36,610 nucleotides of DNA. Origin: Octopus bimaculoides. Its lineage: Eukaryota. Shown here in pieces: positions 1 through 36,610 of the stretch. The notes beneath the pieces were generated by a model. It was not told the origin of the DNA and ran no database searches. It saw only the letters and a program-made list of their open reading frames with translations. The stretch is from contig NC_068984.1 in the NCBI RefSeq assembly GCF_001194135.2, positions 3,178,778 to 3,215,387 of the forward strand, read 5' to 3'. The first letter of the stretch is position 1; the number at the start of each line of letters is the position of its first letter. Both the position numbers and the translations under genes were made by a program.

Positions 1-47
<47 letters not shown>

Positions 48-314
48 CAACACACACGCACACACATATATACACACGCGCTCACAGAGACATAAATATT
101 TGCATAAAAATTTCTCTAGTTATAAACAAGGTACAGTGGCACAAATTAGTGTGTTAAAGGGGCCAGTGTGCCAGTGTGTCAATTTGCCAAAATATTCAGC
201 TGGAATCAGTCGAATAGAATCTAAGAAATGTTTTTTCATTCCCACCTGGTTTTACTTCAAATTTTTATTACGCGTGAAAACTTGCATGGCTGCCAGAATA
301 CATACATACATACA

Positions 315-345
<31 letters not shown>

Positions 346-410
346 GTGCATGTGTATGTATGTGTGTGTGTGAGTATAAGTGTGGATACTTATATGTGTG
401 TTTGTGCTTA

Positions 411-443
<33 letters not shown>

Positions 444-788
444 NNNNNNNNNNNNNNNNNNNNNNNNNNNNNNNNNNNNNNNNNNNNNNNNNNNNNNNNN
501 NNNNNNNNNNNNNNNNNNNNNNNNNNNNNNNNNNNNNNNNNNNNNNNNNNNNNNNNNNNNNNNNNNNNNNNNNNNNNNNNNNNNNNNNNNNNNNNNNNNN
601 NNNNNNNNNNNNNNNNNNNNNNNNNNNNNNNNNNNNNNNNNNNNNNNNNNNNNNNNNNNNNNNNNNNNNNNNNNNNNNNNNNNNNNNNNNNNNNNNNNNN
701 NNNNNNNNNNNNNNNNNNNNNNNNNNNNNNNNNNNNNNNNNNNNNNNNNNNNNNNNNNNNNNNNNNNNNNNNNNNNNNNNNNNNNNNN

Positions 789-831
<43 letters not shown>

Positions 832-2554
832 GGGTTGTTTATTCTTATACATCTCTATATACATGCGTACAATCAGATAAAGAAGAGAAAATTAAATATG
901 GCGCCACATTTGTGAAATATCTTTCTGAACCAACGACTTCTCCATCATTCTGTTACTTTGCTAACATTAAAAATATTCCCTTCTTCCATAAATAGTGATA
1001 AAACCAGCGACTGCCTCTCTCTGCTCGGCTCACCACAGAGCTTTACTTGTTGTTGTTGTAAACGACAATGTTTGGTTTGTGAGGTTGTTGTCATAGAATT
1101 TTTCTTTATATGCTCAGATGTAATTTTCTTTATCAGAGGCACAACAACGCTATTTGTCCTGTTGGGGTTGTAACTGTGTTTTATAATATCACTGCTGCTG
1201 CTGCTGCTGCTGTCGTTCCTGCGGATACTGTTGTCTCTATTTCACTTCCAACTGAAGCAAGTCGATGACATTACTGTCATTGAATGACGATGATGAGGAG
1301 GAAGAAGAAGAAGAAGAGGGGTATGGGGAGAGGAGGTGAATAATTCAAATATGTCTCCCGTTTCGAGTTTCATGCGGCTGTCATCGTCAGGCAAGAACTG
1401 TCTTCTTTCGTTATGCTGGACTGGTTCCTAAATAGACCATAGAGGTTTAATTATTCATTTTATGGATGTTGTTTTTCATGAGCGATTTCGATTCTAACGT
1501 TTGTTTTTTTTTATTATTAAGGCGTTATGTGTCGTTGTTGTTTCATTCAATTCATTTGTTATTTTATGGTTCATTGGTCAGCTTCATTGTTATTTTTGTA
1601 TCGTTTTCCGAATCCCATTTTTGTAAAGTTCTTTTCCAAAGATTTTGTTTTTCCTTATATTGTTGTCTATTGCTCAGTCTAGCAGTCACTCTTTCAAATC
1701 AAAGTGTTGATTGCATATTCGCATTGCATTTGACAAAGCGATATCCTATTTTATAGAAACGTTTATTTGCTTACCTCTTATTCATTGGCTGGTTCAATAG
1801 TTGTGCTCGATATGTCTTTACGTTACATTATACATATCCTGTTTTGCGGAAGTTGTTATTCTACACCGTCCATTTCTTTTTACTATTCGAAATCATTTTG
1901 CATTGAGCAGAAGTATAATCTAAGGTGCTCCAGTCGTAATTATTCTGTTTTTGACAGAATAGCTTCAACTTAATGATGCAATGTTTGCTTTTTCTGACTT
2001 CGGGATAACTGTATCGTCACGTCCAGAGGTTGCAGTGTTAGATAATTAACTCGAGAACTTAGTTAAAGTGAAAGAAATAAGAGAAAAGCAAAAAACTAAA
2101 CGACAGAGATTGAAAGAATAAGAGATAAATTAGAAGGAAAATGGAATAACGGAATATAAATATATTTAAAGTTGAACGGAAGTAACAACATTCAAATATC
2201 AGATGGAACCTGTTACCTCCACCATTTTAATTAGATAGATCAACAGAAGTGTTTATCTTCACTTAAACTGGCGTACAGAAGTGGAGTGTAATTGTAAATG
2301 TAATTGAAGGAAAAAGGGAAGTGAATGGGAGGAGGGGAGGGCGAGAAGGAGGAGGGGAGGGCGAGAGGGAGGAGGAGGAGGAAGAAGGGGAGGATAACGT
2401 TGCAGCCGGATATTAAGGATGAAAAATTAATTGAGATAAACAACGAAAACACGCTCCGTCTACCTTTCTCACTCGCTATGTGTGTTCACTTATAAATATG
2501 CATACATACATTCATATATATCTATATATAAACATACATACATACATGCATACA

Positions 2555-2590
<36 letters not shown>

Positions 2591-3631
2591 TAAGTGTGTG
2601 TGTGTGCGTGTGTGTGTGTGTGTGCACGCACTCTATATCCACAAAGCAGTTTTGGCTTCAAGTCTATCCATGGCTTCGTCGTTTAGTTTGCTTCGTAACC
2701 GGATGGTTTCCGACGTCTTTGAGTGAAAGAAACAGGTGGGAATCAAAAGGAGGAAGATGAGAACGAAACGGAGGAGGCTCTAATATGAATGATACTCCAT
2801 TACTTTAGATTTCGGCGTTTCAGGGATTTTAGCTACGTAGCTTCAGTAAGAAGACGGGTTTTATCGTCCCCCATTAAAGCATCTCTCCACCCCTTTAACA
2901 GAAAGCGGTGATCCCTATTGAATCACTCTCCAGATAATGTCTCAGTGGTGGTTCTAGGGAGACCCCCAAAATCTGTCACAAAATGTAATAACACTGATAA
3001 CTTAATAGATATTTCCATTTTAAATTTACACTTTAATGACTAAAGACAGGCCTCGTCTAATGAGGGACACGTAATTAAGTATCGTACCATAGGGAATAAT
3101 TATAAGAATATTGGCTATAATTAATGATTCACTCTCATGCATTTATTTCTATGTGTGTGTGTGTGTGTCTACACATACATACACATATAAGGACATTGAT
3201 ATATAAATACAAATATGTATGTGTGTAAGTGTGTATGCCTATGCATGCAAGATGGGAATTGTACACAGACAGAAAAACAAGACCAGTGGATAGACAAAAA
3301 GACAGACAAACAGATATTGCGAGAGAGATAACGTATGTTGTTATTCACTCCAACGTATCTCGTTCCACATTTACGAAAACAAACCATTGAAAGCAATTTG
3401 TAACTGAAAGTATATTTACATAGATTTGGAGTGTGACGTATAGAATTCGTTTCACGAAGAATGGTACAATTGTAAATCAACAACCAACAACACGTTTTAA
3501 AATAAATATATCGATTAGTCTAATGGTTAGAAACACACATACGTATGTATGTATGTATTATGCATGCACAAAGATATCTACATATATATGTGTGTGTGTA
3601 TGTATACACATATTGTGTGTATTTGTGTGTG

Positions 3632-3678
<47 letters not shown>

Positions 3679-4243
3679 NNNNNNNNNNNNNNNNNNNNNN
3701 NNNNNNNNNNNNNNNNNNNNNNNNNNNNNNNNNNNNNNNNNNNNNNNNNNNNNNNNNNNNNNNNNNNNNNNNNNNNNNNNNNNNNNNNNNNNNNNNNNNN
3801 NNNNNNNNNNNNNNNNNNNNNNNNNNNNNNNNNNNNNNNNNNNNNNNNNNNNNNNNNNNNNNNNNNNNNNNNNNNNNNNNNNNNNNNNNNNNNNNNNNNN
3901 NNNNNNNNNNNNNNNNNNNNNNNNNNNNNNNNNNNNNNNNNNNNNNNNNNNNNNNNNNNNNNNNNNNNNNNNNNNNNNNNNNNNNNNNNNNNNNNNNNNN
4001 NNNNNNNNNNNNNNNNNNNNNNNNNNNNNNNNNNNNNNNNNNNNNNNNNNNNNNNNNNNNNNNNNNNNNNNNNNNNNNNNNNNNNNNNNNNNNNNNNNNN
4101 NNNNNNNNNNNNNNNNNNNNNNNNNNNNNNNNNNNNNNNNNNNNNNNNNNNNNNNNNNNNNNNNNNNNNNNNNNNNNNNNNNNNNNNNNNNNNNNNNNNN
4201 NNNNNNNNNNNNNNNNNNNNNGGGGGGGGGTGTAAAGATATAG

Positions 4244-4259
4244 TGATAGATAGATAGAT

Positions 4260-4322
<63 letters not shown>

Positions 4323-4340
4323 GTAGGTAGATAGATAGAC
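4244..4340. repeat. (GATA)n tetranucleotide microsatellite
   Basis: Direct reading. Confidence 0.95.
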
Positions 4341-4699
4341 AGATGGTTAAATAGATAGGAAGGAAGGAAGGAAGCCTGAATAGTTGGACAGATTTTGTTT
4401 TGAAGATGTGAGGAACTAATGAATGGTCGATGTGATTGTCCGTTTTGTTGTTTCAGCGATGGAAATGTACAGTTTTGTAAAGAATGCTAACGGAACGTGA
4501 TGAAATGAATAGCGATGGAGAAGGTTTAATGGCGGAATTGGCTGGAAGAATGCATGTCAATGATGGAAGCTCTTCCGGAAGTCGGCAATTTCGTGGCAGA
4601 TTTTGGACGACGGTTTCACATTGTTTGTGTGGGAATGGATGAATGGATGGATGGATCATACTCTCTCTCACTCTCTTTCTCTCTTTCTTTATTTGTGTG

Positions 4700-4717
4700 T
4701 GTGTATGTGTGTGTGTA

Positions 4718-4751
<34 letters not shown>

Positions 4752-4902
4752 CATACATGCAAATATAGCGTATAAGCATACATATATATGTATACACACA
4801 CACACATATATATATATGTGTGTGTGTGTGTGTGTATATATACATATATATGTATGCTTATATATATGTATACATATGTATATATATATATGTGTGTGTG
4901 TA

Positions 4903-4936
<34 letters not shown>

Positions 4937-5062
4937 CATACATGCAAATATAGCGTATAAGCATACATATATATGTATACACACACACACATATATATAT
5001 ATGTGTGTGTGTGTGTGTATACATATATATGTATGCTTATATATATGTACACATATATATAC

Positions 5063-5075
<13 letters not shown>
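4700..5075. repeat. Tandem duplication (~185-bp unit x2) of a compound (TG)/(TA)/(CA) microsatellite
   Basis: The unique core gcatacatgcaaatatagcgtataagcata occurs at 4751 and 4936. Confidence 0.85.
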
Positions 5076-5148
<73 letters not shown>

Positions 5149-5845
5149 ATGTTTATACGTGTATGTAGGAGTCTCCATTTCTCTCGTTCTCTCGTTGTAC
5201 TTACGTATCATAACCTCCCTCCACATACACACCTTCACACCCACTCGCACATACACACCTGCACACACATATGCATACACATACGTGCATATGTGTATAA
5301 TATGTATATCCATGTATATGTGTGTGTGTGCTTGTATTTGAACGTGTTTGTTTGTCTGTAGAAAAGAGAGGCGGGAAAGAGTTGGGGGTGATTGATTCTC
5401 CAAGAGTGAGAGATGGAAGAAATATTTCAAGGATGAATTATAGAAAGGAATGAAATCGTTGATGGTGGGTTGTGGGGGGGGGGTGCAATAAGAAGTGGGA
5501 ATGGAACCATTTTTGCAAAAGATTGAAGGAAGAAGAGTAAGAAGAGGAATAAAAGCGAAGGGAGAAAGTTGGAGAGAACGGGATTAAAAACAACTGAAGA
5601 GAAATTGTCAAGTGAAGACATGCGATGAAACTTGATGCAATGGCGGTGGGAAAATATGGCGGCGTGGAAGTGAAATAGTGAGAGAGATTGATAAAAAGTT
5701 TCACGTGTTTCTTTTGACCAGATACAAAAACATTGAAGAAATATGTGTCACTTGAATTGACACCACTGTATTACAGGTATTTGCTTTACGGAACTTCCTA
5801 AAAGAAAATGGCGAATAAGAAATTTGATATTTTAATCGGAAATAA

Positions 5846-6030
5846 GGCGGCAAACGCGCAGAATGGTGAGCATGCTGGGTGAAACGCTTAGCGGTATTTC
5901 GTCTACCGCTACGTTCTCAGATCAAATTCTGCCGAGGTCGACTTTGCCTTTCATCCTTTCGGGGTCGATAAAATAAGTATCAGTGAAACACTGAGGTCGA
6001 TGTAATCCCCCAAAATTGTGCCTAGAGTAA
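5846..6030 (+). mobile_element. tRNA-derived SINE, octopus-type, degenerate
   Basis: ggcgg...gcagaatggtgagca head; ...aaattctgccgaggtcgactttgcctttcatcctttcggggtcgataaaataagta body recalled as an abundant octopus SINE. Confidence 0.75.
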
Positions 6031-6623
6031 AAAAGATATTTTAGTGCCAAGTTCCGCCAATAATTTTAGCATAACGTTTTATTCCATCACCATTATGGTC
6101 GTCGTTGTTGTTGTAATTGTTGCTGTAGTAGGAATGGTGATGTTCAAGCATTTCTTATTGGTGCTAGCAACGAACAGGAAGGAATTCGACTGATGCCACT
6201 AGGAATCGAAACTTTTTCGTGGAGCTGGCTAATCAAAAGCCAGCTAACCAGTTTGAACTTAAATATAACAATCACTTAAGGGAGAGTCAGCTTACTAGAA
6301 ATAACAGTTATGTTCCCGATAAAGAACCCACTGCTGTCTAAAAGGGGAATATATGTACAGTAATGTATTCCTAAATATACTGTCTTTCCCCTTACCCCCC
6401 CCCAAAAAAAAAACAATGGTGGTGACCAAAGATCTTAAGTTTTCTCGTTTGAGTTAAACCAGGGTTAAACAAAAGAGCACAAAATAATCATTTCTAACAT
6501 CAGCATCACAAGAAATGATATTCCGTGAGAAGGCAATGGTTATTTATTTGACCCAAGTATTGTTCTGGTACTTACGCTGTCTGTCTCAATACGATGAAAG
6601 AGAAAACATACGTCATCAAGAAT

Positions 6624-6709
6624 TGAAAAGGAATAATACTACTGCTATTTAGCCCTAGGAAGCGGTGCTACTTCCTAGTGCTAAATAGCAGTAGTATTAT
6701 TCCCTTTCA
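6624..6709. repeat. 86-nt hairpin (39-bp arms, 2 mismatches, 8-nt loop)
   Basis: tgaaaaggaataatactactgctatttagccctaggaag / cggtgcta / cttcctagtgctaaatagcagtagtattattccctttca. Confidence 0.9.
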
Positions 6710-6972
6710 TGGGACTGTCACATTAAGTTGACAGCATCCCACCACTTTATCGTGTTTCTACTGTATAAATCTGTCTGAGCGATTTAGAAATGTATTATTC
6801 CTAATTCCGATTTATAAAAAACGAACAATTTTAAGGACGGATAAATGACTGATGTCAGAAATTGAAAACATATTTCCATTTATAATGTTACATCAACAAC
6901 GACATCAGCAATAACAACAACAATAACGATTCTGTTGTTGGAAAAATAAAATACCATTATCTACTCGAGACA

Positions 6973-7228
6973 GTGAAAGCGTGTAGCTAAGTGGTTAGGG
7001 TGTTCGACTCATGATTGTAAGATTACGGTTTCAATTCCTGGACCGGGCGTTGCGTTGTATTCTTGAGCAAAGCACTTCATTTCACGTTGCATCAGTTCAC
7101 TCAGCTCGCAAAAAGGACTAACTCTGCGACAGACTGGCATCCTATCCAGGTGGAGAATATATATATACGCCGCTGAAACCGGGAAACCGGCCCTCCTGAG
7201 CCTGGCATGGCTCAAGAAGGAAACATTT
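6973..7228 (+). mobile_element. tRNA-derived SINE (family shared with 27578-27783)
   Basis: A box TAGCTAAGTGG (6984-6994), B-box-like GGTTTCAATTCC, gcgttg...ttgagcaa core; alignable by eye to 27578-27783 and the head of 12022-12320. Confidence 0.8.
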
Positions 7229-7311
7229 ATTTATTTTTACCTACTCTAGACTCGAATTGACACTTGTATCACTGACTTACCATTGTAATCAGCAAACACA
7301 CCACCTACACA

Positions 7312-7346
<35 letters not shown>

Positions 7347-7639
7347 TGAGGAGGGTATTGGATTTAACCAAACCCCGGAGGATACAGGTAATACCGAGCA
7401 AGTGCTGTATACCGATTAGTTTGCCCCAATCGTTGTATATATANNNNNNNNNNNNNNNNNNNNNNNNNNNNNNNNNNNNNNNNNNNNNNNNNNNNNNNNN
7501 NNNNNNNNNNNNNNNNNNNNNNNNNNNNNNNNNNNNNNNNNNNNNNNNNNNNNNTATATATATATATATATATATATGCATATATACATACATGTACATG
7601 CTTACATATATAAATATATATATATATATGTATATAGAC

Positions 7640-7880
7640 ATGCATATATGGGCACAGGACGTCAAAAAGCGTAAACAAATAGAAAAACGAAACAGGCAAC
7701 ATAAAGAACAACCCTTCATCAGTTGTCCCCTGTTTTTATCTTCTCCGCATTTCGAGCGTTAGGTCAAGATGCGTCTTCGTCAAAACAGTCGCTCCCGAAA
7801 AGCAAATTAAATAAAATTTGGGATTTGCGGAGGGTCAAAGTTGGTAACAAAAACAGGACAGTGAAAACACATCTCGCGAA
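7640..7880. mobile_element. Probable interspersed repeat just downstream of the tRNA gene
   Basis: Begins at a (TA)n tract; minus strand carries CTGATGAAGGG and GCTCGAAA, motifs seen in Penelope terminal repeats. Family assignment is from recall only. Confidence 0.35.
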
Positions 7881-7895
7881 TCCAGTCTTAGAAGC

Positions 7896-7900
7896 AAAAA
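7896..7900 (-). terminator. Pol III oligo(dT) terminator of tRNA-Ile
   Basis: TTTTT on the minus strand 4 nt after the discriminator base. Confidence 0.8.
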
Positions 7901-7904
7901 TTAT

Positions 7905-7998
7905 TGCCCCGAGTGAGGGTCGAACTCACAACCTCCGCATATCTATTTAAATGTACTGTCTATAAGTACGGCGCGCTAACCGATTGCGCCACCGGGGC
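7905..7998 (-). tRNA. tRNA-Ile (anticodon UAU) with 20-nt intron (7941-7960)
   Basis: Minus strand GCCCCGG TG GCGC AATCGGTTA GCGC G CCGTA CTTATA [gacagtacatttaaatagat] A TGCGG AGGTT GTGAG TTCGACC CTCAC TCGGGGC A. All four stems pair, intron lies at the canonical 37/38 position, mature length 74 nt. Confidence 0.96.
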
Positions 7999-8019
7999 AA
8001 TACATCAGAGCAGTTGTTC

Positions 8020-8031
8020 AAATATATATTT
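8020..8031 (-). promoter_or_regulatory. Upstream TATA-like element of the tRNA gene
   Basis: AAATATATATTT; the TATATA core lies about -25 to -30 from the tRNA 5' end, where TFIIIB/TBP binds. Confidence 0.45.
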
Positions 8032-8337
8032 CAGTGTAGAATTATTTTATATTTCTGTATTATCAATTGATTTAAGAAACAATCGATTTATCATAAATCA
8101 CGAGAGACGTAGAGACGAGGAGGGAGAGAGAAATGAGAAGGACACAAAGACAAAATGAGAGAGGGAGGCGAGTGAAAGACAGAGAAAGAAGAAGAGAGAG
8201 AGAAAACAAAATAGACGATTATCGTCTGCTACGATTTATGCCAGTGCTTTTATACTCCCATATGAAACAATCTCTTGATTCTAATAACACAGTATTCGGT
8301 ATTCAATTGAAACATCCATGTTAAGTTGGATATAACA

Positions 8338-8710
8338 ATTACCTTTTTGGTACTAATACTGCTTTCGTCGCTAATAATTAACTTTTAATAAGCTCTCTGG
8401 CTATTCGAGACATCAGTGTCTGAAAAGGTGCTGATGTTATATAGATCGAGGCAGAGAGATTTGACAGGTAAACGGTAACCGGATGCCTCCCACTGATGAG
8501 GTCCGGAAGACTGAAATCACGTGAAATGGGAGTTCTGGCACCCATAACTGACACTTCTCGTCTGCTACGATTCATGTCTCTGCTTTAATGGAACGTGCGC
8601 CTGTGGGAGAGGATCTCTCGAGTCTAATAACGCAATATTCGGCCCTTTAACAAATCATCGACATAAAGATTGCCTTCTGGTAGTAATACAGTTTCTGTCG
8701 CTAATAAATA
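8338..8710 (+). mobile_element. Retrozyme/Penelope-like repeat unit (~330 bp) carrying the hammerhead
   Basis: Direct repeats 8348-8380 and 8678-8710 (27/33 identical, period 330) flank the hammerhead. Confidence 0.5.
8487..8532 (+). ncRNA. Minimal type I hammerhead ribozyme motif (two non-canonical positions)
   Basis: CTCCCA / CTGATGA / GGTC-cggaa-GACT / GAAA / TCACGTGA / AA / TGGGAG: 6-bp stem I, exact CUGAUGA and GAAA cores, stem II, palindromic stem III. U16.1 is A and C11.1 is U. Confidence 0.8.
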
Positions 8711-8749
8711 GCAGTTTTCATTGTCTTCTACAATTCTGTAACATGAAAG

Positions 8750-8880
8750 GTCAGCTTTGATCGATCAAACCGAGGAACAAAGGCGTTCCAACTGTGACCA
8801 CTCTCCTGTCTTTTTCTTCTAAGTTTACAATATCCATTATCAAGATGATAAGTGTGGCTATTTTTGGTTATTTAGTTGTT
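8750..8880 (-). mobile_element. Fragment of the same repeat family, inverted
   Basis: Reverse complement ...ggtcacagttggaacgcctttgttcctcggtttgatcgatcaaagctga parallels 13850-13900. Confidence 0.45.
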
Positions 8881-9625
8881 ATGTATAGCAGCCCGGGTGA
8901 CTACATAGGCGCTTTATCGCTGACTCGACAACATCACTGTTGCTGAGCCAGCAATTATATGATCAAAAATACTCTAGCCATCTTTTCTTTTTGACATTAT
9001 GTATCGTGGAGTCCATTATTGCTGTCTCAACCCGACAATATGTCTTACATCTCGGTTCAGATATCAGCTCATATTGCAACCAGGTCGTCACCTCCACAGC
9101 AGAATATAAGTAATTTCAATCACAATTTATACTCCCTGCCCTTTTTTAACCAGAATTCAACCATTTAGAGTTTGACATTTTTTTTATTAAGATTTCTTGG
9201 TTTACTTCATGAGTAGTAACTTTACTCTTAAGTATTCATGCAGTAGTCGGCCCTGAGTGGTCCCTTTTGTTATATTTCCAGTCTGACCTCATAAATGACC
9301 TTTGTTGACTTAAAATGATATTTATGGACTTTGGATGAGAAACACTGAACAGCTTAGCCCAAGACCCGAATAGCAAGAATTCTGCCCATAGTTCTCATTC
9401 TCAACTCAAACCATTTCTCTGCAATTTCGCTGGTGCCTCAAACCCTTTTGTTCTCTCCTACGTCGGCGTCATTGGTACATCATTCATGCAACGTGGAAAA
9501 TATACCACTGCAACTATTACCCAAGAAATGTTCGCATCAAGTCTGCTGCACGCTTCTCACGGCTGGTCGGAGTATAAAGGAAAACTAAATAAAAAAATTA
9601 AAAAAAGTAGACCAACGCGCAAACT

Positions 9626-9750
9626 CAAAGAGACCGAGAGGATAAGTACTAGGCTTACAAAGAATAAGTCTTGGGGTCGATTTGATCGACCAAAGCCGGT
9701 GCTCCAGCATGACCGCAGTCAAATGACTGAAACAAGTAAAAAGAAAAAGA
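9626..9750 (+). mobile_element. 3' fragment of the same SINE family as 27156-27530
   Basis: aagagaccga...ataagtactaggcttacaaagaataagtcttggggtcga...gctccagcatgaccgcagtcaaatgactgaaacaagtaaaaaga; tail parallels 27430-27530. Confidence 0.8.
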
Positions 9751-10090
9751 ATGTATGTTTTCTTTGAGTTTTATTTAAGCTCTTCTTGAGAGAGTTCAAG
9801 CCGGTCGCTAACAAAGAGACAAGACTTTTTGAGTTTATGTTTATGAATAAGCGGTTGAGTTGGTGTGTTAGTTGAGTGGCCGATGCACGCACCCAAGTAC
9901 ATGTATCTAAAGAATCTCGGGTGGAGAATCTTTCGAATATCTTACAAATCTTCACTGTGCCACTGATTGATTGGATTTTGAGAGTCCTCTGCTGTTTCTT
10001 TTGTTCTTTTTCCGTGAAACTGTGTATATTTATATATGTATGTATATATATATATTTATATATATATATATGTGTGTGTTTGTGTGTGTA

Positions 10091-10124
<34 letters not shown>

Positions 10125-10539
10125 TGTGTGTGCATTCAGTTAGATAAGTTTCGACCTGTATTGGCTCAGGCCATGTCTAATTTAATAGCACTGCCTGGAA
10201 AAGTTAATGATGTTTCATATTACAGTCCTTGTTTGGGCACCCTAGACCATTCGAGTTACTGTTTGCAGCGATATATCCCGGCGCGGGTGGTCTTTATCTG
10301 GAATTTGTTGGAGGCTTTCATCCAGGACACTGTCGTTTTCTTCTGTTATGTATATTGGCACGATATTAAAGACTGCTGGGCCAGTTGAAGTTAGATAGTT
10401 GTGTATTAATGATGTGATGTGACGCCAGCATGATTTTTGTAGGGGACGGATAGTACTGGGATTAAGCTACGGATGAATTTTAAAGTTGACGCCTACACAC
10501 ACACACGCACGCACACACACACATCAACGAATGTTTAAA

Positions 10540-10815
10540 GGGTTCACTTGGCACCCATGGTCCCGTGTTTGACCGCATTGTCTTATTGCTAGTCCCCAGG
10601 GCCAATCTTTGTGAGTTAGACGGAGTAGCTGGAAACTGTACGGAAACCCGTCAGGTAGATTCTCCCTGAAATTTCATGGCCCAGCCATATGATCCACTAT
10701 TTAAAAATTACGTTAAAAGGTCACTTGTCTGTGGGATACTCAGCCACCTTCATGCTAATTATTCAATAAGTCGAATTGATGGAACAACTAAATGCGTCGT
10801 CGGCATCGACGAAGA
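10540..10815 (+). mobile_element. Highly degenerate SINE remnant
   Basis: attacgttaaaaggtcacttgtctgtgggatactcagccacctt...aattgatggaacaact resembles 12225-12300; upstream cttgtgag...gacgg...gaaac resembles the 27156 SINE body. Confidence 0.5.
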
Positions 10816-10985
10816 TCCATTTCAATTGTTTAAAGCTCTTATTAAAGAAGATCTGTGTGAGAGGGCCCGGTTTGTGATTTACAATGAAAAACGAATTAAA
10901 AAAATACCGCCAACAACAAAAATACAAAAAGACACAATAACAAAGCAACTGGGATGGGGGATTGTGGGATTGAATGGGTGGAGGA

Positions 10986-11056
10986 GGGGCGGGGGTAGGG
11001 CTAAATGAATGGAGGTTCGGAGGTTAGGCGAGAACTTGTTTCGTTCACGTGACTCA
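10986..11056 (+). promoter_or_regulatory. Candidate promoter cluster: GC box, E-box and overlapping AP-1 site
   Basis: GGGGCGGGG (10986-10994), TCACGTGA (11045-11052) and TGACTCA (11050-11056), followed by CpG-richer sequence ending in CAG|GTATGT at 11466/11467. Confidence 0.35.
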
Positions 11057-12021
11057 GAGCTGTTTAATTGATAAAAGTAGTAGCAACAAGTGAGGTTGTC
11101 ATTTGTTGAGGACGGCGTCGTCGGTGTAGCATGTCGCTTCAGCATTGGCAACAACAACAACAACAGCGAGAACAACCATGAAGTGAATGCTTCTACTGTC
11201 GGGAACTTGTTATTTACTTCAGCAAAAACAAGAAAATAACAACGACGACTACAACAAAAGGTGTCTCTCGTTGAAAATGCGTGACCCCTTCGCGTCCCCT
11301 ATCATTGTATGCCTGCAAGAGTGGGGAACACTAGACGGATCGAACTACAGCCAACAAAGTCAATGGAATTTATTCATAGGGAGTTCAGAGTTCGGCTGAG
11401 AACCCTGCAGGAATAAATGACCCTTCAAAACCCCTTAAATCCGCAGCTCTGCTATATCTTCCTCAGGTATGTCATTGTTATGATATATTTTACGATTAGT
11501 CTTTGATACTTTAGGCACGCGCACCTCTGTCGTAACTTCATCGAATAAAGAAACTGCACTTTGTTACATAAAATAATGTTCTTTCTGTCCCCTCAACACA
11601 CACACACACACACATGCATAAATGTATACACACACATGCATAAACGCGTACACCCATATACACGCGTACACACGCACACACATGTATAAACGCATACAAC
11701 CATATACACGCGTACGCACACACACACGCAGAAGCGAGTGTGAGTGTTGTGTATTCGACTGAGTGGTGCTTCTGATTATGTAATACAGCCAGCATCTATG
11801 AAAATACATGACCATCTCTCCTCACTTATGCGTGTGTTTGTTTGTTTGTTTGTTTGTGTGTGTGTGCGCGTGTTAGGTTCAGCCGCGACTGTATCTAAAG
11901 TTTCGTGCCAGTCTCCTTCGATTTTGTTTCTTCATAACTTCTGAAAAACGTATATTCTTCAAGGGTTTGAGGACATACCATTTTCGAGGATGTCTTTTAT
12001 GATTATGCTTATGATTGCTTT

Positions 12022-12320
12022 GGAAGGCACATGGTTTATTGGTTAGGGTATTCGGCTCATTACCGTGTATGGTCGTGTGTTCGATTTCCGGAGATGCGTT
12101 GTGTCCTTAAAAAGACACTTTTTTTCATTTTGCTTCAGTCCACTCCGTTGGTAAAAATGAGTTGTACCTGTAATTGAAAGGGCCAGCTTTTTCATATTCC
12201 GTGTCATAATGAGTCTCCCTGAGAATTTCATTAAGGGCACGCGTGCCTGTAGAGTGCTCAACCACTTACACGTTGATAGGATCAACTGGAACCCTCATCA
12301 CCATAACCGCCAGAGTGCCT
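12022..12320 (+). mobile_element. tRNA-derived SINE, near full length
   Basis: ggttagggtattcggctca head, gttcgatttcc B box, gcgttgtgtcctt core, 3' part gtgctcaaccactt...ggatcaactggaaccctc. Confidence 0.75.
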
Positions 12321-12795
12321 GTTGCTTTGGCAGTATTAAGGGTCGTTCTTTCACATCCTTCCCCGAAATTGTTTGCAACAATTTCCGTAACTTTAGCAAT
12401 TTACACTTTTTTAAAAAGATTTATTTGTCTGAAAGGTCAGCGTTGCATAATCTATACCCTCGAAAATGTATGTCGTTTAAAGATACAAAGAAGTTAGAAT
12501 GATAGGAAACTGGCCCAAAATTGTTTTTGGAATTTTATCAATACAATTGTAATCTGCAACTTCAGAAAGATATTTCTGCAAAATTTCATTACAAAATATT
12601 CATTTTTAAAATAGTTACGACAAAACAAAATCTCTGAGGTTGGGGCACCAAACTGTAGTTCTCTCTACACTTTTTAAGACGTTTAGTTGTGACCTGAGAG
12701 AGAGAGAGAGAGAGAGAGGTAGCGATAAAAACAGAGACAGACAGATACAGACGGACAGAGACAGCGACAAACAGACAGTGTGACAGAGAAACCTA

Positions 12796-12845
<50 letters not shown>

Positions 12846-13261
12846 TACTTGGCTGCTATTTCTAGCAAGTCAAGTGACGACCACTTAGGCGCATCCTCGT
12901 CTCGTCAAACGTGTGCATTAAGGGGAGTGTGTGCATGTAAATACATGTATGCAGGTGTGCTGCATATGTGTAGATTGGTGTGTGTGTGTGTGCGTGGATG
13001 CGTGGAGGCATCTAATAGTGGGTGTTTATGTAGGTGAGGTATATAGTTGCAAATGAAGGCTTGTAGAGGTGCGACAGCATGTGTGTGCAAAGGTCAACGT
13101 CTCAGACTGGGTGCGTTTGCGAACAGGTAAGTGTGTGTGCGTGTATGCATATATATATATATACATATACATATATATGCTAATGTATCTGTTTGTATAG
13201 GCAATCGCATATCCATACATGTATGTATAAACAAACGAGTGTATGTGTGTATGTATATGAT

Positions 13262-13465
13262 TGATCGCTAACCACTAAACCCTTTTCTATTTCCTCTCCC
13301 TGTTTATTTCTGTGTTCCTTTCTGTCAAAGAGCGTAGGCTCGAAAAGTAAAAGGCTTTCTCACTTCCCGAGCGTTAAACCAATACATCTGTTTGTTGTTT
13401 ACACACCTGTCTTTGTCTTTTGTCTTGTTTTTTTTTTTTTTTTTTTTTTTTTTGTAAATTCCAAC
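13262..13465 (+). mobile_element. Short non-autonomous repeat with hammerhead-like remnant
   Basis: GAGC-gtag-GCTC-GAAA hairpin preceded by CTGTCAA; embedded in microsatellites; recalled as a common octopus repeat. Confidence 0.45.
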
Positions 13466-13729
13466 TAGATAGATAGATAGATAGATAGATGCTGTATATA
13501 TGCTCCTGCATTAAGTACGTGGTTGAGGTGTGTTCAGACTAATTTAATGCAGTCATTAGTGTGTTTATTAACACAGCCCCCAACCCCACCTATCAACCCT
13601 GCTTAGTCCTATTCTTTCCTGTGTCTAGTCCCTCACTCCCTTTGTGTCACTGTGTGAATCGTGGTGACAACAACAGCTAATTACTACACGAAACTTTGCC
13701 CTTTTATCAAGCACACCTTATATAAGACA

Positions 13730-13915
13730 ACCGGCTACCAGAAATAGCAGCCAAACATCCATATCACACTCTATCGTCTATAAAAAGAAGGAAAAAATGG
13801 AAGTACACATTAGATACTGTAGTCCTAGATATTCGATGTTTTGGGGTCGTGAGGGCTGGGAATTCTTTGATCATCGGTTTACATCGATCAGCGCTAGTCT
13901 GGTGTTATAAAACAG
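13730..13915 (+). mobile_element. Interspersed repeat 3' fragment (agaaatagcagccaaa family)
   Basis: gaaatagcagccaaa...atcacac...acacattagatactgtagtcctagata...ctttgatcatcgg; related pieces at ~6290-6470 (+), ~8750-8880 (-), ~14765-14835 (-). Confidence 0.55.
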
Positions 13916-14439
13916 CAATCCTCTCACTATACTTGCCATGTTAACATGAAAACTACAACAAAATATGAAATACTGAATATTCTGTATTCAAATTTACAGT
14001 TACGTTTCAAAAGAAGTATTTATAGAAAGATTAGACAAATAATTATGAAGTTTGGTTTGCAGGCTCCAAACTTCGGGTTCGATCCCATTTCGGGGCATCC
14101 TAGGCAATTCTCTTGTCTCTATAGCCTTTTCGGTCACTGGAATAAACGAGTATTAGTGCCAGATTCTAACATATTTGTGATTGTATGGAATATAACCTTA
14201 AACGCCACATAAAAGCTTTCAATAATCTGGAGGTCTTCTAATATTTACGCTTTGGGAGTCACCTTTATAAATCAGGTTAATAAGGCATCTACATCTACCT
14301 TGTGAAATATTCCCAGTTGCTGATTCAAATCCAAATTGTCCAGTTTCATACAGCGTATGCCAGACATTTCTACGTCTTAACAGAAATTCTGGGGCTCGTC
14401 TTGTACACCAGCCCCCAACGAAGTATGCGCTTGTAATTC

Positions 14440-14700
14440 CTATTTCAATTTATTTTTCTGCGTTTCTGTCTTCTGCATGGCTTCGGTTGGACTGCCCGGG
14501 ATGGGTAAAGAGCGACGAAACTGTACTGTACGTGCACATGCAGTATCCAAGCATTGCTGACCTGTGGGCTTATGTCAAACAGATGTTACAGCGAGTAGTT
14601 CGAATCCAGCAATCGTCCAAGACCATCGTGAAGATCGGTCCCACCTCCCACAAGGCAGGGCAGACGGTGTTGTTGTCTCCAGAGAGGCTCCTCAGCTGTT
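14440..14700 (+). pseudogene. Decayed L1/Tx1-like LINE ORF2 zinc-knuckle region
   Basis: CPGWVKSDETVLYVHMQYPSIADLWAYVKQML resembles CxxC..ETVxHAxxxCPxIxxLW (zf-RVT) with mutated ligands; locally GC-richer. Confidence 0.55.
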
Positions 14701-14764
14701 AATGAACTTATTGTAAGCATCTAATTAGAGACAATCCTTTTCGGGGATAACTAAGACAGCATTA

Positions 14765-14835
14765 CTTGATGTGTCCTTCTTTTAATGTGTTCAGGTATGA
14801 TTTGAGGGAGATTTGGCTGTTATTTTTAGTTGGTT
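14765..14835 (-). mobile_element. Fragment of the same repeat family, inverted
   Basis: Reverse complement reads aaaataacagccaaatctccctcaaatcatacc...aaaagaaggacacatc. Confidence 0.55.
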
Positions 14836-16994
14836 TAGTGCGACCCCATACAAGTTGGTTCGTTGTCCCAAATTGTTAGTAGTATTAATGGTAGTAATGG
14901 TGGTAGTTTTAGTAGTAGATATTGTAATACGGTAGCAACTTTTAGAGGTGGAGTATGGCGAGAAATGGGGAGAGTGCGTGTGTTTAGAAAAGATGAATGA
15001 AGCGAGATAAATGCCGAGAGAGAGAGAAAGGGGGTGAGAGATGGGGGTGTATGGGAATAATCATCGTTAAAACTCGTAGCACCACCACCGAGAAATCAAT
15101 GAGGCGTTTCGTGTTTGTGAGGAGAATGTTATCCTCTTTCCTGTGTTTTTACTGACACAAAAGAAATTTCACGCTAAGTCAAAGGTCACAGCGTTTAAAA
15201 AGGAACATCTCTTAGAATAAAACGCAGGTGACTTGTAAAAAAAAAAACCCTTCTTATTGACAAGGATGTAGATCAGAAGAAAAATGTTGAAAGTAAAATT
15301 ACCTTTATGGTTTCGAGATAATATTAAAGCGTTGAAATGTAGGGATACAAAGCAACCGCTAATTTTAATGACAAAGGAAATGATTTTATCGTTCAGTTTT
15401 TGTTTATTTTAAGTGATACTTTATTTCAATATGCTACTGATATTTGAGTTGAGGTCAATTAAATAGTTTTCTATCATCTATTCCCGCTTTACCAGCCTTC
15501 AGACTCCACTCTCCGACCCAGCACATTAATACATTCATTCCAAGCTACTCTTATACTGTACCATACTATCAAATCTTATCGTCATGAATGAAAAAAATAA
15601 AAATAAGAAAAACAGGACTATCTTGAAATCTGATCTAAAGTCTATTGAAGTGTTGTAACGTCTTTGTTGGTTACAAACATGAGTGGTCGGTTGGGAAGCC
15701 AACAATGATGTGTTATTCCAATCCCTTTTGGGTCACAGAGCACTTTCCAGTTCATAAACGATCTGGAATCCTCGTTTAGACGAACGGAAGGAAATTAAAT
15801 AAGGAAAAATAAAAGAACCAAAAAAAAAATGGAAAATAAAAAAAGGAAAGTAGAGTAGTGACTTGGCGGGAACGGAGAAGAGTCGCACAAAACAGAAAAT
15901 TACAGAAGCTTGTTTTATCCTTCTATATTTTAAATTACAATCCAGCTGGAGCTAACTTTGTTCTTCATCCGGCTTTAATCGATAAATCCGCTACAACAGC
16001 TCAATCAAGTGACGACAGGCAGCGCTGTTGTTCTCTTCGTAATATTTCTGAAACTGGTGGATGATGGAAAAAGTGAGAGATTTTGACACCAACGACGAAG
16101 TCGGATGACAACTAAAAACCGATGCCTTCTTATCAAATTGATATTTTTCTTTGAGAAGAAATGCAAGAATTTACAGAAATTTATTTCAAGACAAAAAAAA
16201 TAATAATGCAGAAAAAAATCAGATCATATTAATTGAAAATTAAATTATTCCTGCCAATAAATTTCCTGCCTGCTCAGAAATAATGAGACTCTCGACTATT
16301 TTATTTCGTCCTTCACATTTGGAAAGACCAAAGTCCTTCGGGTTAACTTTGTCAATACGAAATACGTTCCATTTATAAAGCTAGAGTTGATTCAGCCGAT
16401 TACACAGTCTCTTATCGCAAGGTTTCTAAACTTTGTAATTTTCGTAAGAAGATCAATAAGATTGGTTATTGATCTTTCCAGTCACAGTACAGCAAGCTAA
16501 CATCAAATCAACTTTCGTCTGGGTGTAATTTTCTTTTTACTCCCTAAATTAAAATGTTTTAGCTAGCAAACTTAACTATATATTCGTCATGCAGGAGTCA
16601 TCCCTGGAAAATTTCCCGGCGTCTTTATTTTAAATATCCTCATCCATGACTGGGACTTCACGGGCACCCTGTACATCGTCTTCATTATTTTCGTGTTTGG
16701 TAAATACCATAAACATTAAGGAGGGCCAAAGCATGTCTAGAGTTATCATTAGTGATAATAATTATTCTTTTAATTACATGTATGAAAAAAAAAAAACAGA
16801 AATTTATAAGAAATCATTATTTACCTCAATGTTTTATATTTATGATTGACACAGTTGAGAAGTTTTAATGGCGTTGAGCGGTTAAAAACATCATTGAAAT
16901 ATAAAATACCCGTGAAAACAACGGGTATTAAACCGGATCAATCTAAAGTGCAGCTTTAGCTGTCAAAACTAGCACTGGCGATAATAGATAACAC

Positions 16995-17300
16995 TTTGTG
17001 GACAAAGGAAATGGTGATGCGGATGATAGTGATGATGAAAGTGGGGGAGGTGTTGGTGGCGGAAATTGTGCGGGTGGTGAGGGTGATGATGATGGTGGTG
17101 GTGGTGGTGGTGGCAATAATGGTGAGGTGGTGGGCATGATGATGATAATGATGATGGTAGTGACGATGATGGACTTGATGATGATGGTGGTGGTGGTGAA
17201 GCTGGTGATAATGACATTGTTGGGGAAGTAGTAGGGATGGTGCTAACGGTGGCAGTACTGACGATGGTGATGGTGGTGGCGAGGGTAGTAGTAATGGTTT
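16995..17300. repeat. Degenerate (GGT)/(GAT) trinucleotide low-complexity tract
   Basis: Direct reading; explains the poly-H/P/G ORFs. Confidence 0.85.
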
Positions 17301-17776
17301 GTAGGAGAACAAGGTATAGAATTTAAGGTTGATGTTTGTATTAGACGGATATTTGATGAAGTTGCAACAAACGTAACTAAATATGTACATGGCAATGTCC
17401 TACACACACACGCACACACGCACACACACACCCACACACAAACACAAACACATAAACGTGTGTGTGTCTGTCTGTCTGTGATTAACACTACCAGAAACAT
17501 AACACATTTCTAGTTACCAAATATTGCTGACAGATTTATAAATAAACCAAATCAACGTAATTTCTGAAGCCGCACCAAACTTGTATCTGTGCGCGTGTGT
17601 GTGTGTTCGAATACAATACAAATATATATACACATATATATACGTGTGTGCATGTGTATGTATGTATGTATGTATATTGACATGTATAGAGGCGTTATGG
17701 AGGGCATTTACGGAAATATGAGCAACGAAGGGAAACGTACTTTATAGTATTTAGTAATTCAAGTATTTGCTTGTGT

Positions 17777-17816
<40 letters not shown>

Positions 17817-18082
17817 TAGGAGGAGGACCAGATTTTCCGCTCCACATCAAAAAGTGTGAGCCAGTTTAGATAACTTCCTTTCCGCGCCACTGAACACAAA
17901 TATTGGTAGAACTAGTTTCCTACGGATGTCATATTTATAGCAGTGACAGCAATGTAAACAAACAGCATCTGATAGAAGAGGAGGAGAAGGAGGAGGAGGA
18001 GGAAGGGGGTAGATGTGTGATGGCGGCAGCGGCGAAGAAAATTTAAAGACAGGAGCATGCTCAAAACTATCTGCTTCAGTAT

Positions 18083-18083
<1 letters not shown>

Positions 18084-18166
<83 letters not shown>

Positions 18167-18215
18167 AAACACACAAACACACAAACACACACACACGCAT
18201 ACGCAAGCACACGCA
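18084..18215. repeat. (CA)n microsatellite (others at 22638-22722, 24585-24653)
   Basis: Direct reading. Confidence 0.95.
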
Positions 18216-18769
18216 CGCACGGAGACATGCGCACACGAATAAGTCGGTGTGAGAGAAGCACAAATGTATATGTTCTGTCACCGTTATCAGCATCATAATC
18301 AACATCATTTACGTACTCTATCCACGCTAGCATGAGTTGGACGAGTCTTCACAGTTCGAGTTAGTTCGTGCTCAGCGTGCTCAGAGAACTACGACTCATT
18401 AAATATTTTCAACCACCGATTGCTCTTCCTAATACCAACCATTCGTCAGGGTATCGATCGTGCATTTCATAACGGCATCAACACTAGAGGAACTATCTTC
18501 TCCAAAAACATAATTCTTTGTTATCCACAATGTCTCCATTCACCCAAGACCGACAATGTCACAAGGGCCTAATGCCGATGCTATACTTATTTTTAAGTCT
18601 TTTTACATATTTTACCGATCTCTATTTGTCAAACCGCTAGTTTATGAGACAAAGAGCTGCCTCGGTTTTTAAACGGTGTAAGTGCAACCATCGCTTGTAT
18701 ACATGTCTTTGTCATACAATCAATGCCATTCCTCTCTGACGTTCTGCAACTACATTCTGGTCAAGTGGA

Positions 18770-18886
18770 AATATCACCTTACTTCGAAATAGGTAAGGGC
18801 ACCTGGCCGTTGAAAATCTGCTTCAATTAACTCCGTTCGAGCCTCGCAAATATGGAAAAGTGGACGTTAAACGACGACGATGATGG

Positions 18887-18961
<75 letters not shown>

Positions 18962-18962
18962 G
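18770..18962 (+). mobile_element. SINE/RTE-type 3' end with (GAT)n tail
   Basis: aagggcacctggccgttgaaaatctgc...atggaaaagtggacgttaaac followed by a long (GAT)n; same tail recurs at 31530-31590. Confidence 0.65.
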
Positions 18963-19699
18963 ATTGTTAGCTGCTGGGTGGTAAGGAGCTTGAATCAAGG
19001 TATTAAAGTGTGTTATGCGATCAGTAGTGGAACTAGCAGTACATTGGCTGACATGCACTGTACAGCGGAACGGTTCAGTACTCTGACCGTTTAAGGCGCT
19101 AATGGTAGTGGTGGTGGTGGTAGTGGTGGTGATGGTAGCAGTAGTAGTAGTAGTAGTCCAGCATTTCAACTCCTTGTGAGCATCTCCCTTGTATTTTCTT
19201 CTGCAGAGAGCTCGGACCTTGCTTCTTGCTGCATGATGCCAAAAGACCTCGAGAAAAAAGATGGCCGAGGCAATTCGGTCGGAGGACAGAAAAGGATTGT
19301 CACGTTTTAGGGTTGACGTCTTGTTGTCGGGGAAGACTTCAAATGAAGGATGGGGTTGGAGTAGGCGAAAGGTTTATGCTGTTGTTGTTGTTTAACAGCA
19401 ATGTAGTTGTGACTGGGAATCCTTTTGAACAATGACGTTCCATCTATGACCATCATGTCTTTTGTTCAGGCACAGTGTATCTATGACAACGTTATTTAAT
19501 GTATCTTTTTTTTTATGGCGGCGAGCTGTGATTTAAGGCAGATTTGTTAGCTAATTCTAGTAGGCTTTGCTCAATGTGTGCATATGTTGATGGTGATGGT
19601 CATATAAAATGGATGGCGGAATAACAAAGAGGGAAGAGTGTATTTAAAGCAATATAGGATATGACGTTAGACTTTCACACTCCATACCCTTCCACGGAG

Positions 19700-19740
<41 letters not shown>

Positions 19741-20520
19741 CACACACAAACGCACGTGCATAGAACTTGTTTGGCGTCATATCAATAAAATGATGATGGT
19801 GTTGATCACAGTGGTGGTGGTGATGATGATGATGGTGATCATCATCATCATCATCATCATTGTTCAAGGAGAGAGATGAACACTTATGCGTTAACTAGTT
19901 TTTTCAAATGAATGTGGTTATGTAACTTGTAAAGGCGACAGGCTGTGTCTTGTGACTTAATTACTTCAACGAAATTCTGAGAGAGATTTCAAAGTCACGA
20001 GATGTTACTAATGGATTCTATTCTTCATATAAATGTAGAGATAATTAGCGAAAATAATAGAAACAGAAAAGAATTTATCAAATTGTTTTTCACTTCTTTT
20101 TCAATGCATTTTGTTTTGTTTCTAGAGAAGTTACTCGTGCTTTTGTGTCACGAAGGCTATAAAACTTACACAATTCCCGTTTTAACCGCTAGCAATCACG
20201 ATCCACAACATCATATTCTCTAATTTTATATGATTTCTCAATCACATGGTCTTCTAATAGTTTCATTCTTCGATTACAAACCTAAAAATTTATTTTATTT
20301 TATTTTTACAGCTTATTTTAAAAAAATAACTTTTTTCGATTTTTATCTCAAATTTGTTCCATTAAAAGTTCCTCAGTTTTATNNNNNNNNNNNNNNNNNN
20401 NNNNNNNNNNNNNNNNNNNNNNNNNNNNNNNNNNNNNNNNNNNNNNNNNNNNNNATATATATATATTTAATTATAGTTTGTAAAAACAATATTGCTCTTC
20501 TTGAACTGTTTTCGTTAACT

Positions 20521-20551
20521 TTCATTGTTTTTCTTTTTCTATCTCTTTCAG
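20521..20551 (+). other. 3' splice site preceding the coding exon
   Basis: Long polypyrimidine tract ttcattgtttttctttttctatctcttt followed by CAG|G, 46 nt upstream of the ATG. Confidence 0.7.
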
Positions 20552-20597
20552 GGGTTAACTGATGCTGGTTTAGGAAGCCGTTACTTTTGGATTCAAG

Positions 20598-22550
20598 ATG
20601 AAGCTCCGTCAGCTAATGGTCAGCTCCTTGCCCCGAATGAGGGCCAGGAAGAAAAAACAACCGTCTTTTCAAGTACTGAACAATGAAGCCCAACAGTACG
20701 ACCGCAACTGCAATAGTTTTAGTCCAGAAATGTCCCCTGATATGAATGCAAAAGGTGACATTGATATTGTGAAAAATGTCTGCTTCCGAAGTGGAATCGA
20801 AAACAGCGGCAGTGTTAGTAGTGGCACCAGTAATGGGAACCATACCAGTTCAACAACCACCACCACAACAACAGCATCAATAACGTCAACAAATAATGTA
20901 GGCAATGGCAGTACAAACAAGACTGAGAACAATTGCCATGCTATAGACTGCATCGATGTTGTGAACTTTAATGTGAACATCAAAGGAGCGCCTGGTGACA
21001 ACAAATGCGTTTGTTGCGACAAACACATTTCACAGATTATGGCGTCATCTTCGTCATCATCATCACAAGATGCTGAAAGTACAGATAACGATGAGAATAG
21101 CAGCACCAGTGGCTGTAGCTCGGCTTCTAGCGACAAGCAGAACATTCCGAAGACACGATCTCGCATCCGGACCAATCCTTGGTTACCTTCACCAAGACCG
21201 ACACCATCCACTTCACCAACTTACTCGTCTTCCTCATCCTCACTTACCTCTCATTCGCCCCTAGTGTCGCCACATATTACTAAGGGCCGATATTCACATC
21301 CGGCCGCCAACGCTGATTTCCGGCGACTCCAAGAAAATAAAGGATGTCGAGTACGCTCTGACCGCAGCTGGACACGAAAGTTCGTACTGACCAACTTAAA
21401 CGCCGCAATTGGCAACGGCCGTCCACGTGGTTATTACTTGTCGGACAGTGATGAACAATCACCAATCGGAGACAAGAATGGGTCGATTACAGAAGAAGAA
21501 GACGACGGATACTTTGACCATCGAATCAGTTTCGAATATGAAGAAACACTGGAGAATTTGCTGGAAGGAGACCTCCAACAGCTGCGGAACGAGAGTTACC
21601 TTTCCATACAAGACTTATTAACCGACGACTCGCGTCGCGATAAACGGAGGAGCACTTGCTCAGAATTCAGTTGTTGCCATGACGACAGCTGTGATGAAAG
21701 CGTTGCAGCCGACGCCATTAGCAACGACCTGGAAGGTTCATTAGTTTCATCAACTCTCAGCTCTGAGTTGACTGATATACGGGAAACAGACACTGGCTAT
21801 TCAAGTTTAGCCTTCGACAGTCCCTCATCTGATTTAGACAAGGCTTTTGAAAATATTTCAGAACAAGGAGACATTAATGCTACAGTACAAACTGGGCGAA
21901 GAAGCAGAGATTTATCCGATGACAACAACAAAACGGAAGACGAGGAATCCGAGATTCGGTCTGAATTAGCCGAAGAGAGCGAGCTTATGGATCTTTTCCG
22001 TGACGATTTAACTGATGACGAAGTGGTTGCAACTTTGGACGAATCGACAATAAAGGTTCTTCAATCTACCGATTGCTGCTCTGATGACGATGAGCTGTTG
22101 GCATTGGAAGAATCGGAAAAAGTATCCAGTCTTGTCGGCAAAAACCAATACGTAAAGCCTACTGGAAATGAGAAAGACAGTATAGCTAAAGTTGTGGTCG
22201 ACGACGATGGATGTGTCACCGGTGCTGTGCCGCGTCGATCTCTCAACGAGATAAGATGCAGTCTTGAAGAGAAAGTCAACAAACTTCGCCAAGAGAAACA
22301 ACTTGTGGAGCAAAAAATTCGTGAGGCGAAAGAAGCCGAAAAGATCCGAGTGCAAGAGAAAAGGAAATTACAAAAACACGTGATCATGCACCGGAAACAG
22401 ATGCTTCTACAGACACTAACCAATCTAAAGGAGAGGTTAGAAAACCAAAGCACTCGTCTGCAAACAAGCTACAGCGCCGTTCTTTCGATGCAGCAAAGAT
22501 TTGCACAACGCCAATCTCCATTGCTGCTGATATCAGCGAGTAGCTCTTGA
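20598..22550 (+). CDS. Uncharacterised 650-aa protein: Ser/Thr/acidic low-complexity body, C-terminal coiled coil (~residues 550-635); whole CDS in one exon
   Basis: 1953-bp stop-free frame in AT-rich DNA, non-microsatellite composition. ATG has A at -3; in-frame stops upstream (TAA 20556, TAG 20571). C-terminus SLNEIRCSLEEKVNKLRQEKQLVEQKIREAKE...LQTLTNLKERLENQSTRLQ has heptad-like character. Family not recognised. Confidence 0.9.
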   Translation: MKLRQLMVSSLPRMRARKKKQPSFQVLNNEAQQYDRNCNSFSPEMSPDMNAKGDIDIVKNVCFRSGIENSGSVSSGTSNGNHTSSTTTTTTTASITSTNNVGNGSTNKTENNCHAIDCIDVVNFNVNIKGAPGDNKCVCCDKHISQIMASSSSSSSQDAESTDNDENSSTSGCSSASSDKQNIPKTRSRIRTNPWLPSPRPTPSTSPTYSSSSSSLTSHSPLVSPHITKGRYSHPAANADFRRLQENKGCRVRSDRSWTRKFVLTNLNAAIGNGRPRGYYLSDSDEQSPIGDKNGSITEEEDDGYFDHRISFEYEETLENLLEGDLQQLRNESYLSIQDLLTDDSRRDKRRSTCSEFSCCHDDSCDESVAADAISNDLEGSLVSSTLSSELTDIRETDTGYSSLAFDSPSSDLDKAFENISEQGDINATVQTGRRSRDLSDDNNKTEDEESEIRSELAEESELMDLFRDDLTDDEVVATLDESTIKVLQSTDCCSDDDELLALEESEKVSSLVGKNQYVKPTGNEKDSIAKVVVDDDGCVTGAVPRRSLNEIRCSLEEKVNKLRQEKQLVEQKIREAKEAEKIRVQEKRKLQKHVIMHRKQMLLQTLTNLKERLENQSTRLQTSYSAVLSMQQRFAQRQSPLLLISASSS

Positions 22551-22601
22551 GACAACTCAACCAAAGATTTCTTGCTTTCAGGGCAACAATATCAAAATTA
22601 C

Positions 22602-22610
22602 TAGGTGAGT
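22602..22610 (+). other. 5' splice site downstream of the stop codon (3'UTR intron start)
   Basis: TAG|GTGAGT consensus donor; the exon would end at 22604, 54 nt after the TGA. Confidence 0.55.
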
Positions 22611-22636
22611 CCCTTCATTTTAGTTTGATTGCTTTT

Positions 22637-22724
<88 letters not shown>

Positions 22725-23659
22725 CAGCGTGTGTGTTTTATATGTTTAGAAATACTTATCTTTAATTGTATGAATGTTTCTTTGTATGTGAATACGTATA
22801 GGAACAGCAATTCTTCTTCGTAACATTTAATATCGTTTCGCATGTATTTAACATAATTTATGCAATCTTACTTCAAATCATCAAACTTATTCTTTGATGT
22901 CAACAATATTACGAATGTATTTCTCTCGTTCCAAGACTGGAGGCTTCACCTTCTTTTCTTTCGTATTTCCTCGTTTTTACTTTCTCTTTTGCTGTGTCTT
23001 GTAACACGTCACATCAATACTTTCAACAACCGTAACATCCAAGGAAGTCAATGTTTAGCCCTTGTTTCCTGTCCCCAACGAATGTCATATGGAATTATCC
23101 ATAAACTGATTCCCAGACACAATATTATACTAATGGCCATTTCGATCATAGGATCAGTGACTTCACAGACCAATATTGTATCTATACAAACGAGCTCACA
23201 AATTATTCTAGTGCAAAAATAAGACTTAGACGTTAATAGCAAATCTGAAGTTCTCGTTCAAGTACAGTCAGCGGCCTTCACATGAAATATATTCATTCTC
23301 CCTTCCACCCTCACTGTTAATTCAGCCCTCACTTCCCCACTCAGGTGAACCGTATAGACTAAGGGGCGAAATGCTTGAAACCCTCTGCTACCTGCTGATG
23401 ATGCACAAGGGTTTCTAACATTGCAATGGATTTAGAAGAAGAGCATTCATAACCACTACTAAGCTCCTGCAGTTTCTGCGTGAGTCAAAAATGTTTACCA
23501 ACTGACATAGTTACTGTAACTTGATAAAATAAAGCGTCCCCTAAGGAACGATTGTGGTTGAGCATCTACATGCTTTTTGGAACTTGTATTGCAGGACTAC
23601 AAACAAAAATAATGGTGAAATGCGCAAAGCAACTTTAATATAAACTCGTCTTTATCCTT

Positions 23660-24018
23660 ATTATCCTGATTATTATTATTGTTCAGTAGTTTTATTCTTA
23701 TAACGTGCTTTCACTTCACTACCGAGCGCAGCTCTGTGCGCCTTGGGTATGTGCTGTGGTTTGCTGTGGTGCTCTTCTGTTTACTGTATTGAAAGTGTTT
23801 TGCGTAGAATGTGTGCAGTACCCAGTAGTGCAATTTTCTGTATGTTATATATATTTGTAAGTCCTGGTGTTTTTGTTATGTATTTGTCTGAATATTTTTT
23901 TATTATACCTAAGGCACCTACTATGATAGGAATTGTTTCTGTTTTTAAATTCCACATTCGAGTTATCTCTATTTCCAAGTCTTTGTATTTTGAAAGTTTT
24001 TCCATTTCTTTTAGAGAA
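23660..24018 (-). mobile_element. 3' end of a Dong/R4-like non-LTR retrotransposon (REL-endonuclease C-terminus, 3'UTR, (TAA)n tail); continues into the gap
   Basis: KEMEKLSKYKDLEIEITRMWNLKTETIPIIVGALG...IQKIALLGTAHILRKTL* is typical of the restriction-like endonuclease end of R2/R4-group elements; (TAA)n tail near 23668-23680. Confidence 0.85.
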
Positions 24019-24355
24019 NNNNNNNNNNNNNNNNNNNNNNNNNNNNNNNNNNNNNNNNNNNNNNNNNNNNNNNNNNNNNNNNNNNNNNNNNNNNNNNNNN
24101 NNNNNNNNNNNNNNNNNNNNNNNNNNNNNNNNNNNNNNNNNNNNNNNNNNNNNNNNNNNNNNNNNNNNNNNNNNNNNNNNNNNNNNNNNNNNNNNNNNNN
24201 NNNNNNNNNNNNNNNNNNNNNNNNNNNNNNNNNNNNNNNNNNNNNNNNNNNNNNNNNNNNNNNNNNNNNNNNNNNNNNNNNNNNNNNNNNNNNNNNNNNN
24301 NNNNNNNNNNNNNNNNNNNNNNNNNNNNNNNNNNNNNNNNNNNNNNNNNNNNNNN

Positions 24356-24397
<42 letters not shown>

Positions 24398-24582
24398 CAT
24401 GCATACACATATGTGTGTTTAAGTGTAAATAAATATATATATATGTATATTTATGTGTCTATATGTGTATGTGTGATACACAGGCATACAATTAAAGATA
24501 AGTGTTCCTAAACACATAAAACAACATTGGCTGAACATAGATCTATTCCGTACATGTGTAGACTACAGTATAATAATTTTTG

Positions 24583-24653
<71 letters not shown>

Positions 24654-24711
24654 NNNNNNNNNNNNNNNNNNNNNNNNNNNNNNNNNNNNNNNNNNNNNNN
24701 NNNNNNNNNNN

Positions 24712-24767
<56 letters not shown>

Positions 24768-25075
24768 CTCTCTCTCTCTTTCTTTCTTCTCTCAGTCTAA
24801 ACATTTTGATTCCGGATGGGTTCTGCTTATAAATTCCTCCCAACAATCTTGGAGATTCCGCACAGTTGAATAACCATCACCATTCCTCCCCAGACAAAAA
24901 GTTGAATATGCAGAACACATACATACAAACACGCGCGCGCGCGCGCACTAGCACATACACACACACACTTTCTCTCTCTCTCTCTTTCTTCCTCTCTCTC
25001 TCTTCCTCTCGCTCTCACGCATGCACACACATACATACACATATGTACATTCATTCACACACACACACATACACA

Positions 25076-25140
<65 letters not shown>

Positions 25141-25779
25141 ANNNNNNNNNNNNNNNNNNNNNNNNNNNNNNNNNNNNNNNNNNNNNNNNNNNNNNNNNNN
25201 NNNNNNNNNNNNNNNNNNNNNNNNNNNNNNNNNNNNNNNNNNNNNNNNNNNNNNNNNNNNNNNNNNNNNNNNNNNNNNNNNNNNNNNNNNNNNNNNNNNN
25301 NNNNNNNNNNNNNNNNNNNNNNNNNNNNNNNNNNNNNNNNNNNNNNNNNNNNNNNNNNNNNNNNNNNNNNNNNNNNNNNNNNNNNNNNNNNNNNNNNNNN
25401 NNNNNNNNNNNNNNNNNNNNNNNNNNNNNNNNNNNNNNNNNNNNNNNNNNNNNNNNNNNNNNNNNNNNNNNNNNNNNNNNNNNNNNNNNNNNNNNNNNNN
25501 NNNNNNTTCAATGCTATTTTCGTCCCACTACGTTTACAAACAAAGCCACCACCGCTGTAAGATTGTCGTCAATGTTTAACAACGGATCAGGTTTGTTGGT
25601 CTCAACGAATCGACTGAATGGCTTGAAAAACTGCGATTATTCCACCCTACATCCCTCCCCCCGCGGCTATTATGCCACCCTCCTCCCCACTCCCGCCGCT
25701 GCTATTATTCTCTCAACACGTTTTTGAAACACGTGATTACAAGAACTAACAAAAATAACATTTGTACACACGTACATAA

Positions 25780-25819
<40 letters not shown>

Positions 25820-26129
25820 TCACTAGCACACACAAAAATACACAGACGCTCACACATTTACACACATACTTTTATTTACGCACATTCACACAAACGCGTG
25901 TACACACACACACATTATAAAGCGCAAGAAACCAAGAGTAAAAATGTTGTTTTTAGTGAAAATGTGGTTCAAGAAAATATAAACAGAGAGGAACGCAAGT
26001 GGAGTGCAGTGACGGTTTGTTTCAACGGAGCAAATGGGAGGGGAGGCTCTGTTCTGACTTGCTAGAAATAACAACGAAATTACCCGCAAAACAAAATGTA
26101 CTTTCTCGTCCTTTTCAGATAGCAGAATA

Positions 26130-26800
26130 TACTTAAATCGTCATATTCTCTTGGATAAGGTTGTCGTAGTTTCAAATAGCGTGAGAGACTTAAGTGTAAG
26201 TATGGACAACGGCCTAAACTAGAGCACACACATCAATAATAGAATCAATATGGCCCGTAGTAAGTTCTCATGAAGCCTGAGAACTTTCCAGTTCAGAGAT
26301 TCTGATGCCGCCATTCTTCTCTGCATTTTTCTGGCCACACCTAATGCTGCCCATTATGGTCTTCATACGCGAAATAAAAAAATAAAAAAAGTTACGAAAG
26401 ATGAAGCCCTCAGAGATCGATCACAAAGTATAAATAAATATATGGTATGACGGGTTATCCCTATTGGAATCACTTCGGTCTTAAACACCAATATTATTTG
26501 TACAATGTGGAGAATATTCCCCAAAAATCAAAAACAGTTTAAATGATACTGATATCAAGTTTAAGAGTCATCCAAGGTTTGGCCCACGGAACTATACGCC
26601 CCTACAAAAATCAAACTCACATTACATCCCCACAATACGACTCAGTTTTTCACTCCAACTGGTTCTGCCCTATTCAACCATATATTCTGATAGAAGTCAC
26701 AGGAGAAAAGACCCCATAACATTCAAATGGTACCTGGATAAATTCCTTCAAGAAATACCAGACAAACCACTGACAACTGGATATATCTCAGCTGAAAGCA
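26130..26800 (+). pseudogene. Decayed CR1-group LINE ORF2 C-terminus
   Basis: VRDLSVSMDNGLN*STHINNRINMARSKFS*SLRTFQFRD from 26181 (both stops at expected Trp positions) and FKWYLDKFLQEIPDKP near 26723-26770; frameshifts in between. Confidence 0.8.
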
Positions 26801-26936
26801 TCTCCCTTTTTGAATGAATTAAGATATCGTTGCACGGACTTGTGCTTCGGGGTGGGGTGGGAGCTTTCTAGGTGCAATTTGACCATCCCCAAGTACAACA
26901 ACATATATATATATATATATATANNNNNNNNNNNNN

Positions 26937-27140
26937 AGAGAGAGAGAGAGAAAAAAAAATTAAGGTACTCAGAAATCTGGATGTTTGTACATTTACAGAT
27001 TTTTATTAATGTCACATATTAAATAAAACGCTTTTCACCTAGTCGTGTAGGATTTTAATATGTGACATTAATAAAAATCTGTAAATGTACAAACATCCAG
27101 ATTTCTGAGTACCTTAATTTTTTTTTCTCTCTCTCTCTCT
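26937..27140. repeat. Perfect 87-bp inverted repeat with 30-nt spacer
   Basis: 26937-27023 is the exact reverse complement of 27054-27140; the ORF track shows the same peptide start on both strands. Confidence 0.92.
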
Positions 27141-27155
27141 ATATATATATATATA

Positions 27156-27303
27156 GGTGCAGGAGTGGCTGTGTGGTAAGTAGTGTGGTTCTGGATTCAG
27201 TCCCACTGCGTGGCACCTTGGGCAAGTGCCTTCTACTATTGTCTCGGGCCGACCAAAACCTTGGGAGTGGATTTGGTTGACGGAATCTGAAAGAATCCTG
27301 TCG

Positions 27304-27335
<32 letters not shown>

Positions 27336-27530
27336 AATTTGTGTGTCTGTGTTTGTCCCCTAACCGTGGCTTGATAACCAGTGTTGGTTTCTTTACGGCC
27401 CCATATTATCAAGCGGTTCGGCAAGAAAGGGCCTGATAAAATAAGTTCCAGACTTAAAATAAGCACTGGAGTCGACGAAACCCTTCAAGGAGGTGCCCCA
27501 GTCCAATGAGTGAAACGAGTGAAAGATAAA
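27156..27530 (+). mobile_element. Octopus-type tRNA-derived SINE with internal (TG)n, near full length
   Basis: ggtgcaggagtggctgtgtggtaag...ttcagtcccactgcgtggcaccttgggcaagtg...; its 3' end matches the fragment at 9626-9750. Confidence 0.85.
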
Positions 27531-27577
27531 CGCCTTATAGAATGGTTATTTGTGTTAGATAATAGTTATTATTTGTT

Positions 27578-27783
27578 GGTGTAAGCGCGTGGCTTAGTGG
27601 TTAGGGTGTTGACCTCATGTTCGTAAGCTTGTGATTTCGATTCCTGAGCTAGGCGACGCGTTGTGTTTTTGAGCAAGACTCTTCATTTTAAGTTGTTCCA
27701 GTCTACTCAGCTGGCGAAAATGAGTAACCCTACGATTGACTGGCGTCCTATTCAGGGGTGTGGAATATATACGCCATTGAGAA
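27578..27783 (+). mobile_element. tRNA-derived SINE
   Basis: Perfect A box TGGCTTAGTGG (27590-27600), ttcgattcc B box, gactggcgtcctatt...gaatatatacgcc tail shared with the 6973 copy. Confidence 0.8.
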
Positions 27784-28107
27784 GATAACTTGACTTTATT
27801 ATTAGTTGGAAATATTTATGAGTATGGAGAGAGAGAGAGAGAGAGAGATGAAAAAGGTGTGATGTATAACAATGAAACTACTTTGAATCAGAAAATATTT
27901 CTTCACTGGTTGATTGTCGGTGTGAAAGAGGTTTGGTGCATAAGTATTGGAGCAGAGTGTGATGATGTTATAGTACTTTGACGTCCAATGTTGTAAGCGT
28001 GAAACAGTGCATATGTGTGTATATATGTATGTGTGTGTGTCCCACACAGAAGTTAAAACTCTGCGGAGTAATCAACTTTAGTGCTGAGGATAAATTTTGG
28101 TATAGGC

Positions 28108-28139
<32 letters not shown>

Positions 28140-28320
28140 GAGTCAGAAAGGAGGCACGCTAAACTTATTTTGACATTCATTCTATGTCTAGCAAATGCCT
28201 CATTTACAGACGAATGTTATTCATATTCAACAAGCTGAACACGATAATAATAATAATGATAATAATAATAATAATAATGATAATAATAAAAGTAACAATT
28301 GCATTCATATAATCTCTCTT

Positions 28321-28361
28321 TTTCAATTTTAATTTTCATGTTTTATTCTTTCATTTTTCAG
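28321..28361 (+). other. Candidate 3' splice site of a downstream (3'UTR) exon
   Basis: T-rich tract ending tcatttttCAG at 28361; AATAAA motifs follow (~28485, ~28730). Linkage to the 22605 donor is inferred only. Confidence 0.3.
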
Positions 28362-28698
28362 AATGTGTGAGCCCCACCCAAAATACAAACGAAAACTGAA
28401 AGAAAGACAGAGAAAAAAAGAAAGAAAAGACAAACAAAAAAAAGAAGTTTCTCTTCCATGACCCACTTAGAAAAATTCATGAACAATAAAAACAGCAACA
28501 GTAAGAACAACAACAACAGTCGTACTGAAAGAAGATGGGAGAGTGTTCGAATGAGGACATCGCAACTATTTTGACTTCAGGTTGAATAGAGAAAGAAAAA
28601 AAAATTATAATCTGTAGAATAGAAGATGATGTATTTGGAGAGTTTATCACCACACCTCACTGACTCTATTAACGGTAGCAGGGCGAAGAGCAAGGGGC

Positions 28699-28714
28699 AG
28701 GTCACAGAAGGTCA
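28699..28714 (+). promoter_or_regulatory. Perfect DR4 nuclear-receptor element AGGTCA-caga-AGGTCA
   Basis: Exact consensus half-sites with a 4-nt spacer; function unproven. Confidence 0.4.
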
Positions 28715-29451
28715 CAGTAGACATAGATAAATAAATAAAGTATAGAATCCAACAGGTAGCTGTAGAAACCATAGATATGTAAAAATGTTTAATTCGGAAG
28801 CTTATTGCCACAAAAAGAATGTCCACGATAAACCAGAAACTATACAGCAGATAAAAAAAACTGCAGCAAGCGTAACCAGAACAATAGCAATAAATAAATA
28901 TGTAAAGAGATTAGGGAATAGACGTTAGTGATTCGGAGGGATGTTAAGAGAAACTACAAGAAGTTCTAATGAAATTTAGAATAGGAACAAAACCTGATAA
29001 ACAAGTTAATAATCGATTGTTGATGATTAGATCGATAAAATTGATAGATAAGCAACTAACTAAAAGATATATTTGGAAGTAGAAATAACCAAATGTAGAA
29101 AGAGCAGCCATGATTTTCTAATCTACAGAGAAATAACATAAAAACATTAGAATTTCCGATTTATAGTGATGGATATTATTTATTTAAATATTGATAAAAC
29201 AAAAATGATTGGTGCTGCTGCTGCTGCTGCTGCTATTATTATTTGCATCTAAAATTAATTTCATTCACTTTCTCCAGGCTTTTTGGACCAAACTTTTCCT
29301 CCTTTTTTTCCTCCTTTTTACATTTTTATTTCTCATTTCATATTTCTTCTTCAATTTGCTGTCCTTAGATTATACATTAATAATTTCATTTGTATCAGTT
29401 TACCAACCAGATTAATTCCTCTTTACCAAATAGATACTTTTACAGCTACAT

Positions 29452-29515
29452 AAGATACAAGGCTCCATCTTTGGGATGTATGTATGTATGTATATATGTA
29501 CGTATTCATGCATGC

Positions 29516-29569
<54 letters not shown>

Positions 29570-29633
29570 GCGTGCATGAATACGTACATATATACATACG
29601 TACGTACATCCCAAAGATGGAGCCCTGTATCTT
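29452..29633. repeat. 182-bp near-perfect palindrome centred on (TA)24
   Basis: Base i pairs with 59085-i; only 4 non-Watson-Crick positions (29460/29625, 29481/29604, 29485/29600, 29513/29572). Confidence 0.92.
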
Positions 29634-30910
29634 TGTTGTAAACCGGTTCCCTCCTCAGTGGAAGATTTATAATAATCAAAAAGTAGAAGAGACATGCACA
29701 CACCCATACATACACCCATACATACATACATACATACATACATACATACATGCATACATATATACATGCAGAGTAGCTAGTCCTGGTAAATATCCAAACT
29801 ATAAAAAAAGATTACAATTTCACTCCTCTCTTTACTCTCCATTCTTCTATATCTCACCTCGCCCCTCTTCTGTTTCTATATAAAACGAATGTTATATTAT
29901 TTCTATATTTAAAAAACACAATTTTGTGTTTTCCTGTGACGCCTGCCGAGCCTAACAGAAACTCTCTCACAAAGTCCAACCTCTGTTAAATCCAAAATCC
30001 CTCGTCCAGTGTTGACGTTGTCATTGACTTACTAAACAAACGCCCCCTCTACCGTTAAACATCAAAGGTCAAGGGCCAATTGTAAGAAATTAAAACATTT
30101 TTTTTTCTTTTTTTCTTTTTCAGCTAACAATCCTCCGCTCATCAACATGAAAAATTGGTGAACTTTCTTTCAGAATTTTCAAAGTATTCTCCCCCCACCC
30201 ACCATTCGTATTTTGCTTGTGTGTATGTGTGTGTAGATTCTTCAGTCATTTTCTCTATTCTGTTTTGTTTTAGCATTTAACTATTTATTGAATATTTATT
30301 GATGTATATGTTTTCCTTCTACACATAATTTTATTTCCATATTGCCATATTCTTTTTAAATTTACCATTTTTCATTCTTCCAACATATTTCTAATTCATC
30401 TTCATGCTATTTTTACCTTTACCAAATATATATTAAATTTGAAATTGACTTTCTTCTGCTAATTATCACCTTTATTTCCGACACACACCTCCTTATAAAC
30501 ATAATTCTTTTCACCTCTTCCCCACTCAGTTAAGTAATTAATTTTAACACAATTAAAGGACTATTTGCTAAGATAATTGGATTAAATGGTCAGACAGAAT
30601 AGAAATGAATTAAAACCAAGTTGTAAATAAATGCACATCATACATACATATATATATAAATGTATGTACATATTCATATACTCATATATATATGGATACA
30701 CATAAGCACATATATGTAAATGCGCATACACAGCCACATATATTTACTCATATATTATAAATTAGCTTCACCCATTTTTTACCTAGTTTTCTTCTTTTTA
30801 TAAATGTAATCATATAAATACAATACGCATAATAACAATAATTTCATACATACATTGCATATTAGTGAGTGTATATATGTATATTACATTACAAAACCAG
30901 CTCCCTATAC

Positions 30911-30944
<34 letters not shown>

Positions 30945-31479
30945 NNNNNNNNNNNNNNNNNNNNNNNNNNNNNNNNNNNNNNNNNNNNNNNNNNNNNNNN
31001 NNNNNNNNNNNNNNNNNNNNNNNNNNNNNNNNNNNNNNNNNNNNNNNNNNNNNNNNNNNNNNNNNNNNNNNNNNNNNNNNNNNNNNNNNNNNNNNNNNNN
31101 NNNNNNNNNNNNNNNNNNNNNNNNNNNNNNNNNNNNNNNNNNNNNNNNNNNNNNNNNNNNNNNNNNNNNNNNNNNNNNNNNNNNNNNNNNNNNNNNNNNN
31201 NNNNNNNNNNNNNNNNNNNNNNNNNNNNNNNNNNNNNNNNNNNNNNNNNNNNNNNNNNNNNNNNNNNNNNNNNNNNNNNNNNNNNNNNNNNNNNNNNNNN
31301 NNNNNNNNNNNNNNNNNNNNNNNNNNNNNNNNNNNNNNNNNNNNNNNNNNNNNNNNNNNNNNNNNNNNNNNNNNNNNNNNNNNNNNNNNNNNNNNNNNNN
31401 NNNNNNNNNNNNNNNNNNNNNNNNNNNNNNNNNNNNNNNNNNNNNNNNNNNNNNNNNNNNNNNNNNNNNNNNNNNNNNN

Positions 31480-31510
<31 letters not shown>

Positions 31511-31528
31511 GCATGTATAGTCTGCTTC

Positions 31529-31590
31529 AAGGGAATTCCGTCTGACCCATGCAAGTGTAGAAATGTGGACGTTAAACGAGGAAGATGGTA
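31529..31590 (+). mobile_element. Second copy of the same 3' tail
   Basis: aattccgtctgacccatgcaag...aaatgtggacgttaaacga matches 18830-18875. Confidence 0.6.
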
Positions 31591-31843
31591 TGTATGTTTG
31601 CATGCAATATCTTATATTCATAATGCATAAAATCAATACAATGAAAAAAAGGACTCGGTACATATAACGAGTCACAAATTAATAGTAAAAATGGTTGACA
31701 GTTACATCGAAGTTTCGCCAGCGGTGACTTGTTTATACTTTCAGTCTCAATTAGTCACTATTAGCGAAAGTTTGATCTGTCAACATCCATATATACATAC
31801 ATATACACACACAAATTTGTGTATATATGTATGTACACATGCA

Positions 31844-31882
<39 letters not shown>

Positions 31883-32057
31883 GCACGTATATATTTGTAT
31901 ATACATTTATATATATATACACACTCACTTATTTATGCACATAGATATGTATATATATATGCATACACTGATATGCATACACACACATTGTACATATACA
32001 AACACATACAAACATGAAACTGTTTTAAAACATGAGAATATTTTGACAAAATGTCAT

Positions 32058-32105
<48 letters not shown>

Positions 32106-32805
32106 AAAAATGCTAAGCTGCACTTTCTTTTTCAGGTTTAGATATTCACCACAGTTCTAGTAATATTCCTACTTGAATTCAAATTAGACGTCATAGGAAA
32201 CGCGCTGGACATTATTATAATGTGCCGCCATATTGGATGTTTATGTTTCTATTTGTTTTAGAGCTGGTCTTCATTTAATTAATGGATTTTGCGTAGGAAG
32301 GGAATGTATTGTTTCTCCGAGCATCACTTACTGTAGGAAAAACAATGTGTACACAAAGAACNNNNNNNNNNNNNNNNNNNNNNNNNNNNNNNNNNNNNNN
32401 NNNNNNNNNNNNNNNNNNNNNNNNNNNNNNNNNNNNNNNNNNNNNNNNNNNNNNNNNNNNNNNNNNNNNNNNNNNNNNNNNNNNNNNNNNNNNNNNNNNN
32501 NNNNNNNNNNNNNNNNNNNNNNNNNNNNNNNNNNNNNNNNNNNNNNNNNNNNNNNNNNNNNNNNNNNNNNNNNNNNNNNNNNNNNNNNNNNNNNNNNNNN
32601 NNNNNNNNNNNNNNNNNNNNNNNNNNNNNNNNNNNNNNNNNNNNNNNNNNNNNNNNNNNNNNNNNNNNNNNNNNNNNNNNNNNNNNNNNNNNNNNNNNNN
32701 NNNNNNNNNNNNNNNNNNNNNNNNNNNNNNNNNNNNNNNNNNNNNNNNNNNNNNNNNNNNNNNNNNNNNNNNNNNNNNNNNNNNNNNNNNNNNNNNNNNN
32801 NNNNN

Positions 32806-32839
<34 letters not shown>

Positions 32840-32959
32840 TCACTCACACACACATACACAGACATATTTTGGCTGAGACCATATAGTCCATATATTTTGA
32901 AATTCTCCATTCTTCCTGATAACTCTGACCAGTTCCACAGCTGCATGGCTGACAAACCG

Positions 32960-33270
32960 TAATTTTATGGAGATGTCGTAGCTCCATCATCTCTTCTCAA
33001 GTTATAGGATCCCAATAAACTATAATATATCGCAATATCGATTATTCAGAATCACAGTTATCGATAATGGTATTGCTGGGTGTAAGTCGAAGAATTATCC
33101 ATAACATGCGAGAAGAATCTCTTGTCCAACGAATTACTTTTTTCAGAATATTGTTCGTATTAGCTTCCATAGGGTCGTTCACCTTCAGAACCTGCTGCTT
33201 CCATAATCTTTAAGTATGTCTTACCACAGTTGAGATGGTCTTTTATCGAAGTAACCTTACTAGTAAAAGC
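32960..33270 (-). pseudogene. Decayed Penelope-like reverse transcriptase N-terminal fragment
   Basis: Across frameshifts on the minus strand: DK..STVV, YLKIME, NDPMEANTNNILKK, SRMYG..LHPAIPL..IGSYN, in the order expected for PLE RT (DKGxxVV...DP...YGLPKxHKxxIPLRPI...GS). Confidence 0.5.
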
Positions 33271-35249
33271 AAAATATAAAGAGGAGGAGCATAAAAGATA
33301 TTTATTTATACACACGAACAGACTTGTTGTCTTCCATTGTGTTTTTGCATTTATGTATGTACCGTTGTATGCATATATACATACATGTATAGATAAATAG
33401 ATAGTTATAGATGTAACGTGTGCATATGTTTATGTAAGTGACTTTATACATACACTCACACAAAGTGTATATTTGACGCTTTACGAAAGTGAGCATATGA
33501 TGTCCTATGACACCAAGATATCTTGACATCATGTGACCTACTCAGTACATGATTTAGTTTGGTTACTGTAGTAGTTAAAACAATTATAATTGCAGAGGTA
33601 TACATACTTACACGTAATATAGAGGCACACACACATACATATTCACTCAAAGTCGTATCACGTATCACGTATCACACCTGTATTGGTGTAAGAAGATTAA
33701 TAAAGATTTAACGTAAGATATATCTTGTCATAAGCATATCTAATTAAAATATGAATTAATGATGTTTGGTCAGTGGCATGTTACGAGCTTTCTCACGGTG
33801 ACATCATTCACACACACTCACACACACACACCCATACACACATACAAGCATATATATGTATATATATATNNNNNNNNNNNNNNNNNNNNNNNNNNNNNNN
33901 NNNNNNNNNNNNNNNNNNNNNNNNNNNNNNNNNNNNNNNNNNNNNNNNNNNNNNNNNNNNNNNNNNNNNNNNNNNNNNNNNNNNNNNNNNNNNNNNNNNN
34001 NNNNNNNNNNNNNNNNNNNNNNNNNNNNNNNNNNNNNNNNNNNNNNNNNNNNNNNNNNNNNNNNNNNNNNNNNNNNNNNNNNNNNNNNNNNNNNNNNNNN
34101 NNNNNNNNNNNNNNNNNNNNNNNNNNNNNNNNNNNNNNNNNNNNNNNNNNNNNNNNNNNNNNNNNNNNNNNNNNNNNNNNNNNNNNNNNNNNNNNNNNNN
34201 NNNNNNNNNNNNNNNNNNNNNNNNNNNNNNNNNNNNNNNNNNNNNNNNNNNNNNNNNNNNNNNNNNNNNNNNNNNNNNNNNNNNNNNNNNNNNNNNNNNN
34301 NNNNNNNNNNNNNNNNNNNNNNNNNNNNNNNNNNNNNNNNNNNNNNNNNNNNNNNNNNNNNNNNATATTGTAATCAGAATACAAGGGATTTAGAGTTCGA
34401 TCTATCGGTTTTTAGTTTTTATTATTTATTTATTTTCTTTCATTCTGTTTTAAATTTTTTAAAATGGAGGCGTTTCCATGGATCGAAATCACTAGAAGAA
34501 ATCGATTTGAAATCAAATTAAAACTGAAATCAAAATTCAATAAAAGACAATTTTCTTTTTTCTTCTTCTATTTATTGATTTATTTTCCTTTCATATGACA
34601 TTAAAATCACTTTTCTTTTTCTTGATTACAATTTAATCAAGTTAAAAAATCTTACACAGAATTCTCTGAAACCGCAAATATGCACTTAGCTGCGTATATC
34701 AGCCACAAACTCACATCAATTACTCGTCAGCATTTATACACCAACTCTTCGAATTCCTTTCTTTATCTTCAATACCTTTCTCTCCTACTCTCCCGTAAAT
34801 TCTCTTTCTTTCTCTCCCTTCCTCTCTATCTTTCTCTATCGTTTTCTCTCTCTCTCTCACTCTCTCTCTATCTATCTCTCATTAATGAGTTCTTTTGATC
34901 ATCTCCCATTACAGAATATTTATTTAGTGGCATTTAACATTACGAAAATATTGATTACAAATATTGGTCATGATAACAACTGCTACAGAAATACCAAAAA
35001 CAACTGAAGAAAAACAAATTTATTAATTAGATTATAATAGTAATAACGAAGACAACGATTATGATGACGATGATGACGATGACGATAATGATGACGATGA
35101 TGATGATGATCATCATCATCATCATCATCATCATGATGATTGTTTCATTTTCTTAATATTCGAGCGGATTATTGTTCTAGTCCAAAAGACATGTAAATCT
35201 TTATAGAACGAACAATGAAATAACTTTCAGATATTTTATTATAAACTGA

Positions 35250-35253
<4 letters not shown>

Positions 35254-35320
<67 letters not shown>
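35254..35320. repeat. (TAA)n microsatellite; (TAC)n at 32057-32102
   Basis: Direct reading. Confidence 0.95.
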
Positions 35321-35323
<3 letters not shown>

Positions 35324-36610
35324 GCAATCACGAGATGATAACAATGTTGAGGACAACGAAAATAATGTTGATCTAACAATAATAATGATTTAATAATGAA
35401 CATAATAAAAATATATCAAATATTGAAGAAGATGTGTTTTCAGAAATCTCAACTTAGTTCAGTCTGTAATTTTGTGTTCTTCTCTTACTTTAGCTTCAAA
35501 TACTCCATGTTAGCTTTACACTCATTCTTTTCGCAATTAATTAATACAATATGAATTTCAATCATTTTCTTACTGGATTTGTTATTCTGACTTCATGTTT
35601 ATCGTGTCTGTTAGAGAGATACAGACACACCTCTCGAGTTAAATTAAATAGCAGAGGCATTTTGAAATCATTTTAGAAAAGTTTCGGAAGTTTTATTTCG
35701 CTGAATATTTTCATGAGTAAAACTCATAAAAAGCAAGGAAAATTACTTTGTAGAGGTCTCCGATAAAGCCTTGTGAGTTCATATACCTAGAAATTATTTC
35801 GCGATTTAGAACAAAGTAAATTCCTTATATAAATTTTAATACAGCTCTAAATAACAATTCCTATTTGTCTCTATATGTTTGGGCATATATATATATATAT
35901 GAAAAAAATATATAGTGTTCGTTTGTAGATAGAATCAATAAAAATGCACTCGACTCATCTAGGAATAAATATCGTTTCAATAATACTGAGTTAAACGTGA
36001 GCTACTTCAAGTTTCATGTTGCATAATACACAAATAGGACGGGCTTGTAAAGATTTCAGTGCACCATCGTTCTTGGTCATGGCCGGATCGAGCACGGGTA
36101 CGATATACATGCTCGTCTGGTAACTGCACTATCCAATCGTGAAATTTGAAATAACTCACCTTTAGATAACTCATCTTTAGAGAACTCATCTTTCTGAACG
36201 AAATACTCACAACATCCTACATAATTAAATAAAGGATTAAGATACGGAACCAGACGAAAGGAAAATATTTTAAGTCCTCTTATAGTTTTGGAAACGCTGT
36301 TTTTATGTTCCAACAGATAAGATTCGGTAATGTTAAAAGTTTAGTCTAGAAACATGTGGATCATTTCTCACCTGAATTGAAATATTTGATATTCTACAGA
36401 AAAAACTTCAGAGGATGGCATTACAGAAATTGGACAACTTCATCTTTCGACAGCATGAAGAGGATTAAGAGTCAGTTCTAAGGAATGGAAGTAGAAGATT
36501 CCATATGGCTCCACTTCCATTTCTTAGTCTATCTTGTGAATGTGTATATGTGTACGGGATCTCTCACACACACACATACACACACTTTCATATATATATA
36601 TATATATATA

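What the first reader, a model, noticed from the sequence alone, without database searches (positions are those of the whole stretch)
8481..8543. Near-canonical minimal type I hammerhead ribozyme with palindromic stem III
Seen: CTCCCA(8487-92) pairs with TGGGAG(8527-32); exact CUGAUGA (8493-99) and GAAA (8513-16) cores; stem II GGUC/GACU closing a CGGAA loop; stem III is the self-complementary UCACGUGA. Stem I can extend past a 5-nt bulge (GGAUGC 8481-86 with GCACCC 8538-43, one mismatch). Established: minimal type I hammerheads with short palindromic helix III occur in Penelope-like elements and metazoan retrozymes, and can cleave as dimers. Inference: this is a genomic copy of such a family in a cephalopod. 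A8525 sits where U16.1 is required and U8512 replaces C11.1, so this copy may be inactive while sister copies are active.
Basis: partly seen in the sequence, partly recalled or inferred. Interest (0 to 1): 0.85.

Follow-up and report, generated by a model that had tools for sequence, protein, structure and literature searches.

The report
Decayed hammerhead ribozyme in octopus repeat
A 63-base stretch of octopus DNA really does have the shape of a self-cutting hammerhead RNA and sits in a short duplicated repeat of the kind that carries such ribozymes in other animals, but it has two damaging changes in its core and is most likely an ordinary, inactive relic.

Summary
At 8479-8543 (+) there is a type I hammerhead layout: exact CUGAUGA and GAAA boxes, a 6-bp helix I, a 4-bp helix II and an 8-nt palindrome as helix III. 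A strict descriptor found nothing comparable in 1500 shuffled windows.

The window is Octopus bimaculoides (GCA_001194135.2, CM046604.1). The motif closes the first unit of a roughly 336-bp direct repeat present as about 1.7 copies (8207-8542 and 8543-8782, 71% identical). The repeat is 40% GC and non-coding, folds unusually well (z about -3.4 to -3.9), and starts right after a GA-rich tract. That matches metazoan non-LTR retrozymes, which are thought to be non-autonomous derivatives of Penelope-like elements.

The copy has A instead of U at 16.1 (8525) and U instead of C at 11.1 (8512). It scores 17.6 bits against Rfam's best hammerhead model (threshold 52). It is the only hammerhead at the locus, and there is no RT or GIY-YIG endonuclease within 2.4 kb.

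Sister copies could not be reached: no held collection contains octopus DNA. Family membership, consensus, covariation and activity are therefore untested.

Verdict: a real hammerhead-derived sequence, probably a dead copy. It is a new member of a known kind, of low to moderate interest.

The parts
8207..8542 (+). Repeat unit 1 (336 bp), complete, ending with the hammerhead motif
   Evidence: Aligns to 8543-8782 (local alignment 8207-8458 vs 8543-8782, 71% identity over 228 aligned nt; nhmmer E = 3.4e-15; BLAST E = 9.5e-7; repeat families D2, D4, D5 spaced 330-343 nt). GC 39%. Linear fold -93.1 kcal/mol, z = -3.87, 0 of 100 shuffles as stable. Circular fold z = -3.4, 0 of 200 shuffles.
8543..8782 (+). 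Repeat unit 2, truncated (about 240 of 336 bp), with no hammerhead part
   Evidence: The stretch 8783-8900 shows no significant similarity to the hammerhead end of unit 1: alignment score 16 against a shuffle mean of 23.
8479..8543 (+). Type I hammerhead-like motif as a whole. The outer closing stem is either 8479-8482/8535-8538 or 8481-8486/8538-8543.
8487..8492 (+). Helix I, 5' strand (CUCCCA); pairs with 8527-8532
   Evidence: Six Watson-Crick pairs.
8493..8499 (+). Core box C3-A9 (CUGAUGA)
   Evidence: Exact.
8500..8512 (+). Helix II (GGUC/GACU) with loop 2 (CGGAA). The basal pair G10.1-U11.1 is a wobble where G-C is the conserved pair.
   Evidence: G10.1-C11.1 is described as highly conserved in PMC4209133.
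8513..8516 (+). Core G12 A13 A14 and A15.1 (GAAA)
   Evidence: Exact.
8517..8524 (+). Helix III, the palindrome UCACGUGA. It forms either a 2-bp stem with an ACGU tetraloop in a monomer or an 8-bp intermolecular helix in a dimer.
   Evidence: The cofold shows the intermolecular 8-bp helix. Palindromic helix III is a documented hallmark (PMC4209133).
8525..8526 (+). A16.1, which should be U to pair with A15.1, and A17, the predicted cleavage-site nucleotide. Cleavage would fall 3' of 8526.
   Evidence: cmscan marks the 15.1-16.1 pair as non-standard. Mutants at 15.1/16.1 lose at least 10-fold activity (PMC3088659).
8527..8532 (+). Helix I, 3' strand (UGGGAG)
   Evidence: In the fold of the whole unit, UGGGAGU 8527-8533 pairs instead with a second ACUCCCA at 8254-8260.
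8100..8206 (.). GA-rich microsatellite-like tract directly upstream of the element's 5' end; a possible insertion target
   Evidence: Penelope-like elements show an insertion bias for microsatellites (PMC8557442). The link to this tract is inference only.

Best explanation
This is a fossil copy of a non-coding, hammerhead-bearing retroelement of the retrozyme / Penelope-like-element kind in the Octopus bimaculoides genome.

How active members of such families work (established for other animals, inferred here):
1. Tandem units are transcribed.
2. The type I hammerhead cuts each unit, leaving a 5'-OH and a 2',3'-cyclic phosphate.
3. A host RNA ligase closes the monomer into a highly self-paired circular RNA.
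4. A reverse transcriptase borrowed from Penelope-like elements copies the circle round and round, so new insertions are longer than one unit.

The locus fits that product. It holds 1.7 head-to-tail units of about 336 bp starting next to a microsatellite-like tract, with the hammerhead at the end of unit 1.

This copy itself is most likely inert, for three reasons:
- Position 16.1 is A, which breaks the A15.1-U16.1 pair and the NUH cleavage triplet.
- Position 11.1 is U, so the basal pair of helix II is a G-U wobble instead of the conserved G-C.
- The second unit has lost its hammerhead, so no unit-length RNA could be excised from this locus.

Shown: the motif, its non-random nature, the repeat architecture, the absence of coding capacity, the strong predicted RNA structure and the host species. 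Inferred: descent from a mobile family, the mechanism of spread and the loss of activity.
For: - All motif elements are present at the stated coordinates.
- The strict descriptor gives 0 hits in 1500 shuffles against 1 in the real window.
- cmscan aligns the full length of a type I hammerhead model (positions 1-77 of 77) over 8474-8549.
- The repeat is about 336 bp and present as 1.7 copies. This lies within the 150-450 bp range of metazoan retrozyme units (PMC7229834).
- GC is 39-40%; the published range is below 45-50% (PMC7229834).
- Unit RNA folds with z = -3.9 as a linear molecule and z = -3.4 as a circle. Ten neighbouring control windows gave z from -2.96 to +2.77. Retrozyme circles are described as highly self-paired (PMC7229834, PMC7761336).
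- No Pfam family, and in particular no RT or GIY-YIG domain, was found in six-frame translations of 2.4 kb on each side.
- Reverse transcription of circular templates is expected to give insertions longer than one unit (PMC7761336).
- Type I hammerheads are already recorded in molluscs (about 5000 in a mussel, PMC7229834) and in a cephalopod (235 Rfam Hammerhead_1 hits in the giant squid, PMC6962438).
- For inactivity: the 15.1-16.1 pair is normally essential, and variants lose at least 10-fold activity (PMC3088659). The NUH/NHH rules are summarised in PMC3884650.
Against: - No second copy of the unit or of the hammerhead was found anywhere: not in the window, not in the metagenome or viral contig scans, and not among ORF-based protein searches of two reading frames across the motif. 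These collections hold essentially no octopus DNA, so this is absence of a test rather than a negative result.
- The Rfam score is far below threshold.
- The two units are only 71% identical, whereas the hammerhead shows only two presumed changes in about 39 constrained positions. By my own Poisson estimate, two or fewer changes has a probability of about 0.06 if decay were uniform. The divergence may therefore predate insertion, or the motif may have been under some constraint.
- No clear target-site duplication was found.
- The hammerhead fold is not the predicted minimum-energy fold.
Confidence: 0.65

Rival explanations
1. The motif is still a working self-cleaving ribozyme at this locus. 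It would act as a monomer using the 2-bp helix III with its ACGU tetraloop, or as an intermolecular dimer through the 8-bp palindrome, and it would tolerate A at 16.1 and a G-U pair at 10.1-11.1.
For: - Eleven of thirteen core positions are canonical, and all three helices are intact.
- The motif is better preserved than the 71% identity of the surrounding repeat would suggest (my estimate p about 0.06).
- Natural hammerheads with core deviations, such as U15.1-A16.1, retain low activity (PMC3088659).
- The cleavage-site rule has been relaxed from NUH to NHH (PMC3884650).
- Tertiary-stabilised hammerheads tolerate more core variation than minimal ones (PMC3884650).
Against: - Here 15.1 and 16.1 are A and A, an unpaired purine-purine opposition rather than a swapped pair.
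- Two core deviations are combined in one copy.
- There is no partner hammerhead in cis.
- The hammerhead fold is about 10 kcal/mol less stable than the alternative fold.
- The Rfam score is 17.6 bits against a threshold of 52.
- Nothing similar was found in the 10 kb upstream of the Argonauta hians orthologue of the neighbouring gene. That flank may not reach the equivalent position.
Confidence: 0.1
2. The repeat is a leftover pseudo-LTR pair, a partial tandem, of an autonomous Penelope-like element whose RT/endonuclease ORF has been deleted or lies elsewhere. On this reading it is not a dedicated non-autonomous retrozyme.
For: - Penelope-like elements carry hammerheads in their pseudo-LTRs and insert as partial tandems, often at microsatellites (PMC4209133, PMC8557442).
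- The element abuts a GA-rich tract.
- Penelope elements are reported in cephalopod genomes (PMC6962438).
Against: - No RT or GIY-YIG signal within 2.4 kb on either side.
- No ORF of 90 aa or more that is free of simple repeats lies nearby.
- The motif is of the canonical type (4-bp helix II, helix III present). It is not the min-HHR type typical of metazoan Penelope-like elements, which has a 6-bp helix II, an extra base after A9 and no helix III (PMC4209133).
Confidence: 0.15
3. The motif is a chance resemblance: a hammerhead-like string that arose by accident inside an unrelated local duplication.
For: - Rfam gives no significant hit.
- There is only one copy in 36.6 kb.
- If the first-stage scan covered a whole genome, about one chance match to the bare descriptor is expected per 2.7 Gb (my calculation).
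- A weak descriptor hit also occurs inside a coding ORF at 22075-22139.
Against: - The strict descriptor gives 0 hits in 1500 shuffles.
- The perfect 8-nt palindrome placed exactly where helix III belongs adds about a 5e-3 factor.
- An outer closing stem with an internal loop is present, as in canonical type I motifs.
- The motif sits at the unit boundary of a 336-bp tandem with strong RNA structure.
Confidence: 0.07

Closest known systems
Metazoan non-LTR retrozymes (Cervera & de la Pena 2020, PMC7229834; review PMC7761336), e.g. the roughly 350-390-bp mussel units and the 330/350-bp axolotl units
   Same: - Type I hammerhead with a 6-bp helix I, a 4-bp helix II and a short palindromic helix III.
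- Unit of about 336 bp in head-to-tail arrangement.
- Low GC (40%), no coding capacity, no LTR.
- Strongly self-paired predicted RNA.
- Mollusc host.
   Different: - Only 1.7 units and a single hammerhead.
- The core is mutated at 16.1 and 11.1.
- Loop 1 and loop 2 do not show the archetypal tertiary-contact nucleotides, which is also true of the mussel motifs.
- Copy number, expression and circular RNA are unknown.
[quoted passage not shown] 2017 as cited in PMC7761336)
   Same: - Type I topology.
- Palindromic positions at helix III that allow dimer formation.
- Partial-tandem insertion architecture.
- Association with microsatellite targets.
   Different: - Those motifs lack helix III or loop 3, have a roughly 6-bp helix II with an extra nucleotide between A9 and 10.1, and flank an RT + GIY-YIG ORF.
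- Here helix II is 4 bp with no extra base, helix III is present, and no RT or endonuclease is nearby.
Rfam Hammerhead_HH9 (RF02275) / Hammerhead_1 (RF00163), clan CL00010; Schistosoma Sm-alpha and newt satellite 2 hammerheads
   Same: - Full-length alignment to the HH9 model (positions 1-77) with the same order of closing stem, internal loop, helix I, core, helix II, core and short helix III.
- A satellite-like repeat of about 330 bp, as in newt and Schistosoma.
   Different: - 17.6 bits against a gathering score of 52.
- Non-standard pairs at 15.1-16.1 and in the outer stem.
- HH9 is a single-copy motif conserved in amniotes, which is not shown here.

Membership tests
Hammerhead ribozyme, type I | Core C3 U4 G5 A6 N7 G8 A9 (CUGANGA) | tested here: met
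   CUGAUGA at 8493-8499.
Hammerhead ribozyme, type I | Core G12 A13 A14 | tested here: met
   GAA at 8513-8515, followed by A15.1 at 8516.
Hammerhead ribozyme, type I | A15.1-U16.1 base pair (the U of the NUH cleavage triplet) | tested here: not met
   Position 16.1 is A8525, so A faces A. cmscan flags the pair as non-standard. No alternative register restores a U (own inspection).
Hammerhead ribozyme, type I | H17 (not G) at the cleavage site | tested here: met
   A8526.
Hammerhead ribozyme, type I | Conserved G10.1-C11.1 pair at the base of helix II | tested here: not met
   G8500-U8512 is a wobble pair.
Hammerhead ribozyme, type I | Three helices around the core, with helix I open (type I topology) | tested here: met
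   Helix I has 6 bp, helix II 4 bp, helix III 2 bp plus a tetraloop (or 8 bp in a dimer). Both ends lie in helix I.
Hammerhead ribozyme, type I | Score at or above Rfam's gathering threshold for a hammerhead model | tested here: not met
   No hit at gathering score. The best hit is HH9 at 17.6 bits against 52.
Hammerhead ribozyme, type I | Covariation in helices among related sequences | not testable with these tools
   No related sequence could be retrieved.
Hammerhead ribozyme, type I | Site-specific self-cleavage | not testable with these tools
   Requires an in vitro transcription assay.
Metazoan non-LTR retrozyme | Short tandem repeats (150-450 bp units), each carrying a type I hammerhead | tested here: inconclusive
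   The unit is about 336 bp and tandem, but there are only 1.7 copies and only unit 1 keeps the hammerhead.
Metazoan non-LTR retrozyme | Low GC (below about 45-50%), no LTR/PBS/PPT, no coding capacity | tested here: met
   GC is 39.8%. No Pfam family in the flanks. Only short ORFs.
Metazoan non-LTR retrozyme | Unit RNA predicted to be highly self-paired | tested here: met
   z = -3.87 as a linear molecule and -3.4 as a circle, with 61% of bases paired. This is more extreme than 10 control windows.
Metazoan non-LTR retrozyme | Many dispersed or tandem copies in the same genome | not testable with these tools
   No searchable copy of the octopus genome was available. There is only one locus in the 36.6-kb window.
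Metazoan non-LTR retrozyme | Expression as unit-length linear and circular RNA | not testable with these tools
   Requires RNA-seq, RNase R treatment or northern data.
Penelope-like element (pseudo-LTR with min-HHR) | Repeats flank an ORF encoding RT and a GIY-YIG endonuclease | tested here: not met
   No Pfam hit with E of 1 or less for RT or GIY-YIG in six frames of 5807-8206 and 8783-11182.
Penelope-like element (pseudo-LTR with min-HHR) | Minimal hammerhead: no helix III or loop 3, helix II of about 6 bp, an extra nucleotide between A9 and 10.1 | tested here: not met
   Helix II is 4 bp and directly follows A9. Helix III is present (criteria from PMC4209133).

The most novel reading that the evidence does not exclude
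The copy is not dead. On this reading, octopus carries a natural hammerhead that cleaves after an A-A-A triplet (A15.1 opposite A16.1). It might do so only as a palindrome-mediated dimer, or only after A-to-I editing, which is pervasive in cephalopod RNA. That would make it a conditionally active, editing- or concentration-gated ribozyme. A milder version of the idea is that this is the first glimpse of an active octopus retrozyme family that makes circular RNAs.
Probability: 0.04. Interest if true: 0.6.

Novelty: new member of a known kind. Interest (0 to 1): 0.25.

Why it matters
If sister copies exist, this would add octopods to the list of animals that carry hammerhead-bearing retrozymes or Penelope-derived repeats. 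It would also point to a possible source of ribozyme-made circular RNAs in a lineage known for unusual RNA biology.

That would extend a well-documented pattern: molluscs, cnidarians and amphibians are known carriers, and 235 Rfam hammerhead hits are reported in the giant squid. It would not be a new principle.

This single locus matters little on its own. It looks like a mutated, solitary relic in intergenic DNA.

Tried and rejected
1. Rfam at gathering score on the whole window: only a tRNA. The whole-window E-value mode returned only microsatellite-driven 'miRNA' noise.

2. Sister copies through called ORFs:
- An exact look-up of the 65-aa minus-strand ORF across the motif found nothing on record.
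- A word-indexed protein search with the 68-aa minus frame gave 0 hits.
- An exhaustive HMMER search of 1.84 billion representatives with the 38-aa plus frame gave one hit, P0011. It is a 65-aa-unit repetitive protein matching at 21-23 bits per repeat, so I rejected it as spurious.

3. DNA pattern scans:
- The exact 24-mer of core plus helix II gave 0 hits in metagenome contigs.
- CTGATGAG-N(9-17)-GAAATCACGTGA gave 10 metagenome loci. None has hammerhead pairing, so they are chance matches.
- The same pattern gave 0 hits in viral contigs.

4. Orthologous loci through the neighbouring 650-aa gene. Argonauta hians (L002) and an ENA cephalopod-like contig (L003) show no hammerhead and no similarity to the element. 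The 10-kb flanks probably stop short of the equivalent position.

5. Harvesting more octopus DNA through a LINE-tail protein family. The O. bimaculoides entries have no contigs on record, so I abandoned this.

6. A second, degenerate hammerhead in unit 2: not supported.

7. Alternative registers that would put a U at 16.1: all break helix I or place G at position 17 (own inspection).

8. CpG deamination as the cause of C11.1 to U. The site would be a CpG, but CpG observed/expected is about 1.0 in the element and 0.85 in the flanks, so there is no particular support.

9. Inverted repeats and target-site duplications around the element: nothing convincing.

Full report
**What is there.** The 63 bases at 8481-8543 read GGATGC CTCCCA CTGATGA GGTC CGGAA GACT GAAA TCACGTGA AA TGGGAG TTCTG GCACCC (unique in the window). 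In standard hammerhead numbering:
- CUCCCA/UGGGAG is a 6-bp helix I.
- CUGAUGA is C3-A9.
- GGUC/GACU is a 4-bp helix II closing loop CGGAA.
- GAAA is G12-A15.1.
- UCACGUGA is a perfectly palindromic helix III.
- A8525 is position 16.1 and A8526 is position 17.

The outer part of helix I can close in two ways. The other is cmscan's version (CCGG 8479-8482 with CUGG 8535-8538, leaving an AUGC/UU internal loop). The two have similar energies, -12.4 and -12.0 kcal/mol for the whole hammerhead fold.

**Is it more than chance?** Yes, by descriptor statistics.
- A relaxed type I descriptor hits 0.07 times per dinucleotide-shuffled window.
- A strict descriptor hits 0 times in 1500 shuffles and once in the real window.
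- My own composition-based estimate is about 2e-5 per window, or about one per octopus-sized genome. The 8-nt palindrome at the helix III position is worth another factor of about 5e-3.

By covariance model the answer is no. Rfam reports no hammerhead at gathering score. In E-value mode on 421 nt the best hit is Hammerhead_HH9 at 17.6 bits (threshold 52, E = 0.12), although it aligns across the whole model. In a whole-window E-value search this hit is buried under microsatellite-driven noise.

The isolated 76-mer also prefers a different fold (-22.4 kcal/mol), in which the CUGAU box pairs with the palindrome. I read the discrepancy as follows: two core mutations plus family-specific stems and loops cost the models most of their score, while the architecture itself is too specific to be accidental.

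**Where it is.** The 650-aa ORF at 20598-22550 is encoded by exactly one public contig, CM046604.1 of GCA_001194135.2. The fetched locus is base-for-base identical to the window. That this assembly is Octopus bimaculoides is my own knowledge, supported by O. bimaculoides UniRef entries at 91% identity for another ORF in the window.

The motif is the 3' end of the first unit of a direct repeat.
- 8207-8458 aligns with 8543-8782 at 71% identity over 228 aligned positions, with indels. Other measures: BLAST E = 9.5e-7, nhmmer E = 3.4e-15, and three repeat families spaced 330-343 nt.
- The period is about 336 bp and the locus holds about 1.7 units. Unit 2 stops before its hammerhead part, and what follows shows no similarity to it.
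- The element begins immediately after a GA-rich tract at 8100-8206.
- It is 40% GC.
- Six-frame translations of 2.4 kb on each side hit no Pfam family, so no reverse transcriptase or GIY-YIG endonuclease is nearby.
- The 336-nt unit is predicted to be unusually structured. The linear fold is -93.1 kcal/mol with z = -3.87. As a circle opened at the predicted cleavage site, z = -3.4, with 0 of 200 shuffles as stable. Ten neighbouring control windows ranged from -2.96 to +2.77.
- In that fold the 3' strand of helix I (UGGGAGU 8527-8533) pairs with a second ACUCCCA at 8254-8260. This would sequester the ribozyme in the unit-length RNA.

**What it most likely is.** These features match the published description of metazoan non-LTR retrozymes:
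- type I hammerheads with a 6-bp helix I, a 4-bp helix II and a short palindromic helix III;
- units of 150-450 bp in head-to-tail copies, with low GC, no LTR and no coding capacity;
- expression as highly self-paired circular RNAs (PMC4209133, PMC7229834, PMC7761336).

Reverse transcription of a circular template is expected to give insertions longer than one unit (PMC7761336), which fits 1.7 units. [quoted passage not shown] Hammerheads are already known in a mussel (about 5000 copies, PMC7229834). Rfam Hammerhead_1 hits (235) are reported for the giant squid (PMC6962438). A full-text search found no report for Octopus.

**Is this copy active?** Probably not.
- A at 16.1 removes the A15.1-U16.1 pair and violates the NUH triplet. 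Mutants at 15.1/16.1 lose at least 10-fold activity, and even the swapped U-A pair found in nature cleaves poorly (PMC3088659; rules reviewed in PMC3884650).
- U at 11.1 turns the conserved G10.1-C11.1 pair (PMC4209133) into a wobble.
- No alternative register gives a U at 16.1 without destroying helix I.
- There is no second hammerhead in cis.

It is not required. With U restored at 16.1 the monomer would have a 3-bp helix III with an ACGU tetraloop, which is the invertebrate type that cleaves well as a monomer (PMC7761336). For the same reason 'minimal' is a misnomer: the min-HHRs of Penelope-like elements lack helix III and have a longer helix II with an extra base (PMC4209133).

**What could not be done.** The decisive tests are sister copies, a consensus at 8512 and 8525, and covariation. 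All need the octopus genome, which none of the searchable collections contains.
- I tried exact and homology look-ups of ORFs spanning the motif. The single hit, P0011, is a spurious repetitive protein.
- I ran two metagenome pattern scans and one viral scan. Results were zero hits or chance matches without pairing.
- I fetched loci around the nearest conserved gene's relatives, in Argonauta hians and in an ENA contig that is probably from a cephalopod. They show no hammerhead and no similarity, but the 10-kb flanks probably stop short.
- I tried to harvest octopus DNA through a LINE protein family, but the octopus entries carry no contigs.

The absence of relatives is therefore an untested point, not a negative finding.

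**One unexplained point.** The two units differ at 29% of aligned sites, yet the hammerhead shows only two presumed changes in about 39 constrained positions. By my rough Poisson estimate, that or fewer has a probability of about 0.06 under uniform decay. This is not significant. It leaves room for divergence that predates insertion or for some past constraint.

**Verdict.** This is a genuine hammerhead-derived motif in a retrozyme-like partial tandem of Octopus bimaculoides. It is most likely a catalytically impaired relic. It is a new member (new host) of a well-known kind, and its interest is low to moderate.

Noticed in passing
window 7905-7998 (-): An intron-bearing tRNA gene (52.9 bits). 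The anticodon loop CUUAUA followed by a 21-nt insert indicates tRNA-Ile(UAU). ARAGORN could not name it. It lies 209 bp upstream of the hammerhead element and is divergently oriented.
   Followed up: partly
window 20598-22550 (+): A 650-aa single-exon, serine-rich ORF with a weak PF15546 (DUF4653) hit. The orthologue in Argonauta hians is 79% identical and carries the implausible name 'serine-rich adhesin for platelets'. A 98%-identical protein comes from Logan contigs of at most 2.7 kb.
   Followed up: partly
window 23781-24010 (-): The C-terminal tail of a LINE-like ORF2 (...IPIIVGALG...ALLGTAHILRK...), broken by an assembly gap. It has 285 homologues in many animals, the best being O. bimaculoides UniRef A0A0L8I0U5 at 91%.
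   Followed up: partly
window 22075-22139 (+): A second, weak hit of the relaxed hammerhead descriptor inside the 650-aa coding ORF. It has CTGATGA, a 4-bp helix II around a 20-nt loop, and 5 of 6 helix I pairs. This is at the level expected by chance.
   Followed up: yes
window 6973-7163 and 27579-27771: An interspersed repeat, 76% identical over 193 nt. This is the only non-microsatellite dispersed repeat pair of at least 60 nt in the window. Its family was not identified.
   Followed up: no
window 4704-5070: A 185-bp unit repeated twice (94% matches) within TG/TA microsatellite sequence. The window as a whole is rich in di- and tetranucleotide repeats and has 11 assembly gaps.
   Followed up: no
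window, many sites (e.g. 29472-29613, 4959-5038): Dozens of sub-threshold Rfam 'miRNA' matches (mir-5014, mir-3149, mir-297 and others) fall on TA/TG microsatellites on both strands. They are artefacts of low-complexity hairpins.
   Followed up: yes
window 8408-8438 (+): A strong hairpin inside unit 1 (ACAUCAGUGUC...GGUGCUGAUGU). Its 3' arm contains a second CUGAUG string. No hammerhead can be drawn around it on either strand.
   Followed up: partly
L012 346-376 (+) (metagenome contig Ga0247575_1005224): A tandem unit of about 42 nt containing CTGATGAG...GAAATCACGTGA. It lacks hammerhead helix pairing and is probably a coding or simple repeat.
   Followed up: no
L003 4348-4465 (-): A 5S rRNA gene (38.6 bits, just above threshold) on an ENA 'metagenome' contig. 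The contig is probably cephalopod DNA, because it encodes a 64%-identical relative of the 650-aa protein.
   Followed up: no
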